Position numbers and translations under genes: made by a program. Below the pieces are notes generated by a model. That model was given only the letters and a program-made list of their open reading frames with translations, did no database searches and had not been told where the DNA came from. Of a DNA stretch of 64,000 bases, positions 1 through 64,000 are shown in pieces. The DNA lies in IMG/VR virus record IMGVR_UViG_3300041402_000314, positions 62,001 through 126,000 of that record. The stretch is one strand, 5' to 3'. Positions within the stretch are counted from its first letter, which is position 1. The number at the start of each line of letters is the position of its first letter.

Positions 1-62
1 GGCTATAAAAGATATCGTTCTAATCGAGGTAAAAAGGCTAGTAAATAAGGAGAAAAAATATT

Positions 63-326
63 ATGGAAGATGCTAAAGTATGTGCAGTAAAAGAAGATAA
101 ACATAGAGATTTAGATAATGCTATTGGGTCTATGGATGATGTTATTCATCGAGCGTATAGTATACTTAGACGTATTCAAGATGCTAGTGATGGTGATAGT
201 GAAGGTACGGCTGAATGTAAAACACCTAGTCTTAAAGAAGTCTTGGATTTTGGAGCGGATAGAATACGAGAAAAAAATGGGGAACTCCATAAAATATTAG
301 ATGAGATAACAGATAACCTCTTTTAG
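63..326 (+). CDS. Hypothetical helical protein, tandem paralog 1
   Basis: AAGGAG RBS upstream; aligns by eye with the next ORF (H.xLxxAIxx.xx.xHR ... PSLxxVLxxGAxR). Confidence 0.75.
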   Translation: MEDAKVCAVKEDKHRDLDNAIGSMDDVIHRAYSILRRIQDASDGDSEGTAECKTPSLKEVLDFGADRIREKNGELHKILDEITDNLF

Positions 327-337
327 GAGAATATATT

Positions 338-598
338 ATGAATAAACCTGAAATTTTAGAGAATAAAGAAAATAAACATGTTGGCTTGAACGATGCTATT
401 GATAATGTTGAGAGCATATTACATAGAGTTGAACGATTATATGAAAAAATTATGGAAATTTTACCAGAAGATAAGCCTTGCTCCGAAAAATTAAAACCTT
501 CTCTTCATAATGTTCTTGAAGGCGGTGCTAAAAGACTTTATACTACAACGGATGAGATACATATGACGATCAATAAAATAGAAGATGTAATATTTTAA
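338..598 (+). CDS. Hypothetical helical protein, tandem paralog 2
   Basis: AGGAG RBS; paralog of 63..326. Confidence 0.75.
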   Translation: MNKPEILENKENKHVGLNDAIDNVESILHRVERLYEKIMEILPEDKPCSEKLKPSLHNVLEGGAKRLYTTTDEIHMTINKIEDVIF

Positions 599-617
599 AA
601 ATAAAAATTAAATAAGC

Positions 618-668
618 TTGACAAATCCTCCTAGAGTTGGTATAATACTATCAATTATAGGAGGATTT
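618..668 (+). promoter_or_regulatory. Sigma70-type promoter overlapping an RBS-sequestering hairpin
   Basis: TTGACA 618-623, 17-nt spacer, TATAAT 641-646; inverted repeat AAATCCTCCTAGAGTTGGTA / TATCAATTATAGGAGGATTT covers the sigma-gene RBS. Confidence 0.8.
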
Positions 669-676
669 TTTAATTT

Positions 677-1591
677 ATGGGAAGTTTTTATACTACTGAG
701 ATAAGTAAATATTCGCCTCTTTCGAGAGAAGAGGAGAAAGAAATAGCAATAAGATACAAAAAAGAAGGACATGATGTTGATGCCAATAAACTCATTACTA
801 GCAATCTTAGATATGTGGTAAGAGTAGCTAATAAACTTTCTGTACGTTATAGAGATGTTGATATATCGGAGTTGATTCAGGAAGGAAATATAGGTTTAAT
901 GAAAGCATTGGAAAAGTTCGAGCCTGAGAAAGGATTTAAACTCATTACATATGCTAATCAATGGATATTAACGTATATGAAAAGATTTATAGCTAAGAAT
1001 AATAATATTTGTTCCGCTACATTTGAGAATAACTATGAGCGGTTGTTTATGAAATCTCAAGGCAAAACAAAAGCTATTCACGATATTGATATTGGTACTT
1101 ATGAAGAGACGAATTTCAATGCTCTATATACTAATTGTACTGCTGAAGATAGATTAGCTGAAAAGAACTGGTTAAGATCAGTTCACGAAATAACAGATGA
1201 TGTCAATGAAAAATATAGTTTCGTTATTAAAAATCGATTGATAAGCGATGTTCCTTTGAAATTGGATGATATAGCGGAACATTTTAACATCAGTCGATCG
1301 GGCGCACATGATCTTGAGAAAAGAATAAAAGATAATCTGAAGAAGAGATTTATGGAGAGTCCAGACATAATGGAGTTTTTGGGTGAAGATACGATAAAAG
1401 TAAATGTTGAAATGGAAACGGTCAGAAGAAAGAAGAAAAAAATAGGCCATATTATTGACGAATTTGATTTTGACTTAGCAAAAGAACTACTCAAGAAAGA
1501 AACTTATAAAACGGTAGCTGAAAAAATGGGTATATCTAGGGGTTATCTACACACAATCATAAATCGTAAAGGTAAGGGAGCTGTGAAATGA
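677..1591 (+). CDS. Sigma-70 family sigma factor (RpoH/RpoD-like) with an extra C-terminal HTH
   Basis: Region 2 motifs LITSNLRYVV, ELIQEGNIGLMKALEKFEPEKGFKLITYAxxWI; region 4 LDDIAEHFNISR; second HTH YKTVAEKMGISRGYL. Confidence 0.9.
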   Translation: MGSFYTTEISKYSPLSREEEKEIAIRYKKEGHDVDANKLITSNLRYVVRVANKLSVRYRDVDISELIQEGNIGLMKALEKFEPEKGFKLITYANQWILTYMKRFIAKNNNICSATFENNYERLFMKSQGKTKAIHDIDIGTYEETNFNALYTNCTAEDRLAEKNWLRSVHEITDDVNEKYSFVIKNRLISDVPLKLDDIAEHFNISRSGAHDLEKRIKDNLKKRFMESPDIMEFLGEDTIKVNVEMETVRRKKKKIGHIIDEFDFDLAKELLKKETYKTVAEKMGISRGYLHTIINRKGKGAVK

Positions 1592-2414
1592 AGAATGATG
1601 AGTGGACAACAGAATTTCCTAAAGAAAAAGGGGAATATTGGTTTTATGGGTATAGATATGGTAAGATTAGTGTAGGTAGAGAATGTGAACCTGAATTAAT
1701 GTTTGTTGAAGTTATAAAATCCTCTAATGGGTTTCTTTATAATGCTGCTGGACAAATGATGTGGGAGAGTGAAGTCGAGGAGCCTCATTTTAAAAAGGCT
1801 GATCTGCCCGAACTACCAGAAATGGAGAAATAAGATGAGATGTTATTGTGATACTTTACCAAAAGGTGAAATTTGTTGGAAATGTATAGATAATATAATC
1901 ACCTCGGATGACGTTGATACGGAGTTAGACTTGATTAGAAAAGACTTGGTTCATCAATTGAACATACCTGATGAACTTGATTGGGATTATTTTTTAGAGA
2001 CAGCGATCAAAGCAAAAAGAGCTGCTGATGATGAGGGCAGAAACATGGTAAATAAATAACACATTTTTATGTTGACAATCACATTTTATTGTGATAGTCT
2101 GTAAAAATAATGATTTAAAGGAGAGTTGAGAATGAAAGATAGTAGAGATCAAACGGTTCATTTTGATGAAAATGGAAATGAATATTGTTTAGATGAGAGT
2201 GGTGTAAAAATACCGCCTTTACAGACTACAAAAAAGTTATCAAATTCATCTGGGTTTACTTCTTATGATACCTCTACTGGTCATTGTGGTCTATGTGGTA
2301 GTTTAACATGCAATGGCTCATGTTTTAAATAATGATTTAAAAAGGAGAGTTTAGGCACTCTTGGGGGCGGAAATTTCCAAATGTATAAATAATTAAAAAC
2401 ATTTGGAGAGAGTA

Positions 2415-3290
2415 ATGGAACATGAATGTCTAATCTGCTATAAAAAATTCACTACTAAAAAAAGTTTATCTGGTCATGTTAGAAATCACGATATGACTAT
2501 ATCTGAATATAAAGAAAAATTTGGATTATATAAACGATGTAAAAAATGCAATAAGAAAGTTTCGAAGAAATGTACGGGAGAATATTGCAATCGTTGTCGA
2601 GATAGAACAGGCATAAACAATTCTTTTTTCGGTAAAAAACATTCTACACAAACTATCGAAGTCATAAAAGAGAAAGTAAGTCTCGCCTCTAAAAAATTAT
2701 GGGAAGATGAGGAATATAGAAAAAAAGTAATAAAGGGTGTTTCTAAACCTAGAAGAAAGGGATTTGCTGAAGAACAGAGCAAACGTGTTACCAAATGGTA
2801 CGAGGAGAATCCTTCTCAGCGAGATTTGAGAAGCGAAATAATGAAACAAAGCTGGAAAGATGGTAAGATTACCAGTAATAATTTTTCTTGTAATTCGAGT
2901 AAAATAGAAAATGATTTTTTTAATGAAATAGAGAAAATTTACCCTAATATTAGGAAAAAAGTAACACTTCGAGATTCCAACAACAGAGTAATATATCCTG
3001 ACATATTAGTAGATGATCATCTTATAATTGAATTCTTTGGAGATTTTTGGCACGCAAATCCGAAATTTTACAGTCCTGATGATATTATCATCAAAAACAT
3101 AACAGCTAAAGAGATTTGGGAACATGATAAAGAAAGAATAGATAGGCTATCTCATGTTATACAAGAAGACAGTGATTTTGCTACTGAATATAGAGTAGAG
3201 ATAGTTTGGGAAGATGATTATAAAAATGATAAGGATAATGTTCTAAAATATTTTGATATGATATTGAATTGGGAGAGTTGTACGTTTTAA
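2415..3290 (+). CDS. Putative homing endonuclease (C2H2 finger + NUMOD3-like + C-terminal PD-(D/E)xK/Vsr-like nuclease)
   Basis: CLICYK...HVRNH; NSFFGKKHS; YPDILVD..IIEFFGDFWHANP; IVWE; late promoter TATAAATA at 2384. Confidence 0.8.
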   Translation: MEHECLICYKKFTTKKSLSGHVRNHDMTISEYKEKFGLYKRCKKCNKKVSKKCTGEYCNRCRDRTGINNSFFGKKHSTQTIEVIKEKVSLASKKLWEDEEYRKKVIKGVSKPRRKGFAEEQSKRVTKWYEENPSQRDLRSEIMKQSWKDGKITSNNFSCNSSKIENDFFNEIEKIYPNIRKKVTLRDSNNRVIYPDILVDDHLIIEFFGDFWHANPKFYSPDDIIIKNITAKEIWEHDKERIDRLSHVIQEDSDFATEYRVEIVWEDDYKNDKDNVLKYFDMILNWESCTF

Positions 3291-3299
3291 ATTATTTAC

Positions 3300-3328
3300 T
3301 TGACATTTAAAAATTAACTTGATATGAT
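3300..3328 (+). promoter_or_regulatory. Sigma70-type promoter for rtcB
   Basis: TTGACA-N17-TATGAT. Confidence 0.7.
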
Positions 3329-3356
3329 TACCACCATAAACCAAAGGAGAAATAAA

Positions 3357-4499
3357 GTGAAAAATTATAAGTTGTTTATACCTGAAGAAAATATAGACCC
3401 GAAGGCATTACATCAGTTTCATGAGGCTATGGAGCAAGAGTGTATAGTTCAAGGAGCATTAATGCCAGATGTTCATGCTGGTTACTCTCTTCCTATTGGT
3501 GGAGTTGTAGCTTCTAAAGGCTTTATATTTCCTTGTTTTGTGGGATATGATATTGGTTGTGGAGTTGCTGGTGTCAAATTACCTATTAAGAAGGGCGATG
3601 TTGAAGCTCTCGGACAAGCGATATACGATGAGATACTTGATACAATCCCAATTGGATTTAAGCATAATGAGAAATGGTCTAAATGGGACTATTCTAATAT
3701 TCCAATAACTGAAGTTATGACTAATATTTTCCATGAGAAAGGAGGTTTGAAGCAACTTTGTTCTATGGGCGGAAATAACCATTTCATCGAACTAGGATAT
3801 GATGAAAATGATGATGTGTGGGCTACTACTCATACTGGAAGTCGTGGTGTTGGTCATGCTCTCGCTACTCATTACATGAGAATAGCTGGTGGTGGTAAAG
3901 CTAGAGAAGGTTGTTTTTCATTGGATGTCGAGTCTCAGGATGGTAAGGACTATATTACAGACTTGAATTTCTGTCTGGAATTTGCTTTGGAGAATAGAAA
4001 GCAGATAATTCAGAGAGTAATAAATGCTGTTGAAAAGGTACTTTCTACTAAGTTTAAGCCCTTCAATTTGAACGATGAGAAGGTGTTTATAAACAGAAAC
4101 CATAACCATGCGGAACTCAAGGATGGTCTATGGATTCATAGAAAGGGTGCTACCCATGCTGAAAAGGGAATGAGAGGTATCATTCCGGGTAATAGAAGAG
4201 ACGGTCTATTTGTAGTTGAAGGACTCGGTAATCCTGATAGCCTATATTCTAGCTCTCATGGAGCTGGTAGAATCAAAGGCAGAAAACAGGCTAGACAGGA
4301 CTTGAATCTCGATGATTATATTTCAACTATGAAAGGTATTGTAGGTGAGGTATCGGATGCTACCCTAGAGGAAGCTCCTGAAGCGTATAAGAATATCTTT
4401 GAGGTCATGGAGATGCAGAAGGAATTAGTAACAGTGAAGCATCATGTGAAGCCTCTCATTAACGTGAAAGCTTGTAAACCTATAAAGAATAAGAAATAA
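3357..4499 (+). CDS. rtcB: RtcB-family RNA ligase
   Basis: MPDVHAGY..PIG, VGYDIGCG, GGNNHFIE, HTGSRG, HNHA, HRKGAT, SHGAGR, EAPEAYK; GTG start after AAGGAG. Confidence 0.95.
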   Translation: MKNYKLFIPEENIDPKALHQFHEAMEQECIVQGALMPDVHAGYSLPIGGVVASKGFIFPCFVGYDIGCGVAGVKLPIKKGDVEALGQAIYDEILDTIPIGFKHNEKWSKWDYSNIPITEVMTNIFHEKGGLKQLCSMGGNNHFIELGYDENDDVWATTHTGSRGVGHALATHYMRIAGGGKAREGCFSLDVESQDGKDYITDLNFCLEFALENRKQIIQRVINAVEKVLSTKFKPFNLNDEKVFINRNHNHAELKDGLWIHRKGATHAEKGMRGIIPGNRRDGLFVVEGLGNPDSLYSSSHGAGRIKGRKQARQDLNLDDYISTMKGIVGEVSDATLEEAPEAYKNIFEVMEMQKELVTVKHHVKPLINVKACKPIKNKK

Positions 4500-4527
4500 G
4501 AGACTAATTTTAAAGAACAATCTATCG

Positions 4528-4556
4528 AAAGGGTGGTCTTCGGACTGCCCTTTTTT
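4528..4556 (+). terminator. Intrinsic terminator
   Basis: AAAGGGTGGTC-TTCG-GACTGCCC followed by a T run. Confidence 0.85.
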
Positions 4557-4622
4557 AGTTGGCGATTTGACAAATGACCTCCGTTTATAGTATAATGTGT
4601 AGATAAAATTTTGGAGGTATAA

Positions 4623-5030
4623 ATGTATAAAGTAACGCAATATTTATATAGAAAACAGTTTCATGATCGAATGTCTATCGGTAAAATGGTATCGTCAATT
4701 GGTATTATAGTAGGATTTATATCACAGCATTATAACACAACTATTTTACTGGTTGTGGTGTTAGGATTATTGGTCGATTTACTATTGAATAGGAGTGTAG
4801 ATTGGGATGGATACCCTGAAGATACCACATGTCCTATCTGTAGGGATGGTGAGTTGAATGAAAATAGAGACAAAAAAATGTTCCATTATAAAGGACATGA
4901 ATTGAGACTTCCTGATTATGAAAGATTGATGTGTGATAATTGTGGCGGTGGCCTGATGAAAATAGAGTATCAGGAAGAGGTAAATGAGAAGATAGAAGAA
5001 TTTAAACAGAAAGTTGATGATGGAGAATAG
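4623..5030 (+). CDS. Membrane-anchored YgiT/MqsA-type zinc-finger protein
   Basis: Hydrophobic N-terminal segments, then CPIC-x-G...YKGH.L.L....CDNCG. Confidence 0.65.
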   Translation: MYKVTQYLYRKQFHDRMSIGKMVSSIGIIVGFISQHYNTTILLVVVLGLLVDLLLNRSVDWDGYPEDTTCPICRDGELNENRDKKMFHYKGHELRLPDYERLMCDNCGGGLMKIEYQEEVNEKIEEFKQKVDDGE

Positions 5031-5035
5031 CGTAT

Positions 5036-6568
5036 ATGATAAATGAAACAACACCTAACCATGAAGAAGTCAAAGAACTTACCGAAGAACTTATTATATC
5101 CCAGATTATCAGAAATGCCTTATATAGGGATAACGTACTTACCGAATTAAAACCTAGCTACTTTGAAGATGTTGAAAACGCTGAATTATTTAAGGTCATG
5201 CAATCACTGGTCTTAAAGGATAAAATTCAGAAAATAGATAAGAAAACCCTTAGATTCAAGTATAACAATACTGAGAAATTAGATGCCATTTTTGCAGAAG
5301 AAGAATATCCTGTTACTAACATAGATTTTCTTATGAGACAGACAGAGGTATGGGGTAAAGAAAATGCGATGGTAGAGGCCGTCATGGAATCTGCTGATAT
5401 AATAGAAGAGAAAAAAGATACTGGTTGTATAGGAAAATTGATCGAGGATGCGATGTCATTTTCGTTTGATCGGAATCTAGGACTCGACTATATAAATGAT
5501 TTACAGAGAAGAATAGATTTCTATACTCAACCTAATAATAAACTGAGTACATGCTTCTTTCAGTTGGATGAACACACGAATGGCGGTCTGCCTAAAAAGA
5601 CCCTTACTATAACCGCTGGTTCGAGTGGTCTGGGTAAAACCCTTTTCGGAACCAATTTAGCTTCTAACTTCATGAAACAGGGCTTCAATGGAGTCTATGT
5701 TACCCTAGAATTGGCTGAAGAGCTTATAGGTAGACGTGTAGACAGTATAACAACTGGAATGGATTATGGCGGACTCTCCAAGGAAAAAAATACTGATAAA
5801 TTAGTCACTAAACTTAAAAAGGCATTTGCGACAGGTCTTGGTCGGTTATTCATTAAAGAATATCCACCATCTAAAGCATGTTGTTTGAATCTGAAGACTT
5901 ATCTTAAGGAATTGGAGCTTATAGAGAAAATAAAACCAGATTTTCTCATCGTAGACTATATCCAGCTCATGAAACCTAATAATGAAAGAAGTGGGCAAAA
6001 TTCTTATGATAAGTATAAAGAGATTGCAGAAGAGCTAAGAGAATTAGCTATGGAACTCGATATACCAGTCATCACATTTTCTCAGGTTAGAAGAGACGGT
6101 TATAACACTTCTTCTGCTGAAATGACTCAAATATCAGATTCTATGGGTATAGTTAATACCGCCGATCTAGTTGTTATCATGTCTCATTATGAGCCTGAAG
6201 AAAAGACTGCGGATTGTAAACCTCAGTTGTGGAAGATAGTTAAAAATAGATTGGGTATGGTCGGTAATTATTTCGTAATGTTATTGAATACTGTTACACT
6301 GAAAATTACGGATGACCCAGATGAAACCGAAAAAGTTTTGAAGGCTGCTGGCGAAGTCATGACTGCTACTAACAAAGAAGCTAATGAGGAAGAGAGTGAA
6401 ACAGAGAACGTTGAAAAAGTCTTAGATACCGAAGCATATTCAGAAGAAGATATAGATAACTTAGAAAAGGAAAGTGCAAAGGAAGAAAAGAAAATTAAAG
6501 ACGAAATAGTAGGTGCGGTTAAAAAGAAGAAACGTGGTATAGACAATAATGACACAGGGAGTAAATGA
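5036..6568 (+). CDS. T4 gp41-like replicative DNA helicase (DnaB family)
   Basis: Walker A AGSSGLGKT, YVTLEL, IKEYP, IVDYIQLM, IAEELRELA, SQVRR, SDS, KNR. Confidence 0.95.
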   Translation: MINETTPNHEEVKELTEELIISQIIRNALYRDNVLTELKPSYFEDVENAELFKVMQSLVLKDKIQKIDKKTLRFKYNNTEKLDAIFAEEEYPVTNIDFLMRQTEVWGKENAMVEAVMESADIIEEKKDTGCIGKLIEDAMSFSFDRNLGLDYINDLQRRIDFYTQPNNKLSTCFFQLDEHTNGGLPKKTLTITAGSSGLGKTLFGTNLASNFMKQGFNGVYVTLELAEELIGRRVDSITTGMDYGGLSKEKNTDKLVTKLKKAFATGLGRLFIKEYPPSKACCLNLKTYLKELELIEKIKPDFLIVDYIQLMKPNNERSGQNSYDKYKEIAEELRELAMELDIPVITFSQVRRDGYNTSSAEMTQISDSMGIVNTADLVVIMSHYEPEEKTADCKPQLWKIVKNRLGMVGNYFVMLLNTVTLKITDDPDETEKVLKAAGEVMTATNKEANEEESETENVEKVLDTEAYSEEDIDNLEKESAKEEKKIKDEIVGAVKKKKRGIDNNDTGSK

Positions 6569-6569
6569 T

Positions 6570-6920
6570 ATGTTATGTATGGCAATTAATAGAACTACAC
6601 AAGAAATTTATATGGGTAAGACGGATGATGATACTTATGATGACGTGATAATGACTGATGTTTTTTATGTTAATTTTGTAGAAGTAGAGAGGAAGGGAAA
6701 TTTTGTACCAGTTCCTACCGATTTTATGCCTCCAGCGGAAAGTCTGTTAACTAAAACGGCATTGGATAAGTGGATGGATAACCTAGTCTTTTCGAGAAAG
6801 GACTACTGGTTGTTTTCGGAGAATGAAATTAAAGCTGAAATGATAAATTGGTATGCTCGTGCTATGGCTCAAAAATCTGGTATTGCAATCGTTGGAGCCG
6901 ACAGTAAAATAATACATTAA
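6570..6920 (+). CDS. Hypothetical protein downstream of the helicase
   Basis: GGGAG RBS; ORF immediately follows the helicase. Confidence 0.6.
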   Translation: MLCMAINRTTQEIYMGKTDDDTYDDVIMTDVFYVNFVEVERKGNFVPVPTDFMPPAESLLTKTALDKWMDNLVFSRKDYWLFSENEIKAEMINWYARAMAQKSGIAIVGADSKIIH

Positions 6921-7280
6921 GGAGCGAATTCGTGACTGGAAAGAAATTAATCGAAAGATATAAAAGTTTAGTTAAAGGATTCGAAGCAGATGATGATTCT
7001 ACAGACATATTAGAGGAGATGATCGACAATGCTTTTGAGGAAATAAGGAATGAATTCGTATCTGATGTTGTTCGAGTAGGTATAGAGGAGAAATGGCTTG
7101 TAAAAGCGTTAGATCATCTACATGATGTCCAATGTCCTAAAGTACAATATACTGGAATGCAAGAAGGAATGGCGGATGAAGCCATATCAAACATGAAGCT
7201 TTCTGTTTATGCTGCAATAGAAGCTTTAGAGAAGGGTAACAAACACTATTTTAAGCCTTTAGAAATGATCGTTAATTAAC

Positions 7281-7309
7281 TTGACAAACACCTTATACTT
7301 TGATACCAT
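7281..7309 (+). promoter_or_regulatory. Sigma70-type promoter for cca
   Basis: TTGACA-N17-TACCAT. Confidence 0.65.
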
Positions 7310-7331
7310 GTGTCTATAAGGAGAGAAAGAG

Positions 7332-8651
7332 ATGGAAAGAGTAAAGAAAATATGTGAAGAAGTTAAGAGAGCTGGCGGAAGAGCTTTTCTGGTTGGTGGA
7401 ATAGTTCGGGATAAATTCCTCGGTCTGGAATCCAAGGATATCGATCTTGAAGTTTTTGGTATAGAGCCTGAAGCACTTAAGACTATAATAGAGAAGTTCG
7501 GTAAGGTTAAAGAATGCGGAAAATCTTTTGGTGTTCTTAAGCTGGATGATCTCGATATATCACTACCTAGAAGAGAGAGAAAGACTGGTGTAGGTCATAA
7601 AGGATTCGAGACAGAATGCGACCCTCATATGAGCATAGAGGAAGCATGTAGTCGAAGAGATTTGACTATAAATGCTATGCTTTTTGACCCTCTGACAGAT
7701 GAGCTACTAGACCCTTTTAATGGTCTTAATGATATAGAGGATAGAGTTTTGAGGCACGTAGATGATATACGGTTCGCTGAAGACCCTCTTAGAGTTCTCA
7801 GGGTAGCTCAGTTTCATGCCAGATTCGATTTTAGAGTACATGACGATACTAATGAGCTTTGCCGTGTTCTTCTCGATGAGCTAAAACATCTTTCTAAGGA
7901 AAGGTTTTTCATAGAGTTCGAGAAGATGCTTATGAAAGCTAATATGCCGTCTAAAGCATTCGAATGGATGCTTGAGTTTGGTGTTCTCGATGAGCTGTTC
8001 CCAGAACTAGCGGTTCTCGAAACTATAGAGCAGGGCAGGAAATGGCATCCTGAAGGTAATGTATTTACACATACCATGCTTGCTCTTGATTCGGTTTCTA
8101 AAGAGGAAAGAACCATGACCTTGATGCTTGCTATACTTTGTCATGATCTTGGTAAGGCGGTCACTGGCGGAGTTCCTAAAGAAGATGACCCTGAGAGTAT
8201 AAGTTTTCATGGTCATGCTGAAGAGGGCGTTGCTGTTACCGATAAGTTTCTCAGGAAGCTAACTGATAACAATAAGCTGATAGAAGATGTCTGTACGCTC
8301 GTAGAATTCCATATGAGGCCACTTGAGTTGAAGGCTAACCCTAAGAAGAGGCTTGTAAGAAGACTGGCTCTCAAGGTCGATATACCGCTTCTAATGAAGC
8401 TGAATGAGGCTGATATGAGGGGTGGTCTTAGAACTCCAGAAGGTATAGATGAGATATTGGCTATATTCGAAGAGATAAAGAACGAAATACATCCTCTTGT
8501 AGAAGGTAGACATCTTATAGAATTGGGCTTGACACCTTCGCGTGAATTTGGTATAATATTGTCTGAGATATTCGAAGCACAATTGGATGGTGAATTCTCA
8601 ACTCTTGAAGATGGTCTGGAATTTACTAAAACTTTTATAGCGAAGAGATGA
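7332..8651 (+). CDS. cca: tRNA nucleotidyltransferase (CCA-adding/poly(A) polymerase family) with HD domain
   Basis: LVGGIVRD, KDIDLE, RRDLTINA, EDPLRVLR, HPEG.VFTH, CHDLGK, HGHAEEG. Confidence 0.92.
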   Translation: MERVKKICEEVKRAGGRAFLVGGIVRDKFLGLESKDIDLEVFGIEPEALKTIIEKFGKVKECGKSFGVLKLDDLDISLPRRERKTGVGHKGFETECDPHMSIEEACSRRDLTINAMLFDPLTDELLDPFNGLNDIEDRVLRHVDDIRFAEDPLRVLRVAQFHARFDFRVHDDTNELCRVLLDELKHLSKERFFIEFEKMLMKANMPSKAFEWMLEFGVLDELFPELAVLETIEQGRKWHPEGNVFTHTMLALDSVSKEERTMTLMLAILCHDLGKAVTGGVPKEDDPESISFHGHAEEGVAVTDKFLRKLTDNNKLIEDVCTLVEFHMRPLELKANPKKRLVRRLALKVDIPLLMKLNEADMRGGLRTPEGIDEILAIFEEIKNEIHPLVEGRHLIELGLTPSREFGIILSEIFEAQLDGEFSTLEDGLEFTKTFIAKR

Positions 8652-8877
8652 GAATGGCAGGGACAAGACAGTTTAAATTGAGATGTTCTAAATGCTTTAA
8701 TCGTGATTGGAGGCAATGCGATATGGCGGGAAGAACATGGGAGAATATTGAAATTATCCGAAGGACTGACGGAGGTGGGGCGATAGCAAAATGCAAAACC
8801 TGTGGGCATGAATATCGGACATATGCAAAAGCCGCGAGTATATACTAGCGACCCAACCAATTGATAAGGAGAAACAA

Positions 8878-9210
8878 ATGATTTTACCACAAAAACCTAA
8901 AGAATATGATTATCTTTTCATTAAAAATTTGATGAAAGTTACGGATAATAAAGAGCTTAAAGAGATATTGGACTTGGTGAGTAGAGAAGATCAAGACATA
9001 ACACTTCCCGAAAGAGAGAAAATAGAACTTTTCATGTTGAAGGTCAAGAATAAGATCGGGACTTGGAAAGATTCTGTCTATGGTCTATATCAAAATTATG
9101 ATATGGATGTCTATAATCTAATGGTAGCTTCTAAAATTATGCGTGAGAAACTAGGCGTAGACTATATACCTCGTAAAACAGACGATCTAACTCAATCGGG
9201 CATGTTCTAA
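8878..9210 (+). CDS. Hypothetical protein, possibly gp33-like by size and position
   Basis: About 110 aa, upstream of the gp59-like gene; no decisive motif. Confidence 0.3.
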   Translation: MILPQKPKEYDYLFIKNLMKVTDNKELKEILDLVSREDQDITLPEREKIELFMLKVKNKIGTWKDSVYGLYQNYDMDVYNLMVASKIMREKLGVDYIPRKTDDLTQSGMF

Positions 9211-9509
9211 TGGGTAGCTGTAAGAATAAAGACTGTGATAGTTGTGAAAATGATAGGGGTGATATATGCCCTATCTGTGGGTTCTGTTCACGATGTCATA
9301 CGGATTCTGGGATAGAAGGTAGTTGCGCCTCTTTTTTAGGTACTCAAAAAATGGAACATTTTAAATTTCCAATATCGGAACCAGTAGCTACCTATGAATG
9401 TAAGCAGTGCGGTGGATATAAGTTTATAGTAGGTAAAATGGATAGTTATGAGACCTCTATAAAATGTCCGAGATGTGGATTTGAAAGAATAGTCCATGAC
9501 GGTTAAATA

Positions 9510-10103
9510 ATGCAAAATTTGAGAAAGAAAGTACCCAATCCATTAAGAATATATAATCTGTTCAACCAGATATACTATAGATATTTTTCCGATATCAATA
9601 TCAGAAGCGGGAAGCAGATCAAGAGCATAACCACTAAGGAATATTTAACTTTCTTTGTCGAGAATCATTATAAGAAGTTAAAGTCAATCGATAATATTAA
9701 ACATTATATTCTTTGGGCGTTTAAAGAAAAAGGTAAGTTTCCCATTAATCATCTTCATATCTATATTGATGAATGGTTGAAACATGAGTCTGATGATATC
9801 ATATATTTTGCTGATGCTATATCAGCATATCTCAGGAACAATGATCTTACTATCAAGGAGTATTTAGCACCTGTACCTAGATATTATCCACATATCATAC
9901 AGCATTATATAGGCCAGAAGAATATTCCGTTTGAATTTATTCTATATACTAAGGTCATTGATAGGATACCTAAGAAACAATTGACTTTATTAAAGGTGTT
10001 GTTGGGTGATGAGTTCTATGAGCTGGATATGTATAGGGAACGAATGAAGAAGAGAAAAGGATATTTAAGTGCCGAAGTAGAAAGACTTAAGAAATTGATT
10101 TAG
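9510..10103 (+). CDS. Probable gp59-like helicase loader
   Basis: About 200 aa, basic and aromatic; YPHIIQHY...IPFEFI resembles the gp59 C-domain; lies among replication genes. Confidence 0.5.
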   Translation: MQNLRKKVPNPLRIYNLFNQIYYRYFSDINIRSGKQIKSITTKEYLTFFVENHYKKLKSIDNIKHYILWAFKEKGKFPINHLHIYIDEWLKHESDDIIYFADAISAYLRNNDLTIKEYLAPVPRYYPHIIQHYIGQKNIPFEFILYTKVIDRIPKKQLTLLKVLLGDEFYELDMYRERMKKRKGYLSAEVERLKKLI

Positions 10104-10165
10104 TTCTTGACTTTACGGATATGATATGTTAGAATGTTATCATAATCCAAATAAAGGAGACTGTC

Positions 10166-10294
10166 ATGAAGAAGATTGGTGCTATAGAAATTTGTGAAGG
10201 ACTTACGGTAAAGGAAGTGGTTGCTACGGCTGGTGGCGGAATGTTTATAGCCATAATGTTCTATGTAGGTATGGTAGGTGCTTTCGTATATTAA
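10166..10294 (+). CDS. Small membrane protein (42 aa, absent from the ORF track)
   Basis: TTGACT-N17-TAGAAT promoter and AAAGGAG RBS; MKKIGAIE...GMFIAIMFYVGMVGAFVY. Confidence 0.65.
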   Translation: MKKIGAIEICEGLTVKEVVATAGGGMFIAIMFYVGMVGAFVY

Positions 10295-10838
10295 TATGGA
10301 GGATGGAAAGATGGAATTGCCTGAAAGAGGAGATTGTATTCATTGTGTAGTATGTAAATTTGACGATCAAGTTTGTCCGATGGAGTGTGGTTATTTTGAA
10401 GAAGCTGGACTTAAAGCCCAAAAAGAACCCGTGTTAGATGTTCATGCTCTCAAAGAGCAATTAGATCGCCTTCTTAGTGTGGTCAATGCTGTGACCTGTC
10501 CGCATAGACACGGACAACCTATAAGGCCGAAAGATTTGACGAGATTATGTAACAGGCAGCTTGACGTTGAAGAAGCCCTAAGAGAGATGGGTTATGATAG
10601 TTAAAGTAAAGAGGTAGGAGGAATAGTATGGACAAGCCAAAACTTTTTAAGGTGGCACAGGACAGTACAAAGGCAGAGTTATTCGACCTTTACTGTGAGC
10701 AAATGAATCTAGTTGAAAAATTACAAGAAGGATTAAATGAAGCCTTGGATTGGAATTGGCTAGACGAAGATCACCCAAAAGATGTAATGGAAAGACTATT
10801 AAACTTGGTAAGTATTTAAGCTAAACAGCAAGGAGTCA

Positions 10839-11867
10839 ATGGATAGATCATTAGTTAAATCAATATTACAACGAATTGTTACTGATGGAAGTATAAAGGA
10901 AACCAGTAAAGGGTTAAATTTCAGATGTTGTAAATGTGGCGATTCTGAGAAATCTAAGAGACTTCGTAGGGGTTGGATATTATTTAAAAATGATATGATA
11001 ACCTATTTCTGTCATAATTGTGGCTTTTCTCAGTCCTTTAAGAATTTCGTAAGAGAATATAGCCCAGAACTATATAAAGAATATTTCAAAAATAAGGATA
11101 TTAAGAACATCTTTAAGAAGAATTATGATGTTGGTGCTGTTCTTGTATCTGATAGAAAGAAGATCGATAATATTGATGATCTATCGAAAGAAATCCTTCC
11201 TTATTCGTTTCCTCTTCTTGAGAGAAGTATATCTGGAATCTATAAGAAAGAACTCCAGAAGAAAGCAGTTCAATTCGTGAGAGATAGGAAAATCCCTAAG
11301 AAATTCTATAAGGATTTTCTGGTCTGTTATGGCTATGATGACCCTGAAATGATACACTTCAAAGATCGGCTTATCATACCTTACTATGATGAGAATAGGA
11401 AGATGTATTGTTTTTCTGCCAGAGCTTTATATGGCGAAACTCCAAAATATCTTACATGGAATAGAGATAATATCAAGATATTTAACTTCTATAATGTTGA
11501 TAAATCTCAACCTACATTTATATTCGAGGGTGCTATAGATAGTATGTTTGTGCCTAATAGTACGGCATTGACGGGTGTAACGAATCCTGATAGCGATCAG
11601 TTTAAGATGATAAAGAAGAGATTCCCGTTGAGAATTTGGGTTACTGATAATCAATGGTGTGATGAAACAGGGATGAAAGTAGCGAAACAGATGGCAGGAG
11701 TAGGTGAGAATATTTTTGTCTATCCTAAGATTTGGAGACAATGGAAAGACCTGAATGAAATTATTTTGTCCGCAAACTTGACATCTGAGGCTGCATATAG
11801 TATAATACTTGATAATGTTTATAAAGGCAAGACCGCCTTATTAAAACTGAAACTTTTAAAATCGTGA
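10839..11867 (+). CDS. T4 gp61-like DNA primase
   Basis: NFRCCKCGDS...RGW...YFCHNCG zinc ribbon; RLIIPY, ARAL, TOPRIM FEGAIDSMF, DN, KDLNE. Confidence 0.93.
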   Translation: MDRSLVKSILQRIVTDGSIKETSKGLNFRCCKCGDSEKSKRLRRGWILFKNDMITYFCHNCGFSQSFKNFVREYSPELYKEYFKNKDIKNIFKKNYDVGAVLVSDRKKIDNIDDLSKEILPYSFPLLERSISGIYKKELQKKAVQFVRDRKIPKKFYKDFLVCYGYDDPEMIHFKDRLIIPYYDENRKMYCFSARALYGETPKYLTWNRDNIKIFNFYNVDKSQPTFIFEGAIDSMFVPNSTALTGVTNPDSDQFKMIKKRFPLRIWVTDNQWCDETGMKVAKQMAGVGENIFVYPKIWRQWKDLNEIILSANLTSEAAYSIILDNVYKGKTALLKLKLLKS

Positions 11868-11881
11868 AAAGGAGTTTGTGT

Positions 11882-12625
11882 ATGGAAAAAATAGAAGTAT
11901 CGAAGTTGAAAAATTTTACATTACCATTAAAGGCCATTAGGAATAATATACCATCGGTTATATTTTCTAAGAATGGAGACACATTTCATGTCAATGCAAA
12001 GACAGAAGATGGGTCAAAGCTAGTAAATCTCAGGTTTAATAATGATACTGTTAAACTCAAGAAGACAGGCGACATTAAAAAGCTTGGAATATACAATCTT
12101 GATGAGTTTATCAATATCCTTTCTATGTTTGATCAGGATGTGTTAGAAGTGACCAAAGACGATAACAGACTTCTGATCAAATTCAATGATAAATCAGAGG
12201 TTAGTTATGTACTCTCTGATATCAAGATCATAGAAGATAAGGAAGGACCTTCCGAGCCAAAGGCTAAGATTGACTTCTTCATCACATTTGAAATCAATAA
12301 AAATTTCTTCAAGAAAATCAAAAATATATCAAACACTGTTGATGGTAAGAACCTAAATCTTATCATGGAAGACGGTACATTATCCTATTCAATAGGTGAA
12401 GACTGTAAGCATACACATCACTATATAGAAGAGCTTCTAACTGATTGTGATAGCGAAGACTTTATTGTATCTCTACCTATCAAGACGGACGGTAAGGATA
12501 ATTTCGCATTTATATGTGACCAATTTCCTTACAAGGTGAGCGTACATTCTAAGATTGTACAGTTAGTAGCACAGACAGATGACTATGAATTATTGAGATA
12601 TTTCATAGCTCCGATAAAGAAATAA
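11882..12625 (+). CDS. T4 gp45-like sliding clamp
   Basis: GIYNLDEFINILSMF motif, C-terminal YFIA, position after the primase. Confidence 0.8.
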   Translation: MEKIEVSKLKNFTLPLKAIRNNIPSVIFSKNGDTFHVNAKTEDGSKLVNLRFNNDTVKLKKTGDIKKLGIYNLDEFINILSMFDQDVLEVTKDDNRLLIKFNDKSEVSYVLSDIKIIEDKEGPSEPKAKIDFFITFEINKNFFKKIKNISNTVDGKNLNLIMEDGTLSYSIGEDCKHTHHYIEELLTDCDSEDFIVSLPIKTDGKDNFAFICDQFPYKVSVHSKIVQLVAQTDDYELLRYFIAPIKK

Positions 12626-12638
12626 TCGAGGAGAAAAC

Positions 12639-13154
12639 ATGAATGATTATAAACACATATTAGTAACACCACATAATAAGGCAGTGCTGGAACAGTTAAA
12701 ATTTGAAATTGAACAAGACCCTGTAATAAGATTTGCTTTAAATGGTAGCTGGACAAACTTTGATCTTGATATTACAAGTACATGGAATCGAGAGTATCAT
12801 TTACTTATGAAAAGTGGTCATGTTATCGGCTACTGTAAATTATATTTCGATAGAGGTTCTGGTTTAAATGATATATCTTGGACGTTAGCAATTAAAGAAG
12901 AGTATCGAAATGATATTCATGGTATTGCTGTCGGTCAAATGATGGCAGATTATACCTTCGAAAAACTCGGTGCTGATATTTTAAGAGCAACAGTATTTTC
13001 TAATAATGTAATAAGTTTAAAAATACATGAAAGTTTTTTCACTTCTACTGGATACGTATTTAGAGAATTTAAAGTAGGCAATAATTTTATTGATAAACAT
13101 TTTTTCCATTGCACTAGAGAAAGATGGGAAGAAGGTAAACGAAAAAGATCGTAA
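12639..13154 (+). CDS. GNAT (RimL/RimJ-like) acetyltransferase
   Basis: IGY, AIKEEYR..G, FEKLG, ATVFSNN..SLKIHE. Confidence 0.7.
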   Translation: MNDYKHILVTPHNKAVLEQLKFEIEQDPVIRFALNGSWTNFDLDITSTWNREYHLLMKSGHVIGYCKLYFDRGSGLNDISWTLAIKEEYRNDIHGIAVGQMMADYTFEKLGADILRATVFSNNVISLKIHESFFTSTGYVFREFKVGNNFIDKHFFHCTRERWEEGKRKRS

Positions 13155-13197
13155 TCATATATGAGATTGGGTGGTTAATTCGTTTGACATGGTACGG

Positions 13198-13303
13198 CTC
13201 CTTATATAAGTATTAGTGGAAGGACAGCAAGCAGATGGCTCCGCTTGTTGCTAACTTATTGGTAGTAGGTTAGCTTACTTCCTATAACTATTTATATAAG
13301 GAG
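13198..13303 (-). repeat. Structured cassette, copy 1 (between an 11-aa remnant ORF and ruvC)
   Basis: Terminal IR CTCCTTATATAA/TTATATAAGGAG; internal stems GGAAG/CTTCC, CAGCAAGC/GCTTGTTG, GCTAACTTATT/AGTAGGTTAGC; homologous to 20722 and 50116. Confidence 0.85.
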
Positions 13304-13309
13304 AAATAA

Positions 13310-13855
13310 ATGATAGCTTCAATTGATGCTTCAATGAGAAGTACAGGGGTATGTGTCGTAAATGAGAAAGGAGATTTGGTAGATTTTTGTATTGTGTCTA
13401 ATAAAGACGCTACTGATTTAGAACTGTTGGAATATAATATAGAAGGGGTGATGGATTTTCTTTTGAAACATAAAGGAGATTTAACTGATATTATTATTGA
13501 GGGTCTAGCCTTTGGTGCTAAATGTAAAAGGGCTGATATATTATTTTCTAACTATTGGTTTATGCGTTATTTCATATCTAAAGAATTTGGAGATAGTGTG
13601 AATTATAATGTTTATCCAGTTACTACATGGAGAAAAACCTTTATTTCTAAAGAGAGAGCGAAAGAAGTCAAGGACAGAGGGGAAAATAAAAAAGGTTGGC
13701 AGAAAAAAGAGTGTGTGGGTCTTCTGGATGAAGAGGTTAAAGTGGCTTTTGAATTATATGTTAAGGAAAATAAATTCAAAAAAGATGCTATTTTCGATCT
13801 AACGGATTCTTTTTTACAGGGAAAACATCACGTCCTAGAAAAAACTTCTGGGTAA
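13310..13855 (+). CDS. RuvC-like Holliday junction resolvase
   Basis: IASIDASMRSTG, IIIEGLAFG, PVTTWRK, DLTDSF. Confidence 0.85.
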   Translation: MIASIDASMRSTGVCVVNEKGDLVDFCIVSNKDATDLELLEYNIEGVMDFLLKHKGDLTDIIIEGLAFGAKCKRADILFSNYWFMRYFISKEFGDSVNYNVYPVTTWRKTFISKERAKEVKDRGENKKGWQKKECVGLLDEEVKVAFELYVKENKFKKDAIFDLTDSFLQGKHHVLEKTSG

Positions 13856-14497
13856 ATTTGACATCAGAGAAACCGTTGTGTTATAATTAGAGCTTAAAAA
13901 TTGGAGGAATAAATTTATGTTGAAAGAAAGTTATGAAAAAATTATTTACGACTCTGGCATAAAGAAGATTGTATATTCTATAGGAAAAGAAGTATCTGAA
14001 GATACCGTCAGTAGATCAGTAAGAGATGATGGTGGGTTAGGTTCGCATCTCGTTATAAGATGTAATTATCTTCCAAATGATGTTTTAGAAATTATAAATA
14101 TTAATCAAACACTAGTTAAAACAGTAGAAGAAAGTACATTTGATAAGAAAGAATAATTGGAGGAATAAATTATGTTGAAAGAATTGAAAAGAGCTAAAGT
14201 AGGTGAGTTCTACGGAACGGAAATGACCACTTTAGATTCTACCTATAGTGAAGCTAAAAATGAGAGAATACAGGAAATTCTACTCGAAGGTATTGTAGGT
14301 ACTGTGATATCGGTTTTACCGCCTGATGCCACAGACCCTATTAATGTAGTTGTTGAAGATTTTGACTTCAGCGAGAAGCCTAAAAGATTCATATTCAGCT
14401 TCTATAATGAAGAGACTGGAACTGATGAAATGGTCGATACGCTCTTTGAAAAAGATTGGAAAATAGTACAGATATAAGCTAAACGTTGGAGGTTTGA

Positions 14498-15451
14498 ATG
14501 AGTGAAGAAAAGGAATTATCAATACCGTGGGTTGAGCGACATAGACCTGATGAGATAGACAATATTGTACTACCAGAAAAAACAAAGAAGGTCTTTAAAA
14601 CCCTGTTGAAAAGAGGTGGTGATAAGCTACCTAACTTTCTCTTCAGTGGGTTATCTGGTGTAGGTAAAACCACTTTAGCCAAGGCCATAATTAAAGAGTT
14701 GGGTATAACCAGCTCTCTTTATATCAATGCTTCAGATGAAAATGGTATCGATACTATCAGAACGAAAGTAAGTACATTTTGTTCCACTATGTCGGTAGAT
14801 AATGAAATAAAGATACTGATATTGGATGAGGCCGATGGTATATCCTTTCAAGGACAGAAGGCACTCAATAATATCATAGAAAGCTCTACAACTACAAGGT
14901 TTATCTTTACCTGTAACTATCCTGAGAAGATATTACCAGCGTTGAGGTCAAGGCTTAAGGAAGTAGTTTTCAGACAGTCAGATGTCAAAGATATCAGAAG
15001 ATTAATGGGTAGTATCCTGAAAGCTGAAGGAATCGATTTCTCTGATGTCGAGCAAAAAACCACATTACTCAAGATGATAGATAAATTTTATCCTGATATG
15101 AGAAAGACCATAAACCATCTTCAATATTTCTGCTCTTCTGGAGAGTTAGATATTGATCTTGATGAGGTTGTTGCTGATGATACCTACGATATCGTAATAG
15201 ATCAAATTTGTCAAGGAAAAATTATGTCGTTATGGGAAACCATGCGAAATAATAAGCTAGACTATGACGGTATCATCAAACGTATATTCCACGACTTGTT
15301 AAATAAGAAAGAACTTTTCGGAGAGGTAGAGAATACTATGCTTTCCCAAATGATACTTCTTTGTTGTGAATTCAAGGCAAAATCTAATGAAGTGGTCGAT
15401 AAAGAGATGAACTTCATGCAGTTTGCTATAGAAATAATGGAAGTGGAATAA
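14498..15451 (+). CDS. gp44-like clamp loader AAA+ subunit
   Basis: WVERHRP, GLSGVGKTT, INASDENGIDTIR, LDEAD, FIFTCNY, LRSR. Confidence 0.95.
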   Translation: MSEEKELSIPWVERHRPDEIDNIVLPEKTKKVFKTLLKRGGDKLPNFLFSGLSGVGKTTLAKAIIKELGITSSLYINASDENGIDTIRTKVSTFCSTMSVDNEIKILILDEADGISFQGQKALNNIIESSTTTRFIFTCNYPEKILPALRSRLKEVVFRQSDVKDIRRLMGSILKAEGIDFSDVEQKTTLLKMIDKFYPDMRKTINHLQYFCSSGELDIDLDEVVADDTYDIVIDQICQGKIMSLWETMRNNKLDYDGIIKRIFHDLLNKKELFGEVENTMLSQMILLCCEFKAKSNEVVDKEMNFMQFAIEIMEVE

Positions 15452-15918
15452 TGTTAGAGCTGTTCGGTATAAAGGAAAAGGAAGTAAAGGAAGAAACCTA
15501 CGTCCAACCAAAGCCTTTATCTATCTTTGATTATATAACAGATATTTGCGTGACTAAAAAGGGTAATATTCATGTTACTAGAGACCCAAATCTCAGTAAA
15601 TTTGACCCCTTTATGGTCATGCGGTTCCTGAGTTTGGATAAAGGAAACATTGTTTTCACTGGTATATTCAATCATTTTTCTTCTAGTCTAACCAAAGAAG
15701 AGCTATATAAGAGCTTGGTCATTATAATTCCTAGAGGTAAAAAGTTCTTAAAATACCCTAAACTGGTAAAGAGCATCCTTAAGGAGGAGGATGTCAAGCT
15801 ACTGAAAGACTACTTTAAGTGTTCCAGTTATGATGCCAGAGAATACCTGAATATGGGTCTAATTAAAGAAGATGATATAGAGGCTATAAAGGAAAAGTAT
15901 GGCGGAAGAGAAGGGTAA
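15451..15918 (+). CDS. gp62-like clamp loader small subunit
   Basis: FDYI..I, F.PFMV.RFLS, KFLKY, YFKCS...AREY; follows gp44. Confidence 0.85.
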   Translation: MLELFGIKEKEVKEETYVQPKPLSIFDYITDICVTKKGNIHVTRDPNLSKFDPFMVMRFLSLDKGNIVFTGIFNHFSSSLTKEELYKSLVIIIPRGKKFLKYPKLVKSILKEEDVKLLKDYFKCSSYDAREYLNMGLIKEDDIEAIKEKYGGREG

Positions 15919-16135
15919 ATGGTACACGGAATGGAAAGAATATAAAGTAGTTACATGCGCTTCATGTGGGTTTTTATATAAGAATGGTGAAAAATATTGT
16001 CATGACTGTGGTGATGATGGAGTAGATATTAGTATGGAAATATATGTCACTCCGATTAAACCAGTAAGATTCATAGAGTTAAATTTTGTAATAGATAAGG
16101 AGAATGGTGAATGTACATTTCATTCGAAGGAATAG
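15899..16135 (+). CDS. Small zinc-ribbon protein ending in a tail-sheath-like C-terminal strand
   Basis: CASC..CHDC followed by IYVTPIKPVRFIELNFVI. Confidence 0.55.
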   Translation: MAEEKGKWYTEWKEYKVVTCASCGFLYKNGEKYCHDCGDDGVDISMEIYVTPIKPVRFIELNFVIDKENGECTFHSKE

Positions 16136-16761
16136 ATGGGGCAGGTAAAAGCACTATCATGAAAAGGGTTGCGGATAGGTTAAGTTTAGATGAAAGATTA
16201 AAGGAATATGGCTATGATAAGATAGTGACATCTAGTGAGCCTAAAGGAATTTTTCGAGATATTATTCTCGATGCTGATAACAAATATGAGATTACTGAAT
16301 TGGCAAGATTCTTTCTATATCAGGCCGATAGGAGTATCCACACTGAAACCGTTATCAAACCTAACAGAGATAAGATATTGTTGGTCGATAGAGGTCCAAT
16401 AAGTACGTTGGTCTATCAGGAAGTTGCTACAGGTTTAAAGCCTCATACGATGAGGAATATAATAGAGATAGCCAATCGAGGTATTTGGCCTGATGTATAT
16501 ATCTATTTTGATATAGATTATGAGACTTCTGTTAAAAGACTTGGTGCTGAAAAAGATCACTTTGAGAAGAAAGGAAAAGACTTCTTCGATAAGCTCCTCA
16601 ATGGTTATGTGAATAGGTTGGCGGAAATGGATGACTATGGTACTAAAAAGGTTATAAAAATAGATGCTAAACGTGATGAAAATGAGGTATTTGAAGACGT
16701 TTATAAGCAAGTATTCAGATATATAATAGCATATGATCTGATAAAACAATCCGAGTTCTGA
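16111..16761 (+). CDS. tmk: Thymidylate kinase
   Basis: ISFEGIDGAGKST, EP, ADR..H, DRG..ST..YQ, PD. Confidence 0.92.
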   Translation: MYISFEGIDGAGKSTIMKRVADRLSLDERLKEYGYDKIVTSSEPKGIFRDIILDADNKYEITELARFFLYQADRSIHTETVIKPNRDKILLVDRGPISTLVYQEVATGLKPHTMRNIIEIANRGIWPDVYIYFDIDYETSVKRLGAEKDHFEKKGKDFFDKLLNGYVNRLAEMDDYGTKKVIKIDAKRDENEVFEDVYKQVFRYIIAYDLIKQSEF

Positions 16762-16771
16762 AAAGTAGCTC

Positions 16772-16815
16772 CCAACTCCTTATATAAATAGTTAAAACTA
16801 TGAATAAGGAGTTGG
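16772..16815 (+). promoter_or_regulatory. Late promoter within an RBS-sequestering hairpin (regA)
   Basis: CCAACTCCTTAT...ATAAGGAGTTGG inverted repeat with TATAAATA at 16783-16790. Confidence 0.8.
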
Positions 16816-16819
16816 TAAA

Positions 16820-17221
16820 ATGATCGAAAAAGGAATAAAAGTAGACCTTAATAAACCCTTTCCTATTGTGAGGGAAACATTAAGTCGTATAGGTATAGCT
16901 AATAGAGAAGAGAAGAAATTGTTCCCTAGCTGTTATATCTACCAAAAAGGAGAGGATTATTTTATCTCTCACTTCAAAGAACTTCTCAAAAATCCTGATA
17001 TGGATGAAGTTGATTACCAGAGACGAGATACCATTATATGGCTTCTCGAAAATTGGGAATTAATAAGTATATGTTGTGATAGTGAAGCTGAAGAGATTAA
17101 AAATAATATTCTCAAGAAAAAACTTTTCGTCTTATCGAAAGATCAGATGGAAAGAGAAGATTGGTTAATATGCCATAAATTGCACCAATATGGCATAACT
17201 CAATATAGTTCGATTGATTAA
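16820..17221 (+). CDS. regA: RegA-like translational repressor
   Basis: VRETLSRIGIAN..EKKLFPSC..., YFISHFKEL, RRDTI..LLENWELI. Confidence 0.92.
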   Translation: MIEKGIKVDLNKPFPIVRETLSRIGIANREEKKLFPSCYIYQKGEDYFISHFKELLKNPDMDEVDYQRRDTIIWLLENWELISICCDSEAEEIKNNILKKKLFVLSKDQMEREDWLICHKLHQYGITQYSSID

Positions 17222-17250
17222 TAAATCTACTAAACAACAGGAGGAAATAT

Positions 17251-18153
17251 ATGAAAGTAGATAGAAGTAAGTTAAGAAAGGCTTTGAAAAAAAGTAAGGA
17301 GGAAGATGATAAGAAAAAAGGCGGTTTCGTAGATGAAAGAATCTGGAAGCCTGAAATTCCTAAAAAAGATAAGAATATCTTTAGGGTTAGAGTTCTGCCT
17401 TTCGGTAATGAAGTGCCTTGGGTAAATCTCCGTCAGCATCAAATCAAGACCAAAACTGGTTTCTGGTATGAGAATTGCCCAACCACAATTGGTAAGGATT
17501 GTCCTATCTGTGAAAGAGCTGTTGAGCTTTACGCTACTGAGGATGAGACAGATGCTAAAGAGGCTAGTAAGATATACAGAAAGCAGCAATATTTCTCTAA
17601 CATCTTAGTAGTAAAAGACAGTAGAAATGATGGTGAAAATGAAGGTAAGGTTTTCCTTTATAAGTACGGTAAAAAAATATTCGATAAGTTCTATTCTGCA
17701 CTTCATCCTAATGTAGAAGAAGGCGAGGAAGAATGCTGGTTTATTGGTTGTGATGAAGAAGAACAGGGAAGTGATTTTCTTCTAGTAGCAAAGACTGTAT
17801 CTGGTTTCGCTAACTATGATGAGTCTAAATTTGCCCAGAAAACTACGGCTATTGCTAAAACCGATGAAAAGATCAATGCTATCCTCGATAGTGGATATAA
17901 GCTCACGGATGAAATATCTCCCGATAAATTCAAGTCTTATGATGAGCTAGTGAAGCTTTTCGAGCAAAAAGTTCTCGGCGTGGAAGTTGCTAAAACTGAA
18001 GAAAAGGCCACTACTAAGAAAAAGGTAGAGAAAGAAGAGACTGATGATCTCGATAATGAGTTTGATGACGATGATACATCTACCGATGTTGATACATCTG
18101 ATGCTGGTGATGGTGATGATGATCTTCTGGACGGACTTGATGACTTCGATTAA
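17251..18153 (+). CDS. gp32-like single-stranded DNA-binding protein
   Basis: DERIWKP, RVLP, ENCPTTIGKDCPICE, NILVVKD, NEGKVFLYKYGKKIFDK, NYDESKF, acidic tail. Confidence 0.95.
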   Translation: MKVDRSKLRKALKKSKEEDDKKKGGFVDERIWKPEIPKKDKNIFRVRVLPFGNEVPWVNLRQHQIKTKTGFWYENCPTTIGKDCPICERAVELYATEDETDAKEASKIYRKQQYFSNILVVKDSRNDGENEGKVFLYKYGKKIFDKFYSALHPNVEEGEEECWFIGCDEEEQGSDFLLVAKTVSGFANYDESKFAQKTTAIAKTDEKINAILDSGYKLTDEISPDKFKSYDELVKLFEQKVLGVEVAKTEEKATTKKKVEKEETDDLDNEFDDDDTSTDVDTSDAGDGDDDLLDGLDDFD

Positions 18154-18191
18154 GTTAAATAATACATTATCGTCCTCATAACTATAATGTA

Positions 18192-18225
18192 AGTAGAGGG
18201 AACTATATCAATAGTTCCCTCTACT
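18192..18225 (+). terminator. Hairpin/terminator after gp32
   Basis: AGTAGAGGGAACTAT-ATCA-ATAGTTCCCTCTACT perfect stem; weak U tract. Confidence 0.65.
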
Positions 18226-18243
18226 ATTATCTGAAGAAATAAC

Positions 18244-18272
18244 TTGACAATAGAGAAAGAATTTAGTATAAT
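18244..18272 (+). promoter_or_regulatory. Sigma70-type promoter
   Basis: TTGACA-N17-TATAAT. Confidence 0.8.
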
Positions 18273-18559
18273 AGGGGTTTGAAAATTAGAGGAGAAATAT
18301 ATTGAAAGTAACCGAGATAAGTTTAACTAGAGAGGCGGTAGAGGAAAGAGATTATCGTGATATATTTGCGATTGAAATAGACGATGTGAAAGTTTTCAGG
18401 GTAAGTGACGGAGAACCAGAGGACAGTAATTTAAGCAGAGATTTTAGTGATGTCTATAGTATCCCAGAATTAATGCAAAAAGCTTATGATGCTGGAAAGA
18501 GAGGTGAAGAAATTACCTTTGAGCAGAACGAAGTTGATGAATATTAATAGGGGTTAATT

Positions 18560-18778
18560 ATGAGAGATATAAAGTTAGTTAAAGCCATAATGATAGATGG
18601 TGAATTAGTACATGTAACATGGGAAAGCAACATCCCTACTGATTTAAAAGCTATGCATGGTATAACTGCCATAGATCAGATGGCATTAATGGTTGCTGAT
18701 GCGTTGACTGAATATAACTTAACTGATGAAGAAAAGGAACATCTAGTTAAGTTGATACAAGAGGAACTACAATTATGA
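18560..18778 (+). CDS. Small protein with a major-capsid-like segment
   Basis: DLKAMHGITAIDQM resembles QDLRNVHGLNVEAEM in the MCP of this window. Confidence 0.5.
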   Translation: MRDIKLVKAIMIDGELVHVTWESNIPTDLKAMHGITAIDQMALMVADALTEYNLTDEEKEHLVKLIQEELQL

Positions 18779-19410
18779 GCATAATACTTAAATCTGGTGT
18801 AGAACTATTAGCGATTACCCCAGACTGTGAAAGATTAATAGAATCATGTGGTAGAACCTGTTATGAGTCGTATGATAAAGTAACAGAAGATTCACATATA
18901 AAAATTATAAGACATCTGCTGAAAAATGGTCATACATCCGTGTTTGAACATGCATCTGCCACATTCAGGTTCACTAACGTATCGAGGAGCCTTACCCATC
19001 AATTGGTGAGGCATAGAATAGCTTCTTATTCTCAGAAGTCTCAAAGATACGTTAAAGAAAACGATTTTGATTTTATTACTCCTGATGCTATTATTGATAA
19101 TGGTGATGCATTAGCAAAATATCATGATTGTATGAAATTCATTGAAGAAATTTACAATGATTTAGTTGCATTGGGTATCAGGAAAGAAGATGCTAGATAT
19201 GTTCTGCCAAATGCGTGTACGACTACTATAGATACGACACTTAACTTTAGAAGTCTCTTTAATTTATTCGATCTAAGAGGCGACATTCACGCACAATGGG
19301 AAATAAGGCGTAAGGTAATGGCAATGCTAGTCCTTGTTAAAGAACATGCTCCTACGGTCTTTGAGGGATACGAAAACGATTACGAAAAAGAAATTATTCG
19401 GAGAGTGTGA
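18775..19410 (+). CDS. thyX: Flavin-dependent thymidylate synthase
   Basis: GHTSVFEH, SRSLTHQLVRHRIASYSQKSQRYV, EDARYVLP, AQWEIR. Confidence 0.97.
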   Translation: MSIILKSGVELLAITPDCERLIESCGRTCYESYDKVTEDSHIKIIRHLLKNGHTSVFEHASATFRFTNVSRSLTHQLVRHRIASYSQKSQRYVKENDFDFITPDAIIDNGDALAKYHDCMKFIEEIYNDLVALGIRKEDARYVLPNACTTTIDTTLNFRSLFNLFDLRGDIHAQWEIRRKVMAMLVLVKEHAPTVFEGYENDYEKEIIRRV

Positions 19411-19856
19411 TGTTTAAAAAATTATTTGGGAAAAAAGAACAAAAAACTCCTGACACTGACCCTTATAAAGAGATATATTGTGCGTATGAATTTAACGGCA
19501 AATCTAAAGTTATAGTTTTTAGAGCAAGGCGAAATTATGATAAAGATAATATGATTTGCCGAAATTGTAAAGCTTGTGAATAAATAAAATTGTTTAAGGA
19601 GTTTGAAAATGATTCCACTATTAAAATGGAAGGGGTTGAAGTTCAAGGACATCAGTGAGTCCGTATTCGAACTGACTCATAAGACTGGAAAATTATTTAC
19701 GGTAAAAATTCATAAATTTCCTGAAAACGAAGGAAGTTTAACGATTGCTAATCCTAAATATAAACTTTCGAATGCCGAATTTGTAATGACAGAAAAAGGA
19801 TTTTTGGAAAATTTAAAAAGGGAATATATAACCATTTTATAACAAATAAAATAGTT

Positions 19857-20714
19857 TTAAGAAGTTAATATATCTTTAACGTCTTCTAATATGCATTCGT
19901 CAAACCATTCCGTTCTTCCACCACCCGAAGGCTGAATTTTACAATGATCTTTGAAATAATCATGGAGATAAGATTCTAATTCATCTATTTTCTTGTAAGT
20001 ATCTTTTACTAAGAAAATAGGTTTACAATCACCGAAATCTCTCGAAAGATCATGTATTCTTCTCTGTAAATTCTTTTCATTGGTGAGACCTATTTTGATG
20101 ATAGGTTTAGTTTGGTGCTGCATTAGATAAAGATAATGAGATTCTATAGAATTGTTTTCGGATAAAGATTTGAAATATTTTCTACGAGATATACTAATAT
20201 TATCTCTTCTTCTCGTCTCTAATTCGGGATTATTTTTCATAGTTTGGGTAGTTTTTTCAATTCTCTGTTTCTCTACAGTTGGATTATCCAAATAAAATTT
20301 TTTACGTTTTTCTATACGGCTGTGTATTTTTTCAGGATTATCTCAAAAAATTTGTTTAATTTTCTCTGTCCTATTTTTGACTTTTTCGAGATTATCTTTA
20401 CACCATAGTTTATATTTTTCTACTTTCTTTTGTGTAATGGAAGGATTATCTTCGAGAGTTTTTCTATAAGATTTTATTTGCTTATCTTTCACTATTCTAT
20501 TATTATTTGAACATTTACTAGAACAATGATTGGCATAACCATATGTTAAGTTGAAAAATTTTGTCTCTTTACCACAAGAACAAATTCCCTCTCGTTCGGC
20601 TTTAAAGAATATATCATAATAGTCTTTTGGTATTAGATTATGTTTTCTCTTAATATGATGGCCTAAAATTTTAAATTGTTGATTACAGATTTGACAGGTG
20701 AGAATTTTTGACAT
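19857..20714 (-). pseudogene. Homing-endonuclease-like gene (Zn fingers + DNP repeats + T5orf172/GIY-YIG-type domain) interrupted by one in-frame TGA
   Basis: ORFs 20343..20792 and 19857..20291 share a frame, separated only by TGA at 20343-20345; C-terminal YLYLM..IKIGLT..RR...LESYLH..GRTEWF. Confidence 0.8.
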
Positions 20715-20721
20715 GATATAG

Positions 20722-20819
20722 CTCCTTATAAATAGTTGTGGAAGGACAGCAAGTAGATAGCTCCACTTGTTTTGGATTGAGGTGAGAGTCAATCCAATTA
20801 CTTCCTATAATTATTTATA
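20722..20819 (-). repeat. Structured cassette, copy 2 (leader of the T5orf172-type gene)
   Basis: Same architecture as 13198; TATAAATA inward-facing at both ends; hairpins AGCAAGT/ACTTGTT and TTGGATTGA/TCAATCCAA. Confidence 0.85.
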
Positions 20820-20834
20820 CATTCTAAAAAGAAC

Positions 20835-20863
20835 TTGACAAGTAAAATAAAATTTGATATAAT
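20835..20863 (+). promoter_or_regulatory. Sigma70-type promoter for the ligase
   Basis: TTGACA-N17-TATAAT. Confidence 0.8.
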
Positions 20864-20893
20864 ATGTTAATTAAAAAGTTGAGGAGAACAACT

Positions 20894-22735
20894 ATGAATA
20901 CTGAAAGGATCGAAGAACTAGAAAGAGAAATAGAAAAACACAATCATTTATATTGGGAGAAAAATGAACCTATCATAAATGATGAAAGTTATGATGTATT
21001 ACTCCAAGAGCTACTGACAATATACCCAGATAGTCATATCTTCACTACCTTAGAGGAACAGAAATCTATCGAACCCCAAAATAAGTATGTACATTCAGAC
21101 CCTATGCTGTCCCTTGAGAAATTCTATAGCGTAAAAGAAGTCATTACATGGATGAAGAAGATAGGTAGATCACCCCACGAACTCTTCAAAATGGAACTCA
21201 AACTCGATGGTATTTCTGGTCGCCTAGAGAATGGTAATCTTGCGACTAGGGGAGATGGTCGAGTCGGTGAGAATCATACATCTAAAATTCCTTTCATAGA
21301 ATTCAAGGTAGCTTCAGATAAAACAATCTGTGAAACTGTTGATTGTACTATCAATGGTGAGATCATTATAACGGATAAGTTCTTTGAAGATAATCTTAAG
21401 GGAGAATTCAAGAATTCGAGAAATGCTGTTGCTGGTCTGATGGGTAGAAAGCGTCCTGAAGAGATCGAAGGAATGGGAGTTACTTTCGTTGATTTTGATT
21501 ATGATAAAATCCAACATACAGGAAATGTCGATGCCTTTGAAATCGGATGGGATGATCTGGTAAAAAATCTTACTTCAAAGGGATTTCCTTTTGATGGTAT
21601 CGTAATCAAATTGGCTGATACTGACTACTACAAGCTGTTGGGCAATAAAACCAAAAGTCCTAGAGGTGCTATAGCGTTTAAGTTCGCTAATAAGAAGGGA
21701 ATTACCCCTGCTACAGAGATTACAGCCCAAGTAAGTAGGAAGGGTAAGCTTACTCCTGTTGCCGAACTAGAGCCTATTGAGTTGGCTGGTGTTACGATAT
21801 CCAGAGCTACGTGTCATAATTTTAAGTTCGTTAAGGACATGGGCATAGGAAAAGGTTCTGTTGTTGTAATTGAAAGAGCAGGAGATGTGATACCAAAAAT
21901 CACGAGCGTTGTCAAAGGTAAAATTGATGATGTTATATTCCCAACAAATTGTCCCTGTTGTGACACACCAACTGAATTTAATGGTGTAGACCTATGTTGC
22001 CCTAACACTACATGCCCAGACCGTCTGATAGAGCATCTGGCTTTCATGGCTAAAACCATTGGTATCGATGAGCTTGGCAGACCGACTGCCGAGAAAATAT
22101 ATAATTATTATGTGGAATCCACTCATAATAAAACAAATATTTTTAGATTAAATTCCATATCATATGAAGATATTCTTTCTTTAGAAGGGTATGGTGAGAA
22201 GAGTGCTAAGACACTTTATGGTAATATCCAGAACGCATTGAAAAATATCAATGAAATAGATTTTTTGGCTTCTTTTGGTATATCTGGATGGGGTAAGACT
22301 ATGGCAGACAAAGCCCTTACCAAAGCTGGTAGCCTAGATAATCTTCTCAAAATGAATAAAGAAGAATTGACTTCTATTGAAGGAATCGGAGAAATAATGG
22401 CCGAAAATCTAATAAATGGCGTTAAAGAACAATGTATACGATTAGTTCATGCTGATTATACTACCTTCATTGTCGAACCTACCAAAGAACACAATAACAT
22501 AGTAGATGGACAACACGAAAACATAGTAAAGTATACAATCTGTTTCACTGGTAAATTAGAAAATCCGAGGAAATTCTATGAAAATATTGCTAAAGAAAGA
22601 GGGATGAAACCTACTTCTTCTGTAAATAAAGACTTGAACATATTGATTACTGCTGATAAGAACAGCGTATCCAGTAAAATGAAAAAAGCTGAAAAATTAG
22701 GTATAGAGATTTTATCTTTAGAGGAATGGCTATAA
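20894..22735 (+). CDS. ligA: NAD-dependent DNA ligase
   Basis: HNHLY...D..YD, PMLSLEK, KLDG, TRGDGRVGE, RNAVAG, DGIVIK, AIAFKF, RAGDVIP, Zn finger, HhH, BRCT. Confidence 0.96.
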   Translation: MNTERIEELEREIEKHNHLYWEKNEPIINDESYDVLLQELLTIYPDSHIFTTLEEQKSIEPQNKYVHSDPMLSLEKFYSVKEVITWMKKIGRSPHELFKMELKLDGISGRLENGNLATRGDGRVGENHTSKIPFIEFKVASDKTICETVDCTINGEIIITDKFFEDNLKGEFKNSRNAVAGLMGRKRPEEIEGMGVTFVDFDYDKIQHTGNVDAFEIGWDDLVKNLTSKGFPFDGIVIKLADTDYYKLLGNKTKSPRGAIAFKFANKKGITPATEITAQVSRKGKLTPVAELEPIELAGVTISRATCHNFKFVKDMGIGKGSVVVIERAGDVIPKITSVVKGKIDDVIFPTNCPCCDTPTEFNGVDLCCPNTTCPDRLIEHLAFMAKTIGIDELGRPTAEKIYNYYVESTHNKTNIFRLNSISYEDILSLEGYGEKSAKTLYGNIQNALKNINEIDFLASFGISGWGKTMADKALTKAGSLDNLLKMNKEELTSIEGIGEIMAENLINGVKEQCIRLVHADYTTFIVEPTKEHNNIVDGQHENIVKYTICFTGKLENPRKFYENIAKERGMKPTSSVNKDLNILITADKNSVSSKMKKAEKLGIEILSLEEWL

Positions 22736-23164
22736 TGAACCCATTTTTAGTTGGTTATATCGGTATGATTGGTTTCTTCTTGTCTCATGCAGTGGCTAGA
22801 GCTGCTTATGATTGTGGAAAAGAACAGCAATATGAAATGCCTTTTATTCCACAATACCACCAGAATCCATCTGGGATGATTGAATCTGAAATGAGAATGG
22901 AAACATACGTAGCAGAACAACATATTCCAATGAATATGGTAATGATGGCATCTTCTGAAGATATGAGAAATCAAATGATAGATGCTGTTAAAAGAGATTT
23001 GGAATATACTATTTTTGATGGTTTAAAATCATATATTAAAATCGAAGAAATGTATTATCGTGATAAAGAAGACCCACCTTTCCCTTGTAAAACATTTCGA
23101 GCAAGTATAAGGGTAGCTAAAGATGAATATTAATAAAAAAACTAAAAGAGGAGATAAAAAAAGT

Positions 23165-23416
23165 ATGATTGATAAGGAAAAGTTTCAACAGTTGGCGGAT
23201 GCGATAGAACAGTTAGAAAGTGAGAAGAAGGAGCTGGCGGAAGAAGTAAAAGATAAGATCGCTATGGCAGCTCAAGAGGGTAATGCTGATAAGAAAGCTC
23301 TCGCCAAGGCGGTAAAAGAGTATCTTCGTTATAAAAAGGACACTCAGACTTACATCGCGGAGGACCTTGAAGTCTCGAATATCCTCGTATCGGTCATCAA
23401 GGAATTCCAAGACTAA
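23165..23416 (+). CDS. DsbA/GapR (DUF2312)-like dsDNA-binding protein
   Basis: IEQLESEKKELAEEVKD...A...G.DKKAL...VK. Confidence 0.7.
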   Translation: MIDKEKFQQLADAIEQLESEKKELAEEVKDKIAMAAQEGNADKKALAKAVKEYLRYKKDTQTYIAEDLEVSNILVSVIKEFQD

Positions 23417-23440
23417 AATACAATTGAATAGATCGAATAG

Positions 23441-23466
23441 AGAGGGAGCCGTTTGGCTCCTTTTTT
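23441..23466 (+). terminator. Intrinsic terminator
   Basis: GGAGCC-GTTT-GGCTCC followed by a T run. Confidence 0.8.
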
Positions 23467-24079
23467 ATTGTCGTTTTTCCTTGACATTCATATTTACCTG
23501 TGATAAGCTGTACTCATAATCAATTGAAACACTAAAAGGAGACTGAAAATGAAAGTTATTTTTGACCCAAAAGATATGGAAAATGTAAGAGACCTCATTA
23601 GTGATAGGGCAAGGGTTAAGCTTAATGATGAACAGCTCAAAGAATTCATATTCAATAAGCTTTCTAGTCATACGATAGGTGATATAGTAGCTTGCGATGG
23701 ATATTGTGGCGATACGGTAACTCGTGAATATGTTATGGACGACTTCGTAAAATCTCTTCTCGGTAAATCCGAAACGTGGCCTATAAATGGTGATGGAGAA
23801 GAGATTTTCCAAATCTTTGTTAAGAAGTTAGATGAAGCGATGAAGAAGAAAGGATATGAGCCAAAAGAATAGGGAGATCGTCATGAAAAGGAAAGTAGTA
23901 TTACAGCCAATAACTGTTCCTGCTGGTGATTATTGTTGGGAATTTAAAGTTATGGGTAGTTGTCAATATTTCAATAATGAAGGCGGACATTCAAAATGTG
24001 AATTAGGATTTTACCCATTAAAAGATAGTGGGGTTGGGGTCATAAAAGCTAATGAATGTTTTCATTTAAAAGAAAGTTC

Positions 24080-24108
24080 TTGACAAACGAATCGAAATTT
24101 AGTATAAT
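24080..24108 (+). promoter_or_regulatory. Sigma70-type promoter
   Basis: TTGACA-N17-TATAAT. Confidence 0.8.
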
Positions 24109-24678
24109 GTTGATATTAAATAATAAAGGAGAGTTTATTATGTACGCTGAAAATGAAGAATGTATCGAAGCGTTGGATAAGCTATTAGAAGAAGAAAAGT
24201 TAGCCGTACTATTTGATGAAGCGGTTAATCTCGATTTAAGAAATAAGATAGCGAATATTCTTTTTAATGCTGGAGTTAAACCAACGTATTCTCATGGTAT
24301 CTGCGGAAGCTCAACATGCGGATATGGTATGTTGGATGAGTATGGATATTGGCAATTTCCAGTATCAAAACAATTATTTGAGGAGAAATAAAAATGAAAT
24401 TTACGACAGAATTGAACGATAATAAAGCGAAAAGCAGTGAAGGTCGCTGGCGGAAATGTTGCGGAACTCATGCTAAAGGTCTCAATACAATAGAAAATGA
24501 TAATGCGCCAACGACATATCAGATTTATTGTAAGGAGTGTAATACTACTACCGCACCATATGAGACAACCCAAGAAGCGAGTTATGCTTGGAATAATAAA
24601 ATTCTGATGTAACGAATATGCTTGACAAATAAAATCAGTTTTGATACAATGTATTTGTAAGTGAGAAAAGGAGATGGA

Positions 24679-25245
24679 ATGAGAAACAACGAAATTATTA
24701 AAAAGGCTATTGAGTTTGCTAGGAAATTCCATGAAGGTCAACCATATTCGGATGTTTATGGCTATATAAGGCATCTTGAAATGGTCTATGATGTTCTGGT
24801 TAGGTTTGGCTTCAGGGAAGTAGTTATACTGGCCTCTTCTTGGTTACATGATATTATAGAAGATACTATAGTTTCTTATCAGACTGTTAAAATAGAATTT
24901 GGATTTGATATTGCTGAAGCGGTCTATGGTGTTACTGATGAACTTGGTAGGAACAGGAAAGAGAGGAAAGCTAAGACCTATCCTAAGATAAGGGCGAATA
25001 TAAACTCTCTTATACTCAAGTTGGCTGATCGGATAGCTAATGTAGAGTTCGGTGCTAGTGGTGTATTCGGAGACCCATCTAAAACAAAGATGTATCGGAA
25101 GGAGCAAGCTGAGTTCGAGGAAGCATTAGGATTTAATGAACTATCTGAGAAATTCAGTAAAGGTGCTTATGATAGTGAGGAAGAAAAAGAAGTGGATAAA
25201 AAGATTTTAGCAATGTGGTTACATTTGAGAGAACTACTAAAATAA
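24679..25245 (+). CDS. Stand-alone RelA/SpoT-type HD hydrolase (small alarmone hydrolase-like)
   Basis: FA..FHEGQ.Y...YIRHL..V, WLHDIIEDT, VTD, KLADRIAN; promoter TTGACA 24622 / TACAAT 24645. Confidence 0.85.
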   Translation: MRNNEIIKKAIEFARKFHEGQPYSDVYGYIRHLEMVYDVLVRFGFREVVILASSWLHDIIEDTIVSYQTVKIEFGFDIAEAVYGVTDELGRNRKERKAKTYPKIRANINSLILKLADRIANVEFGASGVFGDPSKTKMYRKEQAEFEEALGFNELSEKFSKGAYDSEEEKEVDKKILAMWLHLRELLK

Positions 25246-25529
25246 TAAAGGAGAGGAGAATAAAATGAAATTGATTGAAAAGGCTGGTATGAGTTTTGGT
25301 ATATTGGGTGTGTTGGTAGTGGTAGGTTTAATACTATCACTGGCAGGGTTGTCTTTTTACGGTATATACCTAGCATTTAGCGCAAGTATCATTCTTGGTA
25401 TTATTGCGCTGTTCGTTCAACCATCACCATTTGTATTTGGTGTATGTATGGTTTTCGGAAAGAACATACCTGAAATAATTCAGGCATGGGCTGACTTTCC
25501 TATCTAAAAGTTAAAACTGGAGGTGTACT

Positions 25530-25814
25530 ATGAGTCAACAAAGAAAGTGTAACCATTGTGGTGTAAGGTTTAGAAAGAGTCATAGATGTAGTGTAGTAAA
25601 TAGGACTATTGATGACAGTTGTATCGAGGATTTCATTTTGGTTGCTGTTGTACTAGATTCTCTCATGTCTGAGGATTCTTGCGAAAGCTCATCTTATGAC
25701 AGCGGTGGAAGCTCATCTTATGACAGCGGAAGCTCATCATATGATGGTGGAAGTAGCTCATCTTATGACAGCGGAAGCAGCGATTCTGGCGGTGGCGATT
25801 GCGGTGGCGATTAA
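25530..25814 (+). CDS. Small Zn-finger protein with Ser/Gly/Asp low-complexity tail
   Basis: CNHC...HRC; tail encoded by four AGCTCATC(T/A)TATGA repeats (SSSYD). Confidence 0.7.
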   Translation: MSQQRKCNHCGVRFRKSHRCSVVNRTIDDSCIEDFILVAVVLDSLMSEDSCESSSYDSGGSSSYDSGSSSYDGGSSSSYDSGSSDSGGGDCGGD

Positions 25815-25857
25815 TACCCTTAGACTGAAAGAAAACAATTAAAACTGGAGGTGTATT

Positions 25858-26655
25858 ATGAATAGAAGAGTTGAACTACTACTGATCGACCCACAGAATG
25901 ATTTCTGTGATAAAAATGGGAGTCTGTTTGTACCCGGAGCTGATGAAGATTCTCTCCGACTGGCAACCATGATCGAGAGGATAAAGAATAAAATTTATAA
26001 TATCCATGTTACCCTCGATACCCACCACTATCTGGATATAGCTCATCCGATGTTCTGGACGAACTCAGAGGGCAGTCATCCACAACCATTTACGCTAATA
26101 TCCAAGCAGGATATCGCTGATGGGACATGGAGAACTACCAATCCTGCGGAACAGGATTACGGTAAGCAGTATATCGAAACTCTTGAAGCAAACAATCGTT
26201 ATCTGCTTTGTATCTGGCCTCCGCACTGCCTAATCGGTACATGGGGTCATAATGTGGTAGAACCTGTTGCAAATGCCGTTATGGAATGGGAAAAACGCTA
26301 TAGGTTCGTAGATTACGTTACAAAGGGTAGTAACTATAAGACTGAACATTATAGTGCTGTTCAGGCCGAAGTACCTGACCCTGAAGACCCATCTACACTG
26401 ATCAATACACCGTTTATCGAGACGCTTGAAGAAGCAGATATAATCGGTATATCTGGACAAGCTCTTAGCCATTGTGTAGCGAATACGGTAACGGATATCG
26501 CTGATCAATTCGGTGACGATAATATCAAGAAGCTTGTGCTGCTTGAGGATACCACATCTCCAGTACCTACTTTCGAGGGTCTTGGAGAAGATTTCCTCAA
26601 GGATATGAAGGCGAGAGGTATGCAGGTAGCGAGGTCAACAGACTTTTTAGCATAA
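25858..26655 (+). CDS. pncA: Nicotinamidase/isochorismatase-family hydrolase
   Basis: IDPQNDFC, L.VPGA, DTH, H, WPPHC, KG, SHCV. Confidence 0.85.
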   Translation: MNRRVELLLIDPQNDFCDKNGSLFVPGADEDSLRLATMIERIKNKIYNIHVTLDTHHYLDIAHPMFWTNSEGSHPQPFTLISKQDIADGTWRTTNPAEQDYGKQYIETLEANNRYLLCIWPPHCLIGTWGHNVVEPVANAVMEWEKRYRFVDYVTKGSNYKTEHYSAVQAEVPDPEDPSTLINTPFIETLEEADIIGISGQALSHCVANTVTDIADQFGDDNIKKLVLLEDTTSPVPTFEGLGEDFLKDMKARGMQVARSTDFLA

Positions 26656-26664
26656 ACAGTTTAT

Positions 26665-26781
26665 GGGAGAGTGGCGAAATTGGTAAACGCATCCTTATTA
26701 GGTCTGATACTCTTGCTGATAAGTTAGGACTGAACAGGATGGTGAGCAAGCACTTTGTAGGTTCGATTCCTACCTCTCCCA
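26665..26781 (+). tRNA. tRNA-Leu(UAG)-like gene with ~31-nt insertion in the anticodon loop; CCA not encoded
   Basis: Acceptor GGGAGAG/CTCTCCC + A73; Leu-type D arm GGCGAAATTGGTAAACGC; long variable arm; T arm GTAGG-TTCGATT-CCTAC; ATCCT/AGGAT encloses 40 nt. Confidence 0.7.
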
Positions 26782-26796
26782 ACATAATTTAAGTTT

Positions 26797-26902
26797 GGTA
26801 GGTAGGGCGATAATCGGAGAAAACTCTTTAATGATATTCGCCCCTGATTGAAGGTTTGAGAGTGAGCGGTTTAAATGACCTATCCGATTGCCCTACACTA
26901 TC
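26797..26902 (+). ncRNA. Putative ~105-nt structured RNA downstream of the tRNA
   Basis: Closing stem GGTAG-GTAGGGC-AATCGGA / TCCGATT-GCCCTAC-CTATC; GC-richer than surroundings; no ORF. Confidence 0.5.
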
Positions 26903-26943
26903 GATTAAAAAGAATAAAATAAAAGAATAGAGGAGGTAATAAA

Positions 26944-27321
26944 GTGAAAAGATTAATTAGTATAGTAATATTGTTGTTTTTATGTGTAGGATGTACCGAT
27001 GCTGACGTTGCATCAAGGAATTTGGCTAAGTCTGCTGACATGTTTGAGTTAGAGCGTAGGATAGTTTTTTATGATGCCATCCAAGGTGTCTATCTGCTGT
27101 CAATAGAGGGAAGATGTTCAATAGAAGTTAGGACAGCAAAGCTATCAGTGACATGTAAAACAAGTGAGACTGGTTATAAGAAGCACCATCTTGGATTATC
27201 GGATAATGTCACCTTCTTTTCGGAGCAGTTAAAATCGGCAAATGTTGGCGTTTACAATTATCGAGTAATTTTTAAGCCTGAAGTTTTAATCCCGAATATA
27301 GACTTAGAAACAAGCAGATAA
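26944..27321 (+). CDS. Conserved phage lipoprotein
   Basis: Lipobox CVGC after a signal peptide; ADVASRNL..SADMFE.RRIVFY...EGRCS...YKKH.LGLSDNVT. Confidence 0.8.
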   Translation: MKRLISIVILLFLCVGCTDADVASRNLAKSADMFELERRIVFYDAIQGVYLLSIEGRCSIEVRTAKLSVTCKTSETGYKKHHLGLSDNVTFFSEQLKSANVGVYNYRVIFKPEVLIPNIDLETSR

Positions 27322-27363
27322 CTTACGACCCTTAATAAAATAAAAGAATAATGGAGGTGTATC

Positions 27364-28092
27364 ATGAATGAAGACATGGATTTTAACATACCAATAGTCG
27401 GTGGTGGAGCATTTAATTTCTCTGCTACTAAGCCTGAGGTTTTAGGTGCGACAGAATATACGATTGTAACTCTTGTTGTGGACATATCAGGAAGTGTAAT
27501 ACCGTTTTCGAATGAACTGCTTGAGACAGTAAAGAGTGTAGTCACCGCCTGTCAAAAGAGTCCGAGAGCAGAAAATTTACTTTTCAGATTAATATCGTTT
27601 AATGATACTGTGATGGAGGTTCATGGATTTGTTCAATTGAATGGAATCAAAGCGGATGATTATCAAGCCCTCCAGTGTGGCGGAAGAACTGCTTTGTTTG
27701 ATGCGGTTCATGAGGCCATAGGCGCAACAATTTCGTATGGTCAAAGATTGATCGATCAAGATTTTGACGCGAACGCAATTGTATTCGTAGTTACTGACGG
27801 GCTAGATTGGGGTTCTACTATGACACCAAGAACTATCAAAGACCTTGTTGATAAGGCGGTGATCGGGGAACAATTGGAAAGTCTGACCACAATTCTTGTT
27901 GGTGTAAACGCAGATGATTGTGAGGATGCATTGGAGAGGTTTGTGAAGGAAGCTAACCTTTCACAATTCATAAACATAGGAGATGTGACACCACAGAAAT
28001 TGGCTAAATTGGCTCAGTTTGTTTCGAAGTCAATTTCATCAACATCACAGTCTCTCGGCACTGGCGGAGCAAGTCAGCAACTAATCTTTTAA
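27364..28092 (+). CDS. vWA (TerY-like) domain protein
   Basis: MIDAS DISGS, GGRTALFDA, VVTDG, ILVGV. Confidence 0.88.
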   Translation: MNEDMDFNIPIVGGGAFNFSATKPEVLGATEYTIVTLVVDISGSVIPFSNELLETVKSVVTACQKSPRAENLLFRLISFNDTVMEVHGFVQLNGIKADDYQALQCGGRTALFDAVHEAIGATISYGQRLIDQDFDANAIVFVVTDGLDWGSTMTPRTIKDLVDKAVIGEQLESLTTILVGVNADDCEDALERFVKEANLSQFINIGDVTPQKLAKLAQFVSKSISSTSQSLGTGGASQQLIF

Positions 28093-28102
28093 TCTTCCAT
28101 TC

Positions 28103-28135
28103 AAAAATGGGAGGGCTTCGGCTCTCCCATTTTTT
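28103..28135 (+). terminator. Intrinsic (possibly bidirectional) terminator
   Basis: AAAAATGGGAGGGC-TTCG-GCTCTCCCATTTTT. Confidence 0.85.
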
Positions 28136-28137
28136 CC

Positions 28138-28166
28138 TTGACTTCCTATCTTCCTTTTGTTATAAT
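28138..28166 (+). promoter_or_regulatory. Sigma70-type promoter for the pncB-like operon
   Basis: TTGACT-N17-TATAAT. Confidence 0.75.
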
Positions 28167-28197
28167 GTGTTCATAATCTAATAAAGGAGATAAACCA

Positions 28198-29604
28198 ATG
28201 AAAGAATTTTTACTTTTAAAAAATGACTATTATCAGTTAAGCATGTGTGTGGCCTATATTTTATTAGACCAAGCAAATCAAAAAGCAGGGTTCGAGGGTT
28301 TTGTCCGTAGAATCAATTCCAAAATCAATCCAGACCAAGATTTATATTACTTCGGTGGTAATAAAGAGGCTAACGAGCTTCTGGAAACTGCTAAAACCGA
28401 GATTCAAGACCCTGAATTTCTGGAGACCTTTATATCATTAGTCGAGACTAAACTTCCTGAAGATAAGAGAGACCTCTATATACGTCTCATAAGAGATAAA
28501 TGGGAATATCTGGATAAGGATTTTCATTATACTGTCTATCCTGAGAACGCCAAATTGTTTCCATATGTTCCTGCTGTACAATTCTATGGCGCAAAATGGA
28601 TAGGTCAACTTCTGGAAACTCCATTAATAAATACAATCAATGGTAAAACTGGTTTCAATACTTTAGATCGTCTGGATGGTTTTGATAGTGAAGAAGAGAA
28701 AGATTATTTAAAAACTATCATGGGCGGAAATTTCCAGAATAATAATTCATACTTCAATACGTATAGACAAGAATTATCTATACGAGCTAAAGAATATAGA
28801 GATTCTACCAGCAAGATGTTATTTGAAGCTGGTTATAGACGAGCATGTGGATTTGATGCTTCTTGGTTAGCTACTCAAATAGCTTTAACTGAAGGATGGG
28901 ATGGTACTAGCAATACCTCCATCATGTTCGACAATCGTACATGGACAGATTATACTACTGAAGAAAAGCGACTCGTTAAGATAGGTGGAACCATAGCACA
29001 TAGTTTTATAATGAGCCATCCGACTCAATTAGAAGCCCTCTTCAATTGGAATTTAATATATCCAAATAGCACCATATTATCATGTACTTATGATGTCATG
29101 GAATGTTTGGAACTGATGATAAAATATAACATCAAACCAGCAATGGTTCGTATTGATGTGAATCCATTGGCTGATTTAGCTAGACAGGTTAGGGATAGGT
29201 TAGATTCTGTCGGGTGGTCTGATGTTAAAATATTCCTATCTGGTGACTTAACTCCAGAGAAATTGAGAAAATTTGAAGAAGATGGAGTACCCTTCGATGC
29301 ATGTATGGCGGGAACCTCTTATGTTAACGTAGGCGGAACTGATAAGGTCAATGCTGAATTTGTCTATAAGCTGGTTGAATTCGAGAAGGATGGGAAGACT
29401 TTTTATCCTGAGAAGAAAGCCAATGGGAAGGATAGTAAGGCTGGATTGAAATATGTAGAATATAGTAAATATAGAAAGACTTTAGATGTGACCTCCCATA
29501 AAACAGAAAATGTTATGGATTTTGAAATAAAAAAGACATGGATGGGTTTTTGGGGTCTTACTGAAAATAACGAAATAGAAGAAGTGAGGTTTATAAATGA
29601 TTAA
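28198..29604 (+). CDS. pncB: Nicotinate phosphoribosyltransferase-like (divergent PncB)
   Basis: LLKNDYYQLSM, QLLET..IN, FEAGYRRA, GTSN, GTIAHSFI, TYD, VRID, SGDL, VYKLVE. Confidence 0.8.
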   Translation: MKEFLLLKNDYYQLSMCVAYILLDQANQKAGFEGFVRRINSKINPDQDLYYFGGNKEANELLETAKTEIQDPEFLETFISLVETKLPEDKRDLYIRLIRDKWEYLDKDFHYTVYPENAKLFPYVPAVQFYGAKWIGQLLETPLINTINGKTGFNTLDRLDGFDSEEEKDYLKTIMGGNFQNNNSYFNTYRQELSIRAKEYRDSTSKMLFEAGYRRACGFDASWLATQIALTEGWDGTSNTSIMFDNRTWTDYTTEEKRLVKIGGTIAHSFIMSHPTQLEALFNWNLIYPNSTILSCTYDVMECLELMIKYNIKPAMVRIDVNPLADLARQVRDRLDSVGWSDVKIFLSGDLTPEKLRKFEEDGVPFDACMAGTSYVNVGGTDKVNAEFVYKLVEFEKDGKTFYPEKKANGKDSKAGLKYVEYSKYRKTLDVTSHKTENVMDFEIKKTWMGFWGLTENNEIEEVRFIND

Positions 29605-30445
29605 AAATATCGATAGTTTTATGACCATAGGCAATTCCCATGAGGTATGTGAAGATTATATCTATTCCTCTTTCGGAGTAGACCCTTATATTATTCTGTC
29701 AGATGGTTGTTCCAGTTCCAATAATACTGATGTGGGAGCAAGGGTTCTAGTTCACTCAGCAAGGAACATATTGAATCGGTTCATATATAAAACTGGTATG
29801 CCTATTAATGCCGATACAATGGGTGATATGATAGCAAATGAAGCAGATGAGACAATCAAGAAAATGGGATTGAATACTTCGGCTCTGGATGCTACTCTAA
29901 TCATAGCATATCGACTCAAAAATAAGATCGTAATCAATGTCTTCGGTGATGGTAATGTCATATTAAAGAAGAAAGACGGAACCACGAAAATATATAATTA
30001 CCAGTATGCCAATAATATGCCTTATTATCTATCTTACTATGTCGATGCTGGAAGGCAGAACCAATATTGTAGGGAGATGTTCGATGTTGATGAAGGCGGT
30101 AAGACCATGACCACAAATCTTCTTCGTCTTAATAATGACCCTGCCTTGAGGGATTATCATGAATATTCTCATGAAGATTTTGTTAAGATACCCACTTTCG
30201 TTCTTCCTATCGAAGAATATGCAATGATAGGTATAGCATCTGATGGAATAGAGTCTTTCGGTAATCCTGTTAGTGGCCTTAGAAAAGACCATTATGTTGT
30301 ATTGGAGGAGCTAACAGCCTTTAAAGGGACTGTTGGAGAGTTCCTTAAGAGAAGGTGCAAGAGAGCTATCAAGAACTATAAGAAAGAAGGGATAGAGCAT
30401 TATGATGATGTGTCTATCGGAGTAATGTTGATAGGAGATGAATGA
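29597..30445 (+). CDS. PP2C-like protein phosphatase
   Basis: GNSHEVCEDY, SDGCSS, ATL, GDG, SDGI, DDVS. Confidence 0.85.
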   Translation: MIKNIDSFMTIGNSHEVCEDYIYSSFGVDPYIILSDGCSSSNNTDVGARVLVHSARNILNRFIYKTGMPINADTMGDMIANEADETIKKMGLNTSALDATLIIAYRLKNKIVINVFGDGNVILKKKDGTTKIYNYQYANNMPYYLSYYVDAGRQNQYCREMFDVDEGGKTMTTNLLRLNNDPALRDYHEYSHEDFVKIPTFVLPIEEYAMIGIASDGIESFGNPVSGLRKDHYVVLEELTAFKGTVGEFLKRRCKRAIKNYKKEGIEHYDDVSIGVMLIGDE

Positions 30446-30614
30446 TGGATATACCAATAACTGATATATTTAAAAAGATTAGTTCTAAAGACAAACGTTT
30501 AGAAATATATTATGATATAGCATCTGAGAGAGTTATAATTAGACATGATAATGCTGCATGGAACTATCCTACCTTTGAAGAGGCTATTGCTGGATTAATA
30601 GGGAGTTATATTAA

Positions 30615-31136
30615 ATGAAAATAATATTTCTTGATATAGACGGTGTTCTGAACCACCAACGATTTTACAAAGAGAGGTTTGAAGCCAGAAAGCAAGATAA
30701 ATTGGATGGTAATCTCGTCAAAAAGTCTCAGATTGATCGTGAAGCAGAAGAGATAGACCCTGAATCTGTCGAAAATTTGAATGAACTTATTGAGAATACT
30801 GGAGCTAAAGTTGTTATTAGTTCTACATGGAGATTGGGTACAGAGATCGAAACACTTCAAGCCATTCTCGAAAAACGAGGATTTGTTGGAGAGGTTATAG
30901 GTAAAACCCCTGTAGGTTGTGGTTGTTGTCAAAGAGGAAATGAAATTCATAAATGGTTAGGTGATAATCGCGATATCATAGATGAAGAAGGTAATAATTA
31001 TATAATTCTCGATGATGATAGTGATATGCTCTACTGGCAACGAAATAATTTTATAAACGTAGATCAATATGTTGGATTAACACCTAAACAGGTTTATAAA
31101 GCTACGAGATTTTTAACAGGTATAGGTCAATTGTGA
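30615..31136 (+). CDS. HAD phosphatase (Swiss-army-knife RNA-repair type)
   Basis: IFLDIDGVLN, VISSTWR, RGNEI..WL, YIILDDDSDM, GLT. Confidence 0.85.
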   Translation: MKIIFLDIDGVLNHQRFYKERFEARKQDKLDGNLVKKSQIDREAEEIDPESVENLNELIENTGAKVVISSTWRLGTEIETLQAILEKRGFVGEVIGKTPVGCGCCQRGNEIHKWLGDNRDIIDEEGNNYIILDDDSDMLYWQRNNFINVDQYVGLTPKQVYKATRFLTGIGQL

Positions 31137-31558
31137 AAGAGAATAAATTTAGGGTATGGGATACTTTTACTAAAAAGATGGTCTTTGAAGGATTTAATGT
31201 CATAGGAGAAGTAACATGCTTTAATGGTATTGAACAATATGGAGATGAACATCCTAATCCTGCATATGAATCATCATTGATGCGACTTAATGATTTCATT
31301 CTCATGCAATTTACTGGTCTTGCGGATAAAAACGGTAAAGACTTATATGAAAATGACTTGGTAATACACAAACATGATTTATCCGTATATCAGGTGATCT
31401 GGGTAGATGAAGAAGCTAAATTCATACTCAATTTAGTAAAGGGAAATGGTAATGATAGTATTGATGAAGATTTAAGTCCGTTGAATCTATCGCTATTTAC
31501 GATTATAGGAAATATATATGAGAAACCTGAATGGTTGGAGATAGAAAATGAAAGGTAG
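31133..31558 (+). CDS. YopX-family protein
   Basis: KFRVWD, MQFTGLADKNGKDLYENDLV, IIGNIYE.PE. Confidence 0.9.
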   Translation: MKENKFRVWDTFTKKMVFEGFNVIGEVTCFNGIEQYGDEHPNPAYESSLMRLNDFILMQFTGLADKNGKDLYENDLVIHKHDLSVYQVIWVDEEAKFILNLVKGNGNDSIDEDLSPLNLSLFTIIGNIYEKPEWLEIENER

Positions 31559-32177
31559 AATTTATAAAATACCACTATTGGAAAGGTTCACCTCTGTTAA
31601 TAGAGCATGTTTTACTTTTAGTCGTTGTAGGCCGATGACCGTAGATTCAATAGGTCTTTATGTGTATTATGATGATGAAAAGGATATTACAGTTAGTAAT
31701 GTTCGTCAGTCGCTAATAGGCGTTAAAGATACTCGTGTTATAGTAGTGGCGAAAAATGTAAATGAAGCTCTCGATAAATTTTATGATGAGTGGGATGGTG
31801 CTAAAGTAGGCGGTGATTTCATAGATTCTAAGGCACTATGGGTCAATCCTAATAGAAATATAGTTGAATATCCTAGCTGTAGTCTGTTAAACATAAACAG
31901 TAAAGATGAGCGTATTTGTGGGAAAGAAATAACGATGGGTGAAGACGAATATGCTCATAATTGTGGCGAATTTGGTTGGTGTACTTTAGATGGATATGAT
32001 AGCGATATGGATTGTCCTGTAGAAGCATGTAGTGGGTTTAATTATGAACTTAAACCCACGATAAAGACATGTAATCATAAAACAGGTATTTTTAAATATG
32101 AGTCATGTGATATGTTTTTAGATTGGAGTAAGAAATTTTTTAGCTCTACAGAAAACGTAAATTTAGAGGACTGAAAA

Positions 32178-33860
32178 ATGGCTAAATATACAGTAAGAGG
32201 AAAGGGAGAAACGACCTTAACCGATAGAAATTTCATCACTGAAGGCGGTGAGGGGAAAGTCTATGGGAAAGGCTCTACTATATACAAAATATATAGCGAT
32301 ATCAATAAGATGATACCAGAAGCCAAGATAAAGGAACTCGAAGTATTGACTTCGCCCAATATAATGAATCCTCAGAATGTCATACTAGATCAGAAATCTC
32401 GTATGGTTGGATTCACTATGGATAGGATAGACAACTCTCTGCCTATATGTAAACTGTTTACTACTGACTTCAGGAATAGAAATAATATAACGCCTGAGAT
32501 CATAGTCGATCTTGTAGATAATATACAAGAGACATTGAATTCCATACACGAAAAGAAAATAATATGCGTGGATTTAAACGAATTAAATTATCTGGTCAAG
32601 GAAAACGACTTTAAGACACCTTATTTTATAGATGTCGATTCGTACCAGACACCTAATTTTCCTGCTACTGCGATAATGCCTAACATAAGGGATTATAATA
32701 CGAATGGATTTAATCGCTTGACAGACTGGTATAGTTTCGCTATAATAGCTTTTCAGTTGTTCATTGGCATACATCCTTTTAAAGGTAAGAATCCTAATTT
32801 CAAGAAGAATAGCCTCATAGAGCGCATGAAACAGAATGTTAGTGTCTTTGATAAGGATACGAGGGTTCCTGCCTCTACAAGGGATTTTAGCCACATTCCT
32901 AGCCATTATATGGCGTGGTTCGAAAGGCTATTCCAGAAAGGTGAGAGATTAGAGCCACCTTCTATAGCTGGACTGCTTAATGTAATGCAGGTTCAAACAG
33001 AAATAATAGATAGTACGGATAACTTTATAATAAAATTTCTCCGAGACTATAAGAATCCTGTTACCAGTTATTTCAATTTTAGTGGTACTGATGGAACCAC
33101 CACTACGAAGGAAGGTTATATAGGCAAGGTAGGATATGATATCGATAACGCCAATTCGGTTCTGGTATTCGGTGAAAAATTCCTTACACCAATAATAGCG
33201 ACTGTAACGGATGAAAAATTAGTCTTGACAAACCTGAAGACAAATGTTATAATCCCTAATGTATTCATAAACGCTAAGAAAATAACTAAGGTAGGGAATA
33301 AGTTATTTGTATATCAGGGCGAGAAGTTCTTGGAAGTAGGTATAGTTGAAATGAATGGTAAGGTACTGGCGAACGTAGCTAAGACCTACAATGTTATGCC
33401 TAACTCCACTCAGGTATTTGATGGGTTCCTTTATAGCACTATGTTGGAGAAACCATATCTGATGATACCTCAGAATGGTAATTTCGTTCCTGTTCCAGTA
33501 AAAGAGCTGGAGAAATACAAGATCATAGACGGTAAATTTGAGAACGGTGTCTGTGTGATAACAGCATATAAAGATGGTGGCTATGATCGGTTTACCTTTG
33601 TCTTCGAGGGAGTTAATTATACCTTCAGGAAAGATGAGGATGTAGCTGGAAAATCGGTTAACTTCACTGTTCTAAGCAATGGAATAGTCGTTAGTATAAC
33701 TGATGATGGAACTATGGAGATATTTAAGAATGATAGTAGCCATAATAAGATGAAGGTTATACATGACCCTGCTATCAGTTCCGATATGAAACTCTGTAAT
33801 AACGGCCTCGAAGTATTATTCTATCGAGGCAATGAAATGTACTCTTTAAAGATGAAGTGA
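32178..33860 (+). CDS. Ser/Thr protein kinase-like protein with a beta-rich C-terminal domain
   Basis: GGEGKVY, IYKIY, DLNELNYLV, IDVDSYQ, TDWYSFA...GIHPFKG. Confidence 0.88.
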   Translation: MAKYTVRGKGETTLTDRNFITEGGEGKVYGKGSTIYKIYSDINKMIPEAKIKELEVLTSPNIMNPQNVILDQKSRMVGFTMDRIDNSLPICKLFTTDFRNRNNITPEIIVDLVDNIQETLNSIHEKKIICVDLNELNYLVKENDFKTPYFIDVDSYQTPNFPATAIMPNIRDYNTNGFNRLTDWYSFAIIAFQLFIGIHPFKGKNPNFKKNSLIERMKQNVSVFDKDTRVPASTRDFSHIPSHYMAWFERLFQKGERLEPPSIAGLLNVMQVQTEIIDSTDNFIIKFLRDYKNPVTSYFNFSGTDGTTTTKEGYIGKVGYDIDNANSVLVFGEKFLTPIIATVTDEKLVLTNLKTNVIIPNVFINAKKITKVGNKLFVYQGEKFLEVGIVEMNGKVLANVAKTYNVMPNSTQVFDGFLYSTMLEKPYLMIPQNGNFVPVPVKELEKYKIIDGKFENGVCVITAYKDGGYDRFTFVFEGVNYTFRKDEDVAGKSVNFTVLSNGIVVSITDDGTMEIFKNDSSHNKMKVIHDPAISSDMKLCNNGLEVLFYRGNEMYSLKMK

Positions 33861-35188
33861 GGTATTGAAAATGGAAAAGCCATATATTGAAGAAAAAGTT
33901 ATAACCACACTTAGAAAGTATAATCCAGATTATGGTGATGATAGAATATGTATGTGCGGTCATCCCTACTATCGACATTTTGATAGCTATGAAGATATGT
34001 ATCCTCGCGGTTGTAAGTATTGTGGTTGTTTTACTTTTAAAGAAGAAAATCCGAATGAATGGCGAAAATCTTCTATTCGTCCTACAAAAGCTGGATATTA
34101 CGAAACGAAATGTATATACGATTCAAAAGATCACATATATGAAAGATTCTACAATAGAAAAACAGATAGGTGGGGAACTAGAAATTTTCCCTACCAGCCT
34201 ACTTACTGGAGACCAATCGCGTGACACCATATTTAATAATTTTTACAACAGCATTTATCCAGATATTTTTTGTATCTTTACAGACAATACAGATTGCTAG
34301 GGTTGATACTATGGAGTATGCAGCAACTAGAATATTCGTGGTAAGTATTTGTATTGCACTAGCATGGCTTTATAATATAAATAAAGGCGTAAAGGATTGC
34401 CGTCTAACAAAATTTATTTATATTATGGGTACATCAACTGGTGCTGTTTGTGGAGCTAAAGTAAACGCTATAATTGGAGCGATAATATGAAAAAGGAAAA
34501 TATTCAAACCCCTGCTGATTTCGAAGAATATTATGGTAGTCTGCCGAGTGTGGAAACAAAATGGAAGAAGGTGGATATCGTAAAGGAAGAATTTGATATC
34601 ATGGATTTGATGGGCGCAACGGTGGTCTATCACGGAAATACCAGTGAGGATAAATCTATAGGTATGGTGGGAACTCACGAGAGAGAAATGGTCATAGTTT
34701 GGAAAGATAATTGTGAGGATACCATTATAGATTCCGATCATGGTAGACAAGTTCTTAAGGAAAGTAGAATATTTCCGATATAAGGGGAGAAAATGGATAA
34801 TAGAATTTTTAACGTAAACGGCAAGGGTTGTGAAGATTTACAGGCTACATTAGAGCTTGTATTCAAACAATCGCGCATGACTTGTGATGGTTGGTCATTT
34901 AGTAGAAAGCATGGACTGATATTACATTGGTGTGATGGAGATGCCGTAAATAAACTCCCTTCATCTATAAAGTCCGAAGACGCTACAAAACTCGTGTGGT
35001 CGTGGCTACAGACTGATGAAGCTGGAACTGTTGAACAGGAGCATTGGGATAGTAATTATCAACATGATGGACATAATGGGACAGGATGGAGAGTCTACTG
35101 TGAAGATTGGGGTCATGCGAATAATGATTGGGGTGCTATTTGCGCTATAAAACCAGTCTATCTATGGTATGGTAAATAAGGAGAAGTC

Positions 35189-35647
35189 ATGGAGCAGAAA
35201 TACGAAAGTCCTGATGTTAATATTAGGGAAAAAAGTGTTACGTATAAAGAATACAAGAATCCGTCTGTAGCTGTAGACATAATCATAATAAATGAAGATG
35301 GGAGAATAGTTCTGATCGAAAGAAAGAATCCGCCTTATGGTTGGGCATTACCCGGAGGATTTGTTGATTGTGGTGAAACACTTATGAATGCTGCTATCAG
35401 GGAAGCTAAAGAGGAAACATGTGTCGATGTTAAAATATTGGAAAGTTTGGGTGTATACGATGACCCTAAAAGAGACCCTAGACAACATGTAATTTCTGCT
35501 GTTTTCATAGCAACCGCTTTTAATCAGACACCAAAAGCTGCGGATGACGCAAAGAATCTTAAGATATATTCTTTAGATGATTTACCAGAATTGGCTTTCG
35601 ATCATACTAAAATTTTAGATGACTTTATGGGATGGGCTAAAAACTAA
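35189..35647 (+). CDS. Nudix hydrolase (ADP-ribose pyrophosphatase-like)
   Basis: [26 protein letters not shown] Nudix box; RDPR; LAFDH. Confidence 0.92.
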
Positions 35648-35879
35648 TGGATAAAGAAATTTATGGTAGATGGTTTTCAGTTTACCGATGTTCTGCCTGT
35701 AAGGAAAGATTGAGACGGAATGTAATGATGTATTCACATGGCTGCTGTCCTCATTGTGGTGTTAAATCAGGAGCCACCATAGTAGATTGTGATGAAGGCT
35801 CGGCAAGAAACATATATACAAAAAGGTCTTTTTGGTTTAAGAAATACAAAAGACATGAATGTAAATGGAGTGAGAAATA

Positions 35880-36302
35880 ATGAATTTGACGATACTTTTT
35901 ATAACACATTTTCTCTTTGACTTTATATTCCAGTCGAGGGAAATGGGTAAAAAGAAATCTGAAGATATCAATTTTCTTCTAAAGCATGGCGGTATCCTCT
36001 TCATGGGTTATATGTGGGCTGCATATGCCATATGTGATAACATAGCTGATATGTTTGCTATGAGTGCCGTAATCGTTCTCATTCATTGTATCCAAGATTG
36101 GTATATCTGGAGAGGTTATAAATGGCTGGCTAAGAGGCAAATAGCTAGAGAGAATTTTGATGGTGATATGAACAATACATGGATGGATGAAGAGCTGAAG
36201 ATATTCAAATATTGGGAAGACCATAAATTTTATGCTACTATAGGTCTCGACCAGACTCTTCATTTCATAACAATAGTTTTAATTTATAATTGGGTGATGT
36301 AA
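35880..36302 (+). CDS. DUF3307-like membrane protein
   Basis: HFLFDFIFQ..M...K, H, H..QD, GLDQTLH. Confidence 0.7.
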   Translation: MNLTILFITHFLFDFIFQSREMGKKKSEDINFLLKHGGILFMGYMWAAYAICDNIADMFAMSAVIVLIHCIQDWYIWRGYKWLAKRQIARENFDGDMNNTWMDEELKIFKYWEDHKFYATIGLDQTLHFITIVLIYNWVM

Positions 36303-36511
36303 AATGATACGAAAATATAATAAAGATTGTAAATGTTTTAAATGTGGTCATAATGATATATCAGATACTTTTCTAGTAAAAGGTAAATATTACTTCTTGT
36401 TAGATGGAAATTCGCGTAAATGGATTCCAGCCGAAGAAGAAATGATAGAACGCACCTGTCGTAATTGCGGATATCAATTTTATGAATTACCCTTAAATGA
36501 AGGTGGCTTAA

Positions 36512-37135
36512 ATGCTTAGAATAGGCTTGACTGGAAATATGGGTTCTGGGAAGGATACGGTAGCCCAAATACTCTCTAAAAAGAAAGGATTCATAGAATC
36601 CAATTCTGATGATATCTGTAGATGGTTATGGGAGAATGATGAGGATATTCAAATAGCGGTCTCTGCTCTTTTCTGTGGTGCTACTGATAGAGCAACCATA
36701 GCTAAATTGGCTTTCGATAATGAAAAAAAGAGAAAGAAATTAGAACAGATTTTTCATCCCAGAGTCGATGGATTACATGCTTGTGATTTTTACATGCATT
36801 ATGATACCGAAGATTTCTTGATCGTCAATTCTCCTCTTCTTATAGAGACTGGTTATTATGAGAAGATGGATTTTGTAGTGGTTGTTGGTGCTGATAGAGA
36901 GACCTGTATCGAGCGAGTTCTGGAACGAAATAAGAATCTAAGTCGAGAAGACATAGAGAAAAGATTGGATATCCAGATGCCTTTAGAAAATATGTTTCCA
37001 TATGCTGATTATGTTGTGGAAAATTGCGGAACTAAAAAAGAGCTTGACAATGAAGTTGAAAAGTTGTATAATAGGCTTCTTGAACTTAAATCTTATGAGG
37101 TGACTAGCAGTGAAAGTAGCAATATATCCGGGTAG
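36512..37135 (+). CDS. coaE: Dephospho-CoA kinase
   Basis: IGLTGNMGSGKDT, DRA.IA...F, LEQIFHP, PLLIE, RL..QMP, AD.V.EN. Confidence 0.88.
   Translation: MLRIGLTGNMGSGKDTVAQILSKKKGFIESNSDDICRWLWENDEDIQIAVSALFCGATDRATIAKLAFDNEKKRKKLEQIFHPRVDGLHACDFYMHYDTEDFLIVNSPLLIETGYYEKMDFVVVVGADRETCIERVLERNKNLSREDIEKRLDIQMPLENMFPYADYVVENCGTKKELDNEVEKLYNRLLELKSYEVTSSESSNISG
37044..37072 (+). promoter_or_regulatory. Consensus sigma70 promoter inside the coaE 3' end
   Basis: TTGACA-N17-TATAAT with extended TG, ~40 nt before the coaD start. Confidence 0.7.
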
Positions 37136-37595
37136 TTTTAATCCCTTTCATAGAGGACATGTCGATGTAGTTAGACAAGCCTTAAAGCTATTCGATAAAG
37201 TGATCATAGCTAAAGGCTGTAATCCAGATAAGAATGAATACGTATTGCCTATATTAACCTTCTCCGATGAATTTGTTGGAAAAGAATTACATGGAATTAA
37301 AGATTTCTATGGAAAGGACTCTATGGAAGTGGATAAGTTTACTGGATTATTTACTGACTACATCGAGGAATTCAAAGACGGTATAAAATCTGAGGAATTA
37401 GATGTCCAATTAGCCGTCATCAAAGGTCTCAGGAACGGTCAAGACCTTGAATATGAGAAGAATCAACAATATTGGAATGAAGATTTGGGTATAGAGATTC
37501 CTTTCTTCTATATAATATCTGATAGAAAATATTGTCATATATCCAGTTCTGCTATAAGAGGATTGGAGAAATTTAAGGAGAATAAAGATGGGTGA
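37110..37595 (+). CDS. coaD: Phosphopantetheine adenylyltransferase
   Basis: AIYPGSFNPFHRGH, NPDK, KGLR...D.EYE, ISSSAIR. Confidence 0.88.
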   Translation: MKVAIYPGSFNPFHRGHVDVVRQALKLFDKVIIAKGCNPDKNEYVLPILTFSDEFVGKELHGIKDFYGKDSMEVDKFTGLFTDYIEEFKDGIKSEELDVQLAVIKGLRNGQDLEYEKNQQYWNEDLGIEIPFFYIISDRKYCHISSSAIRGLEKFKENKDG

Positions 37596-37713
37596 TAATT
37601 TATCAGTTACTATAGTAATATCTGTTGTTGCGATTTGTATCACAATATATAGTGTAATAGAATTATTACAAAATTGTAATTAAAATTTAAAACTAAAAAC
37701 GGAGGAAAGTAAT

Positions 37714-38163
37714 ATGTTTGGAAAAAATGATAAGAAGTTGATGGAAGAAAATGAAGGACTGGTAACGGCTAATGAGAAGCTTGCAAAGGACATCGATAAG
37801 ATCAAGAAGGAACTGAGTAAGGAAAAGGTTTCCCTAACTGATACTATCGACAGCCTGAGTAATGAGAAGAGGAGACTTAAGGAAGAAGTTGCAGACCTTA
37901 AGCTCCAGAAGAAGATTGAAAATGAAGACCTCAAGCACATGATCAAGATCAAGGAAGAGAAAGCTGAGATCGTTATGGAGAAGAAACAGCTTGAGATGCA
38001 GAGGGAGAGTGATAAAGCTATCCAGACGATCAGAGATGAGTACCAGAAGAAGACTGAATTGAGCCTTGAAGATCAAATCAAAAAGATGGGCGAGACTACC
38101 GATAAGATTATGGCTCTTGTACCTAACATCGGTGTTAAGCTTAAGGGCGACATCACCAAGTAA
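37714..38163 (+). CDS. Coiled-coil protein
   Basis: K/E-rich heptads; GGAGG RBS. Confidence 0.7.
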   Translation: MFGKNDKKLMEENEGLVTANEKLAKDIDKIKKELSKEKVSLTDTIDSLSNEKRRLKEEVADLKLQKKIENEDLKHMIKIKEEKAEIVMEKKQLEMQRESDKAIQTIRDEYQKKTELSLEDQIKKMGETTDKIMALVPNIGVKLKGDITK

Positions 38164-38369
38164 TGGGATTGCCTTTTTATCCTCAAATTATATGGCCTAA
38201 TCCAAGCGGATTGTCACCTATATCTTCTGGCGGATGTTATACTATGGAAACTAACGAAACTGGTTCTGGTTTTGGATGTGGAAGTACGTCTATCAAAGTT
38301 AGAGAAGAGCTGACAATCCGCGAGGAGCTACAAATGGATGTTGATATTTGGCTCGGAGATGTGGTATAA
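38163..38369 (+). CDS. Hypothetical protein with C-terminal LQxxxDxWL motif
   Basis: ...ELTIREELQMDVDIWLGDVV. Confidence 0.65.
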   Translation: MGLPFYPQIIWPNPSGLSPISSGGCYTMETNETGSGFGCGSTSIKVREELTIREELQMDVDIWLGDVV

Positions 38370-38875
38370 TGGGTGAAATTTTTCATGGTGGTTGTCTTGG
38401 TTGTACCAATCAGGAGTTTTATGACTTAGTGGAATGTGTTGATTGTATGTATTATAAATTCGATGCATTCAGCACTAAACCTAATAATTATAAATCTGAA
38501 AAGCTAACAAAAGAGTATGACCCTGTTACTGATAGTTATTATGCTCTGAAACCTGATGAGAAGATCGTCCATTATCAAGAGAACTATGAACTTGATGAAA
38601 ATGGTAGAGCATTTCAACCAATGCATACTAGGATAGTCAAAAAAAATAATGCGCTTAATACTGTTTGGGATTCTAGGGATGAAAAGTTACCATCATATGA
38701 GGTCGATCATATGGATATAACCCATATGGGTCAAAAATTTCGCATTGCTGGTCATAGAACGGAAGTCCCTGATTATAGCGGTTCTGTTGCTGAATGGGTA
38801 GAACCGCCCAAGGAATTTGGGCTAGTGGATGAACTACAGAAAGAGACCGATGAATGGTTGGTAGGAGTGGTATAG
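38369..38875 (+). CDS. Hypothetical protein with C-terminal LQxExDxWL motif
   Basis: ...EFGLVDELQKETDEWLVGVV; N-terminal CxxC pairs. Confidence 0.7.
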   Translation: MGEIFHGGCLGCTNQEFYDLVECVDCMYYKFDAFSTKPNNYKSEKLTKEYDPVTDSYYALKPDEKIVHYQENYELDENGRAFQPMHTRIVKKNNALNTVWDSRDEKLPSYEVDHMDITHMGQKFRIAGHRTEVPDYSGSVAEWVEPPKEFGLVDELQKETDEWLVGVV

Positions 38876-39217
38876 ATGAGAAATAGTTTAGATCATTTGC
38901 CTAAATATAACCCCAAGGGTACTGTCTTTGATATCGAGTCTAAAGATTTTAGAGATTCCGCTAGTGATTATGAGAAAATGGCCAGGGATGATATTAATCG
39001 AGGTATGGGTTTGCCTGTTGATATGGTAGATATGAGAGAAAAAATTCTCTCTAGTCTTAGCATTTCAGATAGGATAGCACTTATGCATGGTGATAGTATA
39101 GCAGGAACCTTATTAGGGGTTCCTGTTAATCTCCATAATTATCCTAATATCGGATTTACTAAAGAGCTGACTCTAAGGGAAACCTTACAGGAGGAAATAG
39201 ATAAATGGCTATGTTAA
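38876..39217 (+). CDS. Hypothetical protein with C-terminal LQxExDxWL motif
   Basis: ...ELTLRETLQEEIDKWLC. Confidence 0.7.
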   Translation: MRNSLDHLPKYNPKGTVFDIESKDFRDSASDYEKMARDDINRGMGLPVDMVDMREKILSSLSISDRIALMHGDSIAGTLLGVPVNLHNYPNIGFTKELTLRETLQEEIDKWLC

Positions 39218-39645
39218 GTTGTGTCAAGTCTGATGTATTATTAAATGCTATTGGTCAAGAACTTGATGTTAGATATGGGAAAGGAGAAACATATAAAGAT
39301 TTTGACCCTATTAATTATAGAGAGACATATACTCACATAACGGAAGATCATATTAAGAGAACTTTCGAGTTAGATAGATTTGTTATGGAGAGAAATTTAC
39401 GTGGGAATGAATGGTCGAATTCGTTGCGTTTAATTGAGGAAGATCATAGCCATCATTGTCCTGAGATGAGTCCTAAGAAGCAACCAAGGCATGTAATTAA
39501 ACAAGGATTTGAACCCATATATGATTGGGAGTTACCGAAATCAACTAAACCAAAGAAGAAAAGTAAGCTGATAGGTAATATCAGAGAACGTTTACAAAAA
39601 GAAACCGATAACTGGTTAAAATCAGTCCAGAAAGAAGAGGACTAA
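39205..39645 (+). CDS. Hypothetical protein with C-terminal LQxExDxWL motif
   Basis: ...NIRERLQKETDNWLKSV. Confidence 0.7.
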   Translation: MAMLSCVKSDVLLNAIGQELDVRYGKGETYKDFDPINYRETYTHITEDHIKRTFELDRFVMERNLRGNEWSNSLRLIEEDHSHHCPEMSPKKQPRHVIKQGFEPIYDWELPKSTKPKKKSKLIGNIRERLQKETDNWLKSVQKEED

Positions 39646-39854
39646 ATACTTGGGAGGAATAACAGCATATGAGATTCATTAAAATTTTAGAAAGAACTCC
39701 TAGATGTGATGAAAGAGTAGATGATAGAATTAACCAATTGCGTGATATTAGTATGTTGGCTGATAAGGTAGGATGTTCGAAAGCTGCTGAGTTCATTAGG
39801 AAAATATCGGCAGGTAAATCGCATTATAAAATTAAAGAAAAGTAAAGAGGATAT

Positions 39855-40586
39855 ATGTTAGGAGAAATTAGGTTAAAATATTTCTTGGATGGTATTGGAA
39901 ATTATAGGGATTGTAGTGATCTTCTTTACACTATTGATTCTAGTACAGATACCCGATATTTTAAAGAAGGGCAGGTAATAGAGATAGACCATGCTTTTTT
40001 TAAAGTAAGGGCTATTGAATTAGCTTATATTCCTCTGCCTTGGGAAGGGAAAGGCGAGAAACCTAATAGGGATAAGCCTATAAAAATAATTTACGTCACA
40101 TCCTGTAAAGTAGTTATGATGGGTGATAAGCGTAAGAAAGAAATTGTCGCCATTAATACGATTCCTAAACTGAAGGATTTACCTGAATTCGATATCTCAG
40201 AGATAGTGGATGATACCGATTACACTCAGGAAGACTTCAAGGATGATTTCGCGTATCTTGAATCAGAAGAAGCTAAAAAGAAGAAAAAGAAAGAAGCGAA
40301 GATAATAGCTAAAGCTGATCTAGCTAAACTGAAAAGTCTCAAGAAGAGAAAGAAGTTATCTACTCCTAAAGAGGAGAAACCTGTTAAAAATCTCAGACGT
40401 AAGATCAGGACTACTGATGTGATGGATATGTTTGGTGGAAATGATACTGAGAAGCCTGAGAATGCTCCTGAGTCCACAAAGAAGGCAAAGGATAAGCCAG
40501 TGTCTAAGAATACTAGAAAGAAGCGTTGTAAGGGCTGTGGTGATCTTTTCAATGACTTAGATAAACATATATGTAAGGGGAAATAA
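39855..40586 (+). CDS. Hypothetical protein with Lys-rich linker and C-terminal zinc knuckle
   Basis: CKGC...HIC at the C-terminus. Confidence 0.6.
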   Translation: MLGEIRLKYFLDGIGNYRDCSDLLYTIDSSTDTRYFKEGQVIEIDHAFFKVRAIELAYIPLPWEGKGEKPNRDKPIKIIYVTSCKVVMMGDKRKKEIVAINTIPKLKDLPEFDISEIVDDTDYTQEDFKDDFAYLESEEAKKKKKKEAKIIAKADLAKLKSLKKRKKLSTPKEEKPVKNLRRKIRTTDVMDMFGGNDTEKPENAPESTKKAKDKPVSKNTRKKRCKGCGDLFNDLDKHICKGK

Positions 40587-42013
40587 TTATGGATGCCATA
40601 TATGAATTATATACAGGAGATTATATCGATCTTTCAAATCTAGTTCTTGTCAGTAAAATATATTTTTATGATAGTAGTTTAGGCCGTGAACCAGAGAAAG
40701 AATCGTGGGGGCGTGTAGTTTTTAGATGCAAGTTTAGACTTTTAAAAGATACTGTTGATATCGGTGATAATAAGAATGTCACTGGTGAAAAAGAGATCGA
40801 AGAGAAAAAGAAATTTGTTGAACGCGAACGACAAGAGTTAATCAGCGCATGGAATTTATATAGAAAGTCGGAGAGAGAATAAATGAAAAAGGATGAACTA
40901 GGAAAAAGAATACTTGAAATCCCAGAAGATGGTGAATTTTGGAATAGTGGCTGCGGTGACTCTTTCTATGATGTCGGTAAGATACTTTTGGAAAAGGGAT
41001 TCAGTATGGATGAGACTATAGATATGCTCGAAACTCTTTATTTTGCTACTGCCTCTGAATTTGGGTCTTAATATGACAGACGCTATTTGTGATGTTAAAA
41101 AATGCCAGAAAGAATTGGACGAGAAAGGAGCATTATTATTCAGTCCTCCAGCTAAATCTATTAATCGGGTATTCGGTCTGGGTGGTGAAATAGACGTGAC
41201 TCGAAAATTCCATATCTGTAAAGAATGCTATTACGATATAATTCATAATTATATGGAGGATTAACTTGAAAATAAAAGAAGGTGTGGAAGTTTCAACCAG
41301 TGAATTTTGGTATGATATGAGTGAAGGATATTTATCGCCTCAAGAAATATTAGAAGACAAAAACGATATTGAAAAGGTATATCGGGCGATTAATACCCTC
41401 AAGGTTTTTAAGCAGTCATGTGAGGAACAAATAGAAGGTTTTATTCAATAGGAGAAGTAATGGATATAACAATTGATGCCGATAACGTTGAAGTTAATAG
41501 TGGTTACTTTGGTGGGAAAAATCTCAGAGTAGATTTACGCGAGGTCGTTGCTAGTGATATATTAGAAAGTTTATTTGAGGACTTTCATGATTATGATATA
41601 GTGGGTCTAATTCTTGAACAAATATCTTTAAATGACTTTACTGATGCCTTGGAGGAGAATGACCGAGAAGAATTATATAGAAAATTGAAGGGGGAAATCG
41701 AATAATATTACCGTTCGGGAAATATTCGATATAAATACTTATAAAAAGGAAATGAGTATCTTATATGGAATTAAACCCAACAACAGATTTAATAAACGCC
41801 CTTGAGGGTGAGCTAGTCCACATAAAGACTTTCGATGAATATGAAATGATTGACCGTTATAACATCAAAGAAGCTGGTACACTATATATGCTGAATAATA
41901 GATGTTCGGTGGAAGCAACTAATATATCATCTATTCAATGGATTAATGATCATAAAGACCCTGATAAAGATAAGACTTATTATGGCCTGAAAGAATCGAC
42001 TAAGGAACATTAA

Positions 42014-42517
42014 ATGAAAAGCAGTTTACAGAAAGAAATAGATGAGTGGTTAGGGCAAGAGGATAGTACCATACCAGAACCAACGAGTCCAGCATTACAA
42101 TCATCATTCTTTGATATGGTGGATAATATGATAAAGCTTAACAGGCAACATAGGATGAATTTACCTATGAATGTACCTACTTCAATTAGTCCTGTTCAAT
42201 TTGCTATGGAATTTTGTACTGTTAAATGTGATATAGGTAGACGAACAGGAAAGACGGGATATGTTAAATATAAAGCAGATGAAAATTCCTTTATAATTGT
42301 TCCAGAACATCAATTAGTGAGATCATATCCTAAAAATCTTATAGTTAAATGCGTCCGAGATATAATCCATTTTCCTAATATATTTCATGGTAAGAAAGCT
42401 CAAACCATCTATATAGATGAACCACAAATGGTTTTTAGATCAATTCCGCAACCTGATTTATATTATAGATTAGTGGATGAAATGTATGACCAAACCTTTA
42501 TATTGTTGGGAGCTTGA
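42014..42517 (+). CDS. Small P-loop (terminase-ATPase-like) protein with N-terminal LQxExDxWL motif
   Basis: MKSSLQKEIDEWL; GRRTGKT; IYIDEP. Confidence 0.6.
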   Translation: MKSSLQKEIDEWLGQEDSTIPEPTSPALQSSFFDMVDNMIKLNRQHRMNLPMNVPTSISPVQFAMEFCTVKCDIGRRTGKTGYVKYKADENSFIIVPEHQLVRSYPKNLIVKCVRDIIHFPNIFHGKKAQTIYIDEPQMVFRSIPQPDLYYRLVDEMYDQTFILLGA

Positions 42518-43423
42518 AAATGAAAGTAGTTGGAGATTGTACAGACGAAGATGTTAAGAGAATGATGGATGAAAAACTCACCTTTATATATTCTCAATGC
42601 GATTGTGAAGGCTGGAAGAAATATATACCGATTTTGGATAGCCATAGTGCAATGTCCGCTATTCGAGGAGCAACACATATCCCTTATCCTGAAGAAGGCG
42701 TATTCAAATTCTGTCCTTGGTGCGGAAAGCAGAGGCATACGTTATGAACAAATTTATCAAATGTTTATATAAGAAGTTAACTACTCCTAAATGTAAGCAT
42801 ATTTGGAAGACAGAAGACATAGAATTTCTTTATAGTAAGGAACATATGGGACATGCTTGTGGGTATATAGATATAGATTACTATGATGTTTATGCCCACC
42901 ACCAAAGATGTCTTAACTGTGATGAGAATAGAATCGTAACTAACAGCGAACTTGTTTCATCGCCAAAAGCCAAAACATTATGATCGTATATGATGAGCCA
43001 GATGAGAATGGTAAAAATCGAGAGATAAGTGTCACCGAAGAAATAGCCATTAAATCACAGAAAGAAGTAGCATTAAAGGCTAATGGATATGTCTATAAAA
43101 ATGATGAGGACGCATTAGCAGACTTCATGACTATACATTGGGCATGGAAAGAGGATTAATATGAAAGTAAAAGATTTTGAAATGGTAGAAAGTATCAAGA
43201 AATTATCTATGGGTAAAAATGATATTTTGGTTTTACAGCTCAAAAATATAATGTCTAAAAAGCAGTATAGTTTATATGCGAAAGAAACAATAGCAATGAT
43301 CAGAGACTCGTATGAACAAATACCTCATGTAATGATATTACCTGCTGATATGGATTTAAGTGTATTAACTATAGAAGATGAGAAACCTGATAAAACTGTA
43401 AAAATCCCTGAACCAGTAGAGGA

Positions 43424-43894
43424 TTGAAAATGGCACGACAAACAGCACTAATAAAGATATCGGGTGATTTGGTAAACTCACAAGAAGTTATTCAATGGAT
43501 TAAAGAAATATCCCAAGAATTCTTTACAGTTATATGTATAGGTGGCGGTACTCAAATAAATGAAGCCTTTATTAATAGTGGCATAGCTATTGGTACACAT
43601 GGCCCATTAGGTAGAGAAACAAATACTTTTCTTGAACGTCAATTAGCAAGGGATATTTTAGAAAGTAATCAGAGTGATCTTCAAGATGCCTTATCCGAAC
43701 AAAATATATCTGCCTCCGTAATAATACCTACCCTTGATATTGGTACTGTCTTATGTCACGTCAATGGGGATATATTTATATTATCGGCTTATCATGGCTA
43801 TAATAAACTATATATTGTGACCACTAAGGAAAGAGTAGATACTAAGGAACTTGAATTTGCTAAGTATCCCAAGATATCTATTAAAGGATTTTAA
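43424..43894 (+). CDS. Amino-acid-kinase-fold protein (shortened, ArgB-like)
   Basis: LIKISGDL, CIGGGTQIN, G.R.T, HVNGD. Confidence 0.6.
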   Translation: MKMARQTALIKISGDLVNSQEVIQWIKEISQEFFTVICIGGGTQINEAFINSGIAIGTHGPLGRETNTFLERQLARDILESNQSDLQDALSEQNISASVIIPTLDIGTVLCHVNGDIFILSAYHGYNKLYIVTTKERVDTKELEFAKYPKISIKGF

Positions 43895-43898
43895 GGGA

Positions 43899-44396
43899 TT
43901 AACGCCTCGGTTTCTTCTTCTTATTATATATCTCGATCTCAGTCAAAATTTTCCATTCCCATCCTCTTTTAACACAATAAGCTTTAGCCGCCTCCCATTT
44001 TGCAGAGTTAACAGCATACGTATAAGTCTCCCTTAATAACGTTTGAGTCCTCTTACCCCTTCTTCTAACAGGTGGTAAGGACTGAGCATATGGTTTCACC
44101 TCGATCAAATATTTCGACAATCTCCCCTGAGTATCCCTTATAATAGCGAAAAAATCTGGAAAATATCTAGCTGGTTTAGTCTGAACCACCTTGTCCTTAT
44201 TGAATTTTATCGGCTTATGATAGCCTATAATAATGGATTCTGAATTCCATTCCACCACATTTGGATTAGCATCAAAATACCTCATCACTTTTAATTCCCA
44301 CGAACTACGATACACAATAGGCCACGCACCTTTATATTTTGAAGGGTGTTTCGGTATATACGTTCCCTGACTATATTTAGATTTTCCTCTAGGCAT
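43899..44396 (-). CDS. gp4-like head completion nuclease (TnsA-like)
   Basis: YIPKHPSKYKG, YRSSWE, WNSE, RYFPDF, LIEVKP, VNSAKWEAA. Confidence 0.93.
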   Translation of the reverse strand: MPRGKSKYSQGTYIPKHPSKYKGAWPIVYRSSWELKVMRYFDANPNVVEWNSESIIIGYHKPIKFNKDKVVQTKPARYFPDFFAIIRDTQGRLSKYLIEVKPYAQSLPPVRRRGKRTQTLLRETYTYAVNSAKWEAAKAYCVKRGWEWKILTEIEIYNKKKKPRR

Positions 44397-44423
44397 AAGT
44401 AACCATCCATTTTTTTATAGTAG

Positions 44424-44443
44424 TATAAATATTTATATAAATA
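44424..44443. promoter_or_regulatory. Overlapping divergent T4-type late promoters
   Basis: TATAAATA 44424, TATTTATA 44430, TATAAATA 44436 between the divergent gp4 and gp2 genes. Confidence 0.8.
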
Positions 44444-44455
44444 ATTATAAAGAGG

Positions 44456-45010
44456 ATGAGTACGTATATGCCTTTCACAAGAAAATATAAGAAATTTGCT
44501 ACTGGCGGCTTCGCCCAATTTAGTTATAGCCCTAAGTGGCTCTCAAAATTATCCTTCTATGACAGAAGACCCCTTATCATTTTTATGGCTTACGATAACC
44601 AACGTAAATTGATACATGGAATAAATCTTCATTGGCTTACTAAAGAACAAAGAAGAAGAACCATCGCTTTAGTTAAAAGTGCTATGCGTATAACGAAAGA
44701 TAAGGGCTGGCCTTTTTCTAAGCCTATGCCTCTTGATATCTATCGTCTACTCAAAAGTAAATATCCTATTGCGACCATAGCATATAGAACATACTTCCCT
44801 AACCGTATAAGAAACGTATCCTTTCCTGCATGGGAGTGGGGAAACGAGGATGTGGAAGAGAAGATCATCAATACAGATACCGAGAAGATTATTGGTGTTT
44901 CTCCAGAACAAATTCAAGCACTCGCAAAAAAAGCATTGGGAGCTAGAGGACAGACCCAGACGAGAAAGGCTAAGAGAAGATCAAAAAGGTATAAATCAAA
45001 AAGTAGATAG
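44456..45010 (+). CDS. gp2-like DNA end protector
   Basis: FSYSPK...L.FYDRRPLI, GINLHWL...R, YRTY. Confidence 0.8.
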   Translation: MSTYMPFTRKYKKFATGGFAQFSYSPKWLSKLSFYDRRPLIIFMAYDNQRKLIHGINLHWLTKEQRRRTIALVKSAMRITKDKGWPFSKPMPLDIYRLLKSKYPIATIAYRTYFPNRIRNVSFPAWEWGNEDVEEKIINTDTEKIIGVSPEQIQALAKKALGARGQTQTRKAKRRSKRYKSKSR

Positions 45011-45054
45011 ATAAATAGATATAAATACTTAAAACTATTACGAGGAAATATAAT

Positions 45055-46713
45055 ATGAGTTGGTTAGATAAATTAAGAGGTAAGGATGTCTTAGAAGAAA
45101 ATCCTAAGATCATTAAGTCCTTTGAACAGACTAAGGATAAGCAAGAAGAGAAAGAAGAAAATGACATCGAGAAAATGGGAGCTACTGAATTTGAAATGTT
45201 CGGTAGTATGGAGTATTACTATAATTCTATTTATGGTACGACTTCCGATAAAGTAAGGCTTGCCAAAGAATATAGAGAAATGGCTATGTTCCCAGAAGTT
45301 GCGGATGCATTAGATGAAATCTGTGATGAGGCTATTGTCCCTGATGATGAAGGTGAAATCCTTAGTCTGCGTTTCGATGATGAAACCTTACAGAAAAATA
45401 AAAACAAAGTTAAAAATCTCCAGAAGGAATTTGACTTTGTAATCAACAAACTACTCAGTTTCAATGATGATGGATTTAATCTCTTCAGAAAATTCTATGT
45501 AGAGGGTGAGCTTTATGGTGAGATGGTTATTAATCCGAAGTCTCCTAAACAGGGTATTAAGAAGATCGTATTTCTGCCTCCCGAAACAATAACTCCAGAA
45601 TATGATGAATATAATAACATCAAAGGATTTATTCAGAAAGTGGAGGGCGGTCACAAAAATGGTAATGATGCGCTTATTAAATTTAGTTCTGAGCAGATTT
45701 CTTATGTGAATTCAGGTATTTTCAGTACCGATAAAAGAGTTCCGTTAAGCTTTATTGAAAGAGCTAAAGTAGCTTATCGACAATTGAAGTGGATGGAAGA
45801 CGCTCTTATTATATATAGAATAGTTCGTGCGCCAGAAAGAAGAGTCTTCACTGTTGATGTTGGTAATCTTCCAAAGAAGAAAGCTGAAGAATACATGAAC
45901 AATATCATTAAACGATATAAGCAGAAGAAAATCTATAATCCTCAGACAGGTGAAATCGATGTAGGTAAGCAAGTTTTGTCTATGATCGAAGACTTCTGGT
46001 TGCCTAAAAGAGCCGATGGTTCTGGTCCGTCCGTAGAAACCTTAGATGGAGGTTCAAATCTTGGAGAGATAGATGACGTTATCTATTTCGTTAAGAAGCT
46101 CTATAAGGCTCTTAAAATCCCTACAAAGCGTATGGATGAAGAGAGTAGTGGTGGTGTTTATCAGCCAAACGGAAAATCTGGTGAAATCGATAGGGATGAG
46201 ATCAAATTTGCTAAGTATGTCGTAAGGGTAAGACAAAGGTTTATTAAGTTCCTGACTCAGATTTTCGTAAAGCATCTTCAACTTACTGGCCTATGGAAGC
46301 AATATAAGCTCGATGAAGACATGTTCTCTTTCATATTCAATGAAGAAAATGAATGGAGAGAAACCAAGAAGCTTGAGAACTTTAGGGAAAGACTTGATAT
46401 CTTCCGTGAAGCTAAAGATCATTCATCTGACCCTGAGAAAGCTATTTACGCTATTGAATGGTTACAGAAAGAAATTCTCAAGATGTCTGATGAAGATATT
46501 GAAGAAAATAGAAAACTAATTGAGAAGGATAGAAAGGAAAAGGAAGAAACTGAAGATAAATGGGGTGCTGGTGATGAGCCAGAAGAAACTGACGGAGATG
46601 CGGATGGTGGCGGTAAGCCTCCAAAGAAGGAGCCTGAAGTAGAGCCAGAAGCGGAGCCTGAAGATGGAGATGAGGAAGAACCAGAAGAAGAAAGTACGGT
46701 TTTAAATACGTAA
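45055..46713 (+). CDS. gp20-like portal protein
   Basis: YREMA..PEV..A..EI..EAI, MEDALIIYRIVRAPERRVFTVDVGNLPKKKAEEY, EDFWLP.R, RDEIKF.K. Confidence 0.97.
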   Translation: MSWLDKLRGKDVLEENPKIIKSFEQTKDKQEEKEENDIEKMGATEFEMFGSMEYYYNSIYGTTSDKVRLAKEYREMAMFPEVADALDEICDEAIVPDDEGEILSLRFDDETLQKNKNKVKNLQKEFDFVINKLLSFNDDGFNLFRKFYVEGELYGEMVINPKSPKQGIKKIVFLPPETITPEYDEYNNIKGFIQKVEGGHKNGNDALIKFSSEQISYVNSGIFSTDKRVPLSFIERAKVAYRQLKWMEDALIIYRIVRAPERRVFTVDVGNLPKKKAEEYMNNIIKRYKQKKIYNPQTGEIDVGKQVLSMIEDFWLPKRADGSGPSVETLDGGSNLGEIDDVIYFVKKLYKALKIPTKRMDEESSGGVYQPNGKSGEIDRDEIKFAKYVVRVRQRFIKFLTQIFVKHLQLTGLWKQYKLDEDMFSFIFNEENEWRETKKLENFRERLDIFREAKDHSSDPEKAIYAIEWLQKEILKMSDEDIEENRKLIEKDRKEKEETEDKWGAGDEPEETDGDADGGGKPPKKEPEVEPEAEPEDGDEEEPEEESTVLNT

Positions 46714-46759
46714 GATATAAATAATTAAAATATTAATAAGATTTAAGGAGAAATATATT

Positions 46760-46930
46760 ATGGGTATGAAAGAATTGATAGACGGAATTAATGACGATAA
46801 CTTTTCAGATGCTAGAGACGAACTTAAGACATATGTTCAAGATAACATCACAAGTAGAGTTAGTGTTAAACAAGAAGAGCTTGGTTTAGTTATCCCTGTT
46901 GAAGAAGGCGATGCTGGCGAGGAAGACTAA
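46760..46930 (+). CDS. Probable gp67-like prohead core protein (56 aa, absent from the ORF track)
   Basis: Late promoter and AAGGAG RBS; MGMKELIDGINDDNFSDARDELK...acidic tail; lies directly after the portal. Confidence 0.65.
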   Translation: MGMKELIDGINDDNFSDARDELKTYVQDNITSRVSVKQEELGLVIPVEEGDAGEED

Positions 46931-47239
46931 ATGAGTGTTATCGATAAGATAGATAACCTTCTGAATGAAGCCTCTTCTAAGAAGCCTAAAGACATTAAAA
47001 GCATTTGGGATGCTGGTGAAGATGAAACGGATAGGTATACCATTGTCTTCGACCCTAAACAAGGTTATGAAGCTAATCCGGGTCTTTATATGATATTAGG
47101 ATTTGCTGCTGGTAGAGGCGGTGGTTCTATTTCTCAATGGGGAGAAGCCAAAGAAGGTAAACATTTAGGTAAAAAGCTTAAATGGGAAGATTTACCAAAA
47201 GAATCTCAAGAGCATGTTTTACAAAGGATTAAGGAATAA
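46931..47239 (+). CDS. Putative internal head protein (leader + conserved phage domain)
   Basis: Leader MSVIDKIDNLLNE; DRYTIVF...QWGE...HLGKK...DLP...Q. Confidence 0.6.
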   Translation: MSVIDKIDNLLNEASSKKPKDIKSIWDAGEDETDRYTIVFDPKQGYEANPGLYMILGFAAGRGGGSISQWGEAKEGKHLGKKLKWEDLPKESQEHVLQRIKE

Positions 47240-47250
47240 GGGAGACTAAG

Positions 47251-47928
47251 ATGAATCAACATCCATTAGTATTTTTAAGGGAAGAATTTGATTTTCAAAA
47301 CTTCGATAATATTATTGAAGAAGGTAAAGACGGTAAGGAAAAGACATATTGGGTTGTCGGTCCTACTATTGTATCTGAAGCAGAAAACAAGAATGGTAGA
47401 AAATACCAGAAGAGTGTCTGTGAAAGAGAAGTAGAAAGGTTCCAAAAAACAATAGATGAGAATAGGTCTGCTGGTGAACTTGGACATCCGAGTACACCAG
47501 AAATTAATCTCGAAAGAATATCTCATTACATCAAAGAGTTAAAGCAAGATGGAAATATTTGGATAGGTAAGCATCAAGTAGCTTCTACTCCAATGGGAAA
47601 CATCGCTAAAGCTCTCATTAATGATGGATATAAAATGGGTATTTCTACAAGAGGTCTTGGAACAGTTAAGGACGGAGTAGTAGGCGAGGATTTTAGATTG
47701 ATTACTGCCGACCTAGTTTCTGAGCCTTCTGGTCCCGGATGTTTTGTTGAATCTATTGTAGAAAATAAGCAATGGATTATAGACGAGTCTGGGAAAATCA
47801 AAGAAGTAGCGATGGAAGAAGCTTATGATGATCTTGAAGAAAAACTATGCGATTTGCCTAAACATGATATTGAAAAATTCATGATGGAAGCTATCTCATC
47901 ATTTGTTTCTAAAATTCAAAAAGCGTAA
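47251..47928 (+). CDS. gp21-like prohead protease
   Basis: NKNGRKY, GELGHP, INLERISH, TPMGNI, GISTRGLG, DLVSEPS. Confidence 0.95.
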   Translation: MNQHPLVFLREEFDFQNFDNIIEEGKDGKEKTYWVVGPTIVSEAENKNGRKYQKSVCEREVERFQKTIDENRSAGELGHPSTPEINLERISHYIKELKQDGNIWIGKHQVASTPMGNIAKALINDGYKMGISTRGLGTVKDGVVGEDFRLITADLVSEPSGPGCFVESIVENKQWIIDESGKIKEVAMEEAYDDLEEKLCDLPKHDIEKFMMEAISSFVSKIQKA

Positions 47929-47953
47929 AAAAATCACGATATATAAATAATTA
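47927..47953 (+). promoter_or_regulatory. Late promoter, 27-bp copy A
   Basis: AAAAAAATCACGATATATAAATAATTA, identical to 48784-48810. Confidence 0.85.
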
Positions 47954-47996
47954 AAATAACATAGTAAAATAGTCACAAGGAGATTAAGGAGATAAT

Positions 47997-48782
47997 ATGA
48001 ATCCACTAGAAAAATTAATCGAGTTTATTGAAAAAGAAGGAAAGGTTGAACTTTCTGAAGGTTTCAAATCTAAGCTTGAGGACGCTATCAAGGTAGCAAC
48101 TGTAGACAAGGAAACTGAGATTGAAGGTCTTAAGGAAATAATGAAGGAAGCTAAAGCTGAGATCGAATCTGGTAGAAGCGAACTTCAAGCTCTTAAGGAA
48201 GGCACTCTGGAAGATGCGAAGAAGGCTATAGAAGAGTATAAGGAATCTCTTACTGAGAAGATTTCTAGTTATCTTGAGTCTGAACTACAAAATCTCATTC
48301 CTGAGAATCTTGTAGAAGCTCAAGCTAAAGTAGAAGCTTATGAGCCTATCGTAGAAAAAGTTAAGGGCATATTCAAAGGTTATGGAGTTGAAATCGATTC
48401 TGAAGCTCATGATGTTCTTAAGGAAGCTAAAGAAGAAATTCTTGGACTCCAGAAAAGCTATGACACTATCGTAGCTGACAAACTTAAGCTTGAAGAGAAG
48501 ACTGCCGAGCTTCTTGCTAAGTATGTATTGAAGGAAAAGTGTGACGGTCTTACTGAAGCACAAGTCACTAAAATCAATGTTATCTTCAAAGGAAGTGATG
48601 TTGAAGAAATCGAAGAGAAATTTGAGTCTGTAGCTGATCTTATTATCTCTGATGGTTCTTCTGCTAGTGATGGTGATAGTGTTGATGGTGCTGGTTCTGG
48701 TTCTGATTTTATTGACGAATCTGCTGGTTCTGCTGCTATAATCGAAGAGGATGTTAACTCCCTCGGACAAGACCTTCTTTAA
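47997..48782 (+). CDS. gp22-like prohead scaffolding protein
   Basis: Acidic coiled coil, LSEGFK, KISSYL, GLTEAQ; between gp21 and gp23. Confidence 0.85.
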   Translation: MNPLEKLIEFIEKEGKVELSEGFKSKLEDAIKVATVDKETEIEGLKEIMKEAKAEIESGRSELQALKEGTLEDAKKAIEEYKESLTEKISSYLESELQNLIPENLVEAQAKVEAYEPIVEKVKGIFKGYGVEIDSEAHDVLKEAKEEILGLQKSYDTIVADKLKLEEKTAELLAKYVLKEKCDGLTEAQVTKINVIFKGSDVEEIEEKFESVADLIISDGSSASDGDSVDGAGSGSDFIDESAGSAAIIEEDVNSLGQDLL

Positions 48783-48783
48783 G

Positions 48784-48810
48784 AAAAAAATCACGATATA
48801 TAAATAATTA
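48784..48810 (+). promoter_or_regulatory. Late promoter, 27-bp copy B
   Basis: Identical to 47927-47953; upstream of the MCP. Confidence 0.85.
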
Positions 48811-48859
48811 CAAAAGATATAATAAACAATTACAAAAGGAGCTTTAAGGAGATAATAAT

Positions 48860-50002
48860 ATGATAACTGAAAATGTAGATCAATTAATTGAAAAATGGGA
48901 TGGAAAGGGTTTCAAGGTAAGCGAAATCTCTGACCAGCTAGTTAGAGAGAACACTGCAAAGATTCTCGAAAATGAGCATAGATATATACTAGAAGCGAGT
49001 TCTACTTTGTCAACAGACATAGCGGACTTCAAGAAGATCATCATGCCTCTTACGAGAAGAATCTTCCCGAATCTTATCGCTAATGATCTTGTAGGTGTAC
49101 AGCCTATGAGCGGTCCTGTTGGACTTGCATACGCACTTAGGTTCAAAGCTGGTAACGCTGAGACTAACTATAACAGTGGTACGCAACAGGAAGTAGGTTA
49201 TAACACTGTTGATAAAGACTACTCTGGTTCTGTTCTTACGTCTGCTGGTGAAAGATGGGGTTCTACTGACCCAACTAAGACCAAGGAAATTCCAGAAGCA
49301 CAAATGAGCATCGAGCAGGTTTCTATCGAAGCAAAGACCAGAAAGTTGAGAGCAAGGTACTCTCTCGAATCTGCACAAGACCTTAGAAACGTTCATGGTC
49401 TTAATGTAGAAGCTGAGATGACTAACATGCTTCAATACGAAATCTCTGCTGAAATTGATAGAGAGCTTGTAGACAGAATTAACACTCTTGCTGATACTAA
49501 CTCTTCCGACTATGTTGTTAGTGCTGGTGACGGTCAGTGGGAAGCTGAGAAGTTCAGAAATCTTTACACAAGAATCGTTAAAGAAGCATCCGCAATCGCT
49601 ACTAGAACTAGAAGAGGTGCTGGTAACTTCATCATATGTTCTTCTAACGTAGTAACTGCGCTTGACTCTCTTAACAACTTCTTGATTCAGCCAACAAGTT
49701 CTGGCCCAATGAATCTTTCTCCGGGTGTTGCAAAAGTAGGTAGCATCGAGAACAGATTCACCGTATACAGAGATACTTTCGCTACAAGCGACTATATCAC
49801 TGTAGGTTACAAAGGTCCGGGTGCTGCTAACAGCGGTGTTGTTTACTGTCCTTACGTACCGATCATGATCAGCAAAGCAACTGAAGAAGGTTCTTTCTAT
49901 CCGATCATCGGTGTTATGACGCGATATGGCGTAGTAGATCATCTTTTTGGCGGAAGCGATTTTTACAGCAAAATTAACGTTGATTTTACAAACGTTTTTT
50001 AA
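48860..50002 (+). CDS. gp23-like major capsid protein (compact, 380 aa)
   Basis: RRIFPNLIANDLVGVQPMSGPVGL, AKTRKLRA.YS.E.AQDL..VHG, EIDRE, TRRGAGNF, YCPYVP, MTRYG. Confidence 0.97.
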   Translation: MITENVDQLIEKWDGKGFKVSEISDQLVRENTAKILENEHRYILEASSTLSTDIADFKKIIMPLTRRIFPNLIANDLVGVQPMSGPVGLAYALRFKAGNAETNYNSGTQQEVGYNTVDKDYSGSVLTSAGERWGSTDPTKTKEIPEAQMSIEQVSIEAKTRKLRARYSLESAQDLRNVHGLNVEAEMTNMLQYEISAEIDRELVDRINTLADTNSSDYVVSAGDGQWEAEKFRNLYTRIVKEASAIATRTRRGAGNFIICSSNVVTALDSLNNFLIQPTSSGPMNLSPGVAKVGSIENRFTVYRDTFATSDYITVGYKGPGAANSGVVYCPYVPIMISKATEEGSFYPIIGVMTRYGVVDHLFGGSDFYSKINVDFTNVF

Positions 50003-50026
50003 GATAACCTAAAGTAACACATTAAC

Positions 50027-50060
50027 AAAAAGGGCTACTCGATTTGAGTAGCCCTTTTTT
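50027..50060 (+). terminator. Intrinsic terminator after the MCP
   Basis: AAAAAGGGCTACTC-GATTT-GAGTAGCCCTTTTTT. Confidence 0.9.
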
Positions 50061-50115
50061 ATTGTCCAAAATTTGACTTTTATCTATAGTCTGTGTTATA
50101 CTATAAAATCTTAAA

Positions 50116-50218
50116 TATATAAATAATTAAAAGAGAGTTAGCTAACTTACGGGAATAGGTTAGCAACAGGTGGAGTAAGTTACCTGATGTCCTCTCTCAC
50201 ATCTATTTATATAAGGAG
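50116..50218 (+). repeat. Structured cassette, copy 3 (leader of the GIY-YIG gene)
   Basis: TATAAATA..AGAGAG, GCTAAC/GTTAGC, CAGGT-GGAG-/ACCTG, TGTC-CTCTCT..TATTTATATAAGGAG; matches the reverse complement of copies 1 and 2. Confidence 0.85.
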
Positions 50219-50225
50219 TAAGATC

Positions 50226-51266
50226 ATGCCAAACCCACCATTCTATACTTACGTTCTATTAGACCCTCGTAAAAAAGGAAACTATATTTATAATGGATTC
50301 TCATTCGATTATGAGCCGTTCTATTTCGGTAAAGGAATTAACGGTAGATGTAATGACCATATCAGCGAAGCTATCAATACCGATAAAAATAGACCTAAAT
50401 TAAATAAAATAAGAAAAATTCTCAAAGTTGGGAGGAAACCTATTATAGTTAAAGTCTTAGAAAATATTGATGAGCAAACAGCATTTGATAATGAAATAGA
50501 ATCAATAGCCGAGATAGGTCGAGCTGATTTAGGTTTAGGTCCACTAACTAACCTAACTGATGGTGGAGAAGGTGTAAGTGGTAGAATTATGTCTGATGAA
50601 GAAAAGAAATTACGAAGTCAAATATTAACTGGTATCAAAAAACCGCCTAGAACAGATGAACATAATAAAAATTTAGGTAATGCTGTTAGTGAAGCATGGC
50701 AAAATAAATTAGAAGAAGGATTTGAGTGGTCTGATGAAACCATTAATAAAAGAGCTGAATCTAATAGAGGTCAAACTAGAACAGATGAACAGAAACAGAG
50801 AATGAGCGTGTCTCAAATAATTTATTGTTCGGATGAGAAAGTTCGTGAAATGAAATCAGAAATATCACTCGAATATTATTCTTCTGAGGAAGGCGAACAA
50901 ACCAAACAACAAATATCAGCTAATCTCGTTTCCTTCTATGATACTGAAGAGGGTCAAGCTCTTAAAGATCATCTTTCATCTATTAACACAGGAGAAAATA
51001 ATCCTTTATATGGAACTAAAAATTCAGTTGAAACCATAGAGAAACGTGCAGCTACTAGAAAGAAAAATGGTCATTGGCAGATAAGTGAAGAGGAATTGTT
51101 TGAATCCTTTTCTAATGGACAGAAGAAACGATTTTCTGACCCAGAAGAGAGACGAAAGCAGAGCGAACGATTAAAGGGTAGGCGTTGGTATAATAACGGT
51201 AAACAACAAGGCCAATACCATCCAGATAAACGGCCTGATGGATGGGAATTAGGTAGATTAAGATAA
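50226..51266 (+). CDS. GIY-YIG (LEM-3/ANKLE1-like) homing endonuclease with NUMOD3-like repeats
   Basis: FYTYVLLDPR, PFYFGKG..GR...H, E...I...GR, LTNLTDGGEG, NPLYG, WYNNG. Confidence 0.85.
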   Translation: MPNPPFYTYVLLDPRKKGNYIYNGFSFDYEPFYFGKGINGRCNDHISEAINTDKNRPKLNKIRKILKVGRKPIIVKVLENIDEQTAFDNEIESIAEIGRADLGLGPLTNLTDGGEGVSGRIMSDEEKKLRSQILTGIKKPPRTDEHNKNLGNAVSEAWQNKLEEGFEWSDETINKRAESNRGQTRTDEQKQRMSVSQIIYCSDEKVREMKSEISLEYYSSEEGEQTKQQISANLVSFYDTEEGQALKDHLSSINTGENNPLYGTKNSVETIEKRAATRKKNGHWQISEEELFESFSNGQKKRFSDPEERRKQSERLKGRRWYNNGKQQGQYHPDKRPDGWELGRLR

Positions 51267-51289
51267 GGGAGCCTTACGGCTCCTTTTTT
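51265..51289 (+). terminator. Intrinsic terminator
   Basis: GGAGCC-TTAC-GGCTCC followed by a T run. Confidence 0.85.
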
Positions 51290-52636
51290 ATTGTCTTTTT
51301 TCCTTGACATACTAATATGGTTATGATAAAGTATAGTCATAATCAATTAAAGGAGATTTATCATGGAACATCAAATTACGGTTGAGGATTTGAAAGGAAC
51401 TGTAGAACACCTTTTAGCAAGTTCTTATGGAGGAGGTTCTGGGAAAAAACTGGTTCTTACTTTTGAAATCGGAACAGGTAAAACAGAATATACGGTAAAG
51501 GGGAAAGATGAAACAAGAAATTTTGCCTTTATCGAACATGCTGTAGAATTTTATAATACTTTGGCCTAAATAGTTCTTGACTTATATATCCTACTATGAT
51601 ACGATGTATCTGTAAGTGGGAGTTAACCTGTAGAGGAGATTGGAATCATGAAGAAAAAGTGATTATATATTACTGGCATATGACACCATTAAAAGGTCTC
51701 GAATATAAACACAATGAAGAGATTCTGGATGCCGACCCTTTTGAGATTGCTAAAGGAATCTTCGAAGCAGGTTATCAAACAATGATAATACCTAATAAAG
51801 AAGACGAAAGTATGGTTACTATAGGTATTGATGATAAATTCTTCAGGCAAAGATAAGGTCTTACTCTATTCGATCTACAATAAATTTGCCGTCAGTTTGG
51901 CCTATCCTGTAAATGAATATAAGCTAGGTTGGTAAAGGGTTTAAGGATTTCTATAAACCTATTTTGGCCGATCATTTGGCCGATCTGAAATAAATGAATT
52001 TTTTCTTGACTTATTAGAACGATCTTGATATAGTATATCTGTAAGTGAGTGATACCCCTAATAAAGGAGAGACTAAAATGATTGGAATTGGATGTGAGTC
52101 GTTTAACCCGTATATGCTCGGACAAAACAAGCAGGTGAAAAATATCATTTTCTATTACGATGGTGAAATCAAACTCACTATCAATAGTGGATGGCTTATC
52201 GATAAAAATGGATATGGTAGGGATATTAAATATCTCGATACTGATGAGCCTAGAAGGGCTAACAAGGTCATCCTCACTAAGAATGATAATTTCTACATTA
52301 AGAGTGAAGATCAGAGTTATAGCTTCGAGAGTACATATTACGATCTTTACATCTATGCGGATGTCGAATTCATTGAAGAGTATGTTAATCATACTTCAGA
52401 CAATAAAAGTAGGTTCCATTATTATAAGAAATTTATGGTTCCTGTTGTTAGCATCATGCGTAATGGTGAAAGGCTTGAGACTACCACAGTTGAAATCTTC
52501 TCTAGGATAGAAGAGCATGAAGACCTCAGAATCAAGAATATTCAATCTGAGATTCTTAAAAAATCAGGAGCTAATATCAGTATCAAGAGTCTGGCAATGC
52601 TTCTGGAAGTATATAAGTTAGAGGAGAAAAGGTAAG

Positions 52637-52807
52637 ATGGAACGTAAAGAAAGAAAATCCAAAAAGACTGGCGCGAGGAAGGTAAGAAATATGGTAGCTG
52701 TTGATGCTCATTTCAGAAGTGGTGCTGGTGCTATGGGTGGCGGTAAGAAGACCAATAATAAGAAAGACCGTAAGCAGTCTAAACAGAATCTTAAAGAGGA
52801 ATATTGA
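52637..52807 (+). CDS. Small basic protein (56 aa, absent from the ORF track)
   Basis: MERKERKSKKTGARKVRNMVAVDAHFRSGAGAMGGGKK...; fills the gap between neighbouring genes. Confidence 0.65.
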   Translation: MERKERKSKKTGARKVRNMVAVDAHFRSGAGAMGGGKKTNNKKDRKQSKQNLKEEY

Positions 52808-52808
52808 G

Positions 52809-53117
52809 ATGGATAAGGCTAAGAGAAAGAAAATGAAGCTTGACATTATACCCACTCTTATGTTAGACTTTACAGGAGTATCTTTAGGTGAGGGTAAAAT
52901 TCGTGATGATGGTATAGTCAGTGACTTCCTCGAATTTTGTACAGATAATGATATCAATTGTTTGCGTGGAGGTATGGTAGGTGGCGGTTGTTGTGTTCGC
53001 TATCACCGTCCAGATGATTTGGATAAGATAGTTAAATGGTTTGAAGAGCAAGGCATTACGCCTAATGTACATGACCAAAATTGGGATTGGGATGAAGGAG
53101 AAGATGATGAAAAATAG
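52809..53117 (+). CDS. Possible YggL (DUF469)-like ribosome-associated protein
   Basis: KRKKMKLD...DFLEFC..N.I...GG...DDLDKIVKWFEEQ. Confidence 0.4.
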   Translation: MDKAKRKKMKLDIIPTLMLDFTGVSLGEGKIRDDGIVSDFLEFCTDNDINCLRGGMVGGGCCVRYHRPDDLDKIVKWFEEQGITPNVHDQNWDWDEGEDDEK

Positions 53118-53518
53118 CGATACCCATATTTATTTGTATGCAAAAGGCCATTATATTGAAACGGATACTCTCGAAGACATGAAGAAAATTGTAGCAGAAC
53201 GATGTGGTTTTAATGCTGAAGATGTTAGGGTTAAAGACATACAATCAATATTGACAAGTATAGCATTTAAGATTATAATCAACTCAGGCAACCCAGAACA
53301 TTTTTTTGATGATTTTATTGAAGGTATTTCTCCTGATAATATGTGGAGAATTATGACAAAACAAAAGATGGAAGATTATGATTTCAATTTAGCAGTTATC
53401 GAGAAGTGTTTGAGCGTAATAAGATTTGTTAGTGTGAAAGACGATGATGGTAATCGTATTCTGGAACTTGATGAGCCTAATGGAAATATATTACCACTTA
53501 AAATGGATTGGGATAAAA

Positions 53519-54283
53519 ATGAAACTAAGATTTGTATCTGATTTACACCTAGAATTTAATTATGAGCCAGAAGTTGTAGATTCATTTATCCCTCATATGG
53601 ATACGGATAGTGAAACTATATTAGCTTTACTTGGTGATATTCATGTAGGTAAAGAAGTAGTTCCTTATCTCGATGAAATGTCTAAGAGGTTTAAGTATGT
53701 AATTTATATACTAGGTAATCATGAATTCTACAATAATAAATTTTATGACTTAAAGAATCAACTACTCGATAAGACTTTTCATATACCCAACCTACATATT
53801 ATAGAGGACGGAACGGTGATTCTCGATGGGCAGAAATTTGTAGGCTGTACTCTATGGTCTGATATGGAAGGCGGTAGAGAAGGGAGTATATTAAACGTAG
53901 GTAAAGGTTTGAATGATTATTTCCGTATAATGGGTACTGATGGTAGAAGGTTAACGACTAAGGAAACCATTAATGCCCATGAATATTCTATAGAGTATTT
54001 AAAGAAGTATGTGGATGAAGATACGGTAGTTTTAACGCACCATGCGCCTAGTATTGGTTTAAGTGACCCTCAGTTTAAGAATTCTCCTATTAAAGGTGGG
54101 TTTGAATCTGATTTGATGGATTTAATATTAGAAACCCGACCTAAGTATTGGTTATATGGTCATACACACTTTAATAAAGGCGAATCTATCATAGAAAATA
54201 CTACACTATTATCTAATCAATTAGGTTATATTGATATGGGCGAGAAGCTTAATTATAATCCTAAACTGATTTTAGATATTTAA
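53519..54283 (+). CDS. Calcineurin-like metallophosphoesterase
   Basis: SDLHLEF, GDI, GNHEFY, THHAP, WLYGHTH, NQLGY. Confidence 0.92.
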   Translation: MKLRFVSDLHLEFNYEPEVVDSFIPHMDTDSETILALLGDIHVGKEVVPYLDEMSKRFKYVIYILGNHEFYNNKFYDLKNQLLDKTFHIPNLHIIEDGTVILDGQKFVGCTLWSDMEGGREGSILNVGKGLNDYFRIMGTDGRRLTTKETINAHEYSIEYLKKYVDEDTVVLTHHAPSIGLSDPQFKNSPIKGGFESDLMDLILETRPKYWLYGHTHFNKGESIIENTTLLSNQLGYIDMGEKLNYNPKLILDI

Positions 54284-54293
54284 TTAATTTCTC

Positions 54294-54354
54294 TTGACAT
54301 TCCAACTCCGACATGTTATAGTATATTTGTAAGTGACCGAAACGTTCTTTAACA
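54294..54354 (+). promoter_or_regulatory. Sigma70 promoter followed by a boxA-like antitermination element
   Basis: TTGACA 54294, N17, TATAGT 54317; CGTTCTTTAACA 54343-54354 resembles rrn boxA TGCTCTTTAACA. Confidence 0.7.
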
Positions 54355-54363
54355 ATTGAATAG

Positions 54364-54691
54364 TTAAGATTTTAGGTAGAGGGTTAGGACAGAAAAATTG
54401 ATGAATCGATGACAGGAAAAGAGGACGCACACCCTAGCGATTGAACGAGTAGCGAGTAATTCGGGAATTGAGTACCGATGGTAGTGGGGAAACTCCGTAA
54501 ATCCAGTAGCAAAAGGGATATGGGATTAGGCTCTGTGAGAATTGGGATACCGAAGCGAGGCAAGTGGCACTATCACCTGAAAAGGTAACGGACTCTCATA
54601 TCTGATAGTGAATCGTATGTTACCAGTGACCGAACCTGAAACAAGTCATATGACTGAGACACTGTGATTAACCTTCTTTCTAAAAACTTAA
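54364..54691 (+). ncRNA. Large structured ncRNA of unknown class (~330 nt)
   Basis: No ORF of 60 aa or more; GC-richer; long closing stem TTTTAGGTAGAGGGTTA/TAACCTTCTTTCTAAAA; GAAA tetraloop hairpins; internal helices. Confidence 0.7.
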
Positions 54692-54889
54692 TTGGAGATA
54701 AAGAAGATGTTTAGATACATATTACTTATTATATGGTGGGTGATAGTTGATTTGATGGTCGATAATGTATTATTATGGGTTTTAGCTCTATTAATAGGTA
54801 ACATGACAATATTGATCTATATCGGCTCGTTACCATATAAGAAGGTTAAAATTTTTAATATAAGAATGAAACTTTAAGGAGAATATAAA

Positions 54890-55243
54890 ATGGATGTAAC
54901 GATTTCAGTTAAAATAGCGGAAGAAATTGTTGGCTTAATACCCAATATTACACTACTCAACGATAATGAAAGAAAGGTGTATTTTAAATTTTGTTCTGCT
55001 ATAAATAGAGTTCTATCGATACCTGAATTCAGGCCGATAGACGAGGAGTATAATACGAGAAAAATTCAGTGTATCAGAGCTTGGAGAGAGGCTTTTAGAA
55101 CTGAAGAGGGTGAATGCCCAACACTCCGAGATTCTAAAGACGCTATAGATAGCAGACGATGGATTGAGATAACGGATGAAGAAGCATATCATAAAGCTAG
55201 GAATGCGTTCATCGAATTGGATATTACGCTCGAATATAGATAA
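54890..55243 (+). CDS. Protein with a ribosomal L7/L12 C-terminal-like motif
   Basis: RKIQCIRAWRE...TLRDSKDAID. Confidence 0.55.
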   Translation: MDVTISVKIAEEIVGLIPNITLLNDNERKVYFKFCSAINRVLSIPEFRPIDEEYNTRKIQCIRAWREAFRTEEGECPTLRDSKDAIDSRRWIEITDEEAYHKARNAFIELDITLEYR

Positions 55244-55619
55244 ACTATAAAGTAGGTCATATAACCTATAAAAGAGGTGTAGAAAATGTCAACCAAAAAT
55301 TTATCTGAAGCTAAGAAAATTACAGGGGTGATGGTTATTATTGCAACTATCCTAAGTTTATATGTTTATTTCATATCGCCTTACGTTAATGACTACGTTA
55401 ATGACTACGTACAAACTAAATTCTCCACAAATACTGAGACGATAAAATATAAAGATATTTCGAAAGATGTGCAATATGTAGGGTTTCAACTTTATGAGGC
55501 AGGAGTCCAAAGAGGTGTATATGAATCACTCAACGAACTCATTAAATATGGTGCTGAAGATTTTAATACTAAACGTGTGATAGATCGAGCAATGAAATCA
55601 TTAATAAAGGAGACTGAAA

Positions 55620-55949
55620 ATGACTAAATATTCGGAGCAGTATAACAAATACTTGAAGCTTATTGAAGTGTGTAAAGTAAAGGACACCCTTATAAAGTGT
55701 GTCGGGGAGGAAGTTCAACTCGAAGCTTTATTGGGAGCAGAGAAGACAGAAAAGATTATTAACATCATTCTTGATACAGCCGTTCAAATTTATATGAAAT
55801 ATATAGAACCTAAAGAGGTGGAGGCCATTCTATCTTTCTATGAAAGCACGACAGGACAAAAATTAATTAATATACAAGCTGATATGATCATTGATATGAG
55901 AGATCAGTTACAGCCAAAATTAGAATCTTTAATCGAAGAATCAATTTAA
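55620..55949 (+). CDS. DUF2059-like protein
   Basis: Y.KY....EVEAILSFYESTTGQKL. Confidence 0.6.
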   Translation: MTKYSEQYNKYLKLIEVCKVKDTLIKCVGEEVQLEALLGAEKTEKIINIILDTAVQIYMKYIEPKEVEAILSFYESTTGQKLINIQADMIIDMRDQLQPKLESLIEESI

Positions 55950-57750
55950 AGGAGACTGAAAAATGAATGGCGAACATGATTACTATGGAGATGAAAAGGC
56001 GTTTGAGAGTCTATTCGACAGTTACGATGCAGGAGAGAAGAAAATGGTTGTAAATGAAAATTGCATCCTTTGTGGTAGAGACCTACTTCAAGAAGAGGAA
56101 GAGGTTTGTGTTGTCTGTCAAGAATCAGGCGAAGACTTTGGTGATTAAAGGAGATTGGAAATGAAAATAAAAATTGATATAGAAGGTTGTTCAGGAGAAG
56201 GTAAAAGTACCATTGCCCAATTGATTAAGCTTACTTTAGAAACATATGGATTAGAATGTTCATATGAGGATATTGATGGTATAGAATTAAGTCCTATTGG
56301 GATAGAAAGAAATTTGATGGAAATGAGTAAGCGTCCTGAAAAATATCAAGTTCATGTTGAAATTGAAACTATTCAAGAGCTTAGATCATCATAAATGCCG
56401 TTTTAAGTGGTGTTAATCGTATATCCATACCAACCAATAGACATAGTGGTTTAAGTCTCTTAAAACGGCTTGTAGGGACTGGTGTTAACAATTTAACTGA
56501 GGAGATGGAATGAAATTTTTGAAAACCTTGTTAAATGGTAGTATTATAACTGGTATGTTGTATGCTGGTCTTATTATGAAACTCGAATGGGCTACAAATC
56601 TAAGTTTATTTATGGTTTGGTTGTTGGTATGTCTTGGAGGACTCATAATTGTAATGTTTCTCGCTTTTCTTATTGTCGATGATTCTGTCTTTAATAAAAA
56701 CGGAAATGCTGAGACATATATCGACTCCAGAGGTTTCTTTGCTAAATTTGTAGGTAGATCGCTCGTAGTCTGTAATATTATAATGTTAGTAACTAATGGC
56801 TACTTCGTAGTTGGAGCATTTTATACCTTCAACTTCATTACGACCATGATTCTATATTCATGTTTGGAAACGAAAGCTAAAAGAATCCTCGGTGTTTCCG
56901 ATGCTGCAAAAGCTTGATTCTACATTATTCGATTGGTTGTCATGGAGAGCATCTTCTTTTATGGAGCTACAAGTATATTGTCGGTACGCTGATATTACTT
57001 CTCCACGAGGAAAGATGTTACTTAGAAAATACGCTATTGGGTGGTGTAGAGGAGAGAATCTTTTATGTAGACCAAAGGTAAATCATGTGGCTTTAATGTG
57101 TTTTAAGAATGGAAATCAATTTTGGTTTCATCTAAGAAATAAAGAATTTAGGGAGGTATTTGGGATATGAAAATAGATTGTTATCGTGATGGTGGAACTG
57201 TTGTTATAGAGGATAGAGGCGTTACCCTATATATTGATCATGGAATAGGTTCTAAGACAAAGGGTGTGGTGTATTATGACTATCCTAAAGATGAAAACGC
57301 AAGAAAACTTTCAAATCTAAGAAATCTTATGGAAGCGAAAGAAATTTTAGAACAGGCATACGAACAATCTGAATATTATTTACCTACAATTGCAAAAGGT
57401 ATATTGTGGGTTGAAAATAAGATTAGTGATGAATTATGCCCACCTGAAGATTTTCCTTGTCATTAAGATATCGAAGACGGAGATAAAGAAATGAGTGAGA
57501 GAACCGATCATATTTTCAAAGCTACTCTAATGGCAGTAGAGGAAGCTAAGAAGAAAGATGAACATAGAATTGAAAAGGTTCTTATATGGGTTACTCAGTA
57601 CGGTAAACGTAATAAAGTAACCAAGGATGAAGCCCTGATAGCTTTATCTTCTAACCTAAAGGATTATCTATATTCAGACTTGACAAAATAGTTATGTTCT
57701 GATACACTACAAACATAAGTAGAAACAAACTTAAATAATGGAGGAGAAAG

Positions 57751-58146
57751 ATGAGTAGACTAGAACTAAGTGATACAGGAATGGATGTAATAGTAAAAAT
57801 GGCAGATGGGAATCCGGGTGCTATTACGGCTATGATGGATATCTTGGAAAAACATGATGAGATTGACCCTCAAGCTATTCTGGGTGGAATGGGTGCTATC
57901 ATGATACTCGATACATGGGAAATTTATGGTACTGATATCTATGTATTATGGAGTGATAAATGTAACCGAGATGTCCGCCAAATGTTGATGTTGATGAGGG
58001 CTACACAACTCGGTATATTCTCTCATATTAATCTGAAAGAGATGGCTGCTGATCAGATGCGTCAGGTAAATCTAAGCGATGAAGAAATGGCGGGTCTCGA
58101 TGAAAAGGTTTGTGAACAATTAAAGGATTTCGCTAGACCAAAATAA
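57751..58146 (+). CDS. Conserved phage hypothetical protein
   Basis: MADGNPGA...LD...IYG..IY.LW.D.C.RD; own promoter and GGAGGAG RBS. Confidence 0.7.
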   Translation: MSRLELSDTGMDVIVKMADGNPGAITAMMDILEKHDEIDPQAILGGMGAIMILDTWEIYGTDIYVLWSDKCNRDVRQMLMLMRATQLGIFSHINLKEMAADQMRQVNLSDEEMAGLDEKVCEQLKDFARPK

Positions 58147-58168
58147 ATATATTTAATATAGTCTCCTT

Positions 58169-58230
58169 AAAGCTCCTTATAATATTACAAAGTATAAATA
58201 ATTAAAACTATGTAATGTGTAAGGAGCTTT
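58169..58230 (+). promoter_or_regulatory. Late promoter in the loop of a long hairpin at the early/late boundary
   Basis: AAAGCTCCTTAT-AATATTACA / TGTAATGT-GTAAGGAGCTTT followed by a T run; TATAAATA 58193-58200. Confidence 0.75.
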
Positions 58231-58284
58231 TTTTATGTCAAGTTTCGATACTAAAAAATTAAATAAGGTAGGATAAGGAGAAAG

Positions 58285-58548
58285 ATGAATTTTAAAGAAT
58301 ATTTGGATGAAGCTAAAGAAGTTGGGTTAAAAACATTATATGCTAAAGCAGTCCCTACTAAGGATGATGTTATTCTGAAATTAGACCCTGTTGCTGCTAA
58401 GAAGAAAAGAGATATCGAAATATATTCAGACCCCGAAGGTAAAGAATTAAAAGCAACCTTTAGATGGGATAAATCTAATAAACCAAGGAAGAATACGAAG
58501 GTAATTACTCTCAATAGCTGGAAATGGAAATTAGAGTGGATTAAATAA
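58285..58548 (+). CDS. Putative internal head protein
   Basis: Leader MNFKEYLDE resembles the T4 capsid targeting sequence. Confidence 0.6.
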   Translation: MNFKEYLDEAKEVGLKTLYAKAVPTKDDVILKLDPVAAKKKRDIEIYSDPEGKELKATFRWDKSNKPRKNTKVITLNSWKWKLEWIK

Positions 58549-58563
58549 TTAAGGAATTAAACT

Positions 58564-59304
58564 ATGTCAATAAATGTAATAGACAGCAAGGCAGAGCTGA
58601 AGGATTGGATTAAACGTAAGCTAGGTTGGCCTACTATTAACCTAGAATTCCACGATGCCCAGCTAGAAGATAATATAGATGACGCTATAAAGGAATATAC
58701 TGAACATTCTGGTGATGCTACCTATAGATCAGCACTCCTTTTATGTATGTCTGCGGGTGTAACTGAATATCCATTGGATGATACCGTAGAGTCTGTATTA
58801 GGATTAGAAACGCAATCCGCTATTGGTGGTGGTATCAATACTCTATTCACTATCGAGAACCAATTATACCAAGCTGGTTATATCGACATATTTAGTGGTT
58901 CTATGAATCTAACAAGCTATCAGATAGCTATGGAATATCTCGATATGACTAACAGTATGTTAGCAGCTCAGTATTTCACCGAATTCAATAAATATACAAA
59001 TACTCTCACGATAACACCAACACCCGATGATGATTATACGGCTGTTTTGGAGATATATAGTAAGAGAGATTTCACTGGAGCCACTTCTACTGTCTATGAT
59101 GTCAAATGGGTTAAAGACTACTCTCTTGCTCTTTCTATGATTGTATTAGGGCGTATATGGGGTAAGTATGATGGTATGCCATTACCCGGTGGTGGTACTC
59201 TGAATGCTTCTGATATGAAAGCAGATGGCAGAGAAGATAAATTAGCTCTCGAAGAAAAACTTCAGGCAGATCACGGTGAACCATTAGAGCCATCATTCGG
59301 TTAA
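58564..59304 (+). CDS. gp13-like neck protein
   Basis: LKDWIKRKLGWPTINLE...QLEDNIDDA, WVKDY.LAL, G..WGKYDG..LPGG.TLN. Confidence 0.92.
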   Translation: MSINVIDSKAELKDWIKRKLGWPTINLEFHDAQLEDNIDDAIKEYTEHSGDATYRSALLLCMSAGVTEYPLDDTVESVLGLETQSAIGGGINTLFTIENQLYQAGYIDIFSGSMNLTSYQIAMEYLDMTNSMLAAQYFTEFNKYTNTLTITPTPDDDYTAVLEIYSKRDFTGATSTVYDVKWVKDYSLALSMIVLGRIWGKYDGMPLPGGGTLNASDMKADGREDKLALEEKLQADHGEPLEPSFG

Positions 59305-59363
59305 AGCTTGACAATAATATAAATATTTGATATGGTATTACCATAACTTAAAGGAGCATATAA

Positions 59364-59663
59364 ATGAAAGATTTACTAACGCAAGGAAATGACGTAGCTG
59401 ATTTCCTAATGAATCAGATCGATGAGGCCAGAGACGGTGTTACCTCTTCTCAAGCCAAAAGATTGAAAAGCGATTGGGAAAAAATAGCAAAAGAGGGTAT
59501 TGAAGTCGAAGAAATTAAAGGTACATTTTATGGATTCGGCTCTGAATTAGCTACTTTACGCCTATTAAAAAAATATACTGCTAACGGTCAAACTGCTAAT
59601 AAGAAAATCAAGGCAGATTATAGTAATGGAAGAAATTCACACTTCTTCAGATTAGAAACATAA
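59364..59663 (+). CDS. Putative internal head protein
   Basis: Leader MKDLLTQGNDVADFLMNQIDE. Confidence 0.55.
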   Translation: MKDLLTQGNDVADFLMNQIDEARDGVTSSQAKRLKSDWEKIAKEGIEVEEIKGTFYGFGSELATLRLLKKYTANGQTANKKIKADYSNGRNSHFFRLET

Positions 59664-59687
59664 TAAGAAAATTTAAGGAGAAACAAG

Positions 59688-59993
59688 ATGACAAAAAATG
59701 TATTAACACAAGGAAATGATGTAGAAAGGGAACTGATGAGTCAGATCAATGAAGAGGCAAACGGTCTGAGTTCAAAAGAGAAGAAAGAGATAATGGATAA
59801 TATCAGGAAAAATATGAATTTCTATCTTCAGAAACTCGAAAACAATTTAGATAAGTTCCCTACTAGTTGGGGCGAGAATGAAGCATATGCTCTTTTCGGC
59901 AATACGATAAGAAGTATTATGGAGACTGGTGTTCTTAAGAAAGCTTTAAAGGACATGAAGAAAAATAATAAATGGTATTCATTGAGCATATAA
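59688..59993 (+). CDS. Putative internal head protein
   Basis: Leader MTKNVLTQGNDVERELMSQINEE. Confidence 0.55.
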   Translation: MTKNVLTQGNDVERELMSQINEEANGLSSKEKKEIMDNIRKNMNFYLQKLENNLDKFPTSWGENEAYALFGNTIRSIMETGVLKKALKDMKKNNKWYSLSI

Positions 59994-60004
59994 GGGAGCA
60001 GAAA

Positions 60005-60409
60005 ATGAAAAAATTAATGGAACAACTAGACCTCGTATTAGAGGGTATATCCAAGAATGTTCTCAGACAATATCTAGCAACCGCTCTATGGTCTTCTAAT
60101 GATGATGAGGGCGACCCATTGGATAGTGAATATGATGTAAGAGATATAGCTAAGTCTTCTATCAATCAAGCTAAAAAGGATTTGGCTAAATTCTGGAAGC
60201 AAGCAGGTGATCTTCTGAAAGGCGAAGATGAGACTCAGGCAGCACATGATTTATGGTTGACTAGAAATCATCATGGAGCTGGTTTCTGGGATAGAAAATA
60301 TAATAATGACGAGGATGGTACTAAAGGCGATAAGCTAACTAAGATAGCAGAAAAATTTGGTGAAATAAATCCTGTTGTCGGTGATGACGGTAAAATATAT
60401 TTCGAATAA
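60005..60409 (+). CDS. Putative internal head protein (leader + conserved phage domain)
   Basis: Leader MKKLMEQLDLVLE; YLATALWSS...HDLWLTRNHHGAGFWDR. Confidence 0.6.
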   Translation: MKKLMEQLDLVLEGISKNVLRQYLATALWSSNDDEGDPLDSEYDVRDIAKSSINQAKKDLAKFWKQAGDLLKGEDETQAAHDLWLTRNHHGAGFWDRKYNNDEDGTKGDKLTKIAEKFGEINPVVGDDGKIYFE

Positions 60410-60418
60410 GGAGATAAG

Positions 60419-61003
60419 ATGTCCAAAAGATTATTAGAACAATTAGATAGCGTACTGATCACAGAAGATCAGATCGTAGAGAAGTTCGAGCTATCCAATG
60501 ACGCAATAGCACTTCTTGAAATAGCAACATTCATGGAGACCAAGACCTTAGATGAAGCTCTTAATTTCGGGAAGCTTTTAGGTAAGTTCGGATTGAAAGC
60601 CCATAAAGGAACTGGACTTCTGGATGTACTAAAGAAGGCAGGTAAGAACATCGCTAAAATGATGTGGCTTGCTTTCCAAGCTCAGAGAGGAGATGATTCT
60701 GCTAAACTGGAATTGAAAGACCTTCTTAATACTAAGATCAAGAAAGAAGAAGTTATTAACTTCCTTTATATGCTCGATCAGGCAACCCTACATCTAGTTA
60801 CTGGTCCTCTTCACACGATTGAAGCTCTAACTGGTTGGCATATAAGCGCAGACCTTCATAAAGCTACTTCAGCAACCCAAGCTATTAAGACTGCTATAAA
60901 GGAACTTGAGGATGCTGGTAAGAAATTGGTTGGTAGCGTTAAGACTAAAGTTCTTTCTTATGTCGGAAACATTAAATCTGTTATGGGTTTGGCTAACGGA
61001 TAA
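60419..61003 (+). CDS. Putative internal head protein
   Basis: Leader MSKRLLEQLDSVLITE; further L/IxE sites. Confidence 0.55.
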   Translation: MSKRLLEQLDSVLITEDQIVEKFELSNDAIALLEIATFMETKTLDEALNFGKLLGKFGLKAHKGTGLLDVLKKAGKNIAKMMWLAFQAQRGDDSAKLELKDLLNTKIKKEEVINFLYMLDQATLHLVTGPLHTIEALTGWHISADLHKATSATQAIKTAIKELEDAGKKLVGSVKTKVLSYVGNIKSVMGLANG

Positions 61004-61014
61004 AGGGTAATTAA

Positions 61015-61529
61015 ATGAGTAAGACATTTAGCGAGTATATCAAAGAAGGAAAGATTAGCGCATGGCAAAAACTTTATAGACAGGCCATAGTAGATTTTTT
61101 CTTTAGAAAATATGGGCTAAAGGCAACTATAAAATATAAGCCCATAAAAAGTAAAAAATTCTTTGGAGATGTTGTTTTGAATAACGATTCTCTCAAGAAA
61201 CATATTTTTACTCTTCGATATAATCCTGATTCTGGTTTCGAATATATGGCTTCGTCTATATTACATGAATTGACACATGTAAAACAAATCATTAAAAAAC
61301 ATCTTTCGGCAAATGATAAAGGAACTATAATTTTGTGGAAAGGAAAGAAACCATTCTAGTCAATGATTATAAAAATATAAAATATGATGCATACAAACAA
61401 TTACCTTGGGAAGTAGAAGCCATAAAGTTAAGTAAATCTTTACCCGAAGAATTCTATAAAAGTCCAGAATATTTAGCATTACAGGGAAAGGATAAATCAT
61501 TAGATTATATCATAGATTTATATAAATAA
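61015..61529 (+). pseudogene. HExxH metallopeptidase-like internal protein split by a -1 frameshift
   Basis: Leader MSKTFSEYIKE and LHELTHVKQ in the first frame; Y..LPWEVEA in the -1 frame; junction GGAAAGAAA at ~61345. Confidence 0.65.
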
Positions 61530-61602
61530 TTGAAAGATTAAGATTGACAACAAGAATTAGATATGATAAGCTATTATCATAATCTAAATAAGGGAGAGAA
61601 CG

Positions 61603-62100
61603 ATGAATAAAACATTTAAAGAATATCTGAAAGAAGGTAAGGCTAGTTTCGATAGCCCTGAAGATATGGCAACCCAGATCGAGAAGATGATTAAAGGTTA
61701 TTTCCCTAAGTCATGGGCAAATGTAAAAGCCGTATCGAATCTGGGTAAATCAATCAACATTACATTTACACTAGGGTCTGATAAAAGTGAATGGGCAAAT
61801 GGGATATTCCAAAATGACCCTGCCATTACGTCTATTATGATTCATCGTCCTAGTAATGCTGAAAATTTTATGGATGAAAAAATGCAAGCTGAAGGTCTTC
61901 AAACTTCACTTACTATCAGTCCTACTAAACAATATATGGCTTATGGTAGTTTAAAGACAGGATGGAGAAAAAAGACTGGAAATCCAGAAGTTATTTTTAA
62001 GCATGTCGAAAACCATTTCAAAAAATTGAAATCAACTATAAAAGACAATCTGGATATCATGACACCAGAACATAGAAAAATAGCGGAGAAGAAGGTATGA
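61603..62100 (+). CDS. Putative internal head protein
   Basis: Leader MNKTFKEYLKE. Confidence 0.6.
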   Translation: MNKTFKEYLKEGKASFDSPEDMATQIEKMIKGYFPKSWANVKAVSNLGKSINITFTLGSDKSEWANGIFQNDPAITSIMIHRPSNAENFMDEKMQAEGLQTSLTISPTKQYMAYGSLKTGWRKKTGNPEVIFKHVENHFKKLKSTIKDNLDIMTPEHRKIAEKKV

Positions 62101-62297
62101 GTAACGAAATATTAAATAAAATAGCTGGTGTCTTAGAAGAAGGCAAAGTAGTAAAATTGAGTAGTGATGGTGATATCAGTGTTAAAAAGGCTATAGCGAA
62201 TCATATCACTATCAGAGATGATAGTGTCGGAGCCATAATTTCTATCAATAAAAAATATCTAAAAGATTTGGTAGATTTCATTCAAAAGGAATTTTAA
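62097..62297 (+). CDS. Putative internal head protein
   Basis: Leader MSNEILNKIAGVLEE. Confidence 0.5.
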   Translation: MSNEILNKIAGVLEEGKVVKLSSDGDISVKKAIANHITIRDDSVGAIISINKKYLKDLVDFIQKEF

Positions 62298-62504
62298 AGG
62301 AGATTGAAAAGGTGTATGATACCAAAGTAACATTGAAGAAAGTCGAAGAAGGTTATTATCATGGTTACTATGAAGGAAAGCAGATTCTAGGCGGTAAAAA
62401 GAGTGAACTAGTTAGAATGATGAAACTGATGGTTCAGGGTATAATGGAATCCGAGAGAAAGAAGCTGACTTGACAAACCATATCAATATGTAGTATAATA
62501 GAGA

Positions 62505-62605
62505 CAACTTGGACAGAAAAAACTGTTATGACACACTAAAATATAGATAATCTTGATCTGAAATATGGTTGGTAAGCCTAGACGCTGTTAAGTCTAGGCT
62601 TTTTT
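62505..62605 (+). ncRNA. Putative ~100-nt small RNA
   Basis: TTGACA 62470 / TATAAT 62494 promoter, no credible ORF, terminator AAGCCTAGAC/GTCTAGGCTT followed by a T run. Confidence 0.5.
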
Positions 62606-62657
62606 ATTTTCAGGATATATAAATAATTATAATAAACCTGTAATAAAGGAAACCACT

Positions 62658-62903
62658 ATGAGCTTTAAGGATAAGATTATTAAGTATATCTGGAATAATC
62701 TATTAGCATTTGATAGACAAGTTAATGCTCTTCTATGCGGAGACCCAGAGGAAACTATCAGTTCTCGTATGGGTAAATTAGTTGAGCAAGATAGATGTCC
62801 TTTCTGTTATTTTATCTGTACACATTTTCTACACAAATTAGACCCAGATCATTGCCAGAAGTCAATTGACAGAGACGAAGGCGATGATGAAATAAAATTT
62901 TAG
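62658..62903 (+). CDS. Conserved small phage protein (late)
   Basis: L.AFDRQVNALL.GDPEETISSRMG...DPDHC; TATAAATA upstream. Confidence 0.75.
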   Translation: MSFKDKIIKYIWNNLLAFDRQVNALLCGDPEETISSRMGKLVEQDRCPFCYFICTHFLHKLDPDHCQKSIDRDEGDDEIKF

Positions 62904-62913
62904 GAGAATAAAT

Positions 62914-63519
62914 ATGTCAAGTTTCAAAGATTACATGACCAAAGAAAAGAATAATGATATCATCAATGATGGACATTTCCATGTAGAAAAGATGGGAGGT
63001 AGAACAGGTCCACCTATTAGAGTTAAGACCGATGATGGCAGAACAACCCATATCCATAATCAAAGTGATGGTAAGGATACAGTCGAAGCTAAAGATGTAG
63101 GTGGTTTCGTTAATAGGGATGATATAGAAGACAATGTAACTTCTCTTCCAAAAAGCCCAAATCATACCCATATGCAAACTGATGGACAGCATACCTCACC
63201 AGCTATATATCCTGAAGTAGAAGAAGATCAGAAGGGTATTAGTATCGGTGGTATCTCTGAGAAGATAGAACAAGTTCTTGAGGGTAAGGGTAAATTCGAT
63301 AAGAAAAATCTAAAAGGTAAAAATACCAAGATAATAGACCCTCATAACAAAGATAAGATTTGGTATTTTGATGATATACAGGATAATAAGATTAGAGTGA
63401 CACAAGTAGTTTTAGGTAGCATTACAGGTCAAAGTGTTATGTCACTTAAAGATGTGAATGAATTACTTAAAGGATTAGGCAAACAAAGTTTCGGTACTTT
63501 AGGATTTAGGGAGAATTAA
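62914..63519 (+). CDS. Putative internal head protein with His-rich region and a second internal leader
   Basis: MSSFKDYM; DGHFH, THIH, NHTH; internal ISEKIEQVLEGK. Confidence 0.55.
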   Translation: MSSFKDYMTKEKNNDIINDGHFHVEKMGGRTGPPIRVKTDDGRTTHIHNQSDGKDTVEAKDVGGFVNRDDIEDNVTSLPKSPNHTHMQTDGQHTSPAIYPEVEEDQKGISIGGISEKIEQVLEGKGKFDKKNLKGKNTKIIDPHNKDKIWYFDDIQDNKIRVTQVVLGSITGQSVMSLKDVNELLKGLGKQSFGTLGFREN

Positions 63520-63522
63520 ATA

Positions 63523-63857
63523 ATGGATTTAATAGAGAAGATAGAACAAGTATTAATTGAAGGTAAGATCAAAAAGTTTAAGGGTGATAATCCTTTTTCA
63601 AAATCAAATCTATATATGGTTGGAGCTGGTATGGATACGAATGGAAATCATGTGGTATCGATAAAATTTCCTAATTCCAGCGCATTTACAATTCAAACCG
63701 CTGGTAATTTGAACACCGCTCATGATGCATTGAGAGGGGTGAAAGATTATGAGACCGAAATAGATGATTCCACAAAAAGAAGATAGAAAAAGAGATTGTT
63801 GAATATGTCAAGGATTATGGGTCTAAGGCACAACAATCAAAACTAAAAACATATTAA
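63523..63857 (+). CDS. Putative internal head protein, apparent -1 frameshift near 63777
   Basis: Leader MDLIEKIEQVLIE; the -1 frame continues KKIEKEIVEYVKDYG...TY to a stop just before the next RBS. Confidence 0.5.
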
Positions 63858-63868
63858 AGGGGAATCAA

Positions 63869-64000
63869 ATGAAAATCATAGACAGGATAGACAATATTTT
63901 AAATGAAGCATCTAAAGAAATAGATGAGACTTCTGGTACTGAATTGGAAATGTATATAGAGAATGATAGCCAATTATATAGTCAACAATTTATTCCTATA
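63869..64000 (+). CDS. Putative internal head protein (truncated by the window edge)
   Basis: MKIIDRIDNILNEASK...ELEMYIENDSQLY. Confidence 0.6.
   Translation, partial: MKIIDRIDNILNEASKEIDETSGTELEMYIENDSQLYSQQFIPI

Follow-up and report, generated by a model that had tools for sequence, protein, structure and literature searches.

A nicotinamidase-linked vWA, PP2C and kinase gene set in a jumbo phage, and its inferred role as a phosphorylation switch on NAD salvage

The TerY-P (TerY-phosphorylation) triad comprises a TerY-like vWA protein, a PP2C phosphatase and a Ser/Thr kinase, for example E. coli yegL-pphC-yegI (Anantharaman et al. 2012; Gao et al. 2020; both as summarised in PMC11090510; YegI biochemistry in bioRxiv 10.1101/819920), and TerY-P-like modules have reported anti-phage activity (PMC11090510, citing Gao et al. 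2020). The 64,000-nucleotide stretch analysed here (IMGVR_UViG_3300041402_000314:62001-126000, "the window") carries the same three families in the same order, vWA > PP2C > kinase, and the three genes are contiguous in most relatives. The kinase domain is YegI-like (BLASTP to E. coli YegI, 2e-10), including the activation-loop Ser that YegI autophosphorylates (10.1101/819920), and the PP2C matches PphC at 90% hhalign probability. The vWA aligns to YegL over its whole length (172 columns), including the Ser-rich C-terminus, but only weakly (40% probability, E 3e-4), and its assignment to the TerY/YegL type is left undecided by this match; no comparison with TerY itself was made. The locus differs from described triads in that a nicotinamidase is a fixed fourth gene, and in that the kinase ends in a predicted beta-propeller, whereas described triads carry a C-terminal zinc ribbon (CoCoNuT-associated) or OB fold (stand-alone defence triads; PMC11090510) and YegI has membrane helices. 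Its neighbors are NAD-salvage and ADP-ribose-processing genes in phages and bacteria, not restriction, DNA-processing or tellurite-resistance genes, and sequence similarity of the vWA and PP2C to the E. coli proteins is low. PADLOC gave no TerY-P hit, but it also gave none for E. coli YegL, PphC or YegI, so this negative carries no weight; anti-phage activity was not assayed.

Three other described systems are comparable. NrtR-regulated nicotinamide salvage operons (nrtR-pncA-pncB-nadD-nadE; Rodionov et al. 2008, PMC2330246) share the enzymatic logic of Preiss-Handler salvage of nicotinamide, and bacterial homologs of the present genes sit in operons with NrtR, PncA, PncB and NadE; however, described NrtR regulons contain no kinase, phosphatase or vWA, the PncA here belongs to a longer subfamily (about 265-300 aa, against about 180-216 aa for the nicotinamidase chains it matches), and in the phage the Nudix protein lacks the DNA-binding domain. 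Phage-encoded routes that rebuild NAD+ are also known, mainly from large and jumbo phages: NARP1 (Adps+Namat), NARP2 (NadV+NMNAT), NARP3 (PnuC+NadR), and the pncB-nadD-nadE clusters of "NAD-jumbo phages" (bioRxiv 10.1101/2024.02.11.579819; PMC13464706; PMC11662467); Preiss-Handler gene clusters in jumbo phages have already been reported. The present route starts instead from nicotinamide through PncA and carries a kinase/phosphatase/vWA set, which none of these papers mentions in such clusters. No Prs/Adps-like gene (Pribosyltran_N match) was found in the 204-kb record, which is about 89% complete so that the absence is not absolute, and no canonical NAPRTase/NadV-family (PF04095) hit was found either; no experiment yet shows that this route counters any defense. 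Finally, the ARG-centered NrtR/WYL systems with vWA chaperones, predicted to undo viral ADP-ribosylation (Iyer et al. 2022, PMC9503650 section 3.8), likewise have a Nudix-type ADPR-sensing regulator, an ADP-ribosylglycohydrolase, a vWA protein, and NADAR or Macro companions. Those systems center on ARG plus a rhodanese-type phosphatase and are not described with PncA, PP2C or a Ser/Thr kinase, while here ARG is an occasional companion only (6 of 80 loci). No paper describing the four-gene set was found.

The genome is that of a real phage; it is a 204-kb IMG/VR virus record, and the window holds a portal, a major head protein, DnaB and a primase. The relevant features are as follows.

20864..22735 (+), NAD-dependent DNA ligase (LigA), an NAD+ consumer encoded 3 kb upstream
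25858..26655 (+), long nicotinamidase (PncA-like, 265 aa), first gene of the conserved tetrad
26944..27321 (+), insert, small Phage_VG64 / phrog_478 protein with an N-terminal lipoprotein-like signal
27364..28092 (+), vWA protein (242 aa), weakly similar to YegL, with an intact MIDAS site and a conserved Ser-rich C-terminal helix
28109..28166 (+), terminator-like hairpin (28109-28126) followed by an 11/12 sigma-70-like promoter with a TG extension (28138-28166), between vWA and the PncB-like gene
28198..29604 (+), divergent nicotinate phosphoribosyltransferase (PncB-like, 468 aa), a lineage-specific insert between vWA and PP2C
29597..30445 (+), PP2C-type Ser/Thr phosphatase (282 aa)
30615..32174 (+), inserts between PP2C and kinase: HAD_SAK_2 phosphatase (30615-31136), YopX (31133-31558) and Cys-rich orf208 (31548-32174)
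32178..32972 (+), kinase domain of the YegI-like Ser/Thr kinase (residues 1-265)
33000..33860 (+), predicted C-terminal beta-propeller of the kinase (residues 275-560)
35189..35647 (+), Nudix hydrolase, a frequent companion of the tetrad

An earlier note, made from the sequence alone, had placed the vWA, PP2C and kinase genes at these positions, with the PncB-like gene between the first two and the nicotinamidase upstream, and this observation is correct in every gene position. The nicotinamidase is the most conserved of the four genes (45-71% identity). A profile of its family hits yeast Pnc1 (2h0r) at 1.5e-17, and the top nine of its 14 PDB hits are nicotinamidases or their homologs, before other isochorismatase-family hydrolases appear; the Pfam Isochorismatase hit for the window protein alone is below the cut-off. 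Its Asp-Lys-Cys catalytic triad (D11, K156 and C206) is invariant in 77 viral homologs, and in 53 bacterial homologs K156 and C206 are invariant and D11 is kept in 52, with one alignment gap. The metal site D54, H56 and H123 (the last in the WPxHC motif) is invariant in the 77 viral and 53 bacterial homologs, the triad residues align with Pnc1, and the motif IWPxHC aligns to Pnc1's ILWPVHC. Hydrolysis of nicotinamide to nicotinate was not assayed, and an insertion of about 60 residues relative to canonical, structurally solved enzymes could change the specificity of the protein. The vWA gene product has a Pfam VWA match of E 2e-5, just over the cut-off, and its AF2 model (pLDDT 88) matches integrin I domains by Foldseek. 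Its D40, S44, T109 and D145 are conserved, and S221, S223, S225 and S228, which lie on the last helix (residues 210-229), are conserved in viral and bacterial homologs.

The PP2C (Pfam PP2C_2, 6.5e-13) keeps the metal-binding aspartates of motifs 1, 2, 8 and 11; D20, D36-G37, D118, D216-G217 and D270-D271 are conserved in 81 viral and 54 bacterial homologs. The kinase (Pfam Pkinase 3.3e-8; AF2 pLDDT 89.7) has the G-loop G23-G24, K37, D132, N137 and the DFG-equivalent D152, which are kept in 80-83 of 83 viral and 78-80 of 80 bacterial homologs, and the activation-loop S155 is conserved as well. The part of the AF2 model C-terminal to the kinase domain is all-beta, and Foldseek matches it to the LRRK2 kinase-WD40 region, Nup133, PROPPIN and FBXW propellers. 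A catalytically dead kinase or phosphatase had been named in advance as a finding that would overturn the proposal, but the catalytic residues of both are kept in nearly all of about 160 homologs.

The PncB-like protein reaches 1.6e-40 with NCBIfam NAPRTase models but stays below their cut-offs; Pfam NAPRTase_N scores 2e-6, its closest solved structure is the NAPRTase 2f7f (4.5e-10), and its gene overlaps the PP2C start by 8 nt. Among the viral loci a homolog of this type occurs only in L005, the nearest relative, in which vWA, PP2C and kinase are contiguous. The hairpin and promoter upstream of it, found by a consensus scan only, are consistent with the PncB-like gene having arrived as an insert with its own promoter, which is an inference. 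The VG64-like protein (Pfam Phage_VG64 1.8e-45; N-terminus MKRLISIVILLFLCVGC) is absent from all 83 related loci, and HAD_SAK_2 (Pfam 9e-31), YopX (Pfam 1e-17) and orf208 occur in 4, 3 and 0 of these loci, respectively, and not in this position. The interleaving of the triad with NAD genes, which the earlier note had described, is not the conserved feature; the VG64-like gene, the PncB-like gene, HAD, YopX and orf208 are lineage-specific inserts that have pulled the module apart in this phage.

Lack of conserved co-occurrence in relatives was the other outcome specified beforehand as refuting, and the linkage is in fact strongly conserved. In a search seeded on the kinase, all four genes are present in 77 of 83 related viral loci (mostly contigs of 100-620 kb), and five of the six exceptions end too early to tell; the usual order is PncA > vWA > PP2C > kinase, with gaps down to 1 nt and 4-nt overlaps. 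A reciprocal search seeded on PncA found 193 viral relatives, and among the best 80 loci vWA is in 74, PP2C in 72, the kinase in 71, and all four in 68. When all ORFs were clustered across 84 loci, only these four were near-universal; the next most frequent real genes are NAPRTase (30 loci in that cluster; 32 of 84 once the divergent PncB-like type of this window and L005 is added), Nudix (26), NadE (20 plus 6 Gln-type), NADAR (13) and NadD (13). In all, 52 of 84 loci hold at least one such neighbor and 32 show no further NAD gene within 10 kb; a background rate of NAD genes in random jumbo-phage segments was not measured. The Nudix hydrolase of the window (Pfam NUDIX 2.6e-25) has the NadM Nudix domain and the ADPR-responsive repressor as its closest NCBIfam models, and NrtR-type versions lie near the tetrad in 20 bacterial loci. 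Homologs of LigA (Pfam and PHROG hits; phrog_3869 at 1.7e-128) lie near the tetrad in 9 viral loci.

In bacteria, 268 kinase relatives were found in GTDB genomes, and the tetrad is present in 43 of the 80 loci examined, including complete 3.8-6.2 Mb chromosomes, although many "genome" loci are MAG contigs that may be mis-binned phages. Typical operons are PncB-NadE-PncA-vWA-PP2C-kinase-NrtR (bacterial locus L152) and PncB-NrtR-PncA-vWA-PP2C-kinase (L135); companions include ADP-ribosylglycohydrolase (ARH), PARG and Tpt1, and the flanks hold LeuA-like and UvrA genes. In 3 of the 4 genomes with a NAPRTase hit (5 were searched), the only NAPRTase is the one beside the tetrad. Some bacterial lineages (Thiotrichaceae, Desulfobacterales) have the kinase without the other three nearby, and nine loci lack PP2C. 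The kinase tree groups bacterial sequences by phylum, with phage sequences interleaved, and at least 5 label changes are forced; the module therefore works in both settings. The phage genome itself also encodes NadD (locus L086:1408-2385(-), TIGR00482 9e-30) and NadE (locus L088:1348-2259(-), TIGR00552 7e-42), so with PncA and the PncB-like gene the Preiss-Handler set is complete, although the PncB-like and NadD hits are below the curated cut-offs.

The earlier note had read the locus as a TerY-P-like phospho-switch, possibly coupled to nicotinamide/NAD status and used for inter-phage competition or host take-over, and this interpretation is supported only in part: the resemblance to the triad holds and the coupling to NAD proves to be its strongest element, but the conserved unit is a tetrad, and the anti-phage or competition reading has no direct support. 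Among the alternatives, none of which seems likely, the best surviving is that the module removes nicotinamide rather than rebuilding NAD+. A switched PncA would destroy nicotinamide to relieve product inhibition of NAD-consuming enzymes such as ADP-ribosyltransferases, sirtuins or Tpt1, or would deny nicotinamide to a rival's NAD+ reconstitution pathway (NARP1 and NARP2 both need nicotinamide), with the triad sensing when to do so. The association with ARH, PARG, Tpt1, NADAR and Nudix genes favors this idea, as do bacterial loci L157 and L159, in which an ADP-ribosylglycohydrolase takes PP2C's place just upstream of the kinase, and the 45 of 84 viral loci that lack PncB, NadD and NadE within 10 kb. 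On the other hand, PncB is the commonest extra neighbor in phages, NadE and NadD also recur, compact bacterial operons join PncB and NadE directly to PncA, and this phage holds the whole route to NAD+.

Slightly less likely still is a stand-alone TerY-P-type conflict module acting in defense, superinfection exclusion or inter-phage competition, with the NAD genes as neighbors without a functional tie. The gene order and families match the triad, the kinase has weak PADLOC hits to the defense-associated kinases mad6, PD-T4-6 and MkoA, and the kinase tree shows repeated phage-cell exchange, which is typical of conflict genes. However, PncA is as tightly linked as the triad members, the neighbors are overwhelmingly NAD or ADP-ribose enzymes, bacterial copies sit in NrtR operons beside the only PncB and next to housekeeping genes rather than in recognizable defense islands, the C-terminal domain of the kinase is a predicted propeller and not an OB fold or zinc ribbon, and no nuclease or other effector is conserved nearby. 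A host take-over kinase that phosphorylates host proteins, as T7 gp0.7 does, limited by PP2C and with vWA and PncA as unrelated passengers, is the least likely, since although the kinase looks active, carries a predicted protein-binding propeller and lies in a region of early or metabolic genes with strong sigma-70-type promoters, the four-gene linkage is reciprocal and the same genes are kept together in bacterial chromosomes, where take-over makes no sense.

The most likely function, held somewhat more probable than not, is phospho-regulated recycling of nicotinamide to NAD+. In this view PncA turns nicotinamide, the product of NAD+-cleaving enzymes including NAD-depleting defenses, into nicotinate, and PncB, NadD and NadE carry nicotinate on to NAD+ by the Preiss-Handler route. 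The kinase, phosphatase and vWA would most likely form a reversible switch on the first step: the kinase would phosphorylate the cluster of conserved serines on the last helix of the vWA, which corresponds to the helix that gates the metal site in integrin I domains, PP2C would reverse this, and the state of the vWA and/or the propeller would govern the activity or assembly of PncA. The gene identities, folds, intact catalytic residues, reciprocal co-occurrence in phages and bacteria, NAD/ADP-ribose neighborhood and complete pathway in this genome rest directly on the analysis, whereas the phosphorylation target, the direction of control, the signal and the benefit to the phage are deduced; no result links any triad protein physically or functionally to PncA, and a single complex prediction gave no answer. 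The conserved tetrad, which also sits in bacterial NAD-recycling operons, probably puts NAD salvage under a phosphorylation switch. The likely benefit to the phage is keeping NAD+ up for replication, for example for its NAD-dependent ligase, and during NAD-depleting host immunity.

The sequence belongs to a 204-kb IMG/VR virus record estimated at 89% complete, with a GC content of about 35% and nearly all genes on the + strand; no reads were mapped to it. It is a real phage; it carries a portal, a major head protein, a DnaB helicase, a primase, RtcB, a CCA-adding enzyme and an NAD-dependent ligase. The five ORFs named in the earlier note lie exactly where that note placed them, and its observation is confirmed. 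Five further genes lie between them, among them the last four listed here.
25858-26655, nicotinamidase-like (PncA)
27364-28092, vWA protein
28198-29604, PncB-like, overlapping the next gene by 8 nt
29597-30445, PP2C
32178-33860, Ser/Thr kinase
26944-27321 (+), VG64-family gene
30615-31136, HAD_SAK_2 phosphatase
31133-31558, YopX
31548-32174 (+), orphan Cys-rich ORF (orf208)

The nicotinamidase scores below the Pfam cut-off as a single sequence, but a 24-member family profile hits yeast Pnc1 at 1.5e-17; the top nine of its 14 PDB hits are nicotinamidases or their homologues, and the rest are other isochorismatase-family hydrolases. The Asp-Lys-Cys triad (D11, K156, C206) and the metal site (D54, H56 and H123, the last in WPxHC) are invariant in the 77 viral homologues, and in the 53 bacterial ones the only departure is one alignment gap at D11. 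The protein belongs to a long subfamily of 265-300 aa. A profile of the vWA family found no PDB sequence match, and its fold was instead confirmed by structure; the AF2 model has pLDDT 88 and matches integrin I domains. The MIDAS residues D40, S44, T109 and D145 are conserved, as are four serines (S221, S223, S225 and S228) on the last helix in phage and bacterial homologues; the equivalent region of Escherichia coli YegL is also Ser-rich and aligns to it.

A catalytically dead kinase or phosphatase had been named in advance as grounds for abandoning the original idea, and neither was found. The PP2C keeps all metal-binding aspartates and matches E. coli PphC at 90% hhalign probability. The kinase keeps the Gly loop, K37, D132, N137 and D152, as well as an activation-loop serine, S155, that aligns with a YegI autophosphorylation site (bioRxiv 10.1101/819920); its AF2 model (pLDDT 89.7) shows a kinase domain followed by a predicted beta-propeller at residues 275-560. 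A PADLOC search gave no TerY-P hit for the vWA or PP2C, but E. coli YegL, PphC and YegI, used as a positive control, also gave none, so this negative says nothing. The PncB-like protein is a divergent NAPRTase. The possibility that it is a NARP1 Namat was rejected, since no Adps/Prs-like gene is present in the 89%-complete record and the closest families and structures are NAPRTases.

The conserved unit is four genes. Megablast of the region against GenBank phages found nothing, and among 50,697 GenBank phage records only three uncultured huge phages carry this kinase; they also carry the vWA, the PP2C and the nicotinamidase. A search for related loci with the single kinase sequence found nothing, but an alignment-seeded scan of IMG/VR gave 91 relatives, of which 80 loci were fetched. 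Conserved co-occurrence in relatives, whose absence would have counted against the proposal, was strong: with family HMMs, 77 of 83 loci hold all four genes within the stretch examined. Five of the six exceptions end too early or have the gene just outside, and only L046 (one of these viral loci) truly lacks them. Sizes are uniform, at about 265-300, 245-255, 260-300 and 555-580 aa for PncA, vWA, PP2C and kinase, and the usual order is PncA > vWA > PP2C > kinase, with gaps down to 1 nt and frequent 4-nt overlaps. The reverse test, seeded on the nicotinamidase, found 193 viral relatives; in the best 80 loci, vWA is present in 74, PP2C in 72 and the kinase in 71. A full census of the long PncA and the propeller kinase across all GTDB and IMG/VR records was not carried out. 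The nicotinamidase is the most conserved of the four.

The genes that split the triad in this window are not conserved. The VG64-like gene and orf208 occur in none of the related loci, HAD in 4 and YopX in 3, and this type of PncB occurs only in L005, the closest relative, in which vWA-PP2C-kinase are contiguous. A terminator-like hairpin and a near-consensus promoter sit between the vWA and the PncB-like gene, which fits an insertion. The VG64-like protein (Phage_VG64 / phrog_478) is annotated in PHROGs as a recombination directionality factor, but it begins with a lipoprotein-like signal and lipobox (MKRLISIVILLFLCVGC), which fits a secreted lipoprotein better than an RDF. Two Cys-rich orphan ORFs flank the kinase, orf208 and a second at 33865-34224 (+); the latter (CxC...CxxC, zinc-ribbon-like) has a 61%-identical relative about 2.7 kb downstream of the kinase in viral loci L010 and L011.

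The window also holds ten perfect TTGACA-N17-TATAAT promoters, all on the + strand (618, 8529, 11778, 18244, 20835, 24080, 32718, 33225, 37044 and 53251), against 0.04 expected by chance. Two lie inside the kinase ORF; the one at 32718 overlaps the conserved TDWYSFAII codons, and the one at 33225 lies at the start of the propeller. Metatranscriptomes were not analysed for their use or for co-expression. One promoter ends at 20863, directly abutting the LigA start codon at 20864, which suggests a leaderless transcript.

The neighborhood is one of NAD+ and ADP-ribose metabolism. When every ORF of the 84 viral loci was clustered, the most frequent further genes, apart from antisense shadows, were canonical NAPRTase (30 loci; 32 with the divergent type), Nudix (26), NadE (20, plus 6 of the glutamine-dependent type), NADAR (13), NadD (13), NAD-dependent ligase (9), Thg1 (9) and RNA ligase (7). 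In all, 52 of 84 loci have at least one NAD or ADP-ribose gene within 10 kb, and 39 have a biosynthetic one; no background rate for random jumbo-phage segments was measured. This phage also encodes NadD and NadE about 65 kb away, and with PncA and the PncB-like protein it therefore has the full Preiss-Handler set; it has no Prs/Adps-like gene, so it is not NARP1. The CTP_transf_like (cytidylyltransferase-like) gene at 37110-37595 (+) was considered as NadD and rejected; it is CoaD (phosphopantetheine adenylyltransferase), which forms an overlapping pair with CoaE (dephospho-CoA kinase; 36512-37135, +), and these are the last two steps of coenzyme A synthesis. Just upstream of the module, at 24661-25245 (+), lies an HD_4 / SpoT-like metal-dependent phosphohydrolase, a possible (p)ppGpp hydrolase, homologs of which occur near the tetrad in 6 loci. 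RNA-repair genes accompany the NAD genes as well: RtcB, the CCA-adding enzyme and HAD_SAK_2 in this window (3324-4499, 7332-8651 and 30615-31136), Thg1 and RNA ligase near the tetrad elsewhere (related loci L033 and L008), and Tpt1 in bacteria. This hints at a wider tRNA-repair and NAD island.

The module is also cellular. A scan of one genome per GTDB species found 268 kinase relatives, and of the 80 loci fetched, 43 hold all four genes; many of the rest are short contigs. Carriers include Acidobacteriota, Armatimonadota (with complete 3.8-6.2 Mb chromosomes), Myxococcota, Spirochaetota, Desulfobacterales and Gammaproteobacteria. Operons among these bacterial loci include PncB-NadE-PncA-vWA-PP2C-kinase-NrtR (L152), PncB-PncA-vWA-PP2C-kinase-NrtR (L110) and PncB-NrtR-PncA-vWA-PP2C-kinase-methyltransferase (L135). 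Recurrent companions are NrtR (20 loci), NAPRTase (22), a 740-aa methyltransferase-domain protein (15), ADP-ribosylglycohydrolase (6), PARG (4) and Tpt1 (4). The 740-aa protein directly follows the kinase in Acidobacteriota (L116:11737-13959, L135:11643-13943, L127:11739-13952 and 12 other bacterial loci) and has an N-terminal SAM methyltransferase domain and a large unassigned C-terminal part; its role, perhaps pyridine methylation, is not known. Flanks hold housekeeping genes such as LeuA-like and UvrA, and in three of the four genomes with a NAPRTase hit (five searched) the sole NAPRTase is the one beside the tetrad. A Pfam Isochorismatase scan of five bacterial genomes listed 1-4 other family members per genome, but their positions were not compared with the tetrad loci, so it does not tell whether the tetrad member is the only nicotinamidase there. 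These are cellular NAD-salvage loci, not prophages or evident defense islands.

There are variants. Nine loci lack PP2C, and in two from Armatimonadota (L157:8861-9958 and L159:1759-2832) an ADP-ribosylglycohydrolase sits immediately upstream of the kinase, in the position where PP2C normally is; this may be a swap of one reversing enzyme for another. Thiotrichaceae and some Desulfobacterales have the kinase alone, often followed by NrtR; for example, in L096, L098, L107 and L108 (Thiotrichaceae and relatives), large sulfur bacteria carry the propeller kinase without PncA, vWA or PP2C within 10 kb, yet an NrtR-type Nudix regulator still lies directly downstream. In a FastTree of 150 kinases (supports are SH-like only), the bacterial sequences group by phylum and the phage sequences are interleaved, and at least five label changes are forced. 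This suggests repeated exchange, with no direction established.

The analysis thus demonstrates four intact, co-inherited genes, their folds and active sites, and their fixed association with each other and with NAD salvage, whereas the mechanism is inferred. In this view PncA would feed nicotinamide into the Preiss-Handler route, and the kinase and PP2C would reversibly phosphorylate the serine cluster on the C-terminal helix of the vWA protein. In integrin I domains this helix is established to couple to the metal site, a point that was not tested here. The vWA and/or the propeller would then set PncA's activity or assembly, and the phage would gain a supply of NAD+ for its own NAD-dependent enzymes and resilience against NAD-depleting defenses. 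A single co-folding prediction of the kinase propeller, vWA and PncA scored 0.00 and returned no answer, which is not evidence for or against binding; phosphorylated serines were not modeled. The interpretation offered in the earlier note is partly supported: the NAD coupling that it suggested is real and stronger than it supposed, while its defense or competition reading has no direct support.

The triad resembles TerY-P in families and order, but it fails one defining feature, since the kinase's C-terminal domain is a (predicted) propeller rather than a zinc ribbon or OB fold, and it also lacks the usual neighborhood (PMC11090510). Described NrtR regulons hold pncA, pncB, nadD and nadE but no kinase, phosphatase or vWA (PMC2330246). 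Jumbo-phage NAD+ synthesis clusters, including pncB-nadD-nadE, are reported without these genes (PMC11662467), and NARP1, NARP2 and NARP3 use other enzymes. The survey of viral NAD+/ADPr systems describes ARG-centered NrtR/vWA systems but not this tetrad (PMC9503650). Full-text searches for the combination found nothing, although they did not cover the 2012 paper that defined TerY-P, so an earlier mention there is not excluded.

A bolder reading is possible but rather unlikely. The PncA-vWA-PP2C-kinase tetrad would be a previously undescribed post-translational control system for NAD+ salvage, shared by bacteria of at least six phyla and by hundreds of jumbo and huge phages. It would sense NAD+ breakdown, for instance through its propeller or the vWA metal site, and switch on nicotinamide recycling; in phages it would be a fourth, regulated NAD+ reconstitution route that defeats NAD-depleting immunity.

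NAD+ is a central battleground between phages and bacterial immunity, and the three characterized phage rebuilding routes are all unregulated enzyme pairs. For annotation, the long PncA and the propeller kinase should be read as one unit in jumbo-phage genomes. The tetrad would also give the poorly understood TerY-P type triad a concrete, assayable output, namely nicotinamidase activity and NAD+ level; no physiological substrate has been identified for the E. coli member YegI (10.1101/819920). A conserved kinase/phosphatase/adaptor set welded to the first enzyme of nicotinamide salvage, present both in bacterial NAD operons and in some of the largest known phages, would be the first sign that NAD+ recycling is under a phospho-switch.

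What the first reader, a model, noticed from the sequence alone, without database searches (positions are those of the whole stretch)
38163..42517. Five unrelated proteins share a terminal LQxExDxWL peptide
Seen: four consecutive genes end in IREELQMDVDIWL, LVDELQKETDEWL, LRETLQEEIDKWL and IRERLQKETDNWL. A fifth (42014, a P-loop protein) begins with SSLQKEIDEWL. The rest of each protein looks unrelated to the others. Inference: a portable amphipathic docking helix or tag that recruits different cargo domains to one partner (for example the upstream coiled-coil protein 37714, a host hub or a protease), or a hetero-oligomerisation module. I do not recognise it as a described motif.
Basis: partly seen in the sequence, partly recalled or inferred. 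Interest (0 to 1): 0.72.

Follow-up and report, generated by a model that had tools for sequence, protein, structure and literature searches.

The report
Shared docking helix on phage proteins
Five otherwise unrelated proteins of an uncultured T4-like phage carry the same short helix at one end. In every other phage examined, that helix marks the small protein encoded right after one particular coiled-coil gene, so it is probably a transferable tag that attaches different proteins to that coiled-coil scaffold, though binding has not been shown.

Summary
LQx[ED]xDxWL occurs exactly five times in the six-frame translation of the 204-kb genome, all within window 38328-42052. Four copies are C-terminal (A-D) and one is N-terminal (E); shuffles give about zero. 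Synonymous sites vary, so the conservation is in the peptide, not the DNA. Outside a 13-18 residue helix the five proteins are not homologous. In each family's orthologs the motif is the best-conserved part (E: 0.93 identity against 0.36 for the linker). A paralog of E in this genome and its distant homologs lack the motif and linker.

New here: the motif is the signature of a widespread, unannotated two-gene phage module. A 112-165 aa coiled-coil protein (window 37714-38163) is followed, usually with overlapping stop and start codons, by a small low-complexity protein ending in about KELTIREELQKETDEWL. This held in 38 of 38 loci that could be assessed, including lambdoid-like and P22-like contigs. 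In this T4-like lineage the helix has also been added to B, C, D and E.

Best reading: a portable docking helix for the coiled-coil hub. Binding is inferred, not shown, and the biological role is unknown. A sliding-clamp (PIP-like) reading is unlikely, because a complete 40.9-kb phage with the module shows no match to the gp45 clamp family.

The parts
37714..38163 (+). Coiled-coil protein (149 aa), the proposed hub. Conserved patches are LK..KK..EEDIKHMVK..EE (residues 62-82), IA..KD.YRDK.E..L (103-118) and MY..IL.RLP (128-137).
   Evidence: AF2 with a 19-sequence alignment gives one helix over residues 2-135 (pLDDT 89, pTM 0.41), which suggests an oligomeric coiled coil. Homologs in 38 assessable loci are always followed by a motif gene. 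No significant family match in Pfam, PHROGs, NCBIfam or PADLOC.
38163..38369 (+). Protein A (68 aa): a Gly/Ser/Thr-rich, low-complexity N-terminal part followed by the C-terminal motif helix (core 38328-38354). It is the ancestral partner in the two-gene module. Its start overlaps the hub gene's stop (TAATG).
   Evidence: Orthologs are in L001, L003 and L022, and A-like proteins occur in many other phages. Motif identity is 0.69 against 0.37 for the rest.
38369..38875 (+). Protein B (168 aa): N-terminal Cys-rich zinc-ribbon-like part, a conserved middle domain, and the C-terminal motif (core 38834-38860). Its start overlaps A's stop (TAATG).
   Evidence: The L003 ortholog keeps the motif but lacks the zinc-ribbon part. 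B is absent from L001 and L022.
38876..39217 (+). Protein C (113 aa) with the C-terminal motif (core 39185-39211). The conserved tail is NLHNYPNIGFQKELTLRETLQKEIDKWL.
   Evidence: In 13 orthologs the tail is the best-conserved part. Motif identity is 0.81-0.86 against 0.60 for the rest.
39205..39645 (+). Protein D (146 aa) with the motif (core 39592-39618) 8 residues from its C-terminus. Its start codon lies inside C's Lys-Trp codons (AAATGG).
   Evidence: Motif identity is 0.72 against 0.35 for the rest. hhalign against B and C aligns only the motif.
42014..42517 (+). Protein E (167 aa): N-terminal motif (core 42026-42052, residues 5-13), a disordered hypervariable linker (residues 14-26), and a small RecA-like P-loop domain (Walker A GRRTGKT).
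   Evidence: Sixteen orthologs keep M[KR]xxLQ[KR]EIDEWLG, and eight more distant homologs lack it. AF2 gives a helix at 4-13, pLDDT below 50 for 14-26, and a folded domain. Foldseek hits are generic P-loop/RecA-like folds. A paralog in the same genome aligns only from residue 26.
41730..41737 (+). T4-type late-promoter-like TATAAATA, 35 nt upstream of ORF 41765-42013, whose stop directly abuts E's start.
   Evidence: The same octamer precedes the gp2-like, portal, scaffold and major-capsid genes. There is none between 34422 and 41730.
37044..37072 (+). Perfect sigma-70 consensus promoter-like site (TTGACA, 17-nt spacer, TATAAT) upstream of the run CoaD-like gene, hub, A, B, C, D.
   Evidence: This is a consensus match only; no function has been shown.

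Best explanation
The shared peptide is an amphipathic, acidic helix of about 18 residues. Its consensus is K-[KR]-E-L-[TS]-[IFL]-R-E-E-L-Q-K-E-[TIV]-D-E-W-L, with hydrophobic residues at -4, 0, +4, +7, +8 and +11.

I propose that it works as a portable docking element for the coiled-coil protein encoded by ORF 37714-38163. The ancestral unit is a two-gene module found in many unrelated phages: the coiled-coil protein, followed by a small low-complexity protein that ends in this helix. The two genes usually have overlapping stop and start codons.

In this T4-like lineage the helix has also been added to four other proteins. B, C and D are chained directly behind A. E is a small P-loop NTPase that carries the helix at its N-terminus on a flexible linker. 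The coiled coil would therefore act as a scaffold that gathers several different client proteins, or lets them compete for one site.

Shown here: the motif exists, the constraint is on the peptide, the motif is modular, and it is always linked to the coiled-coil gene.

Inferred: physical binding, the site on the hub (perhaps the invariant Lys/His/Tyr patches), and the stoichiometry.

Unknown: the biological process. In several small phages the module lies among recombination or replication genes, but contexts are mixed.
For: (1) Five exact copies in the genome against about zero expected, with synonymous-site variation.

(2) The motif is the most conserved segment in every family. Pairwise identities are E 0.93 against linker 0.36 and domain 0.68, C 0.81 against 0.60, D 0.72 against 0.35, and A 0.69 against 0.37.

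(3) The motif is modular. Distant E homologs and a paralog in this genome lack the motif and linker. AF2 models E as helix, disordered linker, then folded domain. The motif is N-terminal in E and in L010, and tandem in L007, L010 and P0026.

(4) A motif profile searched against 1.84 billion proteins gave 32 hits at E<=1e-3. Thirty are short proteins with the motif at a terminus, and many come from other phages.

(5) Three such proteins on long contigs each sit directly after a homolog of 37714.

(6) In the reverse direction, all 38 assessable loci found with the coiled-coil profile have the motif in the next gene, mostly with a 1- or 4-nt overlap.

(7) In the window the genes for the hub, A, B, C and D overlap or abut.

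(8) The hub is modelled as a 134-residue single helix. Its invariant K66, K67, K74, H75, Y110 and K113 could complement the acidic, Trp-bearing motif.

(9) Two clades show changes on both sides. Motif LQ to LR goes with hub EEDIKHM to E[KR]EI.[HQ]L. Motif WLK to WLA goes with hub LPN to LPK.
Against: There is no direct evidence of contact.

- Conserved adjacency and overlapping genes show a functional link, not necessarily binding through this helix.
- E lies 2.4 kb from the hub gene, behind a late-promoter-like site. A-D follow an early-type promoter-like site, so all clients may not be present at the same time.
- The two co-changes each come from a single clade and can be explained by shared ancestry. 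A mutual-information scan over 36 pairs gave no usable signal.
- No family, structure or paper gives a function for either partner.
Confidence: 0.5

Rival explanations
1. The helix docks onto a third party, such as a conserved host protein or another phage protein. The coiled-coil protein works in the same pathway without being the receptor.
For: Adjacency shows only a functional link. The invariant polar residues Q, E and D plus W-L resemble peptide-in-pocket motifs. The module sits among early genes in several small phages, where host-directed functions are common.
Against: The module occurs in very different phage types (204-kb T4-like, 40-48 kb lambdoid-like and P22-like), so hosts are probably diverse. 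A co-inherited phage partner is therefore the simpler explanation. The one partner always present is the coiled-coil gene. No host is known.
Confidence: 0.2
2. The helices bind one another, so that A-E form hetero-oligomeric bundles. The motif would then be an oligomerisation module rather than a tag for a separate hub.
For: The hydrophobic spacing is that of an amphipathic helix. Tandem copies within one protein (L007, L010, P0026) could form hairpins.
Against: Most phages with the module have only one motif protein. The complete genome G002 has exactly one motif site, so hetero-oligomers among clients cannot be the ancestral role. The invariant Q, E and D are unusual for a simple bundle core.
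Confidence: 0.12
3. It is a PIP-box-like or T4-type sliding-clamp-binding epitope that tethers these proteins to the phage gp45 clamp.
For: The pattern Q-x-x-[I/V/T]-x-x-W-L fits the PIP-box form Qxxhxxaa (my own knowledge of that consensus). The motif is terminal and sits on a variable linker, as described for T4 gp55 (PMC2988020). This phage's own polymerase ends ...NMEEFF. The phage has a gp45-like clamp at window 11882-12622.
Against: A complete 40.9-kb phage with terminal repeats (G002, locus L016) carries the module but gives no match to the gp45 family. The same family search does find the clamp in this genome. The conserved part extends about 9 residues further upstream as a regular helix. 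The motif tracks the coiled-coil gene, not clamp genes. T4's own epitopes read SLDFL[FY].
Confidence: 0.05
4. It is a capsid-targeting, protease-recognition or degradation tag, by analogy with the T4 internal-protein targeting sequence or C-terminal degrons.
For: The cluster lies just upstream of the head genes (gp4-like, gp2-like, portal, prohead protease, scaffold, major capsid). E has a late-promoter-like site. Several copies have [IL]-x-E just before LQ, which resembles the T4 prohead-protease site (own knowledge).
Against: A-D have no late-promoter-like site. The motif is C-terminal in most proteins, N-terminal in some and internal in tandem copies, which does not fit a terminal degron. 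In small phages the module usually sits among early genes rather than head genes. The [IL]-x-E feature is not universal.
Confidence: 0.05
5. The repeat is a nucleic-acid element at gene junctions (promoter, coupling signal or recombination site), and the peptide is only a by-product.
For: The copies lie at gene junctions. A promoter-like site (11 of 12 matches plus TG) overlaps the first copy at 38341-38370. The end of window B is identical in protein sequence to the end of A in L022, which hints at spread by recombination.
Against: Synonymous positions differ freely among copies while the amino acids are kept. Across 53 distinct instances from many phages, it is the protein consensus that is conserved.
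Confidence: 0.02

Closest known systems
T4-type sliding-clamp-binding epitopes (C-termini of gp43, gp55 and gp33)
   Same: Both are short hydrophobic-plus-acidic peptides at a terminus, shared by unrelated proteins, transferable between them, and joined to the body by a linker of variable length and sequence (PMC2988020; T4 tails read from L006).
   Different: The sequence differs (SLDFL[FY] in T4). The motif here is a longer regular helix. It tracks a coiled-coil gene, not the clamp. It occurs in a complete phage genome with no match to the gp45 family.
PIP box of PCNA-binding proteins (Qxxhxxaa)
   Same: The spacing Q-x-x-aliphatic-x-x-aromatic-hydrophobic is shared, as are the terminal position and flexible tether (comparison from my own knowledge of the consensus).
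   Different: The residues L(0), E(+3) and D(+5) are invariant here but are not part of the PIP box. The upstream helix is also conserved. There is no link to clamp genes. Binding was not tested.
T4 capsid targeting sequence of the internal proteins
   Same: Both are short shared terminal peptides that would direct several unrelated phage proteins to one assembly. The gene cluster lies near the head genes.
   Different: The T4 sequence is N-terminal, found on late proteins, and removed by the prohead protease (own knowledge). Here the motif is mostly C-terminal, on genes without late-promoter-like sites, and occurs in phages of other morphotypes.
Acidic C-terminal tip of bacterial SSB on a Gly/Gln-rich disordered linker
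   Same: A-like proteins resemble a free-standing disordered Gly/Gln/Ala-rich linker ending in an acidic-hydrophobic peptide.
   Different: The motif is not at the very C-terminus (1-11 further residues follow it) and can be N-terminal. The sequences are unrelated. There is no OB fold.

Membership tests
T4-type clamp-binding epitope / PIP box | Short hydrophobic and acidic peptide at a protein terminus, on a variable linker | tested here: met
   Terminal in all five proteins. The linker of E is hypervariable and modelled as disordered.
T4-type clamp-binding epitope / PIP box | Sequence matches the clamp-binding tail of the phage's own polymerase | tested here: inconclusive
   The polymerase ends ...NMEEFF and the motif core reads [ITV]-D-x-W-L. 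Only a loose pattern (hydrophobic, acidic, any, aromatic, hydrophobic) is shared.
T4-type clamp-binding epitope / PIP box | Occurs together with a gp45-type clamp in the same genome | tested here: not met
   The complete 40.9-kb phage G002 has the module but no phrog_223 match. The same search finds the clamp in this genome.
T4-type clamp-binding epitope / PIP box | Physical binding to the clamp | not tested
   My single complex-prediction job went to the coiled-coil hypothesis instead.
T4 capsid targeting sequence | N-terminal position on late-expressed proteins, with a prohead-protease site | tested here: not met
   Four of five copies are C-terminal. Only E has a late-promoter-like site. 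[IL]-x-E is not universal.
C-terminal degron or SSB-tip-like peptide | The motif must end at the free C-terminus | tested here: not met
   One to eleven residues follow the motif. There are also N-terminal and internal tandem copies.
Spanin pair (Rz/Rz1), considered for the coiled-coil plus small-protein module | N-terminal transmembrane helix in the coiled-coil protein, and a lipobox Cys in the small protein | tested here: not met
   No hydrophobic 19-residue stretch in any hub or A-like protein. Many A-like proteins have no Cys at all.
Coiled-coil plus motif-protein module (defined here) | Homolog of 37714 directly followed by a gene carrying L[QR]xE[TIV][DN]xWL at a terminus | tested here: met
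   Window 37714-38163 followed by 38163-38369. The same holds in 38 of 38 assessable loci.

The most novel reading that the evidence does not exclude
A widespread, previously unrecognised phage scaffold-and-client system. A long coiled-coil protein and its disordered Gly/Gln-rich partner would form a scaffold, possibly a higher-order or condensate-like assembly linked to recombination or replication. Phages would plug new enzymes into it simply by adding an 18-residue docking helix, as this T4-like lineage has done four times, once with a RecA-like P-loop NTPase.
Probability: 0.3. Interest if true: 0.8.

Novelty: new variant of a known kind. Interest (0 to 1): 0.62.

Why it matters
Short docking peptides shared by unrelated proteins are how T4 ties its replication and late-transcription proteins to the sliding clamp. 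Few such systems are known in phages.

This finding offers a second, independent example. It has a clear sequence signature, a specific candidate receptor, and a natural experiment in which the tag has been moved onto new proteins. It also links two groups of 'hypothetical' phage proteins, found in uncultured T4-like, lambdoid-like and P22-like phages, into one module that can be tested with peptides and a single Trp-to-Ala change.

If binding is confirmed, the helix and hub could serve as a compact recruitment pair. The client list (B, C, D and the P-loop protein E) would point to the process the module serves.

Tried and rejected
**Complex prediction.** The coiled-coil protein (two copies) with protein A returned 'no answer' (score 0.02, mark 0.32). 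No controls were run. This is no evidence either way.

**Family libraries.** Pfam, PHROGs, NCBIfam and PADLOC gave nothing significant for the hub, A-D, or A-like proteins. There were only weak coiled-coil noise hits. E matched two PHROGs of unknown function.

**GenBank phages.** BLASTN of the region and TBLASTN of two hub proteins found no match.

**Bacterial genomes.** One hit in 185,579 species genomes, on a contig of a metagenome-assembled genome.

**ESM Atlas.** Only unnamed viral or bacterial clusters and generic long-helix look-alikes.

**Text search.** Motif strings searched in papers gave nothing relevant.

**Foldseek of E against the PDB.** Only generic RecA-like or helicase-domain hits, TM-score 0.35-0.46.

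**Covariation.** Mutual information between hub columns and motif positions over 36 pairs was dominated by lineage effects and was not usable.

**DNA-repeat idea.** Rejected on synonymous variation.

**Clamp idea.** Rejected as the general explanation. An earlier search of this genome with PF02916 was uninformative because the model matched nothing anywhere.

**False positives.** Two long hits of the motif profile (P0025, P0029) are repeat-rich surface proteins without the Trp.

**Look-alike tails.**
- The ligase tail ...LSLEEWL most likely belongs to the last helix of its BRCT domain (own knowledge), so I did not count it.
- The CQKELDEKG segment in ORF 41073-41264 is part of a conserved Cys-rich domain, not the motif.
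Full report
**Setting.** The window is bases 62001-126000 of a 204,149-bp viral record with 35% G+C (the G+C value is). CheckV estimates it as 89% complete. It is a distant T4-like phage.
- Its portal is 35-38% identical to those of Methylophilales, Pelagibacter and Synechococcus T4-like phages.
- Syntenic relatives carry gp4-like, gp2-like, portal, prohead protease, scaffold and gp23 genes just downstream of the region of interest.
- The replisome genes are present: primase, a clamp of family phrog_223 at 11882-12622, gp44, gp62, regA and gp32.
- There is also a gp55 homolog.

**The observation.** The ORF list and a six-frame regular-expression scan confirm the five peptides at the stated places. 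Across the whole genome LQx[ED]xDxWL occurs five times and nowhere else. Fifty shuffles gave no strict match and 0.06 relaxed matches per genome. Aligning the coding DNA shows different codons for the same residues (Leu CTA/TTA/CTC/TTG, Gln CAA/CAG). Selection therefore acts on the peptide, not on a DNA or RNA element.

**Are the proteins otherwise unrelated?** All-against-all BLASTP aligns only 13-22 residues around the motif. The one longer alignment, between B and D (31 bits), is anchored on the motif. Profile-profile comparison of the family alignments (D with B, C with D) aligns 16-18 motif residues and nothing else. C against E finds nothing. So they are not full-length homologs.

**Conservation in orthologs.**
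- A search with E found 15 orthologs at 51-61% identity and one at 42%. All begin M[KR]xxLQ[KR]EIDEWLG, followed by a Pro-rich linker that varies in length and sequence. Eight more distant homologs of 130-148 aa start directly with the P-loop domain.
- Syntenic contigs L001 (204.7 kb), L003 (76.9 kb) and L022 carry orthologs of A, C, D and E. L003 also has B. Each has the motif at the same end.
- C has 13 orthologs, and its tail is the best-conserved part.
- Mean pairwise identity inside and outside the motif is: E 0.93 against linker 0.36 and domain 0.68; C 0.81 against 0.60; D 0.72 against 0.35; A 0.69 against 0.37.
- AF2 models E as a short helix (residues 4-13), a disordered stretch (14-26, pLDDT below 50) and a confident RecA-like P-loop domain. 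Foldseek gives only generic P-loop relatives.
- A paralog of E elsewhere in this genome (183993-184430, 33% identity) aligns from residue 26 of E onward, so it lacks the motif and linker.

Together these results show a modular, selectively maintained terminal peptide.

**Beyond this lineage.** I built a 28-position profile from 16 motif segments and ran it against 1.84 billion representative proteins. It gave 32 hits at E<=1e-3.
- Two are long, repeat-rich surface proteins that lack the Trp. These are false positives.
- The other 30 are proteins of 48-168 aa with the motif at a terminus.
- Many are not relatives of A-E. They are 65-105 aa proteins with a Gly/Ala/Gln/Met-rich, low-complexity N-terminal part, ending in about KELSFREELQKETDEWLK. 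Two of them carry the helix twice.
- Over 53 distinct instances, the consensus is K-[KR]-E-L-[TS]-[IFL]-R-E-E-L-Q-K-E-[TIV]-D-E-W-L-[KG]-x-V. L(0) is invariant, and Q(+1), W(+7) and L(+8) are nearly so (50, 52 and 52 of 53). The hydrophobic residues are spaced as in an amphipathic helix.

**The key result.** Three of these proteins lie on long contigs. L007 has NinB, NinG and Q-like genes. L008 has RecT and an M15 peptidase. L009 has a P22-type tailspike domain. In each, the motif gene starts on the stop codon of a 121-130 aa gene. The products of those upstream genes are clear homologs of window ORF 37714-38163, sharing LKEEVxDLKLKKKxxEEDIKHMVKxKEE ... ILERLPN.

I then searched in the opposite direction, using the coiled-coil alignment as the query.
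- Viral contigs gave 12 loci (one the same phage as L008).
- Metagenome contigs gave 26 loci.
- One representative genome per species for 185,579 species gave 1 locus.

In every locus where the downstream gene could be read, that gene carries the motif. Counting the window and its relatives, this is 38 of 38 loci. The motif is C-terminal in nearly all and an N-terminal tandem pair in L010. Two loci have lost the Trp (L021 ...DTSL and L031 ...DKRL). L044 keeps the Trp but has Arg where the conserved Asp usually lies. Most pairs overlap by 1 or 4 nt. Five further loci could not be assessed because the contig ends. L013 has a second motif protein 600 nt further on, so the tag has also spread in another lineage.

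In the window the genes for the hub, A, B, C and D form an unbroken chain: TAATG, TAATG, TAGATG, then an overlap in which D's ATG lies inside C's Lys-Trp codons.

**The hub.** AF2 with 19 homologs models the 37714 protein as one helix spanning residues 2-135 (pLDDT 89, pTM 0.41). This suggests an oligomeric coiled coil. Its most conserved positions are polar: K66, E82, K113 and P137 are invariant, and K67, K74, H75 and Y110 are at 97%. Polar invariance is unusual for a purely structural coiled coil. These basic and aromatic residues could complement the acidic, Trp-bearing helix, but that is inference.

Two clades show changes on both sides. Motif LQ to LR goes with hub EEDIKHM to E[KR]EI.[HQ]L. 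Motif WLK to WLA goes with hub LPN to LPK. Each is a single evolutionary event, so the support is weak.

**Expression.** The octamer TATAAATA precedes the structural genes. It also occurs 35 nt upstream of ORF 41765, which abuts E. There is no copy between 34422 and 41730. A perfect sigma-70 consensus lies at 37044-37072, upstream of the run from the CoaD-like gene to D. A-D may therefore be early or middle genes and E late. These are consensus matches only.

**The clamp alternative.** The motif fits the PIP-box spacing and resembles the T4 arrangement: hydrophobic, acidic C-terminal epitopes on gp43, gp55 and gp33, with a hypervariable linker in gp55. The T4 tails read from the T4 record are ...SLDFLFG and ...SLDFLYEAND. 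This phage's polymerase ends ...NMEEFF.

However, the motif follows the coiled-coil gene across phage types. A complete 40.9-kb genome with terminal repeats (G002) carries the module but gives no match to the gp45 family, while the same search finds the clamp in this genome. I rate the clamp reading at about 5%.

**What the module does.** This remains unknown.
- The hub and A-D, and their relatives in other phages, have no significant match in Pfam, PHROGs, NCBIfam or PADLOC; E matches only two PHROGs of unknown function.
- The region and the hub proteins gave no match in GenBank phages.
- The Atlas search returned no named cluster that looks related.
- No paper mentions the motif strings.
- In the small phages the neighbours are mixed. 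They often include recombination or replication genes (RecT, exonuclease, RuvC-like, FEN-like, methylases). In a few loci the neighbours are an endolysin, small membrane proteins or capsid genes.
- Neither partner has a transmembrane segment or a lipobox, so they are not spanins.

**Verdict.** Binding is inferred from gene linkage and modularity only. The one complex prediction available gave no answer, which counts neither for nor against. The specific motif, the hub family and their strict pairing appear to be undescribed.

Noticed in passing
genome 57659-60214 (upstream of the window) and window 20864-22735: The DNA polymerase ends ...DVTNMEEFF and the NAD-dependent ligase ends ...ILSLEEWL. 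Both tails are acidic then aromatic. The polymerase tail is a likely clamp epitope. The ligase tail probably belongs to the last helix of its BRCT domain.
   Followed up: partly
window 677-1588; genome 53037-53465 (-): The phage encodes a full-length sigma-70-family protein (regions 1.2, 2 and 4) as well as a gp55-type late sigma homolog.
   Followed up: no
window 35189-37595: There is a run of cofactor-metabolism genes: NUDIX hydrolase, DUF3307, a dephospho-CoA kinase (CoaE)-like gene and a cytidylyltransferase-like (CoaD- or NMNAT-like) gene. The run is conserved in L001, L003 and L022.
   Followed up: no
L022:11907-13730: In one relative the prohead protease gene encodes 607 aa, with weak or faint intein and LAGLIDADG matches. 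This suggests an intein inside the protease.
   Followed up: no
L004:3034-4182 and L022:7950-8885 compared with window 43899-44456: A GIY-YIG/NUMOD3 homing-endonuclease gene lies next to the gp4-like gene in two relatives but is absent at that position in the window.
   Followed up: no
window 39855-40586: A 243-aa protein has a very strongly conserved N-terminal domain across relatives, a Lys-rich tail and, in most copies, a terminal CxxC...HxC knuckle. It could be a nucleic-acid-binding partner of the cluster.
   Followed up: no
window 38341-38370: A promoter-like site (TTGATA, 18-nt spacer, TATAAT, with an upstream TG) overlaps the DNA encoding A's motif. The start of B lies at the -10 element, so it is probably a chance match.
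   Followed up: no
L022:1290-1739: The coiled-coil gene of this relative has an in-frame stop (...EKLA*DIDK...). This could be a sequencing error or a broken copy. A, C, D and E are intact there.
   Followed up: no
window 38369-38470 compared with L003:6097-6483: The Cys-rich N-terminal part of B is present in the window but missing in the L003 ortholog. B as a whole is absent from L001 and L022. The tail of window B (LQKETDEWLVGVV) is identical to the tail of A in L022, which hints that B acquired its tag from A.
   Followed up: partly
window 9510-10103: A 197-aa ORF contains an internal ...HIYIDEWLKHE... segment that resembles the motif core but lacks the Leu-Gln. Its conservation was not checked.
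   Followed up: no
genome 183993-184430: A motif-less paralog of E (33% identity) lies among glycosyltransferase-like genes.
   Followed up: partly

Follow-up and report, generated by a model that had tools for sequence, protein, structure and literature searches.

[quoted passage not shown] Large structured RNAs of unknown function, GOLLD and ROOL, are borne by phages or prophages (10.1101/2024.12.08.627333), have an ornate conserved fold without an obligatory protein partner, measure roughly 550-800 nt and lie next to tRNA genes. Processive antitermination elements, such as the lambda nut sites, HK022 put and the Bacillus EAR element, are promoter-proximal and co-oriented with the downstream genes, and nut sites contain boxA. 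Finally, 6S RNA, Y RNA and SRP RNA are stable bacterial RNAs whose ends pair in a long stem.

Here we describe an intergenic region of a phage that combines some of these features and matches no catalogued RNA family. The window analyzed is a 64-kb stretch of the 204-kb contig IMGVR_UViG_3300041402_000314. The portal, prohead protease, scaffold and gp23 genes at 45-50 kb mark the contig as a distant T4-like myovirus, with a portal protein only about 37% identical to its best hits, which are marine T4-like phages; a free-standing GIY-YIG/NUMOD3 homing endonuclease gene (50187-51263, +) lies directly after gp23. An earlier note, based on the sequence alone, proposed that the region 54294-54691 encodes a structured non-coding RNA with its own promoter, a boxA-like element and a long closing stem that cannot be assigned to a known class. 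This central inference is supported by our analysis, although the stability and processing that the note also proposed are not shown.

The locus and its transcription signals

The region lies between a metallophosphoesterase gene (53516-54283) and small ORFs of unknown function that start at 54708. All sequence elements listed in the earlier note were found in place. The GC content is 0.40-0.48 inside the region, against 0.27-0.35 in the flanks, and only short ORFs are present. The elements of the locus, with helices named according to the comparative fold described below, are as follows.

54294-54322 (+): sigma-70-type promoter, with -35 TTGACA (54294-99), a 17-nt spacer and the extended -10 TGtTATAGT (54314-22)
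54344-54354 (+): boxA-like element GTTCTTTAACA, about 15-25 nt into the predicted transcript
54366-54392 (+): 5' strand of the closing helix P1 (54366-87), plus ACAG (54389-92), pairing with 54662-54689
54409-54427 (+): 5' strands of P8 (54409-13) and P7 (54422-24, plus CG 54426-27), flanking the conserved internal loop with GGAAAA
54428-54437 (+): 5' strand of P2 (CACA, one unpaired C, CCTAG), pairing with 54526-30 and 54534-37
54438-54525 (+): variable peripheral domain closed by P2, including the window-specific insertion (about 54467-54500)
54526-54537 (+): 3' strand of P2 (TTAGG, CTC, TGTG)
54541-54553 (+): 5' strands of P4 (54541-45) and P5 (54547-49, 54551-53)
54550-54567 (+): 18-nt block CCGAAGCGAGGCAAGTGG, identical in all copies found, the last 14 nt of which form the 5' side of an asymmetric internal loop
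54568-54610 (+): P6 hairpin (54568-75 with 54603-10), with a variable insert that includes the CCT-GAAA-AGG hairpin
54611-54627 (+): invariant AATCGTA (3' side of the core loop and P5), then the 3' strand of P4 (54623-27)
54628-54649 (+): junction GACCGAA, the 3' strands of P7 (54635-37, with CG 54631-32) and P8 (54645-49), and the GAAACAA loop
54662-54691 (+): CTGT, then the 3' strand of P1, directly followed by the RBS GGAG (54694-97) and the ATG (54708) of the next ORF

The promoter matches 11 of 12 consensus positions, has a TG at 54314-15 and is among the best three sites in 6 kb. The boxA-containing sequence CGTTCTTTAACA starts at 54343; positions 54344-54354, about 22 nt after the -10 element, match the gamma-proteobacterial boxA consensus GYTCTTTAANA exactly (PMC5725501), and TCTTTAACAATT is 12/12 identical to the boxA of the E. 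coli rrnB leader. Since the motif occurs 3 times in the window against 0.65 expected, it is weak evidence by itself; what counts is its place just after the promoter and its retention in two related contigs, L003 and L004, where it reads GTTCTTTGACA and ATTCTTTGACA, respectively. The -35 and the TGn element are also kept in these two contigs, whereas the spacer sequence differs. The motif TATATTTG (54322-54329), of the type seen upstream of many more distant homologs, overlaps the end of the -10 element in the window copy but is not conserved in L003 or L004. No intrinsic terminator is predicted after P1. Further downstream, GTAGGTCATATAACCTATAAA (55252-55272), followed by an RBS, precedes the ORF at 55286; it occurs once in the window, a near-identical element follows the RNA gene in L003 (L003:1618-1650), and it may be a phage promoter or regulatory site.

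Homologs and their distribution

The window (all 64 kb) and the homolog loci were scanned against the 4227 families of Rfam 15. No hit was obtained in the RNA, either at the gathering score (window and 19 homolog loci) or at E <= 10 (window copy and 8 homolog loci), and this includes the models for GOLLD, ROOL, OLE, raiA, HEARO, RNase P RNA, 6S RNA, SRP RNA, tmRNA (for which ARAGORN was also negative), the group I and group II introns and rRNA. An intron is further argued against by the position of the element after the stop codon of the phosphoesterase gene, which ends at the same residues in L009, a relative that lacks the element. Elsewhere in the window, a hit to the Rfam tRNA model (26665-26781, +; 44 bits) has about 33 extra nt in the anticodon arm and a long variable arm; ARAGORN reports no tRNA anywhere in the window, and this may be an intron-containing or otherwise unusual phage tRNA. 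Searches with blastn of the window RNA and of a homolog against 50,697 GenBank phages gave no match apart from one chance hit in a Bacillus phage sigma-factor gene, and literature searches for the core motif returned only unrelated primers.

Relatives of the phosphoesterase led to L003 and L004, close T4-like relatives that carry the element at the same site. The 3' 185 nt of the RNA are 98% (L004) and 93.5% (L003) identical to the window, whereas the adjacent phosphoesterase is 77% and 87% identical, respectively. By contrast, other relatives of the phosphoesterase gene (L005-L011, L013-L016) lack the RNA, including L009 (L009:1212-1281) and L013 (L013:1072-1151), which have no such element at that site although their phosphoesterases are 76-80% identical. 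The distribution is patchy and moron-like. In more distant relatives (L005:1-10000; L008:6767-7732), the phosphoesterase gene sits among RNA repair and tRNA maintenance genes, namely RtcB, a CCA-adding enzyme with an HD domain, a DHH phosphoesterase and an RNA ligase.

An exact scan for a 19-mer from the conserved part of the RNA found 24 metagenome and 6 genome loci, 17 of which were confirmed by a profile search, and a scan of IMG/VR added more. After removal of identical and near-identical copies, 17 distinct sequences were aligned (19 before two of them, L025 and L044, were dropped): the window copy, the two in the T4-like relatives and 14 in marine phage contigs. They form about 12 lineages that are 47-87% identical pairwise, with a median of 57%. 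The new loci come from marine samples, have 27-38% GC and carry NinG, DnaB, large terminase and portal genes. The 18-mer CCGAAGCGAGGCAAGTGG is identical in all 17 distinct copies, and relaxed 16-mer scans of IMG/VR returned only chance matches inside coding regions; the block is therefore effectively fixed among detectable members, with the caveat that this is partly circular because the 18-mer was the search key.

No protein neighbor is conserved in the divergent loci, the downstream genes are unrelated between lineages, and no tRNA genes are nearby. In 9 of the 14 homologs outside the T4-like trio, a TAnnTTT[GA] motif, apparently the Bacteroidetes -7 promoter element, lies 13-39 nt upstream of P1, in which case the transcript would start at or just before P1. 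In one homolog, L026, the 22-nt segment TTTGCATTATATTATTACTTAA, which includes a TAnnTTTG promoter motif, occurs on both sides of the RNA gene (L026:60-131 and L026:438-480), as if the cassette had been inserted or shuffled at promoter sequences. In most homologs, the 5' strand of P1 carries GTTCTTTGA and begins with (A)GTTC(T/A)TTGA, while the 3' partner varies, which argues for sequence-specific recognition. This motif resembles boxA, as the Firmicutes rrn boxA probably reads GTTCTTTGAAAAC, and it may be the boxA of the respective hosts. In the T4-like trio, the P1 strand has lost the motif, and a separate boxA of the gamma-proteobacterial type lies upstream, behind a sigma-70 promoter, which fits a requirement for a boxA that suits the host.

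A fold supported by covariation

Folding energy alone is not significant for the window copy (z = -1.42), and the support for a structure comes from the comparison with homologs. The closing helix P1, about 21 bp (54366-87 with 54668-89 in the window), continues into a rod made of P8 (54409-13 with 54645-49), a conserved internal loop (GGAAA(A/C) opposite (G/T)AAAC-type sequence) and P7 (54422-24 with 54635-37, plus CG/CG). A three-way junction follows, one arm of which is P2, closing the variable domain, whereas the other consists of P4 (54541-45 with 54623-27), an almost invariant P5, an asymmetric loop of 14 identical nt opposite AA, and the P6 hairpin, with an insert that varies from 0 to about 70 nt in homologs. 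Across 42 tested pairs, 88.1% of cells pair, against 32-40% when the partner is slid by 1-3 columns, 25 pairs show changes on both sides, and 0 of 500 shuffles reach any of the five measures. The columns of P1 covary across the 17 sequences, 5 of 6 pairs of P4 and all 8 pairs of P6 have changes on both sides, and the long-range helix P7, scored at a fixed register, pairs in 65 of 68 cells with nine different 4-bp combinations, compared with 13-32 of 68 in slid registers. P8 appears with different sequences in each lineage when the inner domains are replaced by a tetraloop. In the homologs L032, L038 and L026, which MAFFT offsets by one column, the outer P2 helix, by our reading of the segmented sequences, is GAAG/CTTT instead of CACA/TGTG, a compensatory change. 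Four of the six P5 pairs never vary and two show uncompensated mismatches, so P5 cannot be tested by covariation. It should be noted that, in the window sequence, the homology-constrained fold is 21 kcal/mol less stable than the free MFE fold. A local hairpin around GGAAAC conflicts with the covarying P7, and a 3-bp CGC/GCG hairpin in a segment designated block C is sterically incompatible with the extended P2.

Of the pairings listed in the earlier note, the closing stem (54364-86 with 54669-91) and the helix CACTATCA/TGATAGTG, here P6, are real and covary. The ACCT-GAAA-AGGT hairpin is present and peripheral, and a similar CACC-GAAA-GGT hairpin sits at the same place in L032, L038 and L026, but not in the other homologs. 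The GGG-GAAA-CTC hairpin lies in the insertion that L004 lacks and that differs in L003; the same insertion contains CCGATGGTAGTG (54475-54486), which is 12/12 identical to E. coli 5S rRNA (rrfB nt 70-81, the loop E region; E = 0.1 in that small search) and may be a chance match or a borrowed loop-E module. The pairings CAGTG/CACTG, TGTGAGA/TCTCATA and GGTAAC/GTTACC are not supported, since CAGTG overlaps the covarying 3' strand of P4, TGTG is the 3' strand of P2, paired with CACA 54428-31, and the arms of the last lie in a variable insert and in the P4 region. Accordingly, the pseudoknots or alternative folds suggested in the note are not supported.

No reading frame is conserved: in each frame through the core, the stop-free stretch is only 9-13 codons in some homologs, and indels among the window, L003 and L004 are not multiples of three.

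Possible origin of the transcript and mode of action

That this is a real structured RNA gene, about 325 nt long and representing a new family, is well supported (probability about 0.9). Its biogenesis is inferred from sequence signals: host RNA polymerase would start at about 54329, the boxA would recruit NusB/S10 and the other Nus factors, as on ribosomal RNA operons, allowing the long untranslated transcript to escape Rho termination and bringing its two ends together, and P1 would work like a leader-trailer helix that clamps the ends, protects the RNA and may be an RNase III site. The enclosed RNA, about 280 nt, is not 16S-, 23S- or 5S-like, with only boxA and scattered 8-12-mers shared with rRNA. 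Although its function is not shown, we favor a trans-acting accessory RNA, a host-takeover or counter-defence factor that uses the core internal loop (AGCGAGGCAAGTGG opposite AA, next to AATCGTA) to bind a protein or RNP conserved across host phyla. This inference rests on the autonomy and patchy distribution of the cassette, the lack of conserved neighbors, the length of P1, which is too long for a switch, and the identity of the core in phages whose promoter and ribosome-binding styles point to different host groups. The core shows no antisense signal, as shuffled probes pair better than the core itself with E. coli 16S, 23S, 5S and tRNA-Glu. Taken as a whole, including the trans-acting mechanism, this reading remains tentative (probability about 0.45).

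The main rival, which we consider unlikely but not negligible, is a cis-acting leader that makes RNA polymerase resistant to termination for the downstream genes, with the large fold replacing a phage antiterminator protein. The RNA sits directly after a promoter, carries a boxA-like motif and always has the same orientation as the genes that follow, and ORFs start 17-60 nt after P1 in many loci with no clear terminator; in the window, where the next ORF starts 17 nt after P1, the RNA could be the 5' part of an mRNA. However, put and EAR are 65-120 nt, whereas this RNA is about 300 nt with an ornate three-way junction, closed on itself by P1, which sequesters the boxA-like strand once it is transcribed. 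No N-like protein or boxB is recognizable, about half of the homologs have a T-rich stretch, or a second promoter, right after P1, and the downstream genes are unrelated between lineages. The latter also makes a riboswitch-like sensor improbable, notwithstanding the complex fold, the highly conserved pocket-like loop and, in the window, an RBS 3 nt after P1: at 15-25 bp, P1 is far longer than switching P1 helices, and no conserved expression platform is present.

A catalytic RNA or a self-assembling RNA-only particle, such as ROOL, GOLLD or OLE, is also doubtful but cannot be excluded. Strong conservation of unpaired core positions alongside variable peripheral helices, the absence of a conserved protein partner and the phage-borne location are compatible with this possibility, whereas the lack of similarity to any ribozyme model in Rfam, a size half that of ROOL or GOLLD, the absence of nearby tRNA genes and the lack of recognizable conserved palindromic loops for kissing contacts are not in its favor. 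Compared with 6S, Y and SRP RNA, the paired ends likewise form a rod with conserved internal loops, and a role in binding a conserved protein is likely, but the distal end is a three-way junction with an invariant asymmetric loop rather than a central bubble (6S), a tRNA-like module (YrlA) or the SRP domain IV motif. A chance structure, a small protein gene or a recombination scar between gene cassettes might be suggested by the modest folding z-score and the patchy distribution, but this is already contradicted by the compensatory changes in six helices among 17 distinct copies, the identity of the core across phages whose other genes are unrelated and the lack of an open frame. More speculatively, and with low likelihood, the identical asymmetric loop could be an active site or a high-affinity decoy site, making the RNA either a new class of large ribozyme or RNA-only assembly, or a phage RNA that neutralizes a widely distributed host protein, such as a defence nuclease or a component of the translation or transcription apparatus; either would work across bacterial phyla, with production coupled to the host's rRNA antitermination machinery.

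Complex structured RNA classes are rare, and each well-supported one, as with riboswitches, ribozymes and RNA cages, has opened new biology. At the level of RNA class the present family is new, with a covariation-supported three-way-junction fold and an unusually rigid core, while its biogenesis logic resembles that of rRNA operons and its orphan status that of GOLLD and ROOL. The window copy has E. coli-type signals. The family occurs in phages with different promoter and ribosome-binding styles, so it probably addresses something universal in bacteria. It appears to borrow the cell's ribosomal-RNA production logic, boxA plus a leader-trailer helix, which would be a new use of Nus-dependent antitermination by phages.

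What the first reader, a model, noticed from the sequence alone, without database searches (positions are those of the whole stretch)
58285..64000. Array of ~12 small cargo proteins with three classes of capsid-targeting-like leaders
Seen: unrelated ORFs share N-terminal leaders, most ending in (L/I)xE. Class 1: F(K/S)(E/D)Y (58285, 61015, 61603, 62914). Class 2: LTQGNDV...M.QI.E (59364, 59688). Class 3: (I/L)(D/E/N)(K/Q/R)(I/L)xx(V/I/L)LxE (60005, 60419, 62097, 63523, 63869, and 46931 in the head operon). Known: T4 internal proteins carry a ~10-aa targeting sequence (MKTYQEFIAE-like) removed by gp21 at (L/I)xE; they are injected with the DNA, and IPI* blocks GmrSD. Inference: an expanded modular leader-plus-payload system delivering varied effectors (a HExxH peptidase, a His-rich protein, a TRNHHGAGFWDR domain) at infection. 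These are strong anti-defence candidates, and classes 2 and 3 may be undescribed targeting signals.
Basis: partly seen in the sequence, partly recalled or inferred. Interest (0 to 1): 0.72.

Follow-up and report, generated by a model that had tools for sequence, protein, structure and literature searches.

The report
Expanded capsid-cargo gene array, T4-like phage
An uncultured T4-like phage from marine sediment carries about 25 small, unrelated genes that all begin with one of three short interchangeable "address tags" resembling the tag phage T4 uses to load proteins into its head for injection, which makes them a large predicted set of injected proteins of unknown function.

Summary
The window lies in a 204-kb virus genome with a T4-type head module, including a Peptidase_S77 (gp21-type) protease. 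From 58285 an array of small late genes flanks the gp13 neck gene. It runs past the window end to window-equivalent ~67299, just before a virion gene and gp14. About 21 array genes, one head-operon gene (46931) and three dispersed genes start with a short leader ending in (L/I)-x-Glu.

Class 1 matches the T4 capsid-targeting sequence of IPI/IPII/IPIII. Class 3 (M-D-I-I-E-K-I-D-x-x-L-x-E) keeps hydrophobic residues at the positions mapped in T4 for targeting and cleavage. Class 2 is a longer leader.

Payloads are mutually unrelated, mostly small and basic. Several have leaderless homologues in unrelated phages. In metagenomic relatives, five orthologous payloads carry class 1 in one phage and class 3 in another, with the junction at the predicted cleavage Glu.

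The best reading is an enlarged, modular T4-type internal-protein system with alternative leaders. Packaging, cleavage, injection and anti-defence roles are inferred, not shown. No payload function was identified. It is a new variant of a known kind.

The parts
46931..47239 (+). Small protein in the gp68 position, between portal and protease, with a class-3 leader (MSVIDKIDNLLNE|A)
   Evidence: Orthologues in relatives are 70-89% identical. They carry either a class-3 or a class-1 leader, joined at invariant Glu13.
47251..47928 (+). gp21-type prohead protease, the presumed leader-cleaving enzyme
   Evidence: PHROG 207 at 2e-54. Pfam Peptidase_S77 at 5e-20. The ELGHP and GISTRGLG motifs align with T4 gp21 ELNHP and GVSSRGLG.
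47997..48782 (+). gp22-type scaffold. It holds 17 (L/I)xE sites, and its N-terminus resembles a class-3 leader.
48860..50002 (+). gp23-type major capsid protein with a predicted propeptide cleavage at YILE|ASS after residue 45
   Evidence: The site is conserved as xxE|ASSTL in relatives. The T4 equivalent is LTE|AEIGG.
58193..58200 (+). T4-type late promoter motif TATAAATA ahead of the array. Further copies lie at 59318, 61521 and 62618.
   Evidence: There are 26 copies in the window against 12.8 expected. The same motif precedes the gp2, portal, scaffold and capsid genes.
58285..58548 (+). Class-1 cargo, 87 aa, leader MNFKEYLDE|A, mature pI 9.9
58564..59304 (+). gp13 neck protein. It is not cargo and serves as the landmark for the array.
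   Evidence: homologues carry PF26809 Phage_T4_gp13.
59364..59663 (+). Class-2 cargo, 99 aa, with a leader of about 21 aa ending QIDE|A
   Evidence: The payload matches PHROG 26253 from residue 30. The homologue in Sinorhizobium phage phiM12 (73 aa) is leaderless.
59688..59993 (+). Class-2 cargo, 101 aa, with the same leader on an unrelated payload
   Evidence: Class-2 leaders sit on two further payloads in relatives.
60005..60409 (+). Class-3-like cargo, 134 aa, carrying the widespread HD(F/L)WLTRNxHGAGFWD domain
   Evidence: Searches show more than 1700 homologues, most 112-120 aa and leaderless. In the AF2 model (pLDDT 92) the leader is a separate helix at residues 2-13. There is no PDB fold match.
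60419..61003 (+). Class-3-like cargo, 194 aa, leader ending LITE|D
   Evidence: A homologue at 37% identity in another viral contig carries a class-1 leader.
61015..61529 (+). Class-1 cargo with an HExxH motif. It is split into two overlapping frames, 61015-61359 and 61335-61529.
   Evidence: The two ORFs match consecutive parts of PHROGs 10499 and 16532. There is no Pfam hit.
61603..62100 (+). Class-1 cargo, 165 aa, leader MNKTFKEYLKE|G
62097..62297 (+). Class-3-like cargo, 66 aa
62312..62903 (+). Two array genes without a leader: 62312-62473 and the Cys-rich 62658-62903 (PHROG 3342)
   Evidence: Both are conserved in relatives.
62914..63519 (+). Class-1 cargo, 201 aa, His-rich, with an internal class-3-like leader near residues 113-125. 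It looks like two fused cassettes.
   Evidence: Seventeen nt are identical to the leader DNA of the next gene. The orthologue in a relative is only 121 aa.
63523..63786 (+). Class-3 cargo, 87 aa. Its orthologue in a relative has a class-1 leader.
63869..64000 (+). Start of a class-3 cargo gene that ends at window-equivalent 64255. Ten more leader genes follow, up to 67299.
   Evidence: genome C1:125869-129299, locus L001.

Best explanation
The array encodes T4-type internal head proteins.

Proposed mechanism:
1. Each gene is transcribed late, together with the head genes.
2. Its product carries a 9-22-residue amphipathic N-terminal propeptide. This propeptide docks the protein onto the scaffolding core of the assembling prohead.
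3. The gp21-type protease removes the propeptide after the Glu of an (L/I/M/V)-x-E motif.
4. The mature protein, mostly 5-20 kDa and basic, stays in the head with the DNA and enters the host at infection.

Class 1 is the direct counterpart of the T4 capsid-targeting sequence. Class 3 is an aliphatic version, one helical turn longer, that works interchangeably with class 1. Class 2 is a longer leader of the same logic.

The locus between gp13 and gp14 is a hyperplastic region. There, payload domains acquired from the general phage gene pool are equipped with a leader, swapped, fused and lost.

Shown here:
- the leaders, their enrichment and their peptide-level conservation;
- the protease and its sites in the capsid and scaffold proteins;
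- the late-promoter motifs;
- the leader swaps and the leaderless homologues.

Inferred, not shown: physical packaging, cleavage, injection and any anti-defence activity.
For: 1. T4 IPII and IPIII begin MKTYQEFIAE|A and IPI begins MKTFKEF. Class 1 here is M(x)KTF(K/S)EY(L/I)xE|(A/G).

2. In T4, targeting maps to leader residues 4 and 7 and processing to residues 8 and 10 (PMC9026906). The corresponding positions P7, P4, P3 and P1 are as follows:
- class 1: F (P7), Y (P4), L/I (P3), E (P1);
- class 3: I (P7), mostly aliphatic (P4), L (P3), E (P1).

3. A Peptidase_S77 protease with conserved motifs is present. So are a capsid propeptide site ILE|A and a scaffold with 17 sites.

4. Five payload families carry class 1 in one phage and class 3 in another, joined at the Glu:
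- 46931;
- 63523, 65945-equivalent and 60419;
- 64264-equivalent.

5. Leaderless homologues exist for the payloads of 60005, of 64264-equivalent and of 59364.

6. Payloads are unrelated to each other. Mature forms are mostly small and basic. They have (L/I)xE sites at 1.06 per 100 aa against 6.5 in the scaffold, so they should survive the protease.

7. TATAAATA motifs precede the array blocks just as they precede the head genes.

8. Arrays with the same leaders flank gp13 in relatives whose gp13 is 89%, 71% and 46% identical. T4 and a cyanophage have gp13 and gp14 adjacent.
Against: - There is no proteomic or experimental evidence. The phage is an uncultured metagenomic genome from marine sediment.
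- No payload resembles T4 IPI-III or any known anti-defence protein.
- Class 3 lacks the aromatic residues of the T4 leader.
- Some leaders end in T-E or have unusual P1' residues (K, N, D).
- The structure-based docking of a leader to the protease gave no answer.
- Several payloads are acidic (60005, 64264-equivalent), unlike the classical IPs.
Confidence: 0.72

Rival explanations
1. The leader-bearing proteins are accessory prohead-core or scaffold components, that is, expanded gp67/gp68-like structural helpers. They would be degraded and expelled during maturation and would not be delivered to the host.
For: 46931 sits in the gp68 position of the head operon. The class-3 leader resembles the scaffold's own N-terminus. 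All genes look late.
Against: - The payloads are heterogeneous and highly variable between close relatives.
- Several payloads are domains found leaderless in siphoviruses and other unrelated phages.
- Their internal cleavage-site density is about 1 per 100 aa against 6.5 in the scaffold. Twelve of 25 have no internal site.
Confidence: 0.12
2. The shared N-terminal helix serves another purpose. It might act as a cytoplasmic interaction, oligomerisation or degradation tag, or as a pro-sequence for activation by the protease without packaging.
For: Only sequence evidence is available. Short amphipathic helices are common interaction modules. The AF2 model shows the leader as a detached helix.
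Against: - Class 1 has a specific likeness to the experimentally defined T4 targeting sequence.
- The leaders end obligatorily in the protease motif.
- The genes lie within the head and neck late operons.
- Class 1 and class 3 are exchangeable.
Confidence: 0.1
3. The conservation is at the nucleic-acid level. It would be a shared translation-initiation region or a recombination cassette, and the peptide similarity would be a by-product.
For: All genes have very similar AAGGAG ribosome-binding sites. One pair shares 17 identical nt in the leader. Regulatory cassettes flanking T-even IP loci are described in the literature (PMC2839356).
Against: Leader codons differ freely at synonymous positions while the amino acids are kept. 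The upstream DNA is not conserved beyond the ribosome-binding site. Class swaps preserve only the peptide logic.
Confidence: 0.03

Closest known systems
Phage T4 internal proteins IPI, IPII, IPIII (and Alt) with their capsid-targeting sequence, processed by gp21
   Same: - Class 1 is a near-copy of the leader (K-T-F/Y-x-E-F/Y-I/L-x-E).
- Cleavage follows the (L/I)xE|A/G logic.
- A Peptidase_S77 protease is present.
- Mature proteins are small, mostly basic and mutually unrelated.
- The genes are non-core and highly variable between relatives.

   Different: - There are about 25 leader genes in one genome. T4 has three IPs plus Alt (PMC12373910).
- They are gathered in one late array of about 9 kb inserted around gp13, instead of two small loci elsewhere.
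- Two additional leader classes are present.
- The payloads are not homologous to T4 IPs.
- Only late-promoter motifs were looked for. T4 IPs are also made early (PMC6071114).
Hypervariable IP loci of T-even coliphages (Repoila et al. 1994; Comeau et al. 2007, as cited in PMC2839356 and PMC12373910)
   Same: Different payloads sit behind one conserved leader. Genes turn over between close relatives. More than 30 IP variants are known across phages.
   Different: - Here the diversity sits within single genomes of a deep-branching marine lineage. Its capsid protein is at most 36-39% identical to any GenBank phage.
- Leader classes themselves are exchanged on the same payload.
- Cassettes are sometimes fused into two-payload proteins.
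Ejection and inner-body proteins of giant phages (phiKZ, SPN3US) processed by a gp21-like protease
   Same: Many different head-internal proteins carry propeptides that a homologous prohead protease removes after Glu (PMC5694885).
   Different: Giant-phage propeptides are often longer than 100 residues, and the proteins are large. Here the leaders are 9-22 residues and the payloads small, as in T4.

Membership tests
T4-type capsid-targeted internal proteins (CTS system) | The phage encodes a gp21-type (Peptidase_S77) prohead protease with intact catalytic motifs. | tested here: met
   PHROG 207 and Pfam PF03420. The His and Ser motifs align with T4 gp21.
T4-type capsid-targeted internal proteins (CTS system) | A short N-terminal propeptide of about 10-20 aa ends in (L/I)-x-Glu. 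| tested here: met
   P1 is E in all 23 curated leaders. P3 is L or I in 13 of 16 class-3 leaders and 5 of 7 class-1 leaders. P1' is A or G in about half.
T4-type capsid-targeted internal proteins (CTS system) | The leader is similar to the T4 CTS, including the residues mapped for targeting (4, 7) and processing (8, 10). | tested here: met
   This holds for class 1 (mapping from PMC9026906). For class 3 the same positions are mostly aliphatic (strongly so at P7 and P3, more variable at P4) instead of aromatic, and for class 2 only part of the pattern is kept. For those two classes the feature is inconclusive.
T4-type capsid-targeted internal proteins (CTS system) | The same leader sits on mutually unrelated payloads, and payloads exist without the leader elsewhere. 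| tested here: met
   Leader-class swaps on orthologues are shown.
T4-type capsid-targeted internal proteins (CTS system) | The genes are expressed when proheads assemble (late transcription). | tested here: inconclusive
   TATAAATA motifs lie ahead of the array blocks and of the head genes and are enriched 2-fold. No transcript data exist.
T4-type capsid-targeted internal proteins (CTS system) | The proteins are present in virions with the leader removed, and are injected with the DNA. | not testable with these tools
   The phage is an uncultured metagenomic genome. The predicted protease-leader complex gave no answer.
T4 IPI/IPII/IPIII protein families (payload homology) | The mature part is homologous to a T4 internal protein. 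| tested here: not met
   There are no PHROG or Pfam matches to internal virion proteins.
Known anti-defence proteins (e.g. ArdA/Ocr-type DNA mimics) | Sequence or fold similarity to a characterised inhibitor. | tested here: not met
   - Pfam and PADLOC gave no hits.
- Profiles against PDB sequences gave no hits.
- Foldseek against the PDB gave no significant match for the two modelled payloads.
- There is only a very weak ArdA lead from the Atlas.

The most novel reading that the evidence does not exclude
The three leader classes may not be redundant. They could address cargo to different docking sites, copy numbers or release orders in the prohead core. This would give a T4-like phage a programmable multi-channel delivery system for about 25 proteins.

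That system would include two-payload polyproteins cut apart in the head. It would also include a charge-compensated, strongly acidic protein that might mimic DNA.
Probability: 0.2. Interest if true: 0.85.

Novelty: new variant of a known kind. Interest (0 to 1): 0.68.

Why it matters
Injected head proteins act before any phage gene is expressed. In T4 all three are specific inhibitors of GmrSD-type restriction enzymes (PMC12373910).

A lineage that equips about 25 unrelated domains per genome with packaging tags offers a sequence-readable catalogue of first-minute effectors. Several of these domains belong to very large uncharacterised phage families.

The natural class-1/class-3 swaps define a second functional targeting peptide. 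They also mark the exact fusion point. This is useful for understanding how the prohead core recognises cargo, which is still unresolved in T4. It is also useful for engineering protein delivery by phage heads.

Tried and rejected
- DNA-level searches of the array against GenBank phages found nothing in either near or distant mode.
- Single-protein scans of IMG/VR with gp13 found nothing. The same scan with the protease gave one distant contig without these leaders.
- A degenerate DNA pattern for the class-3 leader found only 8 stretches in IMG/VR, mostly single genes beside head or neck genes.
- Pfam, PHROGs and PADLOC gave no function for any payload.
- ESM Atlas look-alikes were unnamed viral clusters.
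- AF2 models of the 60005 payload and of the acidic domain of the 64264-equivalent protein are confident. Neither has a PDB fold match. The AFDB matches are uncharacterised homologues that align only after the leader.
- An ArdA-like reading of the acidic domain was considered and is not supported.
- tblastn of the HExxH protein against phages found nothing.
- The predicted complex of the protease with the first 40 residues of 63523 returned 'no answer' and is not used as evidence.
- Depletion of internal cleavage sites in payloads relative to shuffles was tested and not found: 25 observed against 25.3 expected.
- Chance, and simple paralogy of whole genes, were rejected.


Full report
**Context**

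The window is bases 62001-126000 of a single 204,149-bp virus record. The only public run that holds it is a marine sediment metagenome.

It is a T4-like myovirus genome, but a distant one.
- The head module reads gp2, portal, a gp67-like 56-aa ORF, a 102-aa protein (46931), the Peptidase_S77 protease, the scaffold and the gp23 capsid protein, followed by a GIY-YIG homing endonuclease.
- The capsid protein is at most 36-39% identical to any GenBank phage, and gp13 is below 30%.
- Nothing in GenBank phages matches the array at the DNA level.

**The observation**

Each gene has an AAGGAG-type ribosome-binding site.

The span also contains the gp13 neck gene (58564-59304) and two leaderless genes (62312, 62658).

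The array does not end at the window edge. Reading on in the genome (locus L001) gives eleven more leader genes, counting the one that starts at 63869. They run up to window-equivalent 67299. A 408-aa virion protein follows, then gp14 (70197-70781) and gp15.

In T4 and in cyanophage P-SSM4, gp13, gp14 and gp15 are contiguous. The array is therefore an insertion of about 8 kb into the neck operon, plus one gene upstream of gp13.

Three more leader genes are dispersed in the genome, two of them directly behind TATAAATA. The total is about 25.

**Chance and paralogy**

- The class-3 core occurs 10 times at N-termini against 0.08 expected. The class-1 core occurs 6 times against 0.19 expected. The reversed-genome control gives 1/0/0.
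- With the first 14 residues removed, no pair of array proteins is significantly similar.
- Leader codons vary at synonymous sites. Selection therefore acts on the peptide, and the similarity is not due to recent DNA duplication.
- One exception exists. A stretch inside 62914 (residues ~113-125) shares 17 identical nucleotides with the leader of the next gene.

**Comparison with T4, from T4's own sequence**

| Protein | N-terminus |
|---|---|
| IPII, IPIII | MKTYQEFIAE\|A |
| IPI | MKTFKEF..ITE\|A |
| Alt | MELITELFDE |
| gp24 | MAKINELLRE\|S |
| gp23 (cut site) | LTE\|A |

Class 1 here, M(x)KTF(K/S)EY(L/I)xE|(A/G), is the same signal.

The review PMC9026906 reports that targeting depends on leader residues 4 and 7 and processing on residues 8 and 10. 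Anchored on the Glu, these are P7, P4, P3 and P1. The residues at those positions are as follows:
- Class 1: F, Y, L/I, E.
- Class 3: I, mostly aliphatic (variable), L, E.

Class 3 therefore keeps the functional pattern and adds one N-terminal helical turn (M-D-I-I-E-K).

The protease has the T4 gp21 His and Ser motifs. The capsid protein has a matching propeptide site, YILE|ASS, which is conserved in relatives as xxE|ASSTL. The scaffold has 17 (L/I)xE sites.

**The strongest evidence: relatives**

Protein searches found metagenomic relatives of 46931 and of gp13 at 46-89% identity, some on long contigs. Their loci were fetched.

All of them carry arrays of small genes with the same leaders around gp13: about 17, 16 and 8 leader genes in the three loci. 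Gene content differs between them.

Five payload families carry different leader classes in different phages, with the join exactly at the predicted cleavage Glu:

| Payload | Leader here | Leader in relatives |
|---|---|---|
| 46931 | class 3 | MTFKDYVTE, MTTFKEYLTE or MNFSEYLIE (Glu13 invariant) |
| 63523 | class 3 | class 1 |
| 65945-equivalent | class 1 | class 3 |
| 60419 | class-3-like | class 1, in a 37%-identical homologue |
| 64264-equivalent | class 3 | MRFNEYLNE in a 49%-identical homologue |

These are natural swap experiments. They indicate that classes 1 and 3 are functionally equivalent modules.

Class 2 is shared by two unrelated payloads here and by two other payloads in relatives.

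**Leaders as add-ons to independent domains**

- The 60005 payload (HD-F/L-WLTRN-x-HGAGFWD) belongs to a family of more than 1700 proteins, including proteins of mycobacteriophages, Gordonia, Caulobacter and rV5-like phages. Most members are 112-120 aa and start directly at the domain. Only close relatives of this phage carry a leader, of class 3 or a class-1-like form.
- Its AF2 model (pLDDT 92) shows the leader as a separate helix (2-13) before the fold. All AFDB matches start at residue 17-18.
- The C-terminal domain of the 64264-equivalent protein belongs to a family of about 1300 proteins that are mostly 130-150 aa and stand alone.
- The class-2 payload 59364 has a leaderless 73-aa homologue in Sinorhizobium phage phiM12 and its kin.

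**Properties of the predicted mature proteins**

- Most are 5-20 kDa with pI 8-10, like the T4 IPs (PMC6071114).
- Internal (L/I)xE density is 1.06 per 100 aa, against 1.47 genome-wide and 6.5 in the scaffold. Twelve of 25 have none. They should survive maturation rather than be degraded like core proteins. The density is not lower than composition predicts.

Two architectures stand out.
- 62914 looks like two cassettes fused, with an internal leader-like cleavable linker. A database homologue likewise fuses the domains of two genes that are adjacent here.
- The 64264-equivalent protein is tripartite. After the leader comes a Lys-rich spacer (26 basic, 1 acidic), then an L-T-E|S site that the nearest orthologues keep in similar form. 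An acidic domain follows (11 basic, 53 acidic). A charge-compensating or DNA-mimic role is speculation. Its fold has no PDB match and no ArdA signal.

**Expression**

The T4 late-promoter motif TATAAATA is enriched in the window: 26 copies against 12.8 expected, and no shuffle out of 100 reached 26. It lies directly upstream of the gp2, portal, gp67-like, scaffold and capsid genes. It also lies at 58193, 59318, 61521 and 62618, and at 67371-equivalent. This fits co-expression with the head genes. No transcript data were available.

**Relation to what is known**

The principle is established. T-even phages have hypervariable loci of internal-protein genes that share only the targeting sequence, and more than 30 variants are known across phages (PMC3012670; PMC2839356; PMC12373910). 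T4 Ip1-3 each inhibit a specific GmrSD enzyme.

The new points here are:
- the scale within one genome;
- the location as a late array in the neck operon;
- the additional leader classes, with direct comparative evidence of interchangeability;
- cassette fusion;
- the deep-branching uncultured lineage.

I found no description of the class-2 or class-3 leaders in the searched literature. That search does not cover subscription journals.

**Limits**

Packaging, cleavage and injection are inferred. No payload function was identified. The peptidase label for 61015 rests only on an HExxH motif in a frameshifted gene. The complex prediction gave no answer.

**Verdict**

This is a new variant of a known kind.

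Noticed in passing
window 61015-61529: The HExxH gene is split. ORFs 61015-61359 and 61335-61529 lie in different frames. They match consecutive parts of the same PHROGs (10499, 16532). Whether this is an assembly error, a pseudogene or a programmed shift is undecided.
   Followed up: partly
window 62914-63519: This protein has a class-1 leader, a His-rich part and then an internal class-3-like leader near residues 113-125. Seventeen nt there are identical to the leader DNA of the next gene (63523). It looks like a fusion of two cargo cassettes. The orthologue in a close relative is only 121 aa.
   Followed up: partly
L001:8264-8992 (window-equivalent 64264-64992): A tripartite cargo. After the class-3 leader comes a Lys-rich spacer (26 basic, 1 acidic). 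An LTE|S site follows, then a strongly acidic domain (11 basic, 53 acidic). That domain belongs to a family of about 1300 stand-alone phage proteins. The confident model has no PDB match.
   Followed up: yes
L027:7415-8119 and L028:6557-7060 (relatives): A Zeta_toxin/AAA_33-type P-loop kinase carries a class-1 leader in two relatives. This suggests a packaged kinase. It is absent from this genome by tblastn.
   Followed up: partly
window 47997-48782: The scaffold N-terminus (MNPLEKLIEFIE) resembles the class-3 leader. This hints that class 3 may derive from, or dock like, the scaffold's own N-terminal helix.
   Followed up: no
window 43899-44396 (-) and 50187-51266 (+): Mobile endonuclease genes sit inside the head module. 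One is a TnsA-like endonuclease beside gp2. The other is a GIY-YIG/NUMOD3 homing endonuclease just after the capsid gene. Relatives differ in their presence.
   Followed up: partly
L016 (IMGVR_UViG_3300035698_012206, G004:C1:26899-27648): The gp13 homologue of this viral contig is interrupted by four in-frame TGA codons. This may be a sign of stop-codon recoding in that phage.
   Followed up: no
G000:C1:29969-30223 (-), 31197-31502 (-), 49368-49670 (-), outside the window: Three further leader-bearing small genes lie far from the array: class 3, class 1 and class 3. Two of them sit immediately behind a TATAAATA motif.
   Followed up: partly
window 48860-50002: The gp23-type capsid protein is short (380 aa against 521 in T4). 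Its predicted propeptide is only about 45 residues.
   Followed up: no
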